Assembly: GCA_013822015.1 (NCBI GenBank)
Contig: PNJU01000001.1
Location: forward strand, 16,797-80,796
DNA length: 64,000 nucleotides
Reading direction: 5' to 3'
From: Candidatus Puniceispirillum sp.
Lineage (GTDB): Bacteria > Pseudomonadota > Alphaproteobacteria > Caedimonadales > UBA1908
Position numbers and translations under genes: made by a program. Below, in pieces: positions 1 to 64,000 of this stretch. Position 1 is the stretch's first letter, and every line of letters starts with the position of its first letter. The notes beneath the pieces were generated by a model. It was not told where the DNA came from. It was given only the letters and a program-made list of their open reading frames with translations, and did not search any database.

Positions 1-101
1 TTACCGTCACCAGGGCGAAGATCCCGACGACAAGGTGGACTTGTTCCTATGGCCCATGACCCTTGATGACGAGGAGCAAGGCGACTGAGAAGGACCATCC
101 C

Positions 102-455
102 ATGAAGGGCGTAACGACCAAGACACTATTTTTTTTGCTGATCTGTTCGCCCGCCCCGTGGGAGGCGTCCCACGCGTCTTTTGAGGGAGAGGATCCTTTC
201 TTTGACACCATCGCCTTCACAAAGGCGGCCATTGTCAGTGCCCTGGAAGACCCCTCGACGGTGTGCATCAATGATACGGACTACGACGTCACGGTGCCCG
301 TGGCTCCCGCCGATAGCTATGCCTTATGGTCACGATTACCTCCGGATACATCCTTGACTTTCCACATGTACGGGCCAAAGATATGGACGTACGTGTATTC
401 CCTTTCAGGTCCTGATAAAAGACTTCTCATTCGCCTCTTACCCAGGCACACCTGA
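102..455 (+). CDS. small secreted protein, tandem family member P1 (unknown function)
   Basis: ORF 63..455. ATG at 102 follows GAGAAGGA. Hydrophobic N-terminus ends WEA|S. The mature part (FEGEDPFFD..FTK..LTF..GPKIW..RLLP) aligns with its neighbours and with the decayed copy at 1303..1564. Confidence 0.6.
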   Translation: MKGVTTKTLFFLLICSPAPWEASHASFEGEDPFFDTIAFTKAAIVSALEDPSTVCINDTDYDVTVPVAPADSYALWSRLPPDTSLTFHMYGPKIWTYVYSLSGPDKRLLIRLLPRHT

Positions 456-500
456 AACGGCCAACACGTGACAGTGGGTCAATTTTGGAGACACAACATC

Positions 501-863
501 ATGACTAAAATGAAGATTCTCTTGACTTTGGGCGCCTTGTCTTTAGGGGCCGTGCCGTGTGAGGCCACACGCCTTTTCAGCGGTGAAATTGAGCCAGACA
601 TTGACGGAATTATAGCCACAAAACAAGCCTTAACCCCTTATTTTGGAAAGACAATTTCTTTGGACGGCCAAATGCATCAACTAACAACTTTGAGTGCTTT
701 TTCCCAGGAAGAATGGGACGCCTTAGACGATAATGCCAAGGTTATATTTCGTCGTGAGCCTTGCGAAAATGAGGACTGGATTTGCACTATCATGCGTGAT
801 GATGGGAAGAGCTACGACGTGCTGCGTGTGCGTGCCAATGCCCTCACAACACCAACAAGGTAA
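501..863 (+). CDS. small secreted protein, tandem family member P2
   Basis: ORF 468..863. ATG 501 lies 10 nt after GGAG. Signal peptide MTKMKILLTLGALSLGAVPCEA|T. LFSGEIEPDIDGIIATK aligns with P3 FFSHETIPEIDSFTTTK. Confidence 0.65.
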   Translation: MTKMKILLTLGALSLGAVPCEATRLFSGEIEPDIDGIIATKQALTPYFGKTISLDGQMHQLTTLSAFSQEEWDALDDNAKVIFRREPCENEDWICTIMRDDGKSYDVLRVRANALTTPTR

Positions 864-878
864 AAGGCGCGCCAATCC

Positions 879-1253
879 CTATGCACTTTTTTTGATGTGG
901 CATAGAGGCAAGCCCCTGGAGGAGCCCCTGCGCAAAAGACGATTGTCGAACGCAAGCGGCCTCCCCCTTGGGGCGTCCATGGAAAAACGCCTTGTAATGA
1001 TTACAAATATCACAAAAAACCATGGACTCGTAAGGATAACAAAGTCATTTCCTTGCCATAGAAAAAAGTTACAAAGGCACGGCCACAGTTTCGTGAACCC
1101 CATGGGAGAAAATTGATTTATAAATGTGACCCGAGGACCTTGATCCTGGGCACAAAGATCACTAAATATAGCCGAACCATTATAATTTGATAATGCGTCA
1201 CTCGCCTCTCGTGTATACGTATACACGTCGCTTTCCTCGTATCCTGTTATCAC
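879..1253 (-). CDS. hypothetical ORF whose first ~30 codons lie inside repeat R; probably a gene fragment
   Basis: The N-terminus (V/M)ITGYEESDVYTYTREASDALSNYNGSAI is nearly identical to the translated start of the disrupted gene at 43116. The remainder is W/C/F-rich and unlike anything else in the window. Confidence 0.25.
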   Translation of the reverse strand: MITGYEESDVYTYTREASDALSNYNGSAIFSDLCAQDQGPRVTFINQFSPMGFTKLWPCLCNFFLWQGNDFVILTSPWFFVIFVIITRRFSMDAPRGRPLAFDNRLLRRGSSRGLPLCHIKKSA

Positions 1254-1272
1254 ATTAAACTGTTCTAGCTAT
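1167..1272 (-). repeat. repeat R copy 1 (106 bp)
   Basis: Its reverse complement matches 43097..43202 almost base for base (ATAGCTAGAACAGTTTAATGTGATAACAGGATACGAGGAAAGCGACGTGTATA...GGTTCGGCTATA). Contains the perfect 16-bp palindrome GTGTATACGTATACAC at 1211..1226. Confidence 0.85.
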
Positions 1273-1302
1273 AAGACATTTTATATGCAATGGATGGTCG
1301 CC

Positions 1303-1564
1303 AAAACGCCCTTCCTTTTGGGGATCACAGCGCCCAAAACACCTCCACAGCGTGTGCATTGAAAACATGGACGCTGAGGTCAGGATCCCTTTTACCACTT
1401 GTGGCATCCATGCCATGTGGTCACGCATTTCGGCATAGCCATCCTTGACTTTCAAAAGCGACGGGCCAAAAATATGGACTCATGAGTACGTGCTTGAAGA
1501 TTCAAGAGAAAAAACCTCTGGTCCGCTTAACGCCAGTCGCCACATCGTCGCGCGCGCCTCATGA
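1303..1564 (+). pseudogene. decayed, 5'-truncated member of the P family (closest to P1)
   Basis: Translation KTPFLLGITAPK / HSVCIENMDAEVRIPF..AMWSRISA*PSLTFKSDGPKIWTHEYVL aligns with P1 DPFFDTIAFTK..TVCINDTDYDVTVPV..ALWSRLPPDTSLTFHMYGPKIWTYVYSL. There is one frameshift near 1340-1350 and an in-frame TAG at 1436. The signal-peptide part is absent and repeat R abuts the 5' end. Confidence 0.6.
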
Positions 1565-1594
1565 CGTTTAGACATTTATTGGAGTACTATTACT

Positions 1595-1948
1595 ATGACG
1601 AGACAAAAGATTCTTTTCACACTAAGCTCCCTCTATCTAGGTATGGCCTCTTGCCAGGCTTCTGAATTTTTCAGCCACGAAACCATTCCCGAAATTGATA
1701 GTTTCACCACCACAAAGAAGAGCATCACCCCGTTTGTGGGCAAAGTGGTCCGCGTCAACTGTGAGAAATTTCAGTGTAACGTTTGCGATGCGGGGGCGCC
1801 GTTCCTCAACAGACTCAGTGAAGGTGACAAGGTGACTTTCTACCGCTCACTGGGACAGAGCCGTGAGTTCTACGCAAATTTTATAAGTGGCGGGAAGAAC
1901 CATGAGATGTTGCGCCTCATTCCCGTGACGCACTCCAGCGCGAAGTAG
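1595..1948 (+). CDS. small secreted protein, tandem family member P3
   Basis: Signal peptide MTRQKILFTLSSLYLGMASCQA|S. FFSHETIPEIDSFTTTK motif. C-terminal MLRLIPVTH resembles P4 VRVRMIPIPH. Confidence 0.65.
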   Translation: MTRQKILFTLSSLYLGMASCQASEFFSHETIPEIDSFTTTKKSITPFVGKVVRVNCEKFQCNVCDAGAPFLNRLSEGDKVTFYRSLGQSREFYANFISGGKNHEMLRLIPVTHSSAK

Positions 1949-2101
1949 GATCCCCTTCGCTGGCGTGCGGGGGGCGCCCTGCACGCCAAAGAGCGGGAGT
2001 CAAAAATATGCCTCCCTTTCAAAGGCATTCACATAGCCTACATACCTCCGTTATGCTATCCCCATCGTCAGCCAAATAAACCATATGCTGGAGAAGATGT
2101 T

Positions 2102-2467
2102 ATGATGCCCCTCACCCCAAAAATCCTTATGACCACGATCGGTCTCACGTTTTGCGCACAGTACACACATGCCCAAGGAGACTTCTTCTCCGACGAAGAA
2201 GACCCGGGTATTTTTCACGTCACCTTGACAAAGCAGATGCTTGCGCCCCATTTAGGCACGCCCGTCACCGTCGATAATACGCCTCATCTGTGCACAGCCA
2301 TGGAAGGCCTTGGGTATGAGCAGTGGGTTGCCCTTCCACCAGGCACGCCCGTTATATTCCTGCGTCACGGTGGAGAAGGGAGCGCGTGGGTCTATGATCA
2401 CTTGTTGGGAGGAAACGGCGCACAACACCACGTGCGCGTACGCATGATCCCCATTCCACACCCATAG
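2102..2467 (+). CDS. small secreted protein, tandem family member P4
   Basis: Signal peptide ending THA|Q. DFFSDEEDPGIFHVTLTK motif. C-terminal VRVRMIPIPHP. Confidence 0.6.
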   Translation: MMPLTPKILMTTIGLTFCAQYTHAQGDFFSDEEDPGIFHVTLTKQMLAPHLGTPVTVDNTPHLCTAMEGLGYEQWVALPPGTPVIFLRHGGEGSAWVYDHLLGGNGAQHHVRVRMIPIPHP

Positions 2468-2477
2468 AGGATTTTCC

Positions 2478-2831
2478 ATGAACCTTTACATGCTTTTTCT
2501 GTTGACCCTTTTAGGCGCCACACACGGCCTGGCCTCACAGAATGAAGGCCCTTTTATTGAGGGACAAGCGCTGCACCTGCGGCGTGATACCCTTTGGAAC
2601 GCCTGGGAGAGCGACGCGGAAATTCTCTCTGGTGACAAGGCCTATGAGATTTTGGGATTTGCCGAAGGCGCCGAACGCCAGAGGTTGAGGGCCATGGACG
2701 CCAACACCATGCTTGTTCTTCCGTGGTCTTACGGCGCGTGGCGCCTGGATATGGACCAATATGCCAATGACCCTAACGCGGGCCCGGGCGTTCGCCTTTC
2801 CGTCAGACCCTTTCGTCCAGATATCCCCTAG
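2478..2831 (+). CDS. small secreted protein, divergent tandem family member P5
   Basis: Same size, position and orientation as P1-P4. Signal peptide ending GLA|S. C-terminal VRLSVRPFRP. The internal match to the family is weaker. Confidence 0.5.
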   Translation: MNLYMLFLLTLLGATHGLASQNEGPFIEGQALHLRRDTLWNAWESDAEILSGDKAYEILGFAEGAERQRLRAMDANTMLVLPWSYGAWRLDMDQYANDPNAGPGVRLSVRPFRPDIP

Positions 2832-3577
2832 AGCTTCAGACCGCGGTGGAGCGCCACCACCCCGTATGTCATGTTAAGGTAGGAGACTTGCGCAAAGCCT
2901 GCGTCCTCCAGGTGCGCCGCCAGCAGTGTTTGCTCTGGAAAACGCTCAATACTTTCGACAAGATAGCGGTAGGCGGCCTCATCGTCGGCCACAAGTCCCC
3001 CAAGGCGCGGGATGACCTCAAAGGCGTACTTTTTATAAAGGGCGCGCGGAAGAGCGTGGGTGATTTTACTGAATTCCAAGCAAAAGAAGCTGCCCCCAGG
3101 CCTCAGGACACGGCGCGCCTCACGCAGCGCCGCCTCAATATCCGTCACATTGCGCAGACCAAAGGAAATGGTGTAGGCGTCAAAGGTATTGTCCTCAAAA
3201 GGCAGATCTTCTGCGCGCCCGCATACCCAGGTGAGGTCAGCACAGTCCCCGCTATCGAGGGCATTCTTGCGCCCTTCCTCCAACATGGCCGGATTGGGAT
3301 CACACAGGTAAAAACGCCCCTGCCCTTCTTGAAGGCGCGCCTTCAGACGCCTAGCAATATCCCCGGTTCCAGCGGCCACGTCCAAGTAAACGCCTCCCGG
3401 GCGCACGCTGACCTGGTTGACAAGCTCGCGCTTCCACAGGCGGTGGAGTCCGCCGCTCATAAGGTCATTCATAATGTCATAGCGCGGCGCAACCCGGCGA
3501 AAAACGTCGCCCACAAGGCCGGCCTTCGCGCCAAAATCCACGTCCTCAAATCCAAAAGAGACTTTACGCTCACCCAT
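2828..3577 (-). CDS. ubiE: ubiquinone/menaquinone biosynthesis C-methyltransferase UbiE
   Basis: VFRRVAPRYDIMNDLMSGGLHRLWK, LDVAAGTGDIA (SAM motif I), LPFEDNTFDAYTISFGLRNV. ATG at 3577 gives 249 aa. The longer 353-aa ORF would overlap the divergent gene. Confidence 0.9.
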   Translation of the reverse strand: MGERKVSFGFEDVDFGAKAGLVGDVFRRVAPRYDIMNDLMSGGLHRLWKRELVNQVSVRPGGVYLDVAAGTGDIARRLKARLQEGQGRFYLCDPNPAMLEEGRKNALDSGDCADLTWVCGRAEDLPFEDNTFDAYTISFGLRNVTDIEAALREARRVLRPGGSFFCLEFSKITHALPRALYKKYAFEVIPRLGGLVADDEAAYRYLVESIERFPEQTLLAAHLEDAGFAQVSYLNMTYGVVALHRGLKL

Positions 3578-3749
3578 GACTTTTCTCCACGTCCACATGT
3601 GGGCCCAGCATATCATGGGCGCACACATTTTCACGACTGAAAACAAAAGCCCTTCCCCCACAAGCCCCCCTTCATAAGACCCGTGGTTTTTTGCGCGCAC
3701 CCATGCTATGGAGAAAATAAATATGGTTATACAACAGACAGGAAATACC

Positions 3750-4037
3750 ATGGACCGCACAACCATTGAAATTGTTGGCATGCTCGCCGGCCTTTGCACA
3801 ACAGGCGCCTTTTTACCCCAGGTGGTGAAAGTCTGGCAGACCCGCTCATGCTCGGACATCTCCCTTGTCATGTACGTCATTCTTGTCATTGGCTTGGCAA
3901 CCTGGATTGCTTACGGGCTCCTCCTTGGCTCCATGTCCGTGATCATCGCCAATATCGTCACATTGTTTTTGGCAGGCGCCGTCCTTATCATGAAGCTCCT
4001 GTGGGGCAAAAAGACCCACGACGCGTCCCATGGCTAA
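3750..4037 (+). CDS. SemiSWEET / PQ-loop family small transporter
   Basis: About 95 aa with three hydrophobic helices. PQ-loop signature [15 protein letters not shown]. Confidence 0.65.
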
Positions 4038-4614
4038 GCTTTATTTTTACTACTCCGCCATGAATGCGGGTAAGACCACGACCCTGTTGCAATCCAACTA
4101 TAACTACCGCGAGCGGGGCATGGAGACGCTTCTTTTTACCCCCAGTATCGACACGCGCCGGGCACGCGGCGTGATTTCCTCGCGCATCGGGCTGGAGGCG
4201 GACGCCTATCCCGTGGACGATACCTTTGATTTCTTTGAGTTTGTATCGCGCGCGCGTGGGGAGATACCCAAGCTTGCGTGCGTCTTGGTGGACGAGGCGC
4301 AGTTTCTGACCAAGGCCCAGGTGGTGCAGCTGAGCAAAGTGACGACCCTGTTGAAGTTGCCCGTCCTGTGTTATGGCCTGCGCACGGATTTTCAGGGCGA
4401 GCCCTTTGAAGGGAGCAAGTACCTCCTGTCTTGGGCCCAGGAAATGACTGAGATCAAAACCATCTGTCATTGTGGCAGCAAAGCGACCATGAACCTGCGC
4501 GTGGACGCCCACGGCCGCGCGGTGAAGGAAGGCCCTGCCGTCGAGGTGGGTGGCAATGAGCGCTATGTGGCCCTGTGCCGCAAGCACTATGATACGGCTG
4601 TGGAAAACCCATGA
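4030..4614 (+). CDS. tdk: thymidine kinase
   Basis: [12 protein letters not shown]-loop, VLVDEAQF, C-terminal zinc ribbon CHCG...ALCRKHY. Confidence 0.93.
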
Positions 4615-5066
4615 GCGCACCCTCAAATCGCCCCAAAGTCGGTGTCGGTGTCCTCCTGTTCAACGACGCTGGACACCTCCTTTTAGGACAGCGCAAAGGT
4701 GCCCACGGGGAAGACACCTGGGGCCCGCCAGGCGGACATCTGGAGTTTGGAGAAACCTTGGAAGGGTGCGCGTCACGCGAGCTTTTGGAAGAAACAGGCG
4801 TACGTGCCCAGGACTTCACCTTTTTGGGGTTGACCAATGACGTATTTGAAGAAGAAGGCAAACACTACATCTCTCTTTTCATGCGCGCGGATCTGCCCCC
4901 TGGTCAGGAGATCGTCAACTGTGAGCCCCATAAAACCCACGCCTGGCAGTGGTTCGCGCCAGACGCCCTTCCAGAAAATCTCTTTCTGCCCCTTGCCAGC
5001 TTTATGGCAAAGAAGGTGTATGGGGCGCCGGCGGACGGCTTACCCTTTAATTGCAATCCCGCATAG
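4611..5066 (+). CDS. NUDIX hydrolase
   Basis: Nudix box [27 protein letters not shown] overlap with the tdk stop. Confidence 0.85.
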
Positions 5067-5090
5067 ACACCTTAAATATATGCGTAGATC

Positions 5091-6515
5091 CTAAAGGGCT
5101 TCCAGGCGAGGGGTCCTGTCCAAAAAGGCGTTGACCTTGCCCCATGCTTCTTTGGAAAGACCTGAATGTTCTAAAAATTGCCAACCTGCACGTTTTATAC
5201 TTTTCAAAGGCTCAGGATCGAAGGACCTGAGGCTAAAGCATTCATGAAGGAAAAGGTGACTAATTATTTCCACATCCCCAAGAGCCTTTGTGTCAAATGA
5301 ACGCAAAGCGCTGCATTGTCCCATAAAGTTTTCTGGAATTATTTCGACGTTTGAGAGGCCACCCGTATGAATGGACTCAAGTGCGATGCATTCTCCAAGA
5401 AAACTAAAGTCTATGGTTTTCACTTTTTGAAAGCCCCTTGTATCAAGGGATTTTAGGCGCGTGTCTCCGTACATAAAGCAATTACCGATATCTGTAACGT
5501 TTTGGAGTCCCCTGGTGTCTATGGACAAGAGATGTTTGCAGTCAACGAGAAACTCGTCGCTGATGTGCGTCACACTGGTCAATCCCTTGGTGCTGAGCGA
5601 CCGAAGAGACTGGCTGGACTGCAAAAAATCCCATCCAATGGCTGTGATCTTCCCATGGGGGTCCGCAAGCACCAAATGATGGAGATTTACGGGAAGATCA
5701 TCCTTTGACATGGTAAGTCCATCGGTTTGCACAAAGGTATCATCATCAAGGGCCAGCACCACCGTGTGGTCGTTACGGGTGGCCAGTAGGGTGTTGAGTC
5801 TCTCTTTATGCGCTTTAAAGTTCCCTGCACGCACCACAATGGCGTGGGCATGTGCGCTGAGTGCTTCCTCGTCCTGTGTCTTATCTGACCCACTAAAATA
5901 AAGGTGGGGGACGCTATTGCCAAGTTTGGCCACATAAGCGCCCACGGCAAGAAGGGTCTTTTCACTCACCGTGTCTTGCACCAAGATCTGGGGGAGGGCC
6001 GCTAAAACGCACGACAGTGGCGCCTCGTCTTTTGGTGCCTTTGCACCAAAAAGAGACGCCCTCCATGACGCAACAATTCCCTCATCCCCCTGTAAATCCT
6101 TGGCACTCAAAAGACGTGCACCTTCAGGGTAAGCGCTTGCACCCGCACAAACATGTTCAAGGGGTACAAAACCCTTCTTTTCAAGATTTTGCGCCATAGT
6201 GAGCGTCAAAATTTCCTGAGCAATCTCGCGTTTTTGGGCGGCAGGTGAAGTATCATAGAGATGGGCCGATAAATCAGCAGATGGACCGTGAAGTCCCTCT
6301 AAAATCTCATGCCATTGGCTGCACACGAGGGATGCACGGCCAATGTCGCCAGGCTCAAGATAAGACAAAACCTTTGTTGTGATTTCAGTAGGCACTAAGG
6401 CAAAAGGATCCCCTCTTTCCTCAACCACGTCCGTCGCACACACAGAAAAACCAAATACCAAACCAAGAAAAGATGCATTACGCAACAATTTAAGCAAGAT
6501 TTTAATCCTAAACAA
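5091..6515 (-). CDS. secreted F-box domain protein with C-terminal 25-residue leucine-rich repeats (eukaryote-like effector candidate)
   Basis: Signal-like N-terminus. LVPTEITTKVLSYLEPGDIGRASLVCSQWHEIL fits the F-box consensus LPxEI..IL.yL...DL.....VCk.W. Six repeats of the form LxS(L/F)DTxG(L/F)xxVxxIxxxFxxxCxx follow. A spot count gave about 42% G+C. Confidence 0.75.
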   Translation of the reverse strand: MFRIKILLKLLRNASFLGLVFGFSVCATDVVEERGDPFALVPTEITTKVLSYLEPGDIGRASLVCSQWHEILEGLHGPSADLSAHLYDTSPAAQKREIAQEILTLTMAQNLEKKGFVPLEHVCAGASAYPEGARLLSAKDLQGDEGIVASWRASLFGAKAPKDEAPLSCVLAALPQILVQDTVSEKTLLAVGAYVAKLGNSVPHLYFSGSDKTQDEEALSAHAHAIVVRAGNFKAHKERLNTLLATRNDHTVVLALDDDTFVQTDGLTMSKDDLPVNLHHLVLADPHGKITAIGWDFLQSSQSLRSLSTKGLTSVTHISDEFLVDCKHLLSIDTRGLQNVTDIGNCFMYGDTRLKSLDTRGFQKVKTIDFSFLGECIALESIHTGGLSNVEIIPENFMGQCSALRSFDTKALGDVEIISHLFLHECFSLRSFDPEPLKSIKRAGWQFLEHSGLSKEAWGKVNAFLDRTPRLEAL

Positions 6516-6718
6516 ACAACATGATTCTTATTTATGATCAAAAATAAAATTGTCAAATTATTTTTTTAAGAAACTTTGATTGCCAGTTTTTTCGTCCTCT
6601 TTTAAGCGTACTGCCCTTGTTCAAGAACTCCCCTTTAACGAAAACTTTACGCACCCGGCGTAAGATATGAAGTGTAATGAAATGATAGGATGCCGGAATC
6701 TGTGGAAGGAGAACCGTC

Positions 6719-7162
6719 ATGAAGTACATCTTACCCATTTTAAGTGTATACGCTCTTTTATCTGGTGCGTCAGTTGCTCACGCATCGGCGTCCAGCGAAA
6801 ATGTGCCACCCCTTGATTTGCAAAACGCTCGCAGTGACACCCAAATTGTCAGTGTGATTCAAGGTTCTCCCCGTGGATGCCTGAGCCTGACCACCGACAA
6901 TGCATTCCTCCAGAAGTTACCAGAAAACCTACATTACGGGGCGCCCCGTCAGAACGGAGCCTCTGAGGTGAATGTTTCCACGGTTTTTAATGGTCAAAAA
7001 TGGCATGCGTTGTTCTATATTGGCGCTGTAGGAACTGCGCCCAGCGGCCCAGGACGGCCCCGCATTACGCTCCCCTCATCGACTGAAGCAAAAAGGTGCC
7101 TTTATTTCTATTATGATGGCAACGGGCACGAGTACCGTTTTACGCTTGAAAAAGCAGCCTAG
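6719..7162 (+). CDS. hypothetical secreted protein
   Basis: Signal peptide MKYILPILSVYALLSGASVAHA|S. No recognisable domain. Confidence 0.5.
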   Translation: MKYILPILSVYALLSGASVAHASASSENVPPLDLQNARSDTQIVSVIQGSPRGCLSLTTDNAFLQKLPENLHYGAPRQNGASEVNVSTVFNGQKWHALFYIGAVGTAPSGPGRPRITLPSSTEAKRCLYFYYDGNGHEYRFTLEKAA

Positions 7163-7201
7163 GGAGCACGAACGCTTCTCTCGTGCGCACCCCTAACCCT
7201 G

Positions 7202-7210
7202 TGTTATAAT
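7202..7210 (+). promoter_or_regulatory. candidate extended -10 element (TGTTATAAT) upstream of the multicopper oxidase gene
   Basis: TGnTATAAT sequence 28 nt upstream of ATG 7238. No clear -35 element. Confidence 0.25.
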
Positions 7211-7237
7211 ACCCCAAAAAAGACAGGGAGATGGGAC

Positions 7238-9346
7238 ATGGGGATGAGTCGTAAAGGGCTGTGGGCGTTGATTTTTGCAATAGGCTTGGTGAGCGCGGCC
7301 CCTCTTCTGGCAAAAGTCGTGTCCTATACACTTCACATTGGGAAGGCGCCTGTGTCCTTTTCGGGGAAAAGCGCCTGCGCCCTCACCATCAATGGGACGG
7401 TTCCTGGACCAACCTTAAGGGCGCGCCTGGGGGATGAGCTGAGCGTTCACGTCATCAATCACCTGAGCGAGCCCACATCCCTCCACTGGCACGGTGTGCT
7501 GGTGCCCAACAATATGGACGGCGTGCCTTTTGTGAACCAGCTTCCCATTGAGCCAGGTGGTTCGTTTCATTACCACTTTCCCATCACCCACAAGGGCACC
7601 TATTGGTATCACGCCCACGCGGGGCTGCAGGAGCAGCAAGGTCTCTACGGCGCCATCGTCCTTGAAGGAGACACCCCAGCTAAGGAGAAAACCCAGGAGG
7701 AGCATGTCCTTGTTCTGTCGGACTGGAGTGATGAAAAACCTGAAGACATCTTGGGGCACATCAAAAAAGATCCGGACTATTACGCGCTGAAAAAGGACTC
7801 TGTCCAGTCCTGGAAAAAAATCTTCGAGAAAGGCTGGGACGCTGTGGACGTGCGCCTCAAAAACGCGTGGGCGCGCATGTCGCCCATGGATTTATCCGAT
7901 ATTGGCTATGACGCATTTCTCATCAACGGCAAGCGCACCTCATCCGTTGGCCGCGCTAAGGCAGGCGAGCGCGTGAAGCTGCGCCTGATTAACGCCGCAG
8001 CCTCATCGTATTTCATGGTGGAGTACGCAGGCGGCCCTATGACAATCGTGGCGGCGGACGGTGTTGACGTGGAACCACTCACGGTCCAGCGCGCCCGCAT
8101 GGCCATGGCCGAGACCCTGGACGTGCTTGTGGACGTACCAGCGGATAAAGCCTATGAGCTGCGCGCAAGCGCCACGGATGGCACAGGATTTGCCTCCACC
8201 TTTGTCGGGCAAGGCCCCAAGGTCGCGGCGCCCATTTACGAAAAACCTGATGTGCTGCTTATGGAGATGGACCATAGCACCATGGGTGGCCACGACATGG
8301 CAAACATGGGCGGCCACAATATGGCACATATGGGTCATGATATGGCAAGCATGGGACACACGGCGCACGCGTCCAAAAAACTAGGTACGCCCGCCCAGGT
8401 CGACACCTTTGCCTCCTACGCCCCCTTGCGGGCACCCCACAAAACCGCCTTTCCTGACGAGAAGCCTGTGCGCAACATTACCCTGAAGCTGACAGGCTCC
8501 ATGGAGCGTTATGTGTGGACCATCAACGACACCCCCATGTACGCGGCCGACAAAATCGTCATTAAAAAGGGTGAGGTCGTACGTTTTACCCTCATCAACG
8601 AAACCATGATGGACCACCCCATCCACATCCATGGGCACTTTTTTCGGGTCCTCAACGGCCAAGGTGCTTACAGCCCCTTGAAACACACGGTCAGCGTTTC
8701 GCCCTTTGAAACCACCGTCATTGAGATGGACGCAAATGAGGACAAAGACTGGATCTTCCATTGCCACAATCTTTATCACATGAAGCTTGGCATGGGAGGC
8801 GTCCTGCACTACGCCGGCAGCAAACTTGACCCACACCTGGCTCGTCACGGGGGCTCCCACGCCAGTGAGCATGGAGATCTGTGGTTCCACGCCACCCACA
8901 TGGACGTTTTTTCCAATTTTGCGGAGCTTGAGACAACCCTCATGCATGTTGAGAACCGCATCTCTTTGAACGCACGCCGCGCCTATACCCGCGACTACGA
9001 GATTGAGGCAGCCTATACACGCTATATCACGACCTTTCTTGGGATATATGTGGGCGGGCGCTTTCGTTTGGAGGATGATAAGCGTGAGAACATGCCGCTC
9101 ATTGGCGCGCGCTACACCCTGCCCCTTTTGATCGACGCATCCCTTGACATGGGGCACACCGGAAAAGTGCGTTTTGCCCTTGCCAACACCCACCAATTGA
9201 GCGATCGCCTCTCCTTTGACTGGGCCTGGAATACGGACCGGGACTATACCCTCACACTGCGCTGGGACTTGAACAAAACATGGGCCATCGGCGCAAACTA
9301 TGACTCAAGTGAGCGCTTTGGCGTGGGCCTGAGGGCAAGTTTTTAA
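7238..9346 (+). CDS. CopA-type multicopper oxidase fused to a CopB-like C-terminal domain
   Basis: Copper sites HWHG, WYHAH, HPIHIHGH, HCHNLYHMKLGM. Met/His-rich insert MEMDHSTMGGHDMANMGGHNMAHMGHDMASMGH (8261..8372). A 178-aa extension after the last copper site (8813..9346) has alternating-strand character (YEIEAAYTRYITTFLGIYVGGRF...) and ends GVGLRASF. Confidence 0.8.
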   Translation: MGMSRKGLWALIFAIGLVSAAPLLAKVVSYTLHIGKAPVSFSGKSACALTINGTVPGPTLRARLGDELSVHVINHLSEPTSLHWHGVLVPNNMDGVPFVNQLPIEPGGSFHYHFPITHKGTYWYHAHAGLQEQQGLYGAIVLEGDTPAKEKTQEEHVLVLSDWSDEKPEDILGHIKKDPDYYALKKDSVQSWKKIFEKGWDAVDVRLKNAWARMSPMDLSDIGYDAFLINGKRTSSVGRAKAGERVKLRLINAAASSYFMVEYAGGPMTIVAADGVDVEPLTVQRARMAMAETLDVLVDVPADKAYELRASATDGTGFASTFVGQGPKVAAPIYEKPDVLLMEMDHSTMGGHDMANMGGHNMAHMGHDMASMGHTAHASKKLGTPAQVDTFASYAPLRAPHKTAFPDEKPVRNITLKLTGSMERYVWTINDTPMYAADKIVIKKGEVVRFTLINETMMDHPIHIHGHFFRVLNGQGAYSPLKHTVSVSPFETTVIEMDANEDKDWIFHCHNLYHMKLGMGGVLHYAGSKLDPHLARHGGSHASEHGDLWFHATHMDVFSNFAELETTLMHVENRISLNARRAYTRDYEIEAAYTRYITTFLGIYVGGRFRLEDDKRENMPLIGARYTLPLLIDASLDMGHTGKVRFALANTHQLSDRLSFDWAWNTDRDYTLTLRWDLNKTWAIGANYDSSERFGVGLRASF

Positions 9347-9356
9347 CTGAGGGCCC

Positions 9357-9788
9357 CTATGAAGGGGATTTCTCAGGCAGATGCCCTTCAAAACACCGCG
9401 CCCCTTCTGGCATGATCTCCCAGGGGTATGCGCTTTTTGTCCAAATGTGAAAGGATGTGGTCAGGCCATCGGTGTCGTCAAAGGCTCCGACAGAAAGGGT
9501 GCGAAACTGGGCCCAGTGGTCGGAGCGACTCATGAGCGTTGTCCCACACGCGGGACAAAATCCAACGTGAACGGGATAACCGCTCTCGCTCATGCGCGTG
9601 ACCTCGCGCACCTCGCCCGTCACGTGCAGCGCGTCCGTCAGCGCGAGGGCAAAGGACCACGAGGTCCCGCCCGTTAGTTTCTTACAAGCCTGGCAGTGAC
9701 ACACACCAATTTTGAGGGGAGGCGCTTCAAGGCGAAATCTTACGGCACCACAAAAGCAGCCTCCTGTCAAATGGGTATCCAGTGTCAT
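9357..9788 (-). CDS. GFA / CENP-V family zinc protein
   Basis: Cys pattern CFCGAVRF...CHCQACKK...CPACGT, typical of the glutathione-dependent formaldehyde-activating enzyme fold. Confidence 0.75.
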   Translation of the reverse strand: MTLDTHLTGGCFCGAVRFRLEAPPLKIGVCHCQACKKLTGGTSWSFALALTDALHVTGEVREVTRMSESGYPVHVGFCPACGTTLMSRSDHWAQFRTLSVGAFDDTDGLTTSFHIWTKSAYPWEIMPEGARCFEGHLPEKSPS

Positions 9789-9809
9789 GGCGTGCTCCCT
9801 ACAGTTGCT

Positions 9810-10310
9810 CTATTCAGCGTGGCGATCTTTGCCTGCCAAGTAAATTTTAAATGAGGCATCTCCTCCAAGGTATGAGCGCTTATAGCGATACACACAGGCC
9901 AGTTTCCCATCTTCAATCACAGCGTCGGCCCGTTCAATCTTGGTCTTTCCACTCTGGACGCTAGACCAGGTAAACCCTCGACCGCCCACAATGCTTCCAG
10001 TGGTTTTTGGATCCCTGGTAAACTCGAGCAAGGATCCCCCTGCAACACCATGTATGCCTTCAGGTAAGAGGCCTGCCGCCTGGAGCTGAGGAACTGTGAT
10101 GGAAGAAAAGAAGTTAATGTTATTGCCATAGCTGGATGAGGTTTCATCACCCTGAAGCGTTTTAATTTGGTTTGCCGTCAAGCTCGGTGGGCAGACCCTG
10201 ACCAAATCATCTTTTGCAAGGGCTTGTGATTGGGGCGCTGCTTGTGCGTAGACGTAGGGCGCACTAAGAGCAAGTCCCGCAAAACTAAAAACAAATACTT
10301 TGATCATCAC
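9810..10310 (-). CDS. hypothetical secreted protein
   Basis: Signal peptide MMIKVFVFSFAGLALSAPYVYA|Q. No recognisable domain. Confidence 0.5.
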   Translation of the reverse strand: MMIKVFVFSFAGLALSAPYVYAQAAPQSQALAKDDLVRVCPPSLTANQIKTLQGDETSSSYGNNINFFSSITVPQLQAAGLLPEGIHGVAGGSLLEFTRDPKTTGSIVGGRGFTWSSVQSGKTKIERADAVIEDGKLACVYRYKRSYLGGDASFKIYLAGKDRHAE

Positions 10311-10370
10311 ACTACTCCCATTTTTATTTTTTTACATACCGATGGTAGCACACTGAAAACGGGGGAGCAA

Positions 10371-11174
10371 TCAAGGCATCAAAACATAAAAATCGAGCAC
10401 TTCTTCTCTGTGGGGCATAAAGCGGCTCACAAGGGACCACGACGAGGGAAGCAAGTGCGCCACAAGCGCCTTCAACCCTTGATCGCGAGCTTCCTGAAGC
10501 GCCCGGGCAAAGGCGGCAGAACCAATCCCGCGATTGCGCGCCTCGGGCAGAATCCCGCCCCAGTAAACGCCCAAAACATCATCATGGACATAGGTTTGAA
10601 AAAAGCCCACGGGACGCCCTTTATATTCGATCAGATAACACTCAAGTTTGTGCACATTGGGTTTCTTGGCAGGCAATCCCCGCATGAAATTCATAACCAT
10701 TCCCTCTTCATGGACAAAGGTCGGCGCAGAAAGACGGTCAAAGGTGCGCATCTCATTGTGATTGGCGACTGGTTTAATTTTTAGATCCGACACTTCTTTC
10801 AGATCTGGTAGCATCAGATCCGACAGATCGAAGGTCACGCCCTTCACCTGATGCATATGGGCAATGGGTAGCGCGTCCAAAAAAGGTTGCATGTGTGGAG
10901 ATTCCTCACTCGCGCAAAGCCATGAAGCAGGCGCGCTTCCAAGCAGATGGATAAAATCCTTCACCTGATGTGACGTCAGTGTGCTCGGCGCCCCGTAAAC
11001 CCAGTTAAAGAGAGAGTGCTCTATCCCAGATTCTAGGTAACGCAAACGTCCAATGCGCTGCATGGTCCATCCAGTCACGGCACAAAATGCATCGGAGTAA
11101 GCAACCATGTGATCGATGGGACGCACCTCGTTATGATATTTTTTGTTATGTGCGCTGGACCAGCTCATGCCCAT
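10371..11174 (-). CDS. GNAT family N-acetyltransferase
   Basis: The C-terminal half has GRPVGFFQTYV...LPEARNRGIGSAAFARAL, the acetyl-CoA motif RxxGxG. Confidence 0.7.
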   Translation of the reverse strand: MGMSWSSAHNKKYHNEVRPIDHMVAYSDAFCAVTGWTMQRIGRLRYLESGIEHSLFNWVYGAPSTLTSHQVKDFIHLLGSAPASWLCASEESPHMQPFLDALPIAHMHQVKGVTFDLSDLMLPDLKEVSDLKIKPVANHNEMRTFDRLSAPTFVHEEGMVMNFMRGLPAKKPNVHKLECYLIEYKGRPVGFFQTYVHDDVLGVYWGGILPEARNRGIGSAAFARALQEARDQGLKALVAHLLPSSWSLVSRFMPHREEVLDFYVLMP

Positions 11175-11290
11175 GGCCTTCTATCCTGTTATTTGTCTAC
11201 GCACGTTCATCCTGGTCCGATTTTATCAGAGCGTCAAGTGCCCTCGACTCTTTTCATCAGAATCTTGTCCAGGATCATATGCTTTTTTCG

Positions 11291-11319
11291 TTGACGCTGC
11301 CCACCAAGTAGAGTATCAG
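11291..11319 (+). promoter_or_regulatory. candidate sigma-70-type promoter for rplM-rpsI
   Basis: TTGACG, a 17-nt spacer, then TATCAG, about 70 nt upstream of the rplM ATG. Confidence 0.3.
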
Positions 11320-11386
11320 TGTCCTAAGTTTCGTGGTTGCCTGGACTCAGGTGGCCTGTGTTTGTTTGGAAAAAAGATTACATACC

Positions 11387-11854
11387 ATGAGAAAAACCTT
11401 TTCCCTAAAACCTGCTGAGGTTGACAAAAAGTGGGTCTTGATTGATGCAGACGGCCTTGTGCTTGGACGCTTGGCTTCGTTGGTTGCAAATCGCCTACGC
11501 GGTAAGCACAAGCCTGAGTACACACCCCATGTGGACTGCGGTGACAATATCATTATCATCAACGCTGAAAAAGTTGCCCTAACCGGTAACAAGCTTGATG
11601 ATAAGGTCTACTACTGGCACACAGGGTACCCAGGCGGTATTAAAGAGCGTACTGCAGGACAGTTCCTGGCAGGCCGTTTCCCAGAGCGCGTGCTTGAAAA
11701 AGCCATTACACGCATGGTGCCAAAGGGCCCGTTGGGACGTGCTCAGCTTAAGAACCTGCGCATTTATTCTGGTCCAGCTCATCCCCATGACGCTCAGCAG
11801 CCTGAGCCTTTGGATGTTGGTGCCATGAACCCAAAGAATAGAAGGAGCCAATAA
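11387..11854 (+). CDS. rplM: 50S ribosomal protein L13
   Basis: [40 protein letters not shown]; ATG at 11387. Confidence 0.95.
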
Positions 11855-11856
11855 AC

Positions 11857-12333
11857 ATGGCAAAAGATTCAGTAGGTCTTGAGTCCCTCAAGTCCGCAAC
11901 ACCTGCTAGCCCTGCTGTTGTTGAGGCTAAGCCACAGATCGACTCACTTGGTCGTTCCTATGCCACAGGCAAGCGTAAGGACGCTGTTGCCCGTGTATGG
12001 ATTAAGGCTGGCACAGGCCGCATTACGGTGAACGGTCGTGAAGGCAATGTTTATTTTGGTCGCCCCGTTTTGCAAATGCTGATGCGTCAGCCCCTCGTGC
12101 ATACAAAGCGCGAGACACACTTTGACGTGATCTGCACCGTTGCTGGTGGTGGTCTTTCCGGACAAGCCGGTGCGGTTCGTCACGGCATCAGCAAGGCATT
12201 GACATATTACGAGCCCACACTGCGCGCTGTCTTGAAGCCTGAAGGTTTCCTCACACGTGACAGCCGTGTGGTTGAGCGTAAGAAGTACGGTAAGCGTAAA
12301 GCACGTCGTAGCTTCCAGTTCTCCAAGCGCTAG
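11857..12333 (+). CDS. rpsI: 30S ribosomal protein S9
   Basis: [13 protein letters not shown]...C-terminal [17 protein letters not shown]. Confidence 0.95.
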
Positions 12334-12346
12334 TATTACTTTTGGA

Positions 12347-12380
12347 GCACCCCATTCTTTTGTGGGGTGCATCCTTTTTG
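12347..12380 (+). terminator. rho-independent terminator after rpsI
   Basis: GCACCCCA / TGGGGTGC stem followed by ATCCTTTTTG. Confidence 0.6.
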
Positions 12381-12395
12381 ATTTAGGAGTCAAAC

Positions 12396-12530
12396 ATGAA
12401 AAGAACATATCAACCCAGCGTGCTGGTTCGCAAACGTCGCCACGGTTTTCGTGCGCGTATGCAAACAACAGGTGGTCGTTTGGTTTTGAACCGTCGTCGC
12501 GCCAAGGGTCGTGCACGTCTGTCTGCCTAA
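12396..12530 (+). CDS. rpmH: 50S ribosomal protein L34
   Basis: 44-codon ORF, below the ORF-track cutoff: [49 protein letters not shown] lies 6-7 nt upstream. Confidence 0.93.
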
Positions 12531-12614
12531 AGGTTTAAGTCTCTGCGTGCCACGTTTCCGACCCTTAAAAAGAATCGCGAATTTCGCGCGCTGGCACAAC
12601 AGGGCAAAAAGTGG

Positions 12615-12911
12615 GTGACACAATCTGTTATCCTTCAAGGAGCCCGCCCTTGTGAATCTCACAACAATCAGATTCGGGTGGGCTATACTGTTTCAAGAAA
12701 AGTTGGCGGCGCGGTGGTGCGCAACAAAGTCAAAAGACGTTTGCGTGCAGCAGTGCGTGAAATCCTTTCACAGAAAGAGTGGTCCCTTGGCGATGTTGTT
12801 TTAATCGCAAGGCCCGGCTCCTTTGATCACCCTTACGCCGATCTTGTGGCAAACGTGCGGTGGGGGCTTTCCCACCTAGAGCGTGTTTTGAAAGAGGATG
12901 ACCCAACATGA
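12615..12911 (+). CDS. rnpA: ribonuclease P protein component
   Basis: [23 protein letters not shown]. The conserved N-terminal LKKNREFRALAQQG is encoded in frame upstream (from about 12543) with no ATG/GTG/TTG, so the true start is probably non-canonical and upstream of 12615. Confidence 0.85.
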
Positions 12912-13162
12912 TGCGGCGTCTCCTCACCTCACTTATCGCCCTTTACAAGCTCACGCTATCTCCCCTTTTAGGTCCGCGCTGCCGCTTCTACCCTTCTTGC
13001 TCTGACTACACAAGACGGGCCCTTGAGCGTCACGGCGTTTTAAAGGGACTGCTTTTAGGCGTGCACAGAATCTTAAGGTGTCATCCCTGGGGTGGCTCTG
13101 GAGAGGATAGCGTGCCAGTCGAATTTTCGTTATCATCGCTTTCATTGAGGAAAAAAAGGTAA
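12908..13162 (+). CDS. yidD: membrane protein insertion efficiency factor YidD
   Basis: [26 protein letters not shown]...CHPW. Confidence 0.9.
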
Positions 13163-13166
13163 AACC

Positions 13167-14864
13167 ATGGGTACGGAAGACAAGAGAAATTTTATCATTT
13201 TTGGTGTGCTGTCGGTTCTGATATTCCTGGGATGGAGTCACTTCTTCCCGGCACCCACGCCCACACAGGCCCCTGTGCAAAAGACCGCTGAGGTACAACT
13301 GGCTCCAAGCGATGCTAGCCGCCCAGTGACCCTTGTCTCACGTGGAGAGGCTCTGCAAACCAGTGCCCGTATCCCCATCGACGCACCCTTCATTAAGGGA
13401 AGTATCCCTCTCACGGGCGATCGCATTGACGATGTGGTCCTCACCCAGTACCGCCTTTCCCCAAATAAAGACAGCCCCTTTGTAACCCTTTTGTCACCTG
13501 AGCAAACTGCCCATGCGACCTATGCCCAAATGGGCTGGGTTGCAAGCAGCAAAAGCGTGCGCGTGCCCGACGAGAAAACCCAGTGGCAGACGACCGCCAC
13601 AAAGCTCACATCTGAGACGCCCATCACCCTCACATGGGATAATGGACAAGGCCTTGTATTCGAGCGCACCATTGCTGTGGATAAGGATTACCTTATCAGC
13701 GTTACCCAAAAGGTTACCAACAATACTAACGCCCCTGTCCATGTGGCGCCCTATGGTCAGATCAGCCGTCAAGACACACCCAAAACAGATGACCTCTTCA
13801 TCCTCCATGAAGGGCCTGTGGGCTACATGAACAGCTCTCTTATTGAGTATAAGTACGACAAACTCAAAGATAAGAAAATTGTCACAGAAAACACAACTGG
13901 TGGCTGGATGGGTATCACGGACAAGTACTGGCTGACGGCCCTTATCCCCGACCAAAAGCACGCGCTCAAGGCCCATTACCGCTACCTAGAGCTAGGTGGG
14001 CGCCCATCCTATCAGACCGACTACATGGAAGATCTTGGGGTCCTTGAGAGTGGTAAGTCCCTGACAACCACCGCCCATTTGTTTGCGGGTGCCAAGGTCC
14101 TGTCACTTCTTGATTCCTATGAGGACAAACTTGGCGTGCCTCACTTTGATAAGGCTGTGGACTTTGGCTGGTTCTATCTGATCACCAAGCCCACGTTCTA
14201 CTTCCTCACCTTTGCCTATGATTACCTGGGCAACTTTGGGGTGGCGATTTTGTTCCTGACCCTTCTTTTGAAGCTTGCCTTCTTGCCCATCGCCAACAAG
14301 CAGTACCGCTCCATGGCGCGCATGAAGGACCTGCAGCCCAAGGTGAAGAAGCTTCAAGAACGCTACGCAGATGACAAAATGCGCCTCAATCAGGAGATGA
14401 TGGAGCTTTACAAGCGCGAGAAGGTGAACCCTGTCTCCGGCTGCTTGCCCATGCTCGTCCAGATCCCTGTGTTCTTCGCCCTTTATAAGGTGATTTACAT
14501 CTCCATCGAGATGCGCCAAGCGCCCTTCTTTGGCTGGATCCATGACCTGTCCATTCCGGACCCCACAACGGTCTTTAATCTGTTTGGCCTGATCCCCTGG
14601 ACGCCGCCTACCTTCTTGATGCTGGGTGCATGGCCTCTCATCATGGGGCTCACCATGTGGGCGCAGCAAAAGCTCAATCCCGCGCCTACGGATCCTGCCC
14701 AAGCGAAGGTCTTCCTGATCATGCCCATCATGTTCACATACATCTGCGCCAGCTTCCCGGCGGGCCTCGTGATCTACTGGACATGGAGCAATCTTTTGAC
14801 CATCGCCCAGCAGGCCTTCATCATGAGTCGGGCGACAAAGCTGCCCCACGCAAATAAGGCGTAA
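13167..14864 (+). CDS. yidC: membrane protein insertase YidC
   Basis: N-terminal TM helix, large periplasmic domain, and the conserved core [36 protein letters not shown]...[16 protein letters not shown]. Confidence 0.95.
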
Positions 14865-14869
14865 GAACC

Positions 14870-15541
14870 ATGAGCGATAACGAAGACGCGCGCGTAGTCC
14901 CTGACGAAGAGAGGCGCACGCCACAGTTCTTGAAGGGCAAGGCGTGCACCTTTGTCACGTCGACCCCTTCCCTCAAGGGATTGCCTCCCATGGCTTTACC
15001 AGAGATCGCCTTTGCGGGGCGCTCCAATGTGGGGAAGTCTTCCCTCTTGAACGCCCTGGTGGGCGCCAAGGGACTGGCGCGCACGTCCAACACGCCGGGG
15101 CGCACCCAAATGCTGAACTTCTTCACCTGGGACGAGCGTCTTTATCTTGTGGACATGCCGGGCTATGGTTACGCCAAAGCGCCCAAGGCCATGGTTGATG
15201 CATGGACGCGCCTTGTGAAGGATTACCTGCGCGGCCGCGTGAGCTTGAAGCGCGTTTTTCTTCTGATTGATGCGCGTCACGGCATTATGAAGAATGACTT
15301 GGAGGTTATAAAGCTTCTGGACGAGTCCGCTGTGTCTTATCAAGTGATCCTGACCAAGATGGACAAGATCTCCTCGGCCGCACGCACGAAGATGATTGAG
15401 CGCACCCGCAAAGAGATCGATACCCACCCGGCCGCCTTCCCCGTTCTTTTGGCCACCAGCAGCGAAAAAGGCTGGGGCCTGGAGGACGTCATTGTGGCTG
15501 TGGAAGACATTATCGCGCCCCCTGCCCTCACGCCCATGTAA
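14870..15541 (+). CDS. engB: ribosome biogenesis GTP-binding protein YihA/EngB
   Basis: [19 protein letters not shown] (G1), DMPGYGYA (G3), LTKMDK (G4). Confidence 0.9.
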
Positions 15542-15646
15542 CTTCTTTTTCTTCTTTTGGCTTGAATTACAGGAACAAACGCTTATCTATACAGAGAGAG
15601 TGTGGTGTGGTTTGCCCATTCTTTTCTCATTTTAGGAGTCCTGTAA

Positions 15647-17113
15647 TTGAAAAAATACTTGCTGTCTGCCTCCCTCGGTCTGAGCCTTGTGGCTTGTCCA
15701 GCGTCCCTCATTCTGGCCTCTAGTCAATGCCAAGATGACACCATCCTTCACCCCCTAGCCAATAACCTTGCGCGCGGTGACAAGACCGTAATGGTTTTGG
15801 CCAACGACTATGAAACCGATCCTGACAGCAACTTGGCCGGTATTGTTGCTGTAGGCCTGGCGGTAAAGGCTCACGTTCAAGCCGGCGCCCAGACGCCTTT
15901 AGGGGTGATTGTTTACACCGATGATGAGTATACAGCCCAGGACGCCCTAAACCTTTCGGCGCAGCTTGCCGCCTCCGGTCCGTGGGACGAGGATATGCCC
16001 CTTGCCAAGGCGCACTATACAGATCCATTGACTGTTGCCTTTTTGAAGACACTTCCTGCCACCCTGGGTCTGCGTGCCCAAGACGCAGCCGTTGACTTCT
16101 TCTCTCTGGCCAACTTTCTCAATACCCACTTTGGTAGAAATGTTGTGGACCTTCACGTTGTCCAAGGCACCCGCACCCGTACAACCGACACGAAAGAACC
16201 CTATGTGAACCCCTACTTGGGCAACTTTGGCATGGGATATGATGAGAGCGCCCAAACGCTGATTTCTCAAATTCACCCAACCTACGGCGCGCACGGCGTT
16301 CTTGAGCTTCTCCAAGGGCGTTACCAAACCCACAAGGCCTTTTTGCTCAGCGGCGGCAGCGCACGCCTGTCCCTTGATCTGGCCGAGCAAGCACCGGAGT
16401 TAACCCAGCATATCCCTAATATCAGCGTCATTGGGCGTATTGAAACACCCCACTCGGCATTGTTTAACCGCCAAGAAAAGCGCCCGGGTGGCTCTTGGAA
16501 TGCACGCATTGACCCAAGCGCTTTCACAGGCTTCTTTCAAAGTGTGGCGGATAATCCAACCCTCTATGAAAGCCTCCATGTGGTTGACTCAGGCACCATT
16601 TTTTACGCGCCTGTCTTTGACGCAGCAGAGGGACATATGCCCCTCTATGCACAAGGATTAGAGGTTTTAGGATATGACGCTTTCCTCCCAAAAGCCGCCC
16701 TTGAGAGCAAAAACATGGTCGAAAAGCTCCATACAGAGTTCGCATGGGGTTACAAACCAAAGGCCATGGATCCTGTGTCCGTTCTTTATGGACTTGGCCT
16801 TGTGGATCTATCCATGCGTCAGGGCACATGGCAGCACATCTATCATCAGTTTGCGCCCCAAGACACTGACGCGGCGGCCGACATCAAGGGCATTCACATG
16901 TCCCTGCCTTGGACGGATCATGGACATCCCTTTGTGTCCACATTTCCTGGGCGCGGTGAGTCTGAGGAGGCGTTTGCAGCACGTCTGGCTACTTACGCAG
17001 AAACAGGGTATGAGCACGCCACAGTCGTTGAAGCAGGCAAAGCCCTCAAGGCCAACGTGCTGCGTGAACTCCTGGGCTTTGGCGCCATGATCAAGGCCCT
17101 TGCTAAGGCGTAA
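15647..17113 (+). CDS. hypothetical lipoprotein (488 aa)
   Basis: TTG start 8 nt after AGGAG. Lipobox LSLVAC. No recognisable catalytic motif. Confidence 0.55.
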   Translation: MKKYLLSASLGLSLVACPASLILASSQCQDDTILHPLANNLARGDKTVMVLANDYETDPDSNLAGIVAVGLAVKAHVQAGAQTPLGVIVYTDDEYTAQDALNLSAQLAASGPWDEDMPLAKAHYTDPLTVAFLKTLPATLGLRAQDAAVDFFSLANFLNTHFGRNVVDLHVVQGTRTRTTDTKEPYVNPYLGNFGMGYDESAQTLISQIHPTYGAHGVLELLQGRYQTHKAFLLSGGSARLSLDLAEQAPELTQHIPNISVIGRIETPHSALFNRQEKRPGGSWNARIDPSAFTGFFQSVADNPTLYESLHVVDSGTIFYAPVFDAAEGHMPLYAQGLEVLGYDAFLPKAALESKNMVEKLHTEFAWGYKPKAMDPVSVLYGLGLVDLSMRQGTWQHIYHQFAPQDTDAAADIKGIHMSLPWTDHGHPFVSTFPGRGESEEAFAARLATYAETGYEHATVVEAGKALKANVLRELLGFGAMIKALAKA

Positions 17114-17143
17114 ACATCTTATTGATCTTAAACATAAATCAAC

Positions 17144-17180
17144 GGCGCGCCTTAAGTTTCTTGAGGCGCGCCTTTTGTTT
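17144..17180 (+). terminator. rho-independent terminator
   Basis: GGCGCGCC (17144-51) pairs with GGCGCGCC (17165-72), followed by TTTTGTTTG. Confidence 0.6.
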
Positions 17181-17237
17181 GTGTCTTGACAGTGTGCCCT
17201 GCCCCCTTCACTCTAAGCCCGCAGTTAAAACAATCGA

Positions 17238-26444: not shown

Positions 26445-27206
26445 ATGTCTAGCCAGATCCGCACACAGCTCAGCGACCTCTTAAATAGCAACACAATGCA
26501 CGGCTTTATTATTGCCATTGTTCTTTGCAACGGCGTTGTTTTGGGCCTGCGCACGGAACCAACCCTTGAGGCGCATCTGGGAGAGTTTCTCAGTTTGCTT
26601 GATAACCTGACCATTGGTCTGCTCATTGGTGAGGTGCTCCTCAGGTTTATGTTAACGGGATCGCATTTTTTCAAGCGAGGTTGGAATATCTTTGACGCCG
26701 TGATCCTGTCCTTGTCTGTTTTTGCCATTCTCTATAATGTCCCTGTTTTGGCGGCGCTGCGTATCATGCTGCTCTTTCGCATCATTGAGCTCATCCCCAC
26801 CATGAAACATGTGGTGGAGGCCATTAAGCGCGCAGTAGAAGGGCTCACCAATGCGGTTATTCTGCTCCTTGTGGTGTTCTATACCTTCTCCGTTGCTGCC
26901 ACCCACCTCTTTGGCACCATTGCGGGCGATCACTTCGGCAATGTGGGGCGTGCCATGTTTACACTCTTTCAAGTCATGGCCTTTGACAACCTTGGTGACA
27001 TCATCCGCCCGCTCATGGAAAAGCAGACCTGGGCGTGGGCCTTCTTTGTGGTCTTTCTGATTCTGACGGCGTTCTCGATTTTGAACCTCTTCATTGGTAT
27101 CATTGTCCAAGCCATGCAAGACGCCTCTAACGCCTTGGCAAAACACAAGAAAGTGACCCCAAACACCCAGAGCGCCGCCACGCCCCCTGCGGCAACAAAG
27201 GAGTAG
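26445..27206 (+). CDS. single-domain voltage-gated-like cation channel (BacNav/NaChBac family) with an atypical pore
   Basis: Six-TM layout. S4-like LAALRIMLLFRIIELIPTMK. The pore FTLFQVMAFDNLGDIIRP aligns with the NavAb FTLFQVMTLESWSMGIVRP as I recall it. Confidence 0.7.
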   Translation: MSSQIRTQLSDLLNSNTMHGFIIAIVLCNGVVLGLRTEPTLEAHLGEFLSLLDNLTIGLLIGEVLLRFMLTGSHFFKRGWNIFDAVILSLSVFAILYNVPVLAALRIMLLFRIIELIPTMKHVVEAIKRAVEGLTNAVILLLVVFYTFSVAATHLFGTIAGDHFGNVGRAMFTLFQVMAFDNLGDIIRPLMEKQTWAWAFFVVFLILTAFSILNLFIGIIVQAMQDASNALAKHKKVTPNTQSAATPPAATKE

Positions 27207-27309
27207 GGGCGCTTTTTAAGGTGCTTTTGCATAAAAATTGACTCAAAAGGCGAGAGATTTGATATAAGCTGATCCTAGGCTCATTTTTGCTAGCAAAGGC
27301 AGTTTTTAC

Positions 27310-28452
27310 GTGAAACTTGTTGTTTTAAAAGAGACGGCGCCCCATGAAAAGCGTGTGGCTCTGACTCCTGAGGTCGCCGCCAAGCTCATCCATGGAGGCC
27401 ACAGCGTCTGGGTGGAAACCGGGGCAGGTCTTGGCTCGAGCATCTTGGACGAAGCATTCACCAAGGCGGGTGCACAGATTTTCTCTGATCTCTCGTCCAC
27501 GCTTAAAGACGCAGATATCCTCCTGAAGGTAGGCGTGCCCAGCACGGACGCGGCACGGGACGAGCTTGGCCCCCTCAAAGAAGGTGCAAGTCTTGTGGCC
27601 ATGTTGTCCCCACACACCCACAAGGATCTCTTCACGCGCTATAACGCCAGGAAACTGACAAGCTTCTCCCTGGAGCTCATCCCGCGCATTACCCGCGCCC
27701 AAAGCATGGACGTTTTGTCATCCCAGAGTAACCTGGCCGGCTACCGCGCGGTCATGGAAGCAGCAGCCCTTTATGACAAGGCCTTCCCCATGATGATGAC
27801 CGCCGCAGGCACCGTGGCTCCGGCCCGCGTCATGATTTTGGGTGCGGGCGTGGCTGGCCTTCAAGCCATTGCCACGGCAAAGCGCCTGGGCGCCATTGTG
27901 TGCGCCTTCGACGTGCGTGAGGCGGCAAAGGAGCAAGTGGAGAGCCTGGCCGCCACCTTTATCTCTGTCCCTGCCAATCAAGGGGGCGAGACCGCCGGCG
28001 GCTATGCCAAGGAAATGGATGATGATTACAAAGCGCGCCAGGCCCAAAAGATAAAGGAGACCCTTGCGACCCAGGACATCGTCATTACAACGGCCTTGAT
28101 TCCCGGCAGACCAGCACCTCTTCTCATTACCCAAGACATGGTCGAGGGTATGAAGAGCGGCGCCATCATTGTGGATATGGCTGTGGAATCGGGCGGTAAC
28201 TGCGCCATGTCTAAGCTGGGCGAGATTGTGACAACCCCAAACCACGTGCGCATTATAGGACACCCAAACCTGCCTAGCCGTATTGCCCGCGACGCCAGCG
28301 CCTTATATGCGCGCAACATGCTGAACTTTTTGGGACTGCTCCTTCCACAAGGGGAAACTGGCCCCAACTGGGAAGACGAAATTTTGCAAAAGACCCTTCT
28401 CACCAAAGAAGGCGCGACTTGCCACCCGGACTTTAAGGAGAACACCCAATGA
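27310..28452 (+). CDS. pntAA: NAD(P) transhydrogenase subunit alpha part 1
   Basis: AlaDH/PNT fold. ILGAGVAGLQAIATAKRLGA NAD site. Followed by the alpha-2 and beta subunit genes. Confidence 0.93.
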   Translation: MKLVVLKETAPHEKRVALTPEVAAKLIHGGHSVWVETGAGLGSSILDEAFTKAGAQIFSDLSSTLKDADILLKVGVPSTDAARDELGPLKEGASLVAMLSPHTHKDLFTRYNARKLTSFSLELIPRITRAQSMDVLSSQSNLAGYRAVMEAAALYDKAFPMMMTAAGTVAPARVMILGAGVAGLQAIATAKRLGAIVCAFDVREAAKEQVESLAATFISVPANQGGETAGGYAKEMDDDYKARQAQKIKETLATQDIVITTALIPGRPAPLLITQDMVEGMKSGAIIVDMAVESGGNCAMSKLGEIVTTPNHVRIIGHPNLPSRIARDASALYARNMLNFLGLLLPQGETGPNWEDEILQKTLLTKEGATCHPDFKENTQ

Positions 28453-28859
28453 CCGTTGATACCTTTTTTGATGGCGTGCGCGCACTCACCGCGTCCGCCA
28501 TGAACGTTTCCCTCGACGCCCCTGCTAGCGAGAGCGTTTTTGTGCAGGTGAGCGAAACCCTTGTGACAAATGCGGGCCCCTCACCTTTTCTCATGGGACT
28601 AACGGTGTTTGTGCTGGCATGCTTTGTGGGGTACTACGTTGTGTGGCAGGTCACCCCTGCCCTCCACTCCCCCCTCATGGCCGTCACCAACGCCATCTCC
28701 AGCGTGATTATCGTGGGCGCGCTCCTGACTGGCGGCGTTGACTTGGCGGGGGAGGCGAAATTCTTAGGCGCCGCCGCCACCTTCCTGGCCGCCATCAATA
28801 TCTTTGGGGGCTTTGCCGTGACCACCCGCATGCTGCGCATGTTTGAGAAAAAGAAGTAA
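28449..28859 (+). CDS. pntAB: NAD(P) transhydrogenase subunit alpha part 2 (membrane)
   Basis: Small hydrophobic protein. LHSPLMAVTNAISSVIIVGAL motif. 4-nt overlap with pntAA. Confidence 0.9.
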   Translation: MTVDTFFDGVRALTASAMNVSLDAPASESVFVQVSETLVTNAGPSPFLMGLTVFVLACFVGYYVVWQVTPALHSPLMAVTNAISSVIIVGALLTGGVDLAGEAKFLGAAATFLAAINIFGGFAVTTRMLRMFEKKK

Positions 28860-28869
28860 GGAGCCACCC

Positions 28870-30270
28870 ATGAGCGAGAACCTTCTGGCCCTGTGCTATC
28901 TTATTTCTTCCGTTTGTTTTGTGATGGCCCTGCGGGGCTTGTCCTCTCCAAAGACCTCCCGCATGGGAAATCTCTACGGGCAGGCAGGCATGACCCTGGC
29001 CGTGGGCGCAACCCTTGCCAACCCTTCTGTGACCAGCTTTGGGTGGATTATCCCAGCCCTTGTGGCAGGCGCGGGCGTGGGACTTTTCATTGCCAAGCGC
29101 ATCGTCATGACGGCGCTGCCGCAACTGGTGGCGGCCTTCCACAGCTTGGTGGGTCTTGCGGCCGTGTGTGTGGCGCTGGCGGCCTTTGCCCTGCCTGAAG
29201 CATTTGGTATTGGCACCGTTGGGAACGTTCACACGGGCTCCCTTGTGGAGATGTGCCTGGGCGTGATTGTGGGCTCTATCACCTTCTCGGGCTCCGTCAT
29301 TGCCTTTGCCAAACTCCAAGGCATTATGGGCGGCAAACCCATTCGCCTGCCTTTCCACCACGGTCTGAACGCCCTTCTGTTTGCAGGCCTTGTCATCTTT
29401 GGGACCCTCTTTGTCATGGGACAAAGTCAAGAGCTCTTCCTGATCGTTATTGCCCTCTCTCTCATTTTGGGCGTGACACTCATTATTCCCATTGGGGGCG
29501 CGGATATGCCTGTGATTGTGTCCATGCTCAACTCCTACTCCGGATGGGCGGCGGCCGGCATTGGCTTCACCCTGGAAAACAACCTCCTCATTATTACAGG
29601 CGCCCTTGTGGGCGCGTCGGGCGCCATTTTGAGCTACATCATGTGTAAAGGCATGAACCGCTCCTTGTGGAACGTGGTTTTTGGGGGACTTGGGGGCGAC
29701 GCTGGTGCCACCAGCGGCGACAAAGGACAAGCAGAAGCCCGCCCACCCGCAAAGGTTGGCAGCGCAGAAGATGCAGCGTTTCTTTTGTCCAACGCAACCT
29801 CCGTCATCATCGTGCCAGGATACGGCATGGCGGTGGCCCAAGCCCAACATGCTCTACGCGAGATGTCCGACGCCCTCAAGGAAAAAGGCATTCGCGTGCG
29901 CTACGCCATCCACCCTGTGGCAGGACGCATGCCAGGGCACATGAACGTGCTCTTGGCAGAGGCAAACGTGCCTTACGACGACGTATTTGAGCTTGAGGAC
30001 ATCAACAATGACTTTGCCACAACGGACGTGGCCTTTGTCATTGGCGCCAACGACGTGACCAATCCTGTGGCGAAATCCGACCCCACCAGCCCCATTTATG
30101 GTATGCCTGTTTTGGATGTGGAGCGGGCGCGCACGACCTTGTTCATTAAACGCTCCATGGCGTCAGGATACGCGGGTGTGGATAATGAGCTGTTCTATAG
30201 AGATGCCACCATGATGCTGTTTGGTGACGCAAAAAAAATGTGCGAGCACATCATCAAAGCGCTGGCATAA
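28870..30270 (+). CDS. pntB: NAD(P) transhydrogenase subunit beta
   Basis: Multi-TM N-terminus plus the dIII domain IVPGYGMAVAQAQH...HPVAGRMPGHMNVLLAEA...GANDVTNP. Confidence 0.94.
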   Translation: MSENLLALCYLISSVCFVMALRGLSSPKTSRMGNLYGQAGMTLAVGATLANPSVTSFGWIIPALVAGAGVGLFIAKRIVMTALPQLVAAFHSLVGLAAVCVALAAFALPEAFGIGTVGNVHTGSLVEMCLGVIVGSITFSGSVIAFAKLQGIMGGKPIRLPFHHGLNALLFAGLVIFGTLFVMGQSQELFLIVIALSLILGVTLIIPIGGADMPVIVSMLNSYSGWAAAGIGFTLENNLLIITGALVGASGAILSYIMCKGMNRSLWNVVFGGLGGDAGATSGDKGQAEARPPAKVGSAEDAAFLLSNATSVIIVPGYGMAVAQAQHALREMSDALKEKGIRVRYAIHPVAGRMPGHMNVLLAEANVPYDDVFELEDINNDFATTDVAFVIGANDVTNPVAKSDPTSPIYGMPVLDVERARTTLFIKRSMASGYAGVDNELFYRDATMMLFGDAKKMCEHIIKALA

Positions 30271-30282
30271 AACACTTTGACC

Positions 30283-30310
30283 GGGGGGCTTTGCCCCCCT
30301 CTTGCTCTCT
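30283..30310 (+). terminator. candidate terminator after pntB
   Basis: GGGGGG CTTTG CCCCCC hairpin followed by a T-rich stretch. Confidence 0.45.
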
Positions 30311-30398
30311 CAAAGACAATCCCACTTTTCACATTAAAATTTGACTTTTCTTTTTTTTGCCATATATGACAATGGGAATAAACAACCCTGGTTTTAAA

Positions 30399-31820
30399 AT
30401 GAAAAAGTCACTCCTTTCTCTTCTTTTTCTTCTTTCCGCTTCCAATGTATTTGGGTCGGCAGATAGTGAGGACGTCAAAGACGCGATCATTATTGGGGCA
30501 GGTCTTTCAGGTCTGAACGCTGCGCGCACCATTCACGCGGGCGCGCCTGCTGCGAGCATGCTTGTGCTTGAAGGGCGTGACCGTCTGGGTGGACGTACCT
30601 GGACCCATGAAAGCGTTGAGATGGGCGGCGAGATTATCGACACCGATCAAGTTTTCATTCAAAAGCTTGTGAAGGAGCTGGGCCTGAAGCTCGATACGGT
30701 GAAGCTGGACGGTGAGGTTTTCGGTCTTCAAGACGGGCAAAAGCTAAATGCGGGCACTCTAAGCCAAACACTTGGCTCCCTTACAAGAAAACTTACAGTG
30801 CTCCAGAAAACCCTAAGCCCCGTAGAAAACACGACCTACTGCGACAATCAGTGGTCCTACGCGGCTCTTTTACCGCGCCTCAAATTAACTGACCTTGAGT
30901 TGCGTGTGTTTCGCGCCTTTGTGCAAGACGATGCGGGACACTCCCTTGACGAAACGCCACTCGTAAACTGCTCCCTGTGGGCGAGTCGTTTTGCCGAATA
31001 TAAAGAGCTTCTGGACGCAAAGTCCTCCTTTTTAAAGCGTCAGTTCTTGAAGACCTATACCTTCCAGTACCGCGTCCAGGGTGGCACCATACGCTTGTGT
31101 GAGGCTTTGGCTGCAGCTCTTCCTGCTGGGACCATCACCCTCAACACACCGGTTTCCCATATCACGCGTGCAGGATCTCATTACCGTGTTGCAACACACG
31201 GGAGGGACTTTTTCGCACGCCACCTCGTTGTCAGCGCACCTTTTTCTGTTCTGCGACAAGGGGGGCTCATGGACATGGACGCGCTTGGCTTACCACATGA
31301 AGTGCAAAACACTATCCACACCATGCCTTACGGCGTTAATGGCAAAGTCATTGTGCCAACAAATGATAGGGCACATATTAACTACTTTATTGACGCAAGC
31401 GCTGGCACCGCCGGTTGGAGCAATCCAAAGGGTGTCACGTTCATTGCCACCCTACCTAATCAGGTTGCCTCTTGCGAGGCAGCTGTAGGCGCCATGGGTT
31501 TTACACAGAGTGCACCCTCCCAAAGTGTGTTCTGGTCCCAAGACCCCTTTGCTCGTGGATCGTGGAGCACCATGGTGGCCGGTGAGGATGCCCACGGCGT
31601 TCAGACGCGCTACACACCATCTCACCAGCTTCATGGTCTCACCCAAATGGCGGGTCCTTTTAATAATGACAGCCTCTTTTTTGTGGGCGAGCACACCTGT
31701 GACGGCGTCACAAAAATCAAGGCAAATAATAACAAAACTATCCCTACGGGATATATGCAAAGCGCACTGTTTTCAGGGCACATAGCAGGCTCTTACCTGG
31801 GCGAAAAACTGAAAAAGTAG
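30399..31820 (+). CDS. secreted flavin-dependent amine oxidase family protein
   Basis: Signal peptide MKKSLLSLLFLLSASNVFG. DAIIIGAGLSGLNAA...EGRDRLGGRT dinucleotide fold. C-terminal FFVGEHT. Confidence 0.75.
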   Translation: MKKSLLSLLFLLSASNVFGSADSEDVKDAIIIGAGLSGLNAARTIHAGAPAASMLVLEGRDRLGGRTWTHESVEMGGEIIDTDQVFIQKLVKELGLKLDTVKLDGEVFGLQDGQKLNAGTLSQTLGSLTRKLTVLQKTLSPVENTTYCDNQWSYAALLPRLKLTDLELRVFRAFVQDDAGHSLDETPLVNCSLWASRFAEYKELLDAKSSFLKRQFLKTYTFQYRVQGGTIRLCEALAAALPAGTITLNTPVSHITRAGSHYRVATHGRDFFARHLVVSAPFSVLRQGGLMDMDALGLPHEVQNTIHTMPYGVNGKVIVPTNDRAHINYFIDASAGTAGWSNPKGVTFIATLPNQVASCEAAVGAMGFTQSAPSQSVFWSQDPFARGSWSTMVAGEDAHGVQTRYTPSHQLHGLTQMAGPFNNDSLFFVGEHTCDGVTKIKANNNKTIPTGYMQSALFSGHIAGSYLGEKLKK

Positions 31821-31840
31821 TTTTTTTTACAAATCCAACG

Positions 31841-31880
31841 GCCCGAGGTCTAAAAAGCTCCTTCCTCGGGCTGTTATTTC
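31841..31880 (+). terminator. candidate terminator after the amine oxidase gene
   Basis: GCCCGAGG / CCTCGGGC stem followed by TGTTATTTCT. Confidence 0.45.
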
Positions 31881-31971
31881 TAAAAAAATTTGACAAACAG
31901 AACAGAAACGCCTATATCAACATTGCCCCAGTGGTATTTTTAACCTTTCTTAACGAAAGAAATTGAGACCC

Positions 31972-33792
31972 ATGACCATTTTTAATCGCAAATCCCAGGC
32001 ACTTGCCCTCCTGATGCTGACCGCTTCCTTTGGCGCAGGAACCCTTGAGGCAAGCACCGCAAAAGTGGCGCGCCCTATGGCGCACGATTTCAAAGTGGAG
32101 CCTTTCAAGACTGGGTCACTGGCGACTCCTAAAAAGAAGGATCCTCAGCAACAGGCGCTGGATGACATGATCCAGTCTCTGTGTGACGCCTTCTATAAAT
32201 CTATTCTTGAGCGCTCCGGCGACATTGTCCGCGTGCAAAAAGGTTACGCGGCAGGCGCAGGATCCGTAGGCTCATTTGGACGCGTTGCGCCTGAATTTGC
32301 CCCACGTACACAGCCCCGTAAGATGAATTTTGACCCACTTGTGGTATTGCAGCAGCTTTTGGACAGTGTTTCACAAAGCCCATCGCGTGCACCAGCTGCA
32401 CCCTCCTTTGCGCCGCCTCCACCGCCACCACCTCCAGTATTTGCTCAACGCGGCCCCCTCGTGATCCGCCGCGGACAAGCGCCCAACCCGCATCTTCAGG
32501 CGGCCAATGCAGCTCGCAACAGTGTCATTAACATGGGCGACTTAATGAATCGTGCGGCTGCCATGAGCGCTCGCCGAGGCGGCGGCGATGTGGTGATTCC
32601 TCCACGCCAAAATGGGCCAAACCCCTTCCAAGCGGTTCAGTTGCGCTCACGCACGCCCCAAACCCCCATGCAGGTGCATGATACGTCCACGAACGAGCTG
32701 GCAACTGTTTTTGCAGCTATGAACCGCAACAGAGCTAGCGCGCCCGTACCGGGTCAAGCGGCCACGCAGCCCAGCTTTGTGGGCATGGCGCCATCTGCGG
32801 TACGCGCCCTCATGCAGCAACAAAACGCAGCAAACCCCGCACCACGACGCAATTTCCGCGCACGCCCTGCAGTGACGATACCTTCGGCTACGCAGCCCGC
32901 AACCATTGCGGCACCAGCGGTGGCCGCGCAAGCACAAGTCCAGGTTCAGCCAAATGCGCCCGTGACACCAGTTGCAGCACAACCCCTCGCGCAGACAGGT
33001 CCTGTGCCTGTCACACCTAGCGTGGCACAGGGCGCAACACCTCCACCACCGCCCCCTCCCTACATTGCAAGATTGTCGGCAGTCCTTGGTGCAGCAGATC
33101 CCGGCAACCAAGACGCAGCCCTTCGCATTGCACAAAGTGCCCAACGTGCGCCGCTCTTGTCCCAGCTGTCACAGGGTAACCTCATGGCGGGACTTAGGCG
33201 CACAAGCTCACAGCAAACCATAACGCCAACACCTGTGACGCCAGCGCCTCAGGCCTCTCAGTCTTTGGGTCAATTATTTGTATCGCTTCTGGCGGGCAAT
33301 GCGTCCACGCAACAAACGCCAACGGCACGCCCAGTCATTGACCTAGACGCCGTGCGTAGAGAGCAAGAGGCCCGTGAGGCTGAGAACGCACAAAGGCAGG
33401 CCGCGGCGCGCGCCCGTGCTGAGCAGCAACACCTCGAGCGCATTGCACGTGAAGAAGCCGAGCGTCAGGAACGTGCAGAGCAAACACGCCGAGCGCAAGC
33501 CAACGCAAGTAGACAACAGGCCCTCGCCATGGCGCAAGAACCTGATGAGAATGCGCCGTCCGGCAGAGCTGTTTTGGCAAGTATCACCAGCTTTAACCTG
33601 AGCAACTTAAGATCTATTGCTGCGCATCCGGTGGCGCCTGTGGCCCCCCCGCCTCCCTCGCAACTCGACGCAGAGCGCCTTGAGCAAGCAAGGACTCAAA
33701 GCCACTTACAAGCGACTCTTGTTGGTAGAAGAGCTGCCATGGCCATCGACAGTGATGACGAGGACGATGGTGACGACGACTTCGATTGGTAG
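31972..33792 (+). CDS. proline-rich secreted protein with WH2-like motifs and a WASP-type connector-acidic (CA) C-terminus; putative Arp2/3 nucleation-promoting factor mimic
   Basis: Signal-like N-terminus. Poly-Pro tracts at 32413..32436 and 33040..33060. WH2-like APLLSQLSQGNLMAGLRRT (33148..33204) and GRAVLASITSFNLSNLRSI (33562..33618). C-terminus LQATLVGRRAAMAIDSDDEDDGDDDFDW. Confidence 0.6.
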   Translation: MTIFNRKSQALALLMLTASFGAGTLEASTAKVARPMAHDFKVEPFKTGSLATPKKKDPQQQALDDMIQSLCDAFYKSILERSGDIVRVQKGYAAGAGSVGSFGRVAPEFAPRTQPRKMNFDPLVVLQQLLDSVSQSPSRAPAAPSFAPPPPPPPPVFAQRGPLVIRRGQAPNPHLQAANAARNSVINMGDLMNRAAAMSARRGGGDVVIPPRQNGPNPFQAVQLRSRTPQTPMQVHDTSTNELATVFAAMNRNRASAPVPGQAATQPSFVGMAPSAVRALMQQQNAANPAPRRNFRARPAVTIPSATQPATIAAPAVAAQAQVQVQPNAPVTPVAAQPLAQTGPVPVTPSVAQGATPPPPPPPYIARLSAVLGAADPGNQDAALRIAQSAQRAPLLSQLSQGNLMAGLRRTSSQQTITPTPVTPAPQASQSLGQLFVSLLAGNASTQQTPTARPVIDLDAVRREQEAREAENAQRQAAARARAEQQHLERIAREEAERQERAEQTRRAQANASRQQALAMAQEPDENAPSGRAVLASITSFNLSNLRSIAAHPVAPVAPPPPSQLDAERLEQARTQSHLQATLVGRRAAMAIDSDDEDDGDDDFDW

Positions 33793-33800
33793 ACTTGACA

Positions 33801-33840
33801 CGCCCCCCGTATCACGGCATGCTGGGGGCGGTTCCTTTTA
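33801..33840 (+). terminator. candidate terminator
   Basis: CGCCCCC / GGGGGCG stem followed by GTTCCTTTTA. Confidence 0.45.
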
Positions 33841-33985
33841 AAGTGAAGAGCACACCACGCAATGGATTTTAGGGCACGCACCCTTTTGACGACCACCTTC
33901 ACCACCGCTGGGTCGCAGCGGTAATTCATTCTCTTTCCCTTTTGATGTTCATTTTTTCCCATTATACTTTTTAGGAGTGTGTGCC

Positions 33986-35164
33986 GTGTTGCGTCACTTG
34001 TTTCAGTCCTTATCGTTTCGCCTTATCCTGCTTGTGGGGTTTGTGATCTTTGGAGGTCATCACCTTCCCATCGTTTTCAAATCTTTTTTGTATGCGAGCG
34101 CCCAAACCATTCAAGACCTCATGGTCTTTGGAATTCCCTTCCTTATTTTTGCCTACATGTTTTCGTGCCTTGTGACCTTTCGTCAGCAGGCCGGTAAGTT
34201 CCTTGCGATTTTATTCTTAGGTGTTTGTGTGTCGAATGCTGCCTCAACGCTTCTGTCATACGGCGTGGCCACAAGTGCCCTTCACAATGTGGGGATTCTT
34301 TCCACAGCTGCCCTTGCCAAAGGTGGGGCGCTTACCCCCTTGTGGTCCTTTAAACTGCCAACCCTCCTGTCCAACCTTTGGGCGCTGGGTCTTGCTATTG
34401 CCTCTGGCATTATTGCACCTCTTGTCTTAAATCCAGAGAAGGTAGAAGCCTTTGCCAATACCATGAAAGAGTCTTGCAATACGGTCTTGTCCAAGGTTCT
34501 CTTGCCCATGATCCCTGTGCTTGTGGTAGGGTTTGCCCTCAAGATGCAGCATGAGGGCACACTCTTCCAGGCTTTTGAAACATATGGGAAAGTCGTGCTG
34601 TTGTTCGCGGCCACCCAAGTGCTGTATTTGACGTTTCTTTACGGAATGAGCGCACACTTTCGCCCGACGCTGTGGGCCAAGACCATCGGTAACGCCCTGC
34701 CCTCGGCTCTGACGGCCTTCACGACCATGTCGAGCTTAGCTGCCCTTTCATCGGCCATTGAAGGCGCGCGTAAGAACACGCGGCACGATCCCTTAGTGGA
34801 CGCCGTTGTGCCCGCAACGGTGAACTTTCACCTTGTGGGTGACTCCATCGCCATTCCCATTATGGCCCTTGCCATCATGACCAGCTTTGGTATGCCCATG
34901 CCTGGCCTTGAGACCTATCTTATTTTTGTGTTTTTCTTTGTGATTAACAAATTTGCTGTGGCAGCGGTTCCGGCGGGAGGTATCCTTGTGATGATTCCTG
35001 TTTTAAAGAGCTATCTTGGATTTACCCCTGATATGGCGAACCTCATTTTGACGCTGTATGTCCTGTTTGACGCCGTGTGTACCACAGCCAATATCCTTGG
35101 AAACGGTATCTTCGCCGTATTCTTTACAAGAATTTACCGGCGTATGAGTGCCATAGCGGCTTAA
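33986..35164 (+). CDS. membrane transporter, probably a divergent dicarboxylate/amino acid:cation symporter (DAACS) family member
   Basis: Multi-TM protein. TTMSSLAALS, VNFHLVGDS, AAVPAGGIL and LFDAVCTTANILGNG resemble the HP1 / NMDGT / HP2 / D..RT..N..G motifs of the family in degenerate form. GTG 33986 lies 8 nt after AGGAG. Confidence 0.5.
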   Translation: MLRHLFQSLSFRLILLVGFVIFGGHHLPIVFKSFLYASAQTIQDLMVFGIPFLIFAYMFSCLVTFRQQAGKFLAILFLGVCVSNAASTLLSYGVATSALHNVGILSTAALAKGGALTPLWSFKLPTLLSNLWALGLAIASGIIAPLVLNPEKVEAFANTMKESCNTVLSKVLLPMIPVLVVGFALKMQHEGTLFQAFETYGKVVLLFAATQVLYLTFLYGMSAHFRPTLWAKTIGNALPSALTAFTTMSSLAALSSAIEGARKNTRHDPLVDAVVPATVNFHLVGDSIAIPIMALAIMTSFGMPMPGLETYLIFVFFFVINKFAVAAVPAGGILVMIPVLKSYLGFTPDMANLILTLYVLFDAVCTTANILGNGIFAVFFTRIYRRMSAIAA

Positions 35165-35248
35165 CCGGGGAGACACAAAGGGACTAGCGGCGCTTTCTCG
35201 AACATGTTCTAATGAAATGATGAACAGGGATTTAGGCGAGGTCTTTTT

Positions 35249-37396
35249 GTGTCTCATATCTTAATTGTGGACGACTGCGAATTAAGCATCTCTCTTCTTG
35301 AGCGGATGGTGCATGCCGTTGGTGGACGCAGTGTGTGTTTCACTGATCCCAGAAAGGCCCTGGATTGGGCCATGGGCAATCCCGTTGACCTGATCCTCGT
35401 TGACTATCATATGCCTGAGATGGATGGCTTGGAATTTATTCGCCATATCAGAGACTCTGGCCCCAATGCGACCGTTCCAATTTTGATGATTTCCAGCGCC
35501 GATGAGGGTTCACTTCTCCAGCCAGCCCTGGAGGCGGGCGCCAACGATTTCCTCCAAAAGCCCGTTAACCGCGCCGAGTTTCTGGCACGTACACGCAATA
35601 TGCTGCAGCTGCGCCAAAATGAGCGTCAGCTCCTTGAGTACTCACAAATCCTTGAAAAGCGCGTTCAAGACGCGACCAACGAGCTGCGCAAAAGCCAAGA
35701 ACGTTATTACCTGGCCGCCCAGGCCTCTAGGGACGGTCTGTGGGACTGGGACTTAGAAACCGGCGAAGTCTTTTATTCCGCTTATTGGTGCGAGATGGTG
35801 GGGTACCGGGAGAGCGACTTGCCCATGGTCTTGTCCACCTGGTTCAACCGGGTCCATCCCGAAGATATTATTGAGCTGCGCGCGGCCATCGATTCCTATC
35901 TTGCCAAGGAAATTGATTTCTTAAGCTGTGAGTACCGCCTGCGCCACCGCAATGGGTCCTACTGCTGGATGTCCACCCGCGGCCTTTGTATTCGCGACGA
36001 GAAAGGCAAAGCCTACCGCTTGGTGGGCACCCAGACCAACATTACAGAGCGCAAGAAGATTGAGGCGCGCCTTGCCCACACAGCCCTCCATGACGCCCTC
36101 ACAGGCCTGCCCAACCGCGTTCTTTTGACGGAACGCCTCCAGCAAGCTTTTATCCGCTATAAGCGTGACAAAAAAACCTCCTTTGCAGTCCTGTTTCTTG
36201 ACCTTGACCGCTTTAAGCAGGTCAACGACACCCTCGGCCACGCGGCGGGAGACCAGCTTCTTCTGGCCCTAGCGCCGCGCATGAAAAGATGCTGCCGTGA
36301 GGCCGATACGGTGGCACGCCTGGCGGGTGACGAGTTCGTGCTGCTGCTTCCTGACACGGGATCGTTAGAAGACGTTGAGCAAGTGGCCCAGCGCCTACTG
36401 GAAGAAATCAGCCGCCCCCTCACCATTGCCGGCAAAAACATTAATCCGTCCGCCAGTATTGGTATCGCCTTCGCGGACCCCTCTTTTACGGCCTACAATG
36501 ATATTCTCAAGGACGCCGACATGGCTCTTTATCAGGCCAAGGAAAAGGGACGTAACGGATACGCCATCTTTGACCCGGCAACACGCCACAAGCAAGTGTC
36601 CACCTTGCGCTTTCAAGACGAGATCAAAAAGGCCGTCACCGAAGGCGAGATGCGTGTGTGTTATCAACCCATCCTTGACATTAAATCCTTGCAGGTCGTG
36701 GGCTTTGAGGCGCTCGCGCGCTGGCAACACCCCGAGCTTGGACTTGTCTTGCCCGATAATTTCCTCGCCTACGCCGAGGAAAGTGAGGAAATCATCAAGC
36801 TGGACCGCTTTGTCACACGCCAAGCCATGGAGCAGGTGCAAAGTTGGCGCGAGCACTATGGCCAGAATTTCTTCCTGTCCGTGAATATTGCCGCGCGCCA
36901 CTTCTATCAAAAAGGCCTCACAACCTTCTTGAAAGAAGCCTGCCAAGATACCAATTTTTCCGCCGACAATCTGGTGCTTGAGCTCTCTGAAAAAACAATC
37001 ATTGAATCACCAAACTCTGCCGAACGCCTCTTCTTAACCCTCAAGCAAGATGGATACGCCATTGCCCTTGACGACTTTGGCACAGGTGCCACGTCCCTAC
37101 ACGCGCTGGCGGGCTTTGCCCTGAGCTACATCAAAGTCGACCGACGCATCGTGGCAAACCTAAAGGAATGGACAAGATACCAAAAGTTTTTGGAGCTGAT
37201 CTCTCAAGTCGCCCACGAAATGCCTGCAACCTTGATTTTTGAAGGTGTGGAGACAAAGGTCGAGTTCGAGTACCTGAAGGAGCACGCATCGGGCCTTGTG
37301 CAAGGTTACCATTTCCTGAAGCCCGAAACGGTGGATAAAGTTCAAGATTATCTGGATGCGTCTGCTGAAAAAGGAAAGGCTTGCGCCCGCGCATAG
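35249..37396 (+). CDS. response-regulator receiver - PAS - GGDEF - EAL c-di-GMP signalling protein
   Basis: REC (ILIVDD...DLILVDYHMPEMDG...K), PAS (SRDGLWDWDLETGEVFYS), GGDEF domain with READ I-site and AGDEF, EAL domain (FEALARW, DDFGTG). Confidence 0.9.
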   Translation: MSHILIVDDCELSISLLERMVHAVGGRSVCFTDPRKALDWAMGNPVDLILVDYHMPEMDGLEFIRHIRDSGPNATVPILMISSADEGSLLQPALEAGANDFLQKPVNRAEFLARTRNMLQLRQNERQLLEYSQILEKRVQDATNELRKSQERYYLAAQASRDGLWDWDLETGEVFYSAYWCEMVGYRESDLPMVLSTWFNRVHPEDIIELRAAIDSYLAKEIDFLSCEYRLRHRNGSYCWMSTRGLCIRDEKGKAYRLVGTQTNITERKKIEARLAHTALHDALTGLPNRVLLTERLQQAFIRYKRDKKTSFAVLFLDLDRFKQVNDTLGHAAGDQLLLALAPRMKRCCREADTVARLAGDEFVLLLPDTGSLEDVEQVAQRLLEEISRPLTIAGKNINPSASIGIAFADPSFTAYNDILKDADMALYQAKEKGRNGYAIFDPATRHKQVSTLRFQDEIKKAVTEGEMRVCYQPILDIKSLQVVGFEALARWQHPELGLVLPDNFLAYAEESEEIIKLDRFVTRQAMEQVQSWREHYGQNFFLSVNIAARHFYQKGLTTFLKEACQDTNFSADNLVLELSEKTIIESPNSAERLFLTLKQDGYAIALDDFGTGATSLHALAGFALSYIKVDRRIVANLKEWTRYQKFLELISQVAHEMPATLIFEGVETKVEFEYLKEHASGLVQGYHFLKPETVDKVQDYLDASAEKGKACARA

Positions 37397-37440
37397 TGTC
37401 GTCTATAAAAGCTCCAGTTTATAAATATGGGAGGCGGCTA

Positions 37441-38076
37441 ATGACAGCGACACACACATTTTTACGCACTTTTATGCTCCTTGGCGTGTTTTGGGCGACA
37501 AGTACCCACGCATCTTTTGATTGCTGTGAAGACTGTTGCGAACCCGCCTGTAGAAACGTGGTTGCCCCCTTGTGTAGAGAAGTGGTTGTACCTACCTGTA
37601 CCAATGTGGTTGAACCCCTGTGCAAGAATATCGTATTTCCCTGTTTTTTTCAGATCCTTGTGACCACGGGCAAAGCGTTTGTGTGGGCTTTGGACGCCAC
37701 GGGAATGTTCCCCTCTGGTTCATCGCCAGGCATACGCGTGAGCCTTGTGCCAGAGCCCACCTCATATGCCGAAAGTGTTTCTATGGCCATGCACAAGTTA
37801 AGTGAAGAGTCTATACTGCGGGATACTTACCGCACACAAAACGTAAAAGGTTTTCAGTACTACTTAGCAACACACACTTCATTTACAGGTCCTACCCACT
37901 TGACATACTTTAGTGTTCCTTTGGAGCACACCGAGGCCGCTTGGAATAGTTACCCATGCATGAGGCGGATTTATGAGTATTGGACGGCCGGGGGCAGCCG
38001 GTATGAAAAAGAGAACGCCATGAGAGATTTCATTGAAAAAAACTATGGGACTGCAACCAAGGACCATCTCCATTAA
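37441..38076 (+). CDS. hypothetical secreted protein with a Cys-rich 8-residue repeat
   Basis: Signal peptide. CCEDCCEPA followed by CRNVVAPL CREVVVPT CTNVVEPL CKNIVFPC, encoded by 4 imperfect 24-bp repeats at 37549..37644. Confidence 0.5.
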   Translation: MTATHTFLRTFMLLGVFWATSTHASFDCCEDCCEPACRNVVAPLCREVVVPTCTNVVEPLCKNIVFPCFFQILVTTGKAFVWALDATGMFPSGSSPGIRVSLVPEPTSYAESVSMAMHKLSEESILRDTYRTQNVKGFQYYLATHTSFTGPTHLTYFSVPLEHTEAAWNSYPCMRRIYEYWTAGGSRYEKENAMRDFIEKNYGTATKDHLH

Positions 38077-38094
38077 TGAGAAAGGATTAAAGAT

Positions 38095-38550
38095 ATGCCC
38101 CCTATCACTCAGACGGTTCTGACTTGTCTTGTGATGGGGGCTTCTCCGGCCCTGGCTTCGTTCCTTCCTCCCTTCCAGGAGAAGCCTCGTCCCCAACCAG
38201 GTGCCAGCCCCCCTGAATTTGATCTCTTTGCCCATATGTTTGGGGAGACGCTCTCCTGCGCAACTCCTGCCCCAGCGCCTCCCGAGCCTATCCAGAAAGA
38301 AGACAGCCTCGAAGATTTGCAGGCCATGCTGCGCGAAAGACATTTCCCCCTAGGCCCAGAAAGTTTGGAAGGCACCCATACCCTTCCCCCCAACGTGGCA
38401 GTGGAAGCATGGCAAGATCCCATGTTTTTGAAGCTTCTTTTCAACCATTATCTTTATGAAGACGGCCGCTTCGTCTATGATTCGGCGCATACCTGGCCAG
38501 CACTCACGCACTATGTCAATGAAAAGTGGCGTCAAAACAAGACGCAGTAG
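38095..38550 (+). CDS. hypothetical secreted protein
   Basis: Signal peptide ending ALA|S. Proline-rich N-terminal half. No recognisable domain. Confidence 0.45.
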   Translation: MPPITQTVLTCLVMGASPALASFLPPFQEKPRPQPGASPPEFDLFAHMFGETLSCATPAPAPPEPIQKEDSLEDLQAMLRERHFPLGPESLEGTHTLPPNVAVEAWQDPMFLKLLFNHYLYEDGRFVYDSAHTWPALTHYVNEKWRQNKTQ

Positions 38551-38676
38551 AGTCCATTGACAAAGACGCAGCAACTTGAAAAAATAAAGACGTTACATGG
38601 AAAATAAATAGATACACACCAGCTTCACTTAACCATAAAAAACAAAAACTTATAAAAAATGAGGGAGGTTTTCACC

Positions 38677-39042
38677 ATGGCAACTCTTTATGAAAGACTG
38701 GGCGGACAGGCGGCCATTGACGCGGCGGTGGATATTTTTTACCGTAAGATGCTGGCCGATGAGCGCGTGAATTATTTCTTTGACAACACCGATATGGATA
38801 AGCAAATCGCCAAGCAAAAAGGCTTTCTTACCCTGGCTTTTGGTGGGCCGAACCACTACACAGGCAAGGATATGCGCGAGGGGCACAAACATCTTATCGC
38901 ACGTGGGTTAAATGACCAGCACGTTGACATTGTCATTGAGCACCTTGGCAGCACCCTGCAAGAGCTTGGCGTACCCCAAAGTGACATCGCAGAAGTCGCG
39001 GCCATCGCCAACGGTGCGCGCAAGGACGTTTTGGACCGCTAG
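38677..39042 (+). CDS. glbN: group I truncated haemoglobin (trHbN)
   Basis: TLYERLGGQAAIDAAVDIFYRKMLADERVNYFF...QKGFLTLAFGGPNHYTGKDMREGHKHL. GAGGGAGG RBS before ATG 38677. Confidence 0.88.
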   Translation: MATLYERLGGQAAIDAAVDIFYRKMLADERVNYFFDNTDMDKQIAKQKGFLTLAFGGPNHYTGKDMREGHKHLIARGLNDQHVDIVIEHLGSTLQELGVPQSDIAEVAAIANGARKDVLDR

Positions 39043-39047
39043 CCACC

Positions 39048-40061
39048 ATGGCGGTCCAGCTTACCTACAAGGACAAGGCGTACGCGCTTTTGGAAAACGA
39101 AAGCGTCTTGGACTGCTTGCTGCGTGAACATATCCCTGTGCCCCACTCTTGTTGCGCAGGCGCGTGTCAGTCTTGCCTGATGCAAGCTGTAGACGGGCGT
39201 GTGATCCCAGGCAAAGCCCAGGACGGTCTTAAAGCCTCTTTAAAGGAGCAAGGCTTTTTCCTCGCTTGTCAGTGTGTTCCTAGCCAAGACATGTGGGTGC
39301 GCGACCCAGATGCGGCAGGATTTGAAACACCCGTACATGTCACTGAAAAGCGCTTTCTCAATGCCCACGTCATTGCCCTGTCGCTCACCCCCGTGCGCCC
39401 CTTCGCAGCGCGCCCCGGGCAGTACCTCACACTCATGACACCCCAAAACCTCGCACGCAGCTACTCCATTGCAAGTGACCCAGAGCGTGACGGCGTCATC
39501 ATCCTCCATGTGAAACTGTTCCCCGATGGCGCCATGGGGCAGTGGCTCAGATCAGTGTCCCTTGGGGATGAAATGCGTGTGCGCGGTCCCTATGGGAGTT
39601 GCTTTTACACGCAAGAAGAAGACACAACCTTTCCCCTTGTCTTGGCGGGAACAGGGACAGGCCTTGCCCCCCTCTACGGAGTCCTCAAGGACGCGCTCGC
39701 AAAAGGACATGAAGGGCCCATACAGCTTTTTCATGGGAGCCTCAAAGCGCAGGATCTGTATCTGGAGGAAGAGCTGCGCGCCCTAGACGGTCAGCACGCA
39801 AATTTCACTTATACACCCTGTGTCTTACACACAGATGGTGCGTCAAGCGCCTATACCCAAGGTGATTTTAAAGAGATCGTTCTCATGGGGCTTCCCCAAG
39901 ACAAGGCGAGGGCGCTGCTTTTCCTGTGTGGGGCGCCAGACATTGTGAACGCCCTTAAGACAAAGGCGTTCCTAGCTGGACTATCTTCAAAGCATATCTT
40001 TGCAGACGCATTTGTGCCCTCCAGGAGCGCCCCCGAAGAGGCGCAACAAGTGGCGAGTTAA
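39048..40061 (+). CDS. [2Fe-2S] ferredoxin - FAD/NAD(P)H oxidoreductase (ferredoxin-reductase-type)
   Basis: N-terminal CCAGACQSC...C cluster motif, RSYSIAS (RxYS FAD motif), LAGTGTGLAPL NAD(P) motif. Lies 5 nt downstream of glbN. Confidence 0.8.
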   Translation: MAVQLTYKDKAYALLENESVLDCLLREHIPVPHSCCAGACQSCLMQAVDGRVIPGKAQDGLKASLKEQGFFLACQCVPSQDMWVRDPDAAGFETPVHVTEKRFLNAHVIALSLTPVRPFAARPGQYLTLMTPQNLARSYSIASDPERDGVIILHVKLFPDGAMGQWLRSVSLGDEMRVRGPYGSCFYTQEEDTTFPLVLAGTGTGLAPLYGVLKDALAKGHEGPIQLFHGSLKAQDLYLEEELRALDGQHANFTYTPCVLHTDGASSAYTQGDFKEIVLMGLPQDKARALLFLCGAPDIVNALKTKAFLAGLSSKHIFADAFVPSRSAPEEAQQVAS

Positions 40062-41479
40062 GACGCTTCGTCACCTTTGGTGGGAGTCGCCTGTCCCACG
40101 TCTGTAAACGCGATAGAGAAAAACGCTGGCACGCTATCGCCAAACCCAAGGACAGGGGCCTTGGGCGAATGGCGGTGATTTGGCGCCGCTTTCGTGCGAC
40201 CAGTTGTGCGCTCAGTGCGTTGACGCTTTGGCGCAGGAGCTGTTTCTGGCGTCTCTTGGACTGGCTCAGGGGCAACCTCTTGAACCTCAGGCGCGGCCGT
40301 CTTTGCAGTTGATTTCCTGGGGGTACGCTTTTTGGGAGGAGCCGCCTCTTCTTTGGCCTCCCCATCTTCAAAGGTCACCCGGTCAAGGTCCTTACCCAGA
40401 AGCTTCTCCAGCGCCTTGAGGAGCTTTTCCTCGGATGGCTCAACAAAAGAAACAGCGCGACCACTGCGTCCCGCGCGCCCCGTGCGCCCGATGCGGTGCA
40501 CGTACTCCTCGGGATTAATGGGTAGCCCGATATTAAACACAAAGGGCAAGTCCGCCACGTCAATGCCGCGCGCAGCCACGTCACTGGCCACAAGCAGGGT
40601 CACCTTACCCTCTTTAAAAGCGTCTAAGGTCTCCCGGCGCTGGCTTTGGGTCAGATCCCCGTGGATGGGGCTTGCGCTGTATCCGCGCTTGATGAGATCC
40701 GCGCTCAGGCGTGAGACCTCCGTCTTACGGTTACAAAAGATAATAGCCGCCGAAGGCTTTTCCTGTTCAAGATAGTGACGCAGCGCCTTTTGCTTTCCGC
40801 GAGCAGACACCATGACAACGCTTTGCTCAATGGTTTGAGCAGAGACTTCTTTGGGTGTCACAGTCACCTGGGCCGGATCCGTCAGGAAGCGGTCCGCAAG
40901 TTTGCGCACGGCTGGTGAAACGGTCGCTGAAAAGAGAAGTGTCTGACGCGCTTGGGGTGTCTTGGCAACGATCTTCTCCACATCGGGAATAAAGCCCATA
41001 TCAAGGAGACGATCGGCCTCATCAATGACGAGAAACTCAAGGGCGCCCAGCATAATGCTGCCGCGCTCCAACAAGTCCAGAAGGCGCCCTGGCGTTGCAA
41101 TGAGGATATCCACACGCTTTTTCAGCTCTTTTTCTTGGAGCACCATGGATTCACCGCCAATAAGGGTCACAACGCCAAACTTGGTGTACTTCCCATAGCG
41201 CGCCGCACCCTCTTGCACCTGCAGAGCAAGCTCGCGCGTGGGGGTCAGCACCAGGGCTCTTGGCATGCGTGCGCGCACCCGGCCCGATTGTAGCTTAGAT
41301 AAAAGAGGCAGCATATAAGACGCCGTCTTTCCTGTGCCTGTTTGTGCGCACCCAAAAAGGTCGCGCCCTTCAAGGATCAGAGGAATAGCCTCTTGTTGAA
41401 TGGGGGTCGGGGTTGTATAACCCGCTTCCAGTACGCTCTTCAAAATATCGGCGTCTAAGGAAAAATCAGCAAATGTCAT
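40058..41479 (-). CDS. DEAD-box ATP-dependent RNA helicase
   Basis: Q motif TPTPIQ, AQTGTGKT, VIDEADRLL, SAT, HRIGRTGRAG. Basic C-terminal tail. Confidence 0.93.
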   Translation of the reverse strand: MTFADFSLDADILKSVLEAGYTTPTPIQQEAIPLILEGRDLFGCAQTGTGKTASYMLPLLSKLQSGRVRARMPRALVLTPTRELALQVQEGAARYGKYTKFGVVTLIGGESMVLQEKELKKRVDILIATPGRLLDLLERGSIMLGALEFLVIDEADRLLDMGFIPDVEKIVAKTPQARQTLLFSATVSPAVRKLADRFLTDPAQVTVTPKEVSAQTIEQSVVMVSARGKQKALRHYLEQEKPSAAIIFCNRKTEVSRLSADLIKRGYSASPIHGDLTQSQRRETLDAFKEGKVTLLVASDVAARGIDVADLPFVFNIGLPINPEEYVHRIGRTGRAGRSGRAVSFVEPSEEKLLKALEKLLGKDLDRVTFEDGEAKEEAAPPKKRTPRKSTAKTAAPEVQEVAPEPVQETPETAPAPKRQRTERTTGRTKAAPNHRHSPKAPVLGFGDSVPAFFSIAFTDVGQATPTKGDEAS

Positions 41480-41640
41480 GGGATAAATTGGTCACTCCAA
41501 GGGACAACACGCACGGTACATGGTAGTACCATCCATATGTATCAAAATGGTATCTTTTTTGTAGAAAAACCCCTCTTTTTCACACAAAACAACACCTTTT
41601 ATACTTTAGTGACATAAAGAACACACTTTTTGCCAAAAAG

Positions 41641-41670
41641 CAAAGAAAAAAGGGTGCCAATGGCACCCTT
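41641..41670 (-). terminator. rho-independent terminator after rpsD
   Basis: On the minus strand, an AGGGTGCC/GGCACCCT hairpin followed by TTTTTTCTTTG. Confidence 0.6.
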
Positions 41671-41698
41671 TCTTATCATTCTGACTTATGCAGTCAAA

Positions 41699-42316
41699 TT
41701 ACCTGGAGTAATACTCCACCACCAAGTGTGGTTCCATTTTCACGGGATAAGGCACATCCGCCAAAGCTGGCGCACGCACGAAGGTTCCCTTGAAACCCTT
41801 TGGATCGCACTCGATGTAATCGGGCACATCACGCTCGTTGGATTGTTGTGCTTCCATCACCACCGCAAACTCACGGGCAGGTCCACGCACTTCAATCACA
41901 TCGCCGTCACGCAGCTGATAGGAAGGAATGTTCACACGCTTACCGTTCACAAGAACGTGACCGTGGTTCACGAGCTGCCTTGCGGCGAACACTGTGATGG
42001 CAAACTTCAAACGGTAAACTACGGCGTCCAAACGGCGCTCTAGAAGGCCGATGAGTTGCTCACCTGTATCACCCCTGCGACGCACAGCCTCTTTATAGAG
42101 GTTACGGAACTGACGCTCACCAATGTTACCATAGTAACCACGCAGCTGTTGCTTTGCACGCAGCTGGATACCATAGTCGGAAATTTTACCTGCGCGGCTT
42201 TGGCCATGTTGACCAGGCTTGTAGTTACGCGCATTCAGCGGGCTTCCAGGACGGCCCCAGAGGTTGACGCCCAAACGGCGATCAATCTTATATTTGGACT
42301 CTAAACGCTTTGTCAT
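41699..42316 (-). CDS. rpsD: 30S ribosomal protein S4
   Basis: [22 protein letters not shown]...YGIQLRAKQ...S4 domain [20 protein letters not shown]. Confidence 0.95.
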
Positions 42317-42569
42317 ATAACGACTCTTCTTTCTTTAGCAACAAACGGACGTAAAAGTTCTTGTCCACGTCATACACCCAGCCCAGACCGCTTGTCAAGA
42401 CCTGCACGCATGAACTTCAAAAAAGTTACACAAAGGTATGCAAATCGTCTGCACACAATAAGGCGTGCTCTCGTGTAAATGAATACTCAAAAAAAAAGCA
42501 TCCCATTTATTGACAGAAACGAATAAAAATACCACACAAGACATCATTCAACAAAACATAAGAAAAAAA

Positions 42570-43115
42570 CATGCGCAGTAAATTTTTTGTTCTAACACTT
42601 CTGTCTACATCTATCCCTGGTATTTTTGCTTCAGCCAAGAACACCGAGCCACCTCTTCTTAGTCCGGAGGAGTAATTTGCGCACTTACAAACGCTTAAAG
42701 CTGATCGCGCCCCAACCGATGCGTTTCCAGAGCTAGCGCCCCAATGCGCCCAGAACATTGGTGTGATGCGTGCCTTTGTACGCGCGGACCTCCAGCCATC
42801 CTTTGATGACGCTTCTCAAAAGATTCAAAGCGCCTGCGCCGAGGGCCTAACTCTTTACAAATTCAACATGGGTCACGACGCCCTTTCCTTTTTTCCTTAA
42901 AGCGCCCCAAAAAAATGCCCCCCTTCAAAAGAAGACCGTCACGGAGCACCTGGGGTATTTAAACAACACCCCCGCCCCACTCCACTTTAACCTTAAAAAA
43001 GAGACGAAAAACATTATTGCTGAGGCCGCCAAAGGTGGTCTTTTCCCTTGTACGGTTGTTTCCCAGACTTGTGTTTTTTCAATCGACTTCCTTAATATAG
43101 CTAGAACAGTTTAAT
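42570..43115 (+). pseudogene. decayed gene for a signal-peptide protein (multiple frame breaks)
   Basis: MRSKFFVLTLLSTSIPGIFASAKNTEPPLLSPEE then a stop. Coding-like translation continues in two other frames (FAHLQTLKADRAPTDAFPELAPQCAQNIGVMRAFVRADLQ...; KAPQKNAPLQKKTVTEHLGYLNNTPAPLHFNLKKETKNIIAEAAKGG...). The breaks lie near homopolymer runs. Confidence 0.4.
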
Positions 43116-43202
43116 GTGATAACAGGATACGAGGAAAGCGACGTGTATAAGTATACACGAGCGGCCAGACGCGCATTATCAAATGATAAGGGTTCGGCTA
43201 TA
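43097..43202 (+). repeat. repeat R copy 2 (106 bp)
   Basis: Near-identical to the reverse complement of 1167..1272. The palindrome is degenerate here (GTGTATAAGTATACAC at 43143..43158). Confidence 0.85.
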
Positions 43203-43943
43203 AAGCTTTTGCAATGAAATCTCCCTTATGTGGCCTCCCCTACAAAGAGTCCGGATTTGATGGCATACCAAAGGCGGACAGTGAAACGTTTCTTGGGCAC
43301 GACTGGCCCCATGTGACTTACAACGAGAAAGTGCGCATCTATCACTTGTCCACGGTTTATGACGCCTATAGTAAGCTCTATACCTTAGTGTCATCTCAAG
43401 CAGATCCCTGCGCCACATGTGACGATCATTTTTGGACCTTTTTAATCATGCACGAAGGCCTTAATAATTTTGGCGGACCTAAACGCCCCAAAGGTCTTAA
43501 TCTGCCCCTCTCTTGCAAGAGTGTCAAAGAGCGCTTAGCGGATGATTTAAGCAGATTGCAAAGCACTATAGACAGACCAACGTACACGTTTAAAAAAATT
43601 GTGGCCTCTTACAAAAACAATAGCCCCATCGGCATTTTAATTGATAAACAAGTACCGAAAGATGCCCCCCTTATGCTTTGCTCCCCTCTTTAAGGAAATC
43701 CTGACGGAAGGCGCCGACAGCCCTTATGACGTGGACTATCAAGACGATCTGGGTAATCTTGGCTATGACGCATACAACACCCTGTTTGACACCCAGGCTG
43801 CGCTTAAGGAGGGAGGGATTCACTTCCCCATCTGGAATGAAGACGGGTCATTTAACGCCAGTGGTATGGTGGAGATCTTCAACAGGCAGGTGGATGAGTT
43901 TGAAGCAAAATACGCGCCTTACTTTTCTGTGGCAGGATCTTAA
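43116..43943 (+). pseudogene. disrupted gene of unknown function (frame 0 -> 2 -> 0)
   Basis: GTG 43116 opens VITGYEESDVYKYTRAARRALSNDKGSAI (a paralog of the 1253 ORF start), which stops at 43215. ORF 43214..43693 and ORF 43641..43943 continue it. The second break lies at a C6 run near 43665. Confidence 0.45.
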
Positions 43944-43947
43944 GAGG

Positions 43948-44024
43948 TGGTGCGCCCGAGAGGATTCGAACCTTTGACCCCAGGATTAGGAATCCTGTGC
44001 TCTATCCTGCTGAGCCATGAGCGC
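43948..44024 (-). tRNA. second, probably degenerate copy of tRNA-Arg(CCU)
   Basis: 77 nt with 4 substitutions relative to 47367..47443. These create an A7:C66 mismatch in the acceptor stem and an A:C mismatch in the T stem. The anticodon loop TTCCTAA is intact. Confidence 0.5.
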
Positions 44025-44125
44025 ATGGTACGCGCTTTACACAAGGCGAAAAAGCGCGCCTACCCTCAAAGTCAGCGCCCACTTCTTCCCAACGTCCTGC
44101 CAAGACTTGCCCCAAAACGCAGTCA
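44025..44125 (-). pseudogene. remnant of the 3' end and downstream region of the S9 peptidase gene (duplicate of ~47444..47640 with a 72-bp deletion)
   Basis: CGCGCTTTACACAAGGCGAAAAAGCGCGCCTACCCTCAAAGTCAGCGCCCACTTCTTCCCAACG aligns with 47470..47624. The missing 72 bp in the intact copy lie between two CCCTCAAA direct repeats (47511-18 and 47583-90). Confidence 0.7.
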
Positions 44126-44365
44126 GCAGTCGCGCAAAAAGGCAGGGCAACAAACTTAAGCCTTCCTCAACAGTCCATAAACTTACAAAATCTCTCAACC
44201 AAACCTAGCACGTCCCACAAAATCATTTCTCAGATATGGTCCACTGACATCCACGCATTCCTCCAGGACGAAGTGAGGCTCAACCTTATCTTAAAATGCC
44301 GTTGAAAATAAGAGCCATTTGGGGTATCAGTGCATGTCGCCCGTTGTCGTGGAGTAATCAGGTAT

Positions 44366-46753
44366 ATGACTGTCAATACTAGTAGTAATAGGGCGCCTAA
44401 TGGCGCCACTCAACAATTTGTTGAACAGTTAAACCAGCAGAAAACCAGAATCCGCTTCGCCGTGGCACTCGTCCTTTCGGGGTTTGCCGCCCTCGCTTAT
44501 CAGGTTGCGTGGCAACGCGTCCTGACGCAGGTCATTGGTTCCGATGCTATCTCGATGGTCTTGGTCGTCACTATTTTCATGATTTGCCTCGGCATAGGCT
44601 CCGAGCTTGCAAAGTTCCTCGTCGCACAATCTCAGGCTCGTGCGTTGCGGCTGTACGCCACCATTGAGGTTTTGGTGGCCGCCTATGGCATTATCTCTAT
44701 ACCCCTTCTTAGAACCATTAATGCCAGCACAGGTGCAGTTACGGGCGATTCACTGACCGCAGATTTTTTGCTCAACCTCGGGCTGCTATCTCTGCCTATT
44801 ATCGGAATGGGGCTCACGACGCCACTGATCGTGCACGTCGCGAAAGAAAGTCTGTCCAACGTGGGTCGTACAGTGGGCCTTCTCTACGGCTGGAATATTG
44901 CCGGTGCTGCCATTGGCTCACTCCTAACAGGCTTGTTACTGATTGAGCTGTTTGGGCTTCGAGGCACGACGTTGTTCGCGGCTGGCGCAAACGTAGTCGC
45001 GGCAGCAATAGCGATCAAGGGGCTGCGGCTGATACCGCATACCAGCCAAGGGACCAATGCCACCGCGACTGGGACAAAGCCAGCTAAGATTCCAACGACA
45101 GCAGCCATTTCCGCTGTTCTTTTTGGTTTTGGTACGCTGGCGATTCAAATCATTTTCTTTCGTGTTCTTTCAAACTACTTAACCCTTTCAACGATCGTAT
45201 TCCCCGTCCTTCTATGCGCTTATCTGTGCCTCATGTCGGCCGGTCAATGGGTCGGCGGGCAATTGGCCGACCGATACAGCGAACGGCTTCCTTATGTCAT
45301 AGCCGCTCTGTTCGCTTTGGGTGCAGTTCTTTTGCTTGCTGCACTTGCATTTCCTCCAGAATGGGCTGCCTACTTCAACGCACTTCGCTTCTCCAGCTTT
45401 AATGGTCAACTTGTCGCACCTGAATTCGCTCATCTGATTGGCGACCCATCGCCCATAACAGTCTTCCTGTTTTCTTTCGGCATGATGCTCTCAGTGATGG
45501 CGTGGTCTGGCCTCTTCCCAGTGATGTTCAGACTGATCACGCAACGTATTGAAGACGCAGGAAATCGGTTTGCTCGCATCTACACTCTTTACACTGTTGG
45601 AAACGTAGTCGGCGCTTTTGCTTGCGGCATCTTTTTACTACCGTACTTAGGCACAGGCCTAAGTGCATTGGCCACTGTGTTGGTTGTAGCGCTTGGCTCA
45701 CTATTTGTGCTGTTAGGTAATAGCTCTTCATCTCACGGTTCCCGGGCCTATATCCTCTTGGCGGCGGGCGCGGTTGCAGGGCTCTTGATGCCCACAGACT
45801 ATTACCGTTCATTTAAGTTTGGAAAGTACGAAGTCGCCGAAGTTTTTGAAGGTAGAACTGGGGTAGCTACGGTTGTTCCCACCTCACGCTTCTACACAAT
45901 CGTTGATGTAAACCGCACTGCATCGGCATCTGCTTTGAATGCTGACCCTGGACCAGCTGATCTATATGAGGCCTGGAGATGGAATCACACCGATTTGATG
46001 GCTCTTGATCCGAGTTTCCGTCCAAAAAACATCCTAGTCATCGGCATTGGGCACGCATATTTGATCGATGCCATGTTGGATCTGCCGTTCGTTGAAAAGA
46101 TTACCGTCGTTGACATATCCGCGGAAGTTGTCGAAGCTGTAAAAAAATACACAAAGACGTCAGCAAAGCGGATTTTCACTGACCCTCGTGTGGAAATTGT
46201 CATCGGCGATGGTCGGCGTTTTGTACAATCTGCCATCAAACACGGCGTGCATTATGACCTGATTCAGAATAAGATCAACGAGCCATGGCATGCTGGCGGT
46301 GGCAATCTATTCACCGAGGAGTTTTTCTTAGAAGAAAAGAAGCTCTTGACGCCCGGCGGCTATTTGAGTACGCGCCCATTAACTGGTCATCTGACGGATG
46401 GACTAAAGGTGTTCCACAACGCGATGTGGACCGGCTACTACCATATGTATTTTAAGAATGGAGAAGTGACAATCGCAGACACAGCTATTGTCAGCCCAGA
46501 TATAAAGGATGCGTGGTACACTGAATTGGCGGGCAAAGGACCTGTCCTAGCCCATGGCCGTGACACACTACAGGTGGCTGTGTTCAAAGAAGTCCCGGAC
46601 GCGTTGCGTACTGACCCAAACACGGATGATTACCCCACGTTTGAGTATTACTGGGTAAGACAACTTTTAGGAAACTGGGTCTCACCGCGCGTGAGCTTCC
46701 AAGATCTTGATTTCAAGCCTTACTTCCGAGACATCCCGGTAAAAATCCAGTGA
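44366..46753 (+). CDS. fused multi-TM (MFS-like) / spermidine synthase-like protein
   Basis: The N-terminal ~480 aa are hydrophobic (LSGFAALAYQVAWQRVL...). The C-terminus has a class I MTase/aminopropyltransferase fold (ILVIGIGHAYLIDAML...VVDISAEVV...DPRVEIVIGDGRRFV...YDLI). Spot counts gave about 47-48% G+C. Confidence 0.8.
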   Translation: MTVNTSSNRAPNGATQQFVEQLNQQKTRIRFAVALVLSGFAALAYQVAWQRVLTQVIGSDAISMVLVVTIFMICLGIGSELAKFLVAQSQARALRLYATIEVLVAAYGIISIPLLRTINASTGAVTGDSLTADFLLNLGLLSLPIIGMGLTTPLIVHVAKESLSNVGRTVGLLYGWNIAGAAIGSLLTGLLLIELFGLRGTTLFAAGANVVAAAIAIKGLRLIPHTSQGTNATATGTKPAKIPTTAAISAVLFGFGTLAIQIIFFRVLSNYLTLSTIVFPVLLCAYLCLMSAGQWVGGQLADRYSERLPYVIAALFALGAVLLLAALAFPPEWAAYFNALRFSSFNGQLVAPEFAHLIGDPSPITVFLFSFGMMLSVMAWSGLFPVMFRLITQRIEDAGNRFARIYTLYTVGNVVGAFACGIFLLPYLGTGLSALATVLVVALGSLFVLLGNSSSSHGSRAYILLAAGAVAGLLMPTDYYRSFKFGKYEVAEVFEGRTGVATVVPTSRFYTIVDVNRTASASALNADPGPADLYEAWRWNHTDLMALDPSFRPKNILVIGIGHAYLIDAMLDLPFVEKITVVDISAEVVEAVKKYTKTSAKRIFTDPRVEIVIGDGRRFVQSAIKHGVHYDLIQNKINEPWHAGGGNLFTEEFFLEEKKLLTPGGYLSTRPLTGHLTDGLKVFHNAMWTGYYHMYFKNGEVTIADTAIVSPDIKDAWYTELAGKGPVLAHGRDTLQVAVFKEVPDALRTDPNTDDYPTFEYYWVRQLLGNWVSPRVSFQDLDFKPYFRDIPVKIQ

Positions 46754-47240
46754 CTCTAAATGTAACGTAGCAAAAAGCATCAAGCTATAGCTAAGTGTTA
46801 ACGCACGATTTGTGCCCATCCAGACGCAAAGATAAAGTCGGGCAGCAAGTTCGTACAGGCACTCAGCTTAATCGTGGGGTTGGAATGTTCGCCGCGCTCT
46901 TGGACGGCACGGCGCCATGCGAGAATGAGCGTGTTCGAGGACGCAGCCTGGTGCATGTGTGAAAGGGAACTCCGAAGAGGCTGTTGGGTTACTTGTGGAT
47001 CTTTCAGCAAGGCTACATTTAACGGCTAAACACTTTCACAAACCAATCCAAAGGGAGAACAGGGATCCTGCACAAACGTGGATGCATGATCAAATGCATC
47101 ATTAAGTTCTGTGAGCACTTCCTCATAACACAGAGGGACTGTTTTTTCATGTGTGAAGCGCGCGTTGAAGAACTTGCAACAGCAACAATCTCAAGACTGG
47201 GCATGATATATTTCATTTTCACGTCAACTTTCGACGGATT

Positions 47241-47284
47241 ATAGCGAGAACAGTTTAATTTGATAACGGAAAACGAGGCAAGCG
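47241..47284 (+). repeat. repeat R copy 3 (partial, 44 bp)
   Basis: ATAGCGAGAACAGTTTAATTTGATAACGGAAAACGAGGCAAGCG versus ATAGCTAGAACAGTTTAATGTGATAACAGGATACGAGGAAAGCG in copy 2. Confidence 0.65.
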
Positions 47285-47366
47285 CTCAGCCAAATCCATG
47301 GTCTAGATTTATCATAGGACAACACATAAAGCGCATGCATGGGGGTAATTTGCGTAGATCACAATA

Positions 47367-47443
47367 TGGTGCGCCCGAGAGGATTCGAACCTCCGACCCC
47401 AGGATTAGGAATCCTGTGCTCTATCCTGCTGAGCTACGAGCGC
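47367..47443 (-). tRNA. tRNA-Arg (anticodon CCU)
   Basis: The reverse complement GCGCTCGTAGCTCAGCAGGATAGAGCACAGGATTCCTAATCCTGGGGTCGGAGGTTCGAATCCTCTCGGGCGCACCA folds as a cloverleaf with a 7-bp acceptor, GCTC/GAGC D stem, CAGGA/TCCTG anticodon stem and TTCGAAT T loop. CCA is encoded. Confidence 0.9.
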
Positions 47444-47512
47444 ATGGGGTGAACTTTAGCGCATGAGGCGCGCTTTGCACAAGGCGAAAAAGCGCGCCAA
47501 CCCTCAAAATCC

Positions 47513-49468
47513 TCAGGCGTTGGATGCGTGATCGCGCACGCCTTCAATGAGTTCGGCCCCTGCCAAAAAGGTCGCGGTGCTGCCCTCAAAGTCTGAGCCC
47601 ACGTCTTCCCAACGCCCACCTAATACCTGTCCCAAAAAGCGCTCAACGGTGGCGTAAAAAGATAAGCGGTTTTCTGGGCGCTGAAAGCCGTGCCCTTCGT
47701 CTGGATAAAGCACGTAGGTTACAGGAATGCTTTTTTTCTGCATCGCATGGACGATCTGATCGGACTCAGCCTGTTTCACACGCGGATCATTGGCGCCCTG
47801 GGCAATGAGAAGGGGCTTTTTGATGCGATCACAAAAGGTCAGCGGCGAGCGGCTCCTCAAATAGTCACGCCCTTCCTGGGTGGACGCATCGCCCCCAATC
47901 ATAAGCCGCATCATATCGCGCACAGGCGCCCAGTAAGGCGGAATGGACGCAATGAGTGTCTCAAGACTGGAGGGGCCCACGATATCAACCCCGCACGCAA
48001 AGACGTCTGGGGTCATGGAAAGCCCCACAAGGGTTGCGTACCCGCCGTAGCTTCCCCCAAAAATGCACACCTGTTCTTTGGTGGTGATGCCCTCTTCTAC
48101 CGCCCAGTTGACGGCGTCCAGAAGATCCTCATGCATCTTGCCGGCCCACTCGCCGTTGCCTGCCTCGATAAAGGCCTTACCAAAGCCTGTGGAGGAACGG
48201 TAGTTGACACTGAGCACTGCGTACCCTCTGTTGGTTAGCCATTGGTGAACAGGGTCATACCCCCAGCGATCGCGCGCGCGTGGGCCCCCGTGAACGTCCA
48301 GAACGAGAGGCACGGGGCGCGACGCTTTGCCCGCTCCTCCCGCATCCACATCAACGGGCAGACTTAAGTACGACACCAGGGTCAAGCCGTCCCTTGCCTT
48401 AATCAAGCGGGGATGCATGCGTGTAAGGGGAAGCCCCTCCAAGGACTTGCGCGCTGAAAAGAGGAACGTTGCCTTGCGCACGTCGCGGTCAAAGGTATAG
48501 TAATAGGCCGGCCCACAGTCTTTTGTGAACACAACAACCCATAGACGTCCATCGGCGCTCATGCTTGTGATTTCGACGTCTGCGTCCTGGAGGGTCTCCA
48601 GGTACGCCAAGTCCTTGGCCACACCCTCGTCTTTAATTTGCCAGCGCTTGCGGTCATAGGTTGCAGCCCCGCCCCAAAGCTCCTTTGTGGTTGGGTGCAT
48701 TAAAAGATCGTCCACATCGGCAAGGGAGTCCTCAACAAGCACTTTATGGTTACCCGTTGAAAGGTCCATGAGGGTCAAAGCACTTGTGTTGCGCCCTCGA
48801 CTATCCACCATATAAACGTGTTTACCGCTCCCATCAAAGCCCAGCATGGATGTGGTTAAAACGTCCTGGGGTGAAAGGGTCATGAAAGGCGCCTCGTCCA
48901 CCTCTCCGCCCACAAGCTGGTGGTAGGCCCCTCCCCCATCGGGAAGGCTGCGAAAGGCAAAGCGCACACTTAAGTGCTCGTCACACAAAAACCCAGCCCA
49001 GGCCGTATTTTCCATGAGAAGAATACGCTTACCGGACACCAAATCCACGCGGTAAATATCATGAAAGGTTGGATCGCGCTCATTCAAACCCAAGAGAATT
49101 TCACCGGGCACCTTGTCACCAATGGCCTGGATCGTCGCGTGGACACCCTTCTCGGGAGAGAGTGCATGGAACGCTTTTGTCTCCACATTGAGGGCGTAAA
49201 CGATCCAGTTCTCGTCCCCTTCCTTGTCTTGTTGATAGACAAGATAATTCTCAAGATGTGTCCATGCGTAGGTGCGAATGCCGCGCCCCTTATCTTGGGT
49301 GAGGAGCGTGCCCTCATGGGGTTTGTCCAAAGGTGCAATCCAGAGGTTTAACACCCCTTCATGGGGCGCAATATAGGTAAGCCACCTGCCATCGGGGCTA
49401 ATTTGTACACCAATATGGTCAGGATTAGAGAAAAAAACCCTGCGTGGGATAAGGGGTGTTTGGCTCAT
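47513..49468 (-). CDS. S9 family serine peptidase (prolyl oligopeptidase / dipeptidyl aminopeptidase type)
   Basis: N-terminal beta-propeller-like region. C-terminal alpha/beta hydrolase with GGSYGGYAT nucleophile elbow, GANDPRV and PDEGHGF. Confidence 0.88.
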
Positions 49469-51042
49469 GGGCGTGTCCTTTTTCTTCTTGTTATTTCTAA
49501 GTGTGGAATAACCATACCAAGGAGTGCGGCTGCCAACAAGAGCAAGACAAAGGGCGTGTCCCCCATGCGCCCGTAAAGGGTGGGCGCAAATGCCTTAGGA
49601 AGGCGCGCGTCTAGCACCCCTTCTTCATCCAACTCTAAGCGTACTTCGGATCTGCCTAAGGGGTCAATCACCGCTGAAATCCCATTGTTGGCCACGCGTA
49701 CCAAGGGAAGACCCTCCTCCACTGCGCGCACGCGCGCCATCTCAAAATGCTGGAAAGGACCTGAGGTGCGTCCGTACCATGCGTCGTTTGTAATATTGAG
49801 CATCCAGGCGGGACGCTTGTCCCGGTCCACCACAGCGCCCGGGAAAATGACCTCATAGCAAATCAGAGGAGAAAAGGACGGTAGGTTCGGTATCTTCACA
49901 AAACGGGGGCCCTGGCCCGCGCTGTAATCCATGGCCCCGGCCGTGACCTTTTTCACAAATGAGGGCAAGAGCGCGCGCCCAGGCACGTACTCTCCAAAGG
50001 GCACCAAGTGATGCTTGTCATAAGTGGCAATCACGCGCGCGTTTTTGTCCACGGCCATAAGGCTTGTCCACAACTGCGCGGGCTGCCCCTCAGGCGACCG
50101 CCTTGGCACACCGAACAAAACCGCCCCGCCCTCATCTGGCACAAGACTTGCCAGACGCGCCAGCGCCTTCCCGCTCTCAGCCGCAAAAAAGGGCAGCGCT
50201 GATTCAGGCCAAATAATATGGGTCACGTCCTTTTCAAGGGAAAGGCGACTCATGGTCTCGAGACGCTCAAAAATGGCGCGCTGGTGTCCGGGCTCCCATT
50301 TTAGGTTCTGGGAAATACACGGCTGCACAAGGCGAAGTCCAACCCCATCCACGTATGAGATGGACGTATGGGTCAGGCGCTGGGCACCCCAGAAGTACGC
50401 GCCCACTGCAACTACACACACGCCTGCAAAAGCGACACGGCGAGGCGTGTCGCCCAAGGGAAAGAGAAGCCCCACGCCCGCCACAAGAAGAGTAAGAAGG
50501 CTCATGCCATAAGCCCCCACAAGGGAAAAAAGCTGGGTCAGTGCGTCGTTGTGTGCCCAGGTGTATCCCCACAGGGCCCAAGGAAAGCCCGTCAGCACAT
50601 GACCGCGCAGCCACTCACCCCCGGCAAGCAGCGCCGCCATGAGAAGATAGCTCTCTCGCCTTTGAAAAAGGCGCGTACTCGCCTCCCCGTACACCCAAAG
50701 GGGCACGCCCACAAAGAAAAGCGCAAGGAACGCAGGAAGGCCTAAAACCGTGAAGGGTGTCAGCCACCAAAAACTGGCCATATCCACATGAAAAGCCACA
50801 GCAATCCAGTATAGGGTCCCCACAAAGTAGGTCAGCCCAAAGAAAAAGCCGATCCACAAACGTACCCGTGGCGCACGCGCCCTCTGCAAGAGAAAAAGCA
50901 CTGGAAAGACAAGGAAAATGAGCGGCGAGAAAGACACCGGCGCCTGGGTCAGCGCGCACAGCGCCCCCAGTAAGGCAGCGCCGCCGTAAGCCCGGGCGTT
51001 CTTTTCAAAAAAAGTGTTTATACCCATGGGGGTCTCGCACAT
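49465..51042 (-). CDS. lnt: apolipoprotein N-acyltransferase
   Basis: Polytopic N-terminus plus CN-hydrolase domain with LICYEVIFP catalytic Cys. 4-nt overlap with the peptidase gene. Alternative start at MGINTFF. Confidence 0.9.
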   Translation of the reverse strand: MCETPMGINTFFEKNARAYGGAALLGALCALTQAPVSFSPLIFLVFPVLFLLQRARAPRVRLWIGFFFGLTYFVGTLYWIAVAFHVDMASFWWLTPFTVLGLPAFLALFFVGVPLWVYGEASTRLFQRRESYLLMAALLAGGEWLRGHVLTGFPWALWGYTWAHNDALTQLFSLVGAYGMSLLTLLVAGVGLLFPLGDTPRRVAFAGVCVVAVGAYFWGAQRLTHTSISYVDGVGLRLVQPCISQNLKWEPGHQRAIFERLETMSRLSLEKDVTHIIWPESALPFFAAESGKALARLASLVPDEGGAVLFGVPRRSPEGQPAQLWTSLMAVDKNARVIATYDKHHLVPFGEYVPGRALLPSFVKKVTAGAMDYSAGQGPRFVKIPNLPSFSPLICYEVIFPGAVVDRDKRPAWMLNITNDAWYGRTSGPFQHFEMARVRAVEEGLPLVRVANNGISAVIDPLGRSEVRLELDEEGVLDARLPKAFAPTLYGRMGDTPFVLLLLAAALLGMVIPHLEITRRKRTRP

Positions 51043-51182
51043 AACAAAATGAACTTGGGTGCGATCCTAGCTTTTTGGCAAGTGCAATGCAACTCGGGTC
51101 AAAGGAGAGTTCCATCAAACATCGTGGCAAGTCTTTGAGCGCCATGTTAGTCTCAATTAAGGTAAACTTGCGTCCTCAATCC

Positions 51183-51608
51183 ATGAACACAGGCCACACC
51201 CGCATCAGACTTATGAGGCGCGCCTCCTTTTGCGCTTCTCACCACTTGTATAATCCTGATTATGACAAGGCTTGGAACGAGGCCGTTTATGGCAAGTGCG
51301 CAAGAACAAACGGCCATGGGCATAACTACCAGCTTGAGGTCAGCGTTGAAGGCACAATCGACCCCCAAACAGGCATGATCATCAACCTCACGGACCTCAA
51401 GCGTATCTTAGAAGACGTGATTGTCTCCAAGGTTGATCACTATCACCTCAACCACGACGTGCCGTTTTTAAAAGGCGTCATCCCAACGACTGAAAACCTT
51501 GCCCTCGCCTTCTGGCAAGAGCTAGACCCCCATATTCCAGGAAACGGCCTGCACAAGCTGACGCTCTGGGAGACCGAGAAGAATATTGTTGAGATTGTGC
51601 GCACATAA
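51183..51608 (+). CDS. 6-pyruvoyl-tetrahydropterin synthase family protein (eukaryote/PTPS-I-like motif) / QueD-like
   Basis: SFCASHHLYNP...YGKCARTNGHGHNYQLEV...GMIINLTDLK...DHYHLNHDVP...TTENLA. The C-x5-HGH spacing matches mammalian PTPS (GKCNNPNGHGHNY), not E. coli QueD (C-x3-HGH), as I recall them. Confidence 0.8.
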   Translation: MNTGHTRIRLMRRASFCASHHLYNPDYDKAWNEAVYGKCARTNGHGHNYQLEVSVEGTIDPQTGMIINLTDLKRILEDVIVSKVDHYHLNHDVPFLKGVIPTTENLALAFWQELDPHIPGNGLHKLTLWETEKNIVEIVRT

Positions 51609-51643
51609 GCGCGCCCGTCCTCACAGGCCTTTTGGAGAGGCCC

Positions 51644-52669
51644 TCACGCCTTGCTTTCGCGCTCAAGCAAAGGCAAAAGCCCAGGACAGTTCAACGCATT
51701 TGGCATCCGGACTGAAAAATATCTTGTAAGCTTACCAGGAAACCTGGGCTCAGGCCCGTCTTGCTCGCACAGCAAACGCACCATTTGATGGGCGCGCGCA
51801 TCGTCTAGCGCGCTGCAGTACTCCTCAACCACTCTCCTTGCGCCCAAACCCTCACCCTTTGTCAAAAGAAAGCTCAAGAGACTCAGCAAAGAAATGACGT
51901 CATGATCCTTATCAAGATTTAGATCATTTATAATACACCTAAAGTGATCAATAATTTCTACACTTTGATCAAATGGGATCTGTTCATGACTACGCACGTC
52001 ATGGGTTAACGAACGCCCTTTTTGATGCGCTTTATAAATCAAGGCAGAGGCATCCATGAGATGATTCACCCGCTCATCCGCCCACATGGCTTCGTTTTTG
52101 GGATATAGAAGATGCGCCAAACCCAGATGACTTGAGACACACGCCACACCATATCCCGCATTCAGACTTGATTTAAGGGACGGATGATTCTCGCCCCACA
52201 GCCATTCATTGGTGGAATAAAGGTAATCCAGGGTCATGGGGCATTCATTCATCATGAATATCCTTTTAGACTCAATGGCGCTTTGGGCCAGCTTTGCAGC
52301 CTCCATACGCAAAATGGTTCCATAGCGACGGCCTTGGTGGCTCTCAAGCACATCGGTCATTCCTTCTGCCACAAGATAACCGTTATGGTTATGGGCGCAC
52401 AAGGCGTGGGCCGCAACGGGGACCGCGTTTACTTTAAGGAGATAAACACCAAAGAGTGTGTCTTTTTCGCCAAACATGGCCTGGGTTTCATGGAACGTGT
52501 CCTCGTATGACTCCTTGCGACCGGTCTCATCCAAAAAAGCAAGATCATGAACACAGGTCGGCCGGGTTATATCCAGCAGCTCCTCCGCCTGGGAAGACGC
52601 AAGGACAACATGAGCGAAAAAGACGCTCCACAAAAAACAAGAAAAAAACTTTGCCAGAAAATGCCGCAT
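51644..52669 (-). CDS. hypothetical secreted protein (341 aa)
   Basis: Signal peptide MRHFLAKFFSCFLWSVFFAHVVLASS. No secure domain assignment. Confidence 0.5.
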   Translation of the reverse strand: MRHFLAKFFSCFLWSVFFAHVVLASSQAEELLDITRPTCVHDLAFLDETGRKESYEDTFHETQAMFGEKDTLFGVYLLKVNAVPVAAHALCAHNHNGYLVAEGMTDVLESHQGRRYGTILRMEAAKLAQSAIESKRIFMMNECPMTLDYLYSTNEWLWGENHPSLKSSLNAGYGVACVSSHLGLAHLLYPKNEAMWADERVNHLMDASALIYKAHQKGRSLTHDVRSHEQIPFDQSVEIIDHFRCIINDLNLDKDHDVISLLSLLSFLLTKGEGLGARRVVEEYCSALDDARAHQMVRLLCEQDGPEPRFPGKLTRYFSVRMPNALNCPGLLPLLERESKA

Positions 52670-52796
52670 ACTAATAAATCACCACTCAAAAAGAAGGAAT
52701 ATTTATTACGTAGCACACATATGTCAATTTAATAATTTTCTTCAAAGATATTTGGCAGCCAACGATGATAATTGCACAGCGCGTGGAGATACGCGC

Positions 52797-53501
52797 CTAG
52801 CGCTCAAGATTACCCAGATTTGCATGGATCACAGAGCCGTTGAGCACGGGACTTTCGGCACAAAAGTGCACCAGCGCGCCAATCTCCTCAGGCCTGATGA
52901 GCCGGCGCTGGGAAACACGGTCAAAAAGGGCCTCCAACTGCCCCTCACCCTTAAAAATACCCTCAAGCATTTGGGTCCTTGTAAACCCTGGGCAAAGGCA
53001 ACACGTATGCACGTTCGGGCTCTCCCCCAGATCCTGACAGGTTGCCTTCATGGCACCGGCGACGGCGTGCTTTGTTATGACGTAGGAGGCGGATCCGGGC
53101 ACCGCCTTTTCGGACAATGTCGAGCCAATGTAAATAATGGACGACCCTTGCGCCATCAGCGGAAGAAGCATTTGATTGAGAAGAAGGGGCGCAAACAGCC
53201 CCACGCGCAGATTCTTTTCCAAGGTTGCAATATCGAGGTCTTGGATGGTGTCTGCCTGGGAGATAGCGGCGTTGTGCACAAGACAGATCCGCTGGGGCCC
53301 TTGGACTGCTTGCCTGATGTGGGCGTGGGCAAGGTCCTGCCAATCACATTCGAGAAAATCAATGGCAATATTCAAGACCCCTGGCACGTCGCATGGACTC
53401 CTTGACAGATTCACAACACGCCAACCTTCTTCGTTGAAGACCTGCGCTGTGGCGCGCCCAATACCTCGACTAGCGCCGGTGATGATGACGAGCCCCATCA
53501 T
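52797..53501 (-). CDS. short-chain dehydrogenase/reductase (candidate pterin reductase)
   Basis: [15 protein letters not shown]...YVITK catalytic motif. ATG 53501 forms an ATGA overlap with the folE stop. Alternative GTG start at 53513. Confidence 0.8.
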
Positions 53502-54085
53502 CGGGCGCTCCACGTGTGAAGATGTTGTAAAAACTCGCCCCGAACCGTGTCATGCTCTTTAAAAACACCCATAAAACTCGACGTGGTTGTGACGGAAGAC
53601 TGTTTGTTGACCCCGCGCATCATGAGACACATGTGCTGGGCGTCAATGGTTACAGCCACATCCCGCGTATTCAAATAGTGCCCGATGGCTTCGCCGATTT
53701 GGACTGTGAGGGTTTCCTGGATCTGAAGGCGATGGGCAAAGTGATCCACAACCCGTGCAAGTTTTGACAGACCCAATACCTTGCCCCGGGGGAAATACGC
53801 AATACTGCACGTGCCAAAAAAAGGCAACATATGATGCTCGCACATGGAGTAAAATTCTATGTGCCGCAAGACAACCATATCTGTATTGGGGCTTTCAAAA
53901 ATCGCCCCATTAATGACCTCATCGAGGTTTTCGTTGTATCCGCTGGTCAAGTCCGAGAGCGCCTGTATGACGCGTTGAGGTGTTTTCTTCAGGCCATCGC
54001 GGTCAGGATCATCACCCATATGCTTAATGATATCGCGAAGATGCAACTCTAAATCAGCCATACTACATCTCAAAAAGAACGCCAA
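53498..54085 (-). CDS. folE: GTP cyclohydrolase I (FolE type I)
   Basis: [33 protein letters not shown], and C-terminal HMCLMMRGV. Confidence 0.93.
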
Positions 54086-54148
54086 TATTTCATATTACAA
54101 TTGTCAAATTAAAATAACGTTAATTGAGTGTTATATGCGACCTAAATA

Positions 54149-54901
54149 TTAGTCTTGCCACACCAAAAAGGAAGGATCTATTGATCTTGGCACCGAACTG
54201 TTCTGGGACCCAAAAATTTGGGCAACGGCATTTCTGAGCACGCTGCCCTCTTCCACGGGATGACCGGTCATATCTGATCCCAGATCTGCCGACGCGCTTT
54301 GTACGACTTGCGCCGGATCGGCGGATTGGCCAGCCCCTTCCAAGAGCGGCATTGGGTCACCCCTTAAAGTAGCTGGCACGACTTTGTCAAAGAGCTGCGG
54401 CAGGGCGCTCCTCAAATGGGGGTATGGCAGTGGGCTGCGTGGCGCCAAAGGTCTTGCTCTTTTCTTGGTGCGCTGGGGCACGAAGCTAGACCCCATGGGC
54501 GCCACAGCCATGATCATGTTTGTCACGCTTTCGCATCCTTCTGGCAGGGCCCATGGCCTCACCTGTGGCAAAACGCTAGGTGCCTGGGCGCAACCGCTGT
54601 CAGTGTCAGCGCGCTCTCCGTCACCTTGCATGTGAAAAAATCGCAAGTCCGCCTCGATCAAACTCCCCTCAAACAGATCAGCCATGGGCACGCGCTCATG
54701 AATAGGGGAAACGGCATTCTCCCGCACCACTTGCACGTCAAGGTCAGGGAAATCATCTGGCGTAAGAATATACTGTTCCTGCATGGGAGAAGACGGCGCA
54801 CCGTACACAGCGTTGAGGGAGTGCCACCAAAGGGCGTCCCCGTCACTGGCATATCCGGAAACAGGGGAAAAAAGCAAACATCCGAAAAGAAAAATTCTCA
54901 T
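54149..54901 (-). CDS. hypothetical secreted protein
   Basis: ATG 54901 gives the signal peptide MRIFLFGCLLFSPVSGYA|S. Proline-rich, with no recognisable domain. Confidence 0.5.
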   Translation of the reverse strand: MRIFLFGCLLFSPVSGYASDGDALWWHSLNAVYGAPSSPMQEQYILTPDDFPDLDVQVVRENAVSPIHERVPMADLFEGSLIEADLRFFHMQGDGERADTDSGCAQAPSVLPQVRPWALPEGCESVTNMIMAVAPMGSSFVPQRTKKRARPLAPRSPLPYPHLRSALPQLFDKVVPATLRGDPMPLLEGAGQSADPAQVVQSASADLGSDMTGHPVEEGSVLRNAVAQIFGSQNSSVPRSIDPSFLVWQD

Positions 54902-55059
54902 GCGAAACACCAAAATCACAGCTCAGTCATTGGTATTTTAGTGGTAGTTCCCGCAAGAAATATCAATCTTTTTTGTCAAAATTAATATTCTCAAGCGTGC
55001 AATTGATCGTGATGGTCTCTGTAACAAGCACGATGCGCTGATCACCGTGCCAAACCATG

Positions 55060-55662
55060 CTACAGACGTTCTCTCACGATGGACAAAAGCAGCGTTGTAT
55101 ATGAAAGCGTTAATGACTCTTGCGAGGGCGCGAAAGAAGTGCGGCCCGCAGGCTCTGCCTGACCTTGTACAAACGCCTTGTCTATCCTGTCATTTTGAAA
55201 GATTAGAAGCGTTCGGTGAGCAAACCTAAGAGCATGGTCAGCTGGGTCGCCATAACCAGACCAGTTACTTGCAAAAAGATGGCGTGTTTGTAACTCACAG
55301 AGCATCGCACACACGATATCCGGATCACCGGCTTTGTGGGCGCCTTGGAGACGTGCGCGCAAATTCTCAATCTCCTCGGTGCTCGCCAAAGCGCGAACCT
55401 CGTCATAGGCTTTGTCATTATGACTGACCACTGTGTTCAACAAATCTTGGGCAGAGATCTCCTCCGGACACACGCCCCCCACGTACTTCTCTAGCATGAC
55501 GTAAGCGCTCAGTGCCTCTTCACAGATATAAAAATTGTGATATGTCGACGCGTTTTCGCATGGGTTTTTCGTGCTTGGAAACGGATCCTCTTGTGTTGCT
55601 TTGCAAGGAACATTCAACACAGAAAAAAACACCAAAGACGCAGCCGTAAAACGTTTTAGCAT
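55060..55662 (-). CDS. secreted protein, paralog family Q member 1
   Basis: MLKRFTAASLVFFSVLNVPCKATQEDPFP... The core EEALSAYVMLEKYVGGVCPEEISAQDLLNTVVSHNDKAYDEVRALASTEEIENLRARLQ closely matches the 58767..59372 product. Confidence 0.65.
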   Translation of the reverse strand: MLKRFTAASLVFFSVLNVPCKATQEDPFPSTKNPCENASTYHNFYICEEALSAYVMLEKYVGGVCPEEISAQDLLNTVVSHNDKAYDEVRALASTEEIENLRARLQGAHKAGDPDIVCAMLCELQTRHLFASNWSGYGDPADHALRFAHRTLLIFQNDRIDKAFVQGQAEPAGRTSFAPSQESLTLSYTTLLLSIVRERL

Positions 55663-55710
55663 TTTGATTCCCCCTCTCAATTGCCCCAACGCTGTAAAAC
55701 AGAAGGGCCC

Positions 55711-56226
55711 TTAGTACGGCACCTCAACCACGAGGCGATCAGCCTCTTCGTCAGGCGCAAGAAGCATGCTCAGCTGACTCTTTGTTTCGGCCAAACACAC
55801 AAATGACGTCACCTCATCGAGGTACGGTGATCGGCTTTGCGCCACACATCTGCGCGCAATCTCGGTGAGGAGCCTCACAACCTTGTCCACGGGCTCAGCG
55901 CCACCCACCAAACGTTGTCGCAGGTTATCCACATCTTCCTCGGGCGCCTTTTTACGCATGTCATCATAACTGGCATCTCCCGGCCACAACACAGCGTTCA
56001 TCACATCCTGGGGAGAGAGCCCCATCTTGCGCCACCCGACGTTCCACTTTCTCATGATGGCGTAGGCGCGAAGGGCGCTTTCAACCCTATCGTCTAGTTT
56101 CGGTGAGGCTTCTGCTTGCGCGCGGGGTGGCGCGCCGCAAGGCAAGTCTTCCTCAAACGCTGCGCCACAAGGCTGGATCAAGAATGAAACCAAGAGAAGG
56201 GATGGGACAGAAAGATAGCTATGCAT
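55711..56226 (-). CDS. secreted protein, paralog family Q member 2 (divergent)
   Basis: ATG 56226 gives MHSYLSVPSLLLVSFLIQPCGAAFEED. ALRAYAIMRKW...SPQDVMNAVL...YDDMRKKAPEEDVDNLRQRL aligns with Q1 and Q4. Confidence 0.6.
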   Translation of the reverse strand: MHSYLSVPSLLLVSFLIQPCGAAFEEDLPCGAPPRAQAEASPKLDDRVESALRAYAIMRKWNVGWRKMGLSPQDVMNAVLWPGDASYDDMRKKAPEEDVDNLRQRLVGGAEPVDKVVRLLTEIARRCVAQSRSPYLDEVTSFVCLAETKSQLSMLLAPDEEADRLVVEVPY

Positions 56227-56332
56227 GGGAAAACTCCTTACAAAATCACGTGATCTTTTCACATAATGTCTGAAATGCCAACATATTAAAAAAGCATCAT
56301 GAGCGCACATAGATCCTGGCGCGTGTGAGCAC

Positions 56333-56983
56333 CTAAGACGACGCACCCAAAGCAATGGTGCCCACGATGGTGGCGTGTGACGCGCGAAGAGCTATCAAGA
56401 TATAGGACAAGCCATCTTCTGGAGTCATAGCCTTTTTTGAAGTGTAGGCATCGCGCAGCACGTTGGTCCCCGCGCACAAAACCGCATCCACCAAGGACAA
56501 CGTCACCTCATCATAATTTAAGGAAGTCTTCCTCAGTCGCGCTGGCATATCAAACGCTCTGTCCATACAAGGAGGCGAGACAATGTTTTGAAAAAGCGCA
56601 ATGCGTGTATCTTCATGGGTAACAAGCCGCTCAACCAATTGGCTCAAAATTGTCTGTTCCTTCGGGGATGCGTGACGACGCACTTTTTCTTTTTGCACCA
56701 TTTTATGGGGGTCAAAAGCAAGTTCTCCCGACAGAAAGAAAGTCGAAAGGCTGTCCTGTATATCTTGGGCGTGCAGCTGATTTTCTTGCCAATACCGCTC
56801 GCCCTTCAACACAACCGAAAGGAGCTGTAAAGCGTCATTTGTGCGCACTGGGTGATAATAAGAGGTGCGCGCACCTTGCACAGGCGCGTCGTCGTCCGCA
56901 CATGCGCTGCCATAACACATGTGGAGCCCACTGATGATCATCATGCCAACCATCCAAATATATTTTCTCGCTTTATGTATCAT
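56333..56983 (-). CDS. secreted protein, possibly a distant family Q member 3
   Basis: Signal-like N-terminus. NDALQLLSVVLKGERYW...AQDIQDSL shows weak similarity to the Q core. Confidence 0.45.
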   Translation of the reverse strand: MIHKARKYIWMVGMMIISGLHMCYGSACADDDAPVQGARTSYYHPVRTNDALQLLSVVLKGERYWQENQLHAQDIQDSLSTFFLSGELAFDPHKMVQKEKVRRHASPKEQTILSQLVERLVTHEDTRIALFQNIVSPPCMDRAFDMPARLRKTSLNYDEVTLSLVDAVLCAGTNVLRDAYTSKKAMTPEDGLSYILIALRASHATIVGTIALGASS

Positions 56984-57175
56984 CTGTTTTCCTTATACGT
57001 AAACGGGTTCAGACTTGCCTTAGGGGCACTTTGTATCAAACGACAGCCCTTTCGCCAAGATCAAAGCTTGTGCTAAACGCGAAAGGGCGCCCCTTCAAAC
57101 GCACCTAAAGACATTTCAGTAATTTATGTGCACACAGGACCTGCGTGACGTGAAACATCTGGCGCGGCACTGCGC

Positions 57176-58588
57176 TTAATCCCTGCGCACGCACTTGAAC
57201 GGTGTTTGAGCATACTCAGCCCGTGAAAGGGAGACCCATGTGCCATCGCCCATTTGTGATCCACGTGCGACAGATGCGCGCGTAGAGGTCGTGCTATCCT
57301 CATCAAATTTTTGCAAAGACGCGGCGGCGCTAGAGGCAACCTCTTCGCCATAAAGTTGTCCCACAGCCTTCAGCAGCATCCCTACCTCTCTCGTTGGCGT
57401 TTTCGTTAAACTACCCAACGCCGATGGCATGGTCAGGGAACCGCGCTTACGCGCAGCAGATACGTGAGATGCTGCCATCCACCGATCAACTGTGATGCTG
57501 GGTGCCGCGCTGCGTGAAGGGTGAACAGACTCCCGCAGTCTTTTCTGCCGCGCATTGCCTCCTAAAAAGACGGTTGTCGCACGTACAGGTACCAAAGAAG
57601 GCGTTCCTGGAGAAGGTGCCGTATAGCCAGGAGAAAGCTCCGCAATGATGGGAAGAAAGCTAGACGCATCACCACTTGGTGTGGGTAACGGCAGGGCATG
57701 TATTCTGCTTTCTTGTTCCAGACGCACAGTGAGGGCTGGAAAAATAGAGTTACTCAACTCATTGAGTGTTGTCATGACCACTTCTTGTGGAAAATCAGTC
57801 TGGGAAACCACATCTGCCACAATGGTTTGCCAATCTTCATGAAAGTAGGTTTTTTGATAGCTTTGCCACGCATGTGTCATGACCCTCTCACGCGTTCTGC
57901 CTGTGTTGAGTCCAAGCCTTTTATTCGCCTCATGCAAAGAGCCCATGAAGTGATCAGTGGGTTTATGCCCATTGGAGCGCCCTTTCCATAAATGATACCA
58001 GTTATCACACCAAGCAGCATCAACGTCAAAAGCATCATATATTTTACGCATGACATGCTCTTGTTCATCATGGGAATTCCCCATCAATGCATTTGTAACG
58101 CACAGATAAATGAAACAATTCAACCGCTCGGTACGATCTTGCCCCTCCAAGACAAGCAAGTCACCTGCTTGTGAGGCATTTGCCTGTACCACAAACTGAT
58201 CAAGTTTGCGTTCTGTGTCTATCCACTTCTTTGTTTTTATTAAAACTTGATTTTTGGTCGTAAACGTAAATCCATCGATACCACCGTGTCGCGCCATAAA
58301 ATGGCATACGTTTCTCAAATCTTCATACTCAACATCCTGCGCGCAGTCGGCCTGTGCGGCATCACGTGCACTTGTCACAGGGTGCAAGCCCAGATCTTGC
58401 GCAAAACAACCCATTGGGGTCGTGGAGCGTTCTGGTGTCAAAATGTCTCGGCGCGGTGTCGTTGACGCGAAATCCTGTCGCGTTGGTATTCCATCAAACC
58501 ACAAAGAATCGTCAGATCCATATACAGAAGTCAGGAAAGAGAGAGAACAAGAATATAAATCGAGACACAAAAAACGCACATACATCAT
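57176..58588 (-). CDS. hypothetical secreted protein (~470 aa)
   Basis: ATG 58588 gives MMYVRFLCLDLYSCSLSFLTSVYG|S. No recognisable domain. The long ORF opens at 58711. Confidence 0.5.
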   Translation of the reverse strand: MMYVRFLCLDLYSCSLSFLTSVYGSDDSLWFDGIPTRQDFASTTPRRDILTPERSTTPMGCFAQDLGLHPVTSARDAAQADCAQDVEYEDLRNVCHFMARHGGIDGFTFTTKNQVLIKTKKWIDTERKLDQFVVQANASQAGDLLVLEGQDRTERLNCFIYLCVTNALMGNSHDEQEHVMRKIYDAFDVDAAWCDNWYHLWKGRSNGHKPTDHFMGSLHEANKRLGLNTGRTRERVMTHAWQSYQKTYFHEDWQTIVADVVSQTDFPQEVVMTTLNELSNSIFPALTVRLEQESRIHALPLPTPSGDASSFLPIIAELSPGYTAPSPGTPSLVPVRATTVFLGGNARQKRLRESVHPSRSAAPSITVDRWMAASHVSAARKRGSLTMPSALGSLTKTPTREVGMLLKAVGQLYGEEVASSAAASLQKFDEDSTTSTRASVARGSQMGDGTWVSLSRAEYAQTPFKCVRRD

Positions 58589-58766
58589 ACAATAAATGTA
58601 ATAGATGCCAACTTTTTTAACTATATGGGGAAGACGAAGAAGGAGGGATATCCATTCATAATACATTGACTCAAGATCATCACGCGCAAGGCACGTTACT
58701 AAAAGCATCATAAAACGCGCATGACTTTGTCTCTCCTTCTACTATTTCTTCTCACCCATTATGGTT

Positions 58767-59372
58767 TCATGGGCCACCGTACCCAATCCACAAACGGTGC
58801 TGTGGATCTGGCGCAAAGGCTTGTCTGTCTGCGCGTTTCTTCTCACCTGGAAAAAGACCCTCATCAACGACGTCAGCAAGAAAGAGGGCAAGGGTCCGGT
58901 GGGCAAACCCGAGAGCGTAGGCGGCAGGATCAGCGAATTCAGGGCGAAGTCCAGTCTGCTGTTTTGCAAAAAAGAAGCGTGGGTGGGTCACACTATAGAC
59001 CGCCAGAGCAATATCTGGATCACGGGCTTTATGGGCGCTCTGGAGACGTTCGCGCAAGTCCTCAACCTCTTCGCTGCTGGCCAACGCGCGAACCCTGTCA
59101 TAGTTCCTGTCACCATGGCTTATCACTGTGTCCAGTAGGTCTTGGGACGAGATCTCTTCCGAACATACACCCCTCATGTACTTCTCCAGCATGACATAGG
59201 AACGCAGTGCCTCTTGGGATATATCCAAGTTCACCCTTGGCAGCGCTTGCATCATCCTCACAGGGTTTGGACGCGGCACACCATGGGGAAACGGGTCCTC
59301 TTGGGTTGCCGAACACGGCGCACTCAAGACCACAAGAAAAGTCAAAGACACACAAATAAAACGCTTTAGCAT
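58767..59372 (-). CDS. secreted protein, paralog family Q member 4
   Basis: MLKRFICVSLTFLVVLSAPCSATQEDPFP... Its core and its 5' region (GAATCAAAATGCTAAA) match Q1 at both DNA and protein level. Confidence 0.65.
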   Translation of the reverse strand: MLKRFICVSLTFLVVLSAPCSATQEDPFPHGVPRPNPVRMMQALPRVNLDISQEALRSYVMLEKYMRGVCSEEISSQDLLDTVISHGDRNYDRVRALASSEEVEDLRERLQSAHKARDPDIALAVYSVTHPRFFFAKQQTGLRPEFADPAAYALGFAHRTLALFLADVVDEGLFPGEKKRADRQAFAPDPQHRLWIGYGGP

Positions 59373-59423
59373 TTTGATTCTCCTATAAAATACGAGCCGC
59401 CTGCTGGAAACGCTTTTAAAACG

Positions 59424-59672
59424 CTACTCTTTGATCACCTGAACCAGAATCCTTGTCACGTCGAGTGCTACACACAAGTTTTCAGGCTGTTGCGTCGGCA
59501 AGCACGTCCATGTATCGCCCGTTGCAATCGTACTATTATAGAGCGCTTCTTCATGGTGAAGACGCGCCTCCATATGGCGACGGGCGTCGCTATCCTCGCG
59601 CTCCACAGCGCAACTGGCAAAAACAGAGCCTGTCAGCCCAAGCACAAGACACACCTTCAAAAAATATATCAT
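59424..59672 (-). CDS. small hypothetical secreted protein (82 aa)
   Basis: Signal peptide MIYFLKVCLVLGLTGSVFASCA. Sits between family Q and corC. Confidence 0.4.
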   Translation of the reverse strand: MIYFLKVCLVLGLTGSVFASCAVEREDSDARRHMEARLHHEEALYNSTIATGDTWTCLPTQQPENLCVALDVTRILVQVIKE

Positions 59673-59677
59673 TGTTC

Positions 59678-60508
59678 TTAACCTTTCTTGTCGGACAGCT
59701 GACGAATACGCACCTTAAGGACACGTCGCGGGTTCACCTCCAAGATCTCAAATTCCAAGTTGCTCGGATGTGTCACAACCTCCAATCGGTCTGGGACGCG
59801 CCCCAGGAACGAGACAATAAGGCCGCCTAGAGTTTCCACATCATCGTCTTCTTCAGCCTCAGACAGGGTCAGACCAAAGGCTTGGGTCAGCGCCTCAACG
59901 GGCAAACGGGCGTCCGCTTCGTAAACACCCTGGGATACCTCTACCAACTGAGGTTGCGTGTCCTCCAAAGAAACGTCATCTATGTCGCCCACAATCTTGC
60001 GCACGATGTCGCCGTAGGTGACAAGACCGTCTACCCCGCCCATCTCATCCACCACAATGGCCATGGGGGTCTGGCTGACCCGCATCTGCATAAGAAGATG
60101 CAGGACAGGACGCGCAGGGGAGACAAAAAGGATCTTGCGCGTGATGGATTTCAAGGAAAATTCTTTATCCGTGTCAAGGAATTGACAAATATCCTTGACG
60201 CGTACGAATCCGCGCACATCGTCCAGATCATCGCCGTATACAATAAGGCGCGTGAAAGGTTCCTTGGTCACAAAGGCCCCAAAATCTTGCAGGCTAACGT
60301 CCCGGCCTACGGCCTGGATCTCGGCGCGCGGCACCATGACCTCTTCCGCGGTCACCGTATGCAGCTCTAAAATATTCGATAATAAATAACACTCTTCCCG
60401 GTCCAAAGACGCCGGGTCAGGCTCCGTTTGGTCAAGAAGCTGACGTACGCGTTCGCGCCTCGTCATGGGAGAGGGTCGTTGAAAAAGACGTCGCAGCTGC
60501 GTCATCAT
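59678..60508 (-). CDS. corC: CBS-pair / CorC-HlyC domain protein (CorC/TlyC family)
   Basis: Tandem CBS motifs (VMVPRAEI..., AIVVDEMGGVDGLVTYGDIV) plus a C-terminal transporter-associated domain. Context is ybeY-corC. Confidence 0.88.
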   Translation of the reverse strand: MMTQLRRLFQRPSPMTRRERVRQLLDQTEPDPASLDREECYLLSNILELHTVTAEEVMVPRAEIQAVGRDVSLQDFGAFVTKEPFTRLIVYGDDLDDVRGFVRVKDICQFLDTDKEFSLKSITRKILFVSPARPVLHLLMQMRVSQTPMAIVVDEMGGVDGLVTYGDIVRKIVGDIDDVSLEDTQPQLVEVSQGVYEADARLPVEALTQAFGLTLSEAEEDDDVETLGGLIVSFLGRVPDRLEVVTHPSNLEFEILEVNPRRVLKVRIRQLSDKKG

Positions 60509-61056
60509 GGGTTTACTTGCTCACTTTCATTGTCACAAATATGGTCCAGTATATAAGGGTTTGGAATACGAGCGCTAGCTAAAATCTCCACCTCCAAAGA
60601 TTCCATGGCGTGCGCTTCGTCCTCCGTCTCATGGTCATACCCCAAAAGATGTAAAAGCGCATGGACAAAGAGATGGGAAAGATGCTGGGAGAGGGTTTTT
60701 TCTTCTCTTTCTGCCTCTGCAACAACAGTTTCAAAAGCAAGGGCGGCGTCCCCCAGAAAGAAGGGCACGCCAGGCAGGGAAAGAGCCTGCCAGGCTTCCT
60801 GGGTCACAGGCACTTCCAATACCCCAAAGGAGAGCACGTTTGTGGCTTTATCTTTGCCTCGGTACTGGCTATTCAAAGGTCGGATCCCTGCGTCATTTGT
60901 AAGCAGTACACTCACGTGCCAAGGGGAGGCGACCCAAGGAAGAAGATGCGCCCCGACAGTCTGCGCAAGCTGCGTAAAGAGTGTGTCCAAGTCAAGGTCA
61001 AGACCCTCCCAGGCGGCAGCGTCACAGGTGATTTCGATGATAGGTTGGCTTGTCAC
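60505..61056 (-). CDS. ybeY: rRNA maturation endoribonuclease YbeY
   Basis: Zinc motif HLFVHALLHLLGYDH. Confidence 0.92.
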   Translation of the reverse strand: MTSQPIIEITCDAAAWEGLDLDLDTLFTQLAQTVGAHLLPWVASPWHVSVLLTNDAGIRPLNSQYRGKDKATNVLSFGVLEVPVTQEAWQALSLPGVPFFLGDAALAFETVVAEAEREEKTLSQHLSHLFVHALLHLLGYDHETEDEAHAMESLEVEILASARIPNPYILDHICDNESEQVNP

Positions 61057-62039
61057 GTACGTGTTGTGGCCAGACCCACTTTGCTCTCATAGGCCTCCAC
61101 AATGCGCCCCACAAGGGGGTGGCGTACAACGTCAGCGCGATTCAGGCGACACATGCGCACACCTTCAATGCCCTCCACAACATAAAGGGCCTGACGAAGG
61201 CCCGAGCGCACGCCATTTGGCAAGTCAATCTGGGACAAGTCCCCAGTGATGACCATGCGCGATCCTTCGCCCAGACGCGTGAGGAACATCTTCATTTGCA
61301 TTTCTGTGGTGTTTTGGGCCTCATCCAAAATGATATAGGCTTTGGAAAGCGTACGCCCGCGCATGAACGCCAGTGGCGCCACTTCAATTTCGCCGCGCTC
61401 AATGCGCTTACTGACCTTGTCCCCAGGCATCATGTCAAAAAGGGCGTCATACAAAGGGCGCAAGTACGGGTCAATCTTTTCCTTTAAGTCTCCGGGCAAA
61501 AAACCCAGATGCTCACCCGCCTCCACCACAGGACGCGACAGGATAATGCGGTCCACAACCCCGGCCAAAAGCATGGAAACCCCCATGGCGACGGCGAGGT
61601 AAGTCTTACCCGTGCCTGCGGGCCCCTCCACAAAGACAAGCTCGCTTTGTTTGAGCGCGTCCATATAAGCGCCCTGCCCGGCACTACGCGGCAAAACCAT
61701 ATAGCGGCTTGTGGGAATGGAAAGCTCAAAGGCCTGGGCAGGTAAATCGGGATTCTGGGTGCGCCCCAAATCCATGGAGGCCATACGCATGGCTGCCTCA
61801 ATCTCGGCTTGGGACATGGTGTTGCCTTGAGAAAGACGCGCGTAAAGGCGCCCAATGACCGTCTCGGCGATGGCGACTTTATCCTCGGGACCCGTGAGGC
61901 GCAGGTGAGAGGAGCCCGCAAGCTCGATACTCACATCCAAGGTTTGGGTAATGTGGCGCAGTAAACCTTGAAGCTCAGGGGTCAGTGACACTAACCCAGC
62001 ATCCTCAAAGGACAGCTCCTTCGTTATGATATTGGCCAC
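61053..62039 (-). CDS. phoH: PhoH-like ATPase (YbeZ)
   Basis: Walker A GPAGTGKTYLA and ILDEAQNTT. Confidence 0.92.
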   Translation of the reverse strand: MANIITKELSFEDAGLVSLTPELQGLLRHITQTLDVSIELAGSSHLRLTGPEDKVAIAETVIGRLYARLSQGNTMSQAEIEAAMRMASMDLGRTQNPDLPAQAFELSIPTSRYMVLPRSAGQGAYMDALKQSELVFVEGPAGTGKTYLAVAMGVSMLLAGVVDRIILSRPVVEAGEHLGFLPGDLKEKIDPYLRPLYDALFDMMPGDKVSKRIERGEIEVAPLAFMRGRTLSKAYIILDEAQNTTEMQMKMFLTRLGEGSRMVITGDLSQIDLPNGVRSGLRQALYVVEGIEGVRMCRLNRADVVRHPLVGRIVEAYESKVGLATTRT

Positions 62040-62080
62040 GCCACCCCCTTACTTTTATATCCCCAGACCCTTTGTGGTCT

Positions 62081-63442
62081 TTAGGCGTCAATGATATCCA
62101 ACTGCCCAGAAAGGCTACTGAGTGTTGATCCTGTTATTGTGACAGGAAGAATCTCCCCCATCAAGCGTTTAGGCGCCTTCACATGCACAGACTGCAAATA
62201 GGGCGAGCGCCCCATGAGCTGATCCTCGAAGCGACCATCGCGCTCAAAAAGAACGTCAATGGTGCGGCCAATCATGCTTGCATTGAAGGCTTTTTGATAC
62301 TCTTGAAGAAGAGCCTGGAGTCTTGAGAGGCGTTCTTTCTTCACCTCCTCCGCCACCTGATTGTCTAGGGCGGCGGCTGGTGTGCCGGGGCGCTTGCTGT
62401 AGGCAAAGGAGTAAGCGGCCGCGTAACCAACCTCCCTGACAATGCGCAGGGTATCTTCAAAGTCTTCTTCGGTTTCACCGGGATAGCCCACAATAAAGTC
62501 AGACGTAAACGCGATATCGGGGCGTGCGTTCCTGAACTGATCCAAAATACGCAGGTAAGTATCGCGCGTATGTTGGCGGTTCATGGCTTTGAGGATCTTG
62601 TCGGATCCGGCTTGAACAGGCAAATGCAAGTAAGGCATGAGAATACCCACGTCGCGGTGCGCCGCAACAAGGGTTTCATCCACGTCCCTGGGGTGGGAGG
62701 TCATATAGCGTAGGCGGTGCAGACCTGGCAAACGCTGGGCCATCTCCATGATGAGGCGACCTAAGCTCCACGTGCCGCCCCCCGGTCCGTCCCCGTGGTA
62801 GGCGTTGACATTTTGGCCCAAAAGAGTGATCTCTTTCACACCTTGATCCACAAGGGCACGCGCTTCTTTCAAAACGTCTGCGGCTGGGCGTGAAAACTCA
62901 GCGCCGCGCGTGTAAGGCACAACGCAGAAGTGACAAAACTTATCGCACCCTTCCTGGATAGCCAAAAAGGCGGCTGGCCCCTGGGCCCTTGCGTCGGGCA
63001 GACTATCGAACTTGGACTCGGCCGGGAAATCCACCTCCAAGATACCGCGCCCACGGCCCTCATCCTTGTCCGCAGAGCGCATGGCGCGGGCGATAATTTC
63101 AGGCAGCTTATGGTAAGACTGTGGCCCAAAAACCGCGTCCACCAAGGGCATGCGCTTCATGATTTGGGCGCCTTCCGCCTGAGCCGTGCATCCGGCCACC
63201 GCAATGATTTGGCTCTTGCCTTCTTCAAGTCTCGCCTCCTTATGGGGCTTAAGGCGCCCAAGGTCTGAGTACATCTTCTCAGAAGCCTTCTCCCGAATGT
63301 GACAGGTATTAAGAATCACAAGGTCCGCATCTTCGGGCGTGCCTGTTTCTTCAAAACCGAGGGGGGACAAAAGGTCTGCCATGCGTTGTGAGTCATACAC
63401 ATTCATTTGGCAACCGTAGGTTTTAATATGCACCTTTTTCAT
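62081..63442 (-). CDS. miaB: tRNA-i6A37 methylthiotransferase MiaB
   Basis: KTYGCQMN N-terminal cluster, radical-SAM [12 protein letters not shown]-terminal TRAM domain. Confidence 0.94.
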
Positions 63443-63478
63443 CAGAAAGCTTTATTCCAGGATTAGCGTTTTACTTAA

Positions 63479-63520
63479 ACAAAAAAAGGCGCGCAGGTCA
63501 TTGTCAACCCACGCGCCCTT
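63479..63520 (-). terminator. rho-independent terminator after the MucR-like gene
   Basis: On the minus strand, a GGGCGCG...CGCGCC hairpin followed by TTTTTTTG. Confidence 0.55.
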
Positions 63521-63542
63521 TTATCGCATCTTATAAAGAAGC

Positions 63543-63986
63543 TTAGGCTGCTTTTTGCTCAAGCTTCTTGCGACGGCGGCCCAGACCAATCTTCATGGCC
63601 AGGTCGCTGCGTTGACGTGCGTAGTTTGGCGCAACCATTGGATAGTCTGCGGACAGACCCCAACGCTCACGGTATTGCTCAGGTGTCATGTTGTAAGCTG
63701 TCTTCAAATGACGCTTCAACATCTTCAGTTGCTTGCCGTCTTCTAAGCACACGATGTAATCGTCATGTACTGAATCTTCGATGGAAATGACTGGATCTGG
63801 GCGACCAAGTACGGAACCACCGCGGCTATTGAACTCACACAGGGTTGCGTACACGCTGCGCATCACATCTTGGATTTGTGCAATTTCTGTTTTATTGCCA
63901 GAAACATAAGCTGCCGTAATATCGGCGGCCATGCTCAAAATCTCTGCAGGCGTGAGCGCGTGCAAGTCTGCGTCCTGAAAACTCAT
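63543..63986 (-). CDS. Ros/MucR family transcriptional regulator
   Basis: YIVCLEDGKQLKMLKRHLKTAYNMTPEQYRERWGL..DYPMVAPNYA..RS.LA. The full family signature is present, with Asp in place of the second zinc Cys. Confidence 0.9.
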   Translation of the reverse strand: MSFQDADLHALTPAEILSMAADITAAYVSGNKTEIAQIQDVMRSVYATLCEFNSRGGSVLGRPDPVISIEDSVHDDYIVCLEDGKQLKMLKRHLKTAYNMTPEQYRERWGLSADYPMVAPNYARQRSDLAMKIGLGRRRKKLEQKAA

Positions 63987-64000
63987 TTTTTTCTCCTATG

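Follow-up and report, generated by a model that had tools for sequence, protein, structure and literature searches.

The locus analysed here raises the question of whether a bacterium of the Caedimonadales encodes a protein able to activate the Arp2/3 complex of a eukaryotic host. A preliminary description had pointed to one gene in the window (the whole stretch of DNA that was analysed, 64,000 nucleotides in length) as encoding a candidate mimic of WASP-family and RickA proteins. Our reading, which is tentative and based on the sequence, is that the product is plausibly a new bacterial mimic of Arp2/3 activators (NPFs), without homology to them, and may be a host-directed, disordered effector of a Holosporales-type protist symbiont belonging to the Caedimonadales.

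The gene and its setting

Translation of the window gave the 606-amino-acid product quoted earlier, and all of the motifs that had been named in it were found. This product is 100% identical to the NCBI MAG protein C0514_00280. One start coordinate had to be corrected, as the letters of the 31-amino-acid tail QSHLQATLVGRRAAMAIDSDDEDDGDDDFDW had been given correctly but the tail starts at 33697 and not at 33709, which is the position where QATLVG... begins. The features of the gene are collected in Table 1.

The gene is flanked by genes for an amine oxidase and a dicarboxylate (SDF) symporter, and pntAB and a GGDEF-EAL regulator are also neighbors. The possible promoter in Table 1 is rejected by the promoter rule because position 6 of its -10 hexamer is not T. 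No secretion-system genes were found within the window, and no tol-pal or exbBD context was found around the gene. An F-box-like protein is encoded elsewhere within the same window. For the neighboring 1177-amino-acid protein, a reading as an OTU protease was abandoned, since neither Pfam nor NCBIfam supported it. A syntenic MAG, CAED1, with an assembly of 1.88 Mb, is classed as Caedimonadales;UBA1908. Described Caedimonadaceae inhabit ciliates, dinoflagellates and amoebae, and this lineage context helps the interpretation as an Arp2/3 mimic.

Table 1. Positions in the window of the gene, its flanking signals and the segments of its product
Feature	Residues	Coordinates	Strand	Basis
Terminator-like hairpin ending the upstream amine-oxidase gene		31856..31872	+	hairpin prediction
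Possible own promoter, TTGACA-17 nt-TATATC		31890..31918	+	by eye, inference only
CDS, 606 amino acids and stop, apparently monocistronic		31972..33792	+	translation, MAG protein identity
Sec-type signal peptide, likely cleavage LEA|S	1-27	31972..32052	+	read by eye
Most conserved N-terminal region, invariant TPKKKDP, predicted helix 58-95	28-146	32053..32409	+	ortholog alignment, AlphaFold2
Pro8 tract, candidate profilin or SH3 docking site	148-155	32413..32436	+	invariant in orthologs
Pro7 tract	357-363	33040..33060	+	sequence, ortholog alignment
WH2-like motif 1, APLLSQLSQGNLMAGLRRT	393-411	33148..33204	+	AlphaFold2 helix 393-408
31-amino-acid insert with second acidic-Trp motif APVIDLDDDWETDADADADAD in P0003 and P0004		site 33267..33268	+	ortholog alignment
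Long Ala/Arg/Glu/Gln helix	458-521	33343..33534	+	AlphaFold2, pLDDT about 90
WH2-like motif 2, GRAVLASITSFNLSNLRSI, thymosin-beta4-like spacing	531-549	33562..33618	+	regex; AlphaFold2 helix 532-539
Short PPPP between WH2-like motif 2 and C helix	559-562	33646..33657	+	sequence
C (connector) motif core LQATLVGRRAAMAI, in predicted helix 564-591	579-592	33706..33747	+	profiles, shuffles, AlphaFold2
A (acidic) motif DSDDEDDGDDDFDW, terminal Trp	593-606	33748..33789	+	sequence, ortholog alignment
Terminator-like hairpin 3' of the gene		33904..33922	+	hairpin prediction

The connector and acidic motifs

A connector helix and an acidic motif of the kind found in class I NPF-type VCA/WCA modules are both present at the C-terminus. 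The AlphaFold2 model places a helix at residues 564-591 followed by a coil tail, and the arginine pair in this helix (RR586-587) is invariant in the orthologs; the hydrophobic position at -6 from the pair is occupied by Gln. The protein ends in DSDDEDDGDDDFDW-stop with 10 Asp or Glu in its last 16 residues, and among the 463 stretches in the six frames of the window that end in a stop and reach 60 amino acids or more, it is the only one whose tail is acid-rich (at least 7 Asp or Glu in the last 16). The protein has a single Trp, Trp606, at its very end, and 4/4 orthologs keep it. Every Trp in the family sits in a D-rich motif, and this includes the extra DLDDDWETD of orthologs P0003 and P0004.

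When a 28-residue segment of WAVE1 was compared with LQATLVGRRAAMAIDSDDEDDGDDDFDW without gaps, 9 of the 28 residues were identical, and in both proteins Trp follows RR at the same distance, as the 19th residue. Three residues, Arg, Asp and Trp, do not vary within the C-A portion of the reference VCA alignment, and the window protein has all three in the correct order. A WAVE C-A profile gave the window protein 3.1 bits (E 0.005) and P0004 8.1 bits (E 1.4e-4), a WAVE+RickA C-A profile gave the four orthologs 3.8-9.1 bits, and the alignments from both profiles fall on residues 581-606. These C-A profile E-values (0.005 to 7.5e-5) are for single sequences and lose significance across about 2,000 proteins; the window protein was chosen because of its C-A resemblance, and its single-sequence E-values would fail a proteome-wide correction. 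In the calibration, the WAVE profile gave the true C-A region of WASP -1.7 bits and that of N-WASP -13 bits, and the WASP profile gave the C-A region of WAVE1 5.5 bits. The weak scores reported here match or exceed the cross-class scores among true WASP, N-WASP and WAVE C-A regions. Profile significance at database scale has little power, because the true WASP and N-WASP regions score still lower against the WAVE profile. When the 30 residues preceding the acidic tail were shuffled and the tail was kept fixed, 0.26% of the shuffles reached the real WAVE C-A score, and 0.08% of whole-tail shuffles did so.

When 1.84e9 proteins were searched exhaustively with a profile of the final 87 positions, the search recovered only the protein's own cluster and one eukaryotic SRCR-repeat protein, which was judged spurious, as its repeats amplify a match to the Pro and Ala segment. 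Since no relative outside its own cluster was found in 1.84 billion proteins, the C-A likeness is mimicry or chance and not homology. No relevant match came from Pfam (full protein, and fragments at E<=10), from NCBIfam or from a sequence search of the PDB, and neither WASP-family homology nor a WH1, GBD or Scar homology domain was found by Pfam, the 1.84e9-protein search or the PDB sequence search. RickA proteins were absent among the homologs. The NCBIfam BimA models gave no match, and a beta-rich domain is absent from the C-terminus of the AlphaFold2 model. No Pfam or NCBIfam match to TolA or TonB was obtained, and the C-terminus consists of a helix and a disordered acidic tail. FliK, the outer-membrane-protein C-terminal signature, an SSB-like tail, an LIR motif and TolA/TonB were all considered and rejected as identities. 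The description of the protein as RickA-like is accurate for its layout, and the homolog searches and profiles did not extend it to homology with RickA, ActA, BimA or the WASP family. What is supported by profile, spacing and shuffles is a motif-level resemblance of the C-A tail to WAVE and RickA.

Upstream segments and orthologs

As had been proposed, the N-terminus MTIFNRKSQALALLMLTASFGAGTLEA|S, when judged by eye, is arranged like a Sec signal peptide, with n, h and c regions. Ortholog P0002 has the identical segment, and in P0003 one residue is changed. The N-terminal region that follows (residues 28-146) matched nothing in Pfam or NCBIfam. The two polyproline tracts were located where they had been reported, and runs of at least five Pro occur solely in the window protein among the same 463 stretches. 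Composition is biased (Ala 17.5%, Pro 11.2%, Gln 9.6%). The AlphaFold2 model, whose mean pLDDT is 42, is disordered except for isolated helices that coincide exactly with the proposed motifs, and the disorder of the whole-protein model precluded a fold search.

Two WH2-like motifs had also been proposed, and both were missed by Pfam PF02205 and by a local WASP/WAVE/RickA WH2 profile. The Pfam model gave no match even at E<=10 on fragments, and the local profile scored below 0.5 bits with its alignment away from both motifs. The helix part of motif 1 resembles LLDQIRQG with the LRRT element displaced, and this motif was also unmatched by a loose, ELM-style regex for WH2. Motif 2, which had no HMM support from either profile, was matched by this regex in 4/4 orthologs; the same regex matches 28% of shuffles of the protein and about one site per 606 amino acids in the ORFs of the window. 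The WH2-like motifs are not beyond chance level. The segment described as a coiled coil (residues 458-521) has only 6 hydrophobic residues in 64, so a single charged helix fits better, and it probably serves as a spacer.

Only four close relatives, all from one narrow lineage, were found in protein sets of 5.8e9 and 1.84e9 sequences. Diverged orthologs were sought in genome contigs and JGI metagenomes with a peptide pattern and a back-translated DNA pattern of the C motif, and only the CAED1-type copy was recovered. Two of the orthologs have a second acidic motif, DLDDDWETDADAD, C-terminal to the first WH2-like helix. The dN/dS of this gene is 0.23-0.27, compared with 0.02-0.08 for its two downstream neighbors, which indicates purifying selection on the gene, and the reading frame and synteny are retained in four or five independent assemblies. 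Conservation of the tail was rejected as evidence, because with only four close orthologs and a dS in the C region that is also low (0.12-0.26) it proves little.

Possible functions and known systems

The motif anatomy is present in the sequence itself, and all steps of the mechanism beyond it are inferred. A possible account, of less than even probability, is that WAVE-type (helix)-C-A modules, one or a tandem pair, evolved independently and that this Sec-exported, disordered protein activates the Arp2/3 complex of the protist host. In the leading explanation the protein would be exported by Sec, with its signal peptide cut after Ala27, and would then get to the surface of the bacterium or into the cytosol of the host, perhaps through a type II system, in vesicles or by periplasmic release, as may be compared with the periplasmic proteins of Holospora. 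The C-terminal helix LQATLVGRRAAMAI and the acidic tail ending in Trp606 would dock on host Arp2/3 in the manner of the WAVE and RickA C-A, the amphipathic helices 393-411 and 531-549 may deliver actin monomers, and the Pro8 and Pro7 tracts may attract profilin-actin or SH3 proteins. The charged helix 458-521 would separate two duplicated modules, the first of which appears to retain an acidic-Trp motif of its own in two orthologs. The outcome would be local branched-actin assembly that helps the symbiont to be taken up, to move within the cell or to be positioned there. Against the Arp2/3 reading, the Sec signal predicts a periplasmic location.

Several features fit equally well with a host-directed, disordered effector that consists of eukaryote-type short motifs and has a target other than Arp2/3, and we consider this somewhat unlikely. 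Such a protein would use its proline tracts to bind SH3, WW or profilin modules, and its acidic aromatic tail would have another role, for example as a docking element for some other basic pocket, an export or chaperone signal, or a means of self-regulation. The disorder and proline tracts agree with this, as do the symbiont lineage, the neighboring F-box protein, a rate of evolution faster than that of the neighboring genes, the failure of the WH2 profiles and the marginal C-A profile scores. However, the order and spacing of helix, RR, hydrophobic, acidic and Trp elements match WAVE and RickA specifically, and in two orthologs a second DDDW motif stands behind the first amphipathic helix. 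There is also no nameable alternative motif class that suits a terminal Trp; the LIR motif requires residues after the aromatic.

The Sec signal peptide and the lack of secretion-system genes nearby would also suit an envelope or periplasmic protein without a host target, for instance a spacer of the TolA/TonB kind or a protein with a storage or structural role, in which the C-A likeness would be coincidental and the low-complexity Pro/Ala/Gln segments and the charged helix would be mere linkers. The long Ala/Arg/Glu helix is reminiscent of TolA domain II, and the motif statistics are not proteome-proof. This explanation is nevertheless improbable, given that no TolA, TonB, SPOR, LysM or other envelope domain and no folded C-terminal domain was found, that the gene lies between the amine oxidase and the dicarboxylate symporter and outside a tol-pal/exbBD context, and that restriction to one narrow lineage is unusual for core envelope machinery. 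TolA/TonB-type families are, to our knowledge, without runs of 7-8 Pro or an acidic tail that ends in Trp. There is only a slim chance that the gene is a fast-evolving, lineage-specific ORF without a defined function whose motifs arose by chance from biased composition. The finding of only four close relatives in the 5.8e9 and 1.84e9 protein sets and the strong bias toward Ala, Pro and Gln are in line with it, but the purifying selection, the kept frame and synteny, and the fact that composition-keeping shuffles seldom reproduce the C-A match are not.

If the Arp2/3-mimic reading is true, mimicry of Arp2/3 activators would for the first time be known beyond Listeria, Rickettsia and Burkholderia; the bacterium concerned would be a symbiont of unicellular eukaryotes, and the export route of the protein, through the periplasm, would be unlike that of RickA. 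The direct C-A-type bacterial activators of Arp2/3 that are known to us, ActA, RickA and B. thailandensis BimA, come from only a handful of animal pathogens, and a fourth unrelated example would mean that Arp2/3 mimicry evolves repeatedly, also against unicellular hosts. The literature yielded no earlier description of an activator of Arp2/3 from the Holosporales or Caedimonadales, and a 2025 review of Holosporales describes the molecular determinants of infection as only partly understood. The protein would offer a first molecular handle on actin-based trafficking in Holosporales and could be tested as a factor behind the actin-dependent movement that members of this group show inside cells, and it would raise the question of how a Sec-exported, disordered protein gets to the host cytosol. 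Such effectors escape domain databases and are detectable only through the reading of short motifs.

Within the same order-level lineage, the 89-kDa protein of Holospora obtusa is periplasmic, has two reported motifs for actin binding and, during infection, is exposed outside the bacterial cell (PMC9866348). It has no reported C-A motif, and it and the window protein are probably unrelated, because protein and contig searches found no relatives of the window protein beyond its own narrow cluster. RickA and the window protein both come from intracellular or intracellular-type alphaproteobacteria, and both have proline-rich tracts followed by amphipathic actin-type helices, a WAVE-type C helix with RR, and a Ser/Asp-rich acidic stretch with a near-terminal Trp. 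RickA of R. sibirica reads ...SIFARRAAIEVSDS...GNWSD where the window protein reads ...ATLVGRRAAMAIDSD...DFDW, and the core is RRAAM.I.DSD in the window protein and RRAAIEVSDS in RickA. However, a RickA C-A profile gives the window family only 1.4-4.5 bits, and the RickA C-A is much closer to WAVE (15-27 bits) than is that of the window protein. The Sec signal of the window protein is absent from RickA (PMC11077975). The WH2 motifs are canonical (LRKV) in RickA and non-canonical in the window protein, and after the Trp RickA has about 40 basic residues more, whereas the window protein ends.

The order of helix, C helix and acidic tail with Trp is shared with the VCA regions of WAVE, WASP and N-WASP, though the window protein differs from WASP and WAVE in being bacterial, in having a Sec signal, in being almost fully disordered and in lacking a WH1, GBD or Scar-homology domain. 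B. thailandensis BimA and Listeria ActA are surface-exposed proteins with signal peptides, WH2-like and C-A-like motifs and proline repeats, and both bring about Arp2/3-dependent actin assembly. The autotransporter barrel of BimA and the C-terminal membrane anchor of ActA are missing from the window protein, and since its C-A occupies the free C-terminus, any anchoring would be N-terminal or absent.

Layout of the protein and its gene

The ORF described earlier as encoding a candidate Arp2/3 nucleation-promoting factor (NPF) mimic is the longest at its position, and its 606-residue translation is identical to the protein quoted in the preliminary description. It is also 100% identical to hypothetical protein C0514_00280 of the NCBI MAG "Candidatus Puniceispirillum sp.". 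The coordinates previously given for its parts held except for the quoted 31-aa tail, which starts at 33697 and not at 33709. The gene lies between two terminator-like hairpins and looks monocistronic, and the promoter-like sequence upstream did not pass the promoter rule applied to it. In all homologs the gene order is amine oxidase, this gene, SDF symporter and response-regulator-PAS-GGDEF-EAL protein. No secretion-system genes were found within the window.

Features of the 606-residue protein (residues) and of the window (nucleotides, strand in brackets)
Feature	Position	Basis or detail
Sec-type signal peptide	residues 1-27	sequence, by eye
Conserved region, one predicted helix (58-95)	residues 28-146	ortholog comparison, AlphaFold2
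TPKKKDP	residues 52-58 (32125-32145)	invariant across all orthologs
Pro8	residues 148-155	sequence
About 200 disordered residues with short helices	residues about 156-356	AlphaFold2
Pro7	residues 357-363	sequence
WH2-like motif 1	residues 393-411	sequence, AlphaFold2
Ala/Arg/Glu/Gln helix, 64 residues, pLDDT about 90	residues 458-521	AlphaFold2
WH2-like motif 2	residues 531-549	sequence, regex
PPPP	residues 559-562	sequence
Predicted helix containing LQATLVGRRAAMAI	residues 564-591	AlphaFold2
Disordered tail DSDDEDDGDDDFDW	residues 593-606	sequence, AlphaFold2
Terminator-like hairpin	31856-31872	upstream of the gene
Promoter-like TTGACA-17-TATATC	31890-31918	by eye
Gene of the 606-residue protein	31972-33792 (+)	
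Terminator-like hairpin	33904-33922	downstream of the gene
474-aa protein	5091-6515 (-)	F-box-like Pfam domain (E 2.3e-9)
1177-aa protein	22701-26234 (-)	Sec-like signal (MKKKITSLLITSSFVVFCATGAVFA)
253-aa protein	26445-27206 (+)	Ion_trans domain (E 2.9e-38)
807-aa protein	44330-46753 (+)	MFS transporter region, spermidine-synthase-like domain
Five consecutive ORFs (256, 209, 214, 216, 511 aa) and one 201-aa ORF	54149-59372 (-)	no Pfam match

The AlphaFold2 model has a mean pLDDT of 42 and no globular domain. The segment once taken for a coiled coil looks instead like a single charged helix, as only 6 of its 64 residues are hydrophobic. Self-comparison revealed a tandem duplication in which PVIDLDAVRREQEARE (454) resembles PPSQLDAERLEQARTQ (561). 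The only Trp is the last residue, and every Trp in the family sits in a D-rich motif of either the APVIDLDDDWETDADADADAD or the terminal type. In the close orthologs P0003 and P0004, WH2-like motif 1 is followed by an insert of 31 aa, and the APVIDLDDDWETDADADADAD within this insert resembles the terminal MAIDSDDEDDGD.D.DW. By eye, TPKKKDP resembles a monopartite nuclear localisation signal, a likeness worth noting given the intranuclear life of some Caedimonadaceae.

Elsewhere in the window, the Ion_trans protein is predicted to be a voltage-gated-type cation channel, and its gene adjoins the pntAB transhydrogenase genes. The Pfam-less ORFs are possibly lineage-specific.

Candidate actin- and Arp2/3-related motifs

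Reference VCA sequences of N-WASP, WASP and WAVE1 were confirmed against PDB chains 6uhc_H, 1ej5_A, 2a3z_C and 3p8c_D; profile searches supplied 120 genuine WASP/WAVE C-termini and authentic C-termini of RickA, among them an entry annotated as "Arp2/3 complex-activating protein RickA". Connector-acidic (C-A) profiles were built without the query. The WAVE profile scored 3.1 bits against the window protein (E for one sequence 0.005) and 8.1 bits against the ortholog P0004 (1.4e-4), while a WAVE+RickA profile scored 3.8-9.1 bits against the four orthologs (0.0032 to 7.5e-5). The alignments span ATLVGRRAAMAI-DSDDEDDGDDDfDW at the extreme C-terminus. Between known NPFs, the WAVE profile gave 15-27 bits against RickA, -1.7 against WASP and -13 against N-WASP; WAVE1 scored 23 bits with the RickA profile and 5.5 with the WASP profile. 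On this calibration the query is about as similar to the WAVE-type C-A as genuine classes of NPF are to one another, and far less similar to it than RickA is. When the 30 residues preceding the fixed acidic tail were shuffled, 0.26% of shuffles attained the real score, as did 0.08% of whole-tail shuffles. The RR-to-Trp distance is 19 residues in the query, as in WAVE1, and 20 residues in RickA, and the core RRAA[IM]x[VI] is common to the query and R. sibirica RickA. The C-A likeness first noted by eye was thus borne out at the motif level (3-9 bits), but no homology was found.

As a separate observation from these profiles, RickA and vertebrate WAVE C-A detect each other strongly (15-27 bits over about 33 residues), and WAVE and WASP/N-WASP C-A barely do so. 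At the sequence level, the RickA C-A is specifically WAVE-type.

The two proposed WH2 motifs did not hold up. Pfam PF02205 gave no match to the protein or its fragments at E<=10, and a local WH2 profile found neither motif. An ELM-style regex matched motif 2 in each of the four orthologs and every positive control, and also fired in 28% of shuffles, so the "V" part is a visual resemblance only. An exhaustive search of 1.84 billion proteins with an 87-position VCA profile returned only the protein's own cluster and an SRCR repeat protein judged spurious. The likeness is thus due to mimicry or to chance; the gene does not descend from one of the WASP family.

Homologs, evolution and host setting

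Only three other homologs (90, 77 and 71% identity) were found in 5.8 billion proteins, and searches for more distant orthologs found none. One is carried by CAED1 (GCA_020161545.1), a 1.88 Mb, 52.8% GC assembly from an EBPR bioreactor placed by its authors in Alphaproteobacteria; Caedimonadales; UBA1908 (PMC9723799). CAED1, whose GTDB class is likewise Caedimonadales;UBA1908, is near-identical and syntenic to the window. The two downstream neighbours compared, the SDF symporter and the GGDEF-EAL regulator, are 94-99% identical, which places the window in the same genus-level group. The NCBI label 'Candidatus Puniceispirillum sp.' of the source MAG is therefore probably a misassignment.

Whole-gene dN/dS was 0.23-0.27 versus 0.02-0.08 for two downstream neighbour genes; the protein is under purifying selection and is changing several times faster than its neighbours. 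Such fast change is frequent in host-interaction proteins. In comparisons of the window gene with loci L001, L003 and L004, dS is 0.05-0.17 in the N-terminal third and about 1 or saturated mid-gene, and this strong variation suggests recombination between alleles; the 31-aa indel with its DDDW motif separates two allele types. The near-invariance of the C region is weak evidence because dS is low there too (0.12-0.26).

The F-box-like protein is a candidate second eukaryote-type effector. Such domains are typical of bacteria manipulating eukaryotic hosts. Its N-terminus is hydrophobic by eye, and its C-terminal half shows leucine-rich-type repeats of about 24 aa. The 1177-aa protein has three AAASSSG repeats close to its C-terminus and contains GDGNCGLYS and GNHFNRV, which are reminiscent of the Cys and His boxes of OTU cysteine proteases; Pfam and NCBIfam gave no match, even at E<=10 with the N-terminal 287 aa.

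Holosporales are obligate associates of eukaryotes, and the Caedimonadaceae described so far inhabit the cells of ciliates, dinoflagellates and amoebae (PMC11909080). Trafficking of Holospora obtusa is actin-based, and the molecular determinants of Holosporales infection are only partially understood (PMC11909080). H. obtusa periplasmic proteins with a signal peptide are released or exposed to the host (PMC9866348).

Possible function and relation to known nucleation-promoting factors

The best explanation, tentative as it is, would be a Sec-exported disordered effector. After passing the outer membrane it would bind host Arp2/3 through its C-A tail, with proline tracts assisting and actin possibly delivered by non-canonical actin-binding helices. 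The motif anatomy of this explanation is read directly from the sequence. An effector of short motifs with a target other than Arp2/3 is a somewhat less likely alternative. A TolA/TonB-type protein of the envelope or periplasm is improbable, as there is no such domain and no such gene context. That this is a lineage-specific ORF with chance motifs is very doubtful, since the gene is under selection and its synteny is kept. By rough estimate, a C-A match of this strength would occur in about 0.3-0.5% of sequences, and would be rarer at the C-terminal end, including the only Trp, after two Pro runs of at least 7, with the DDDW module recurring in orthologs, and in a protist-symbiont genome. The combination was judged well beyond chance for one genome. 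The same cannot safely be said of a scan across very many proteins, as the protein had been picked out for this look in the preliminary description.

Four other readings were also set aside: an outer-membrane-protein C-terminal signature (beta strands are absent), an SSB-like tail (an exported protein lacking an OB fold does not fit), a LIR motif (residues past the aromatic are needed) and FliK (the Flg_hook domain is absent).

No report of such a protein was found in the literature on Holosporales and Caedimonadales. If functional, the window protein would be a bacterial Arp2/3 activator mimic, and it offers a specific, cheaply testable lead, so far on a motif-level basis, in a poorly understood symbiont group. 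In layout it resembles RickA, WAVE, Burkholderia thailandensis BimA and Listeria ActA but is a member of none. Five features set it apart: it has a Sec signal, it ends on its Trp, its actin motifs are non-canonical, its spacer helix is long and charged, and one module is duplicated.
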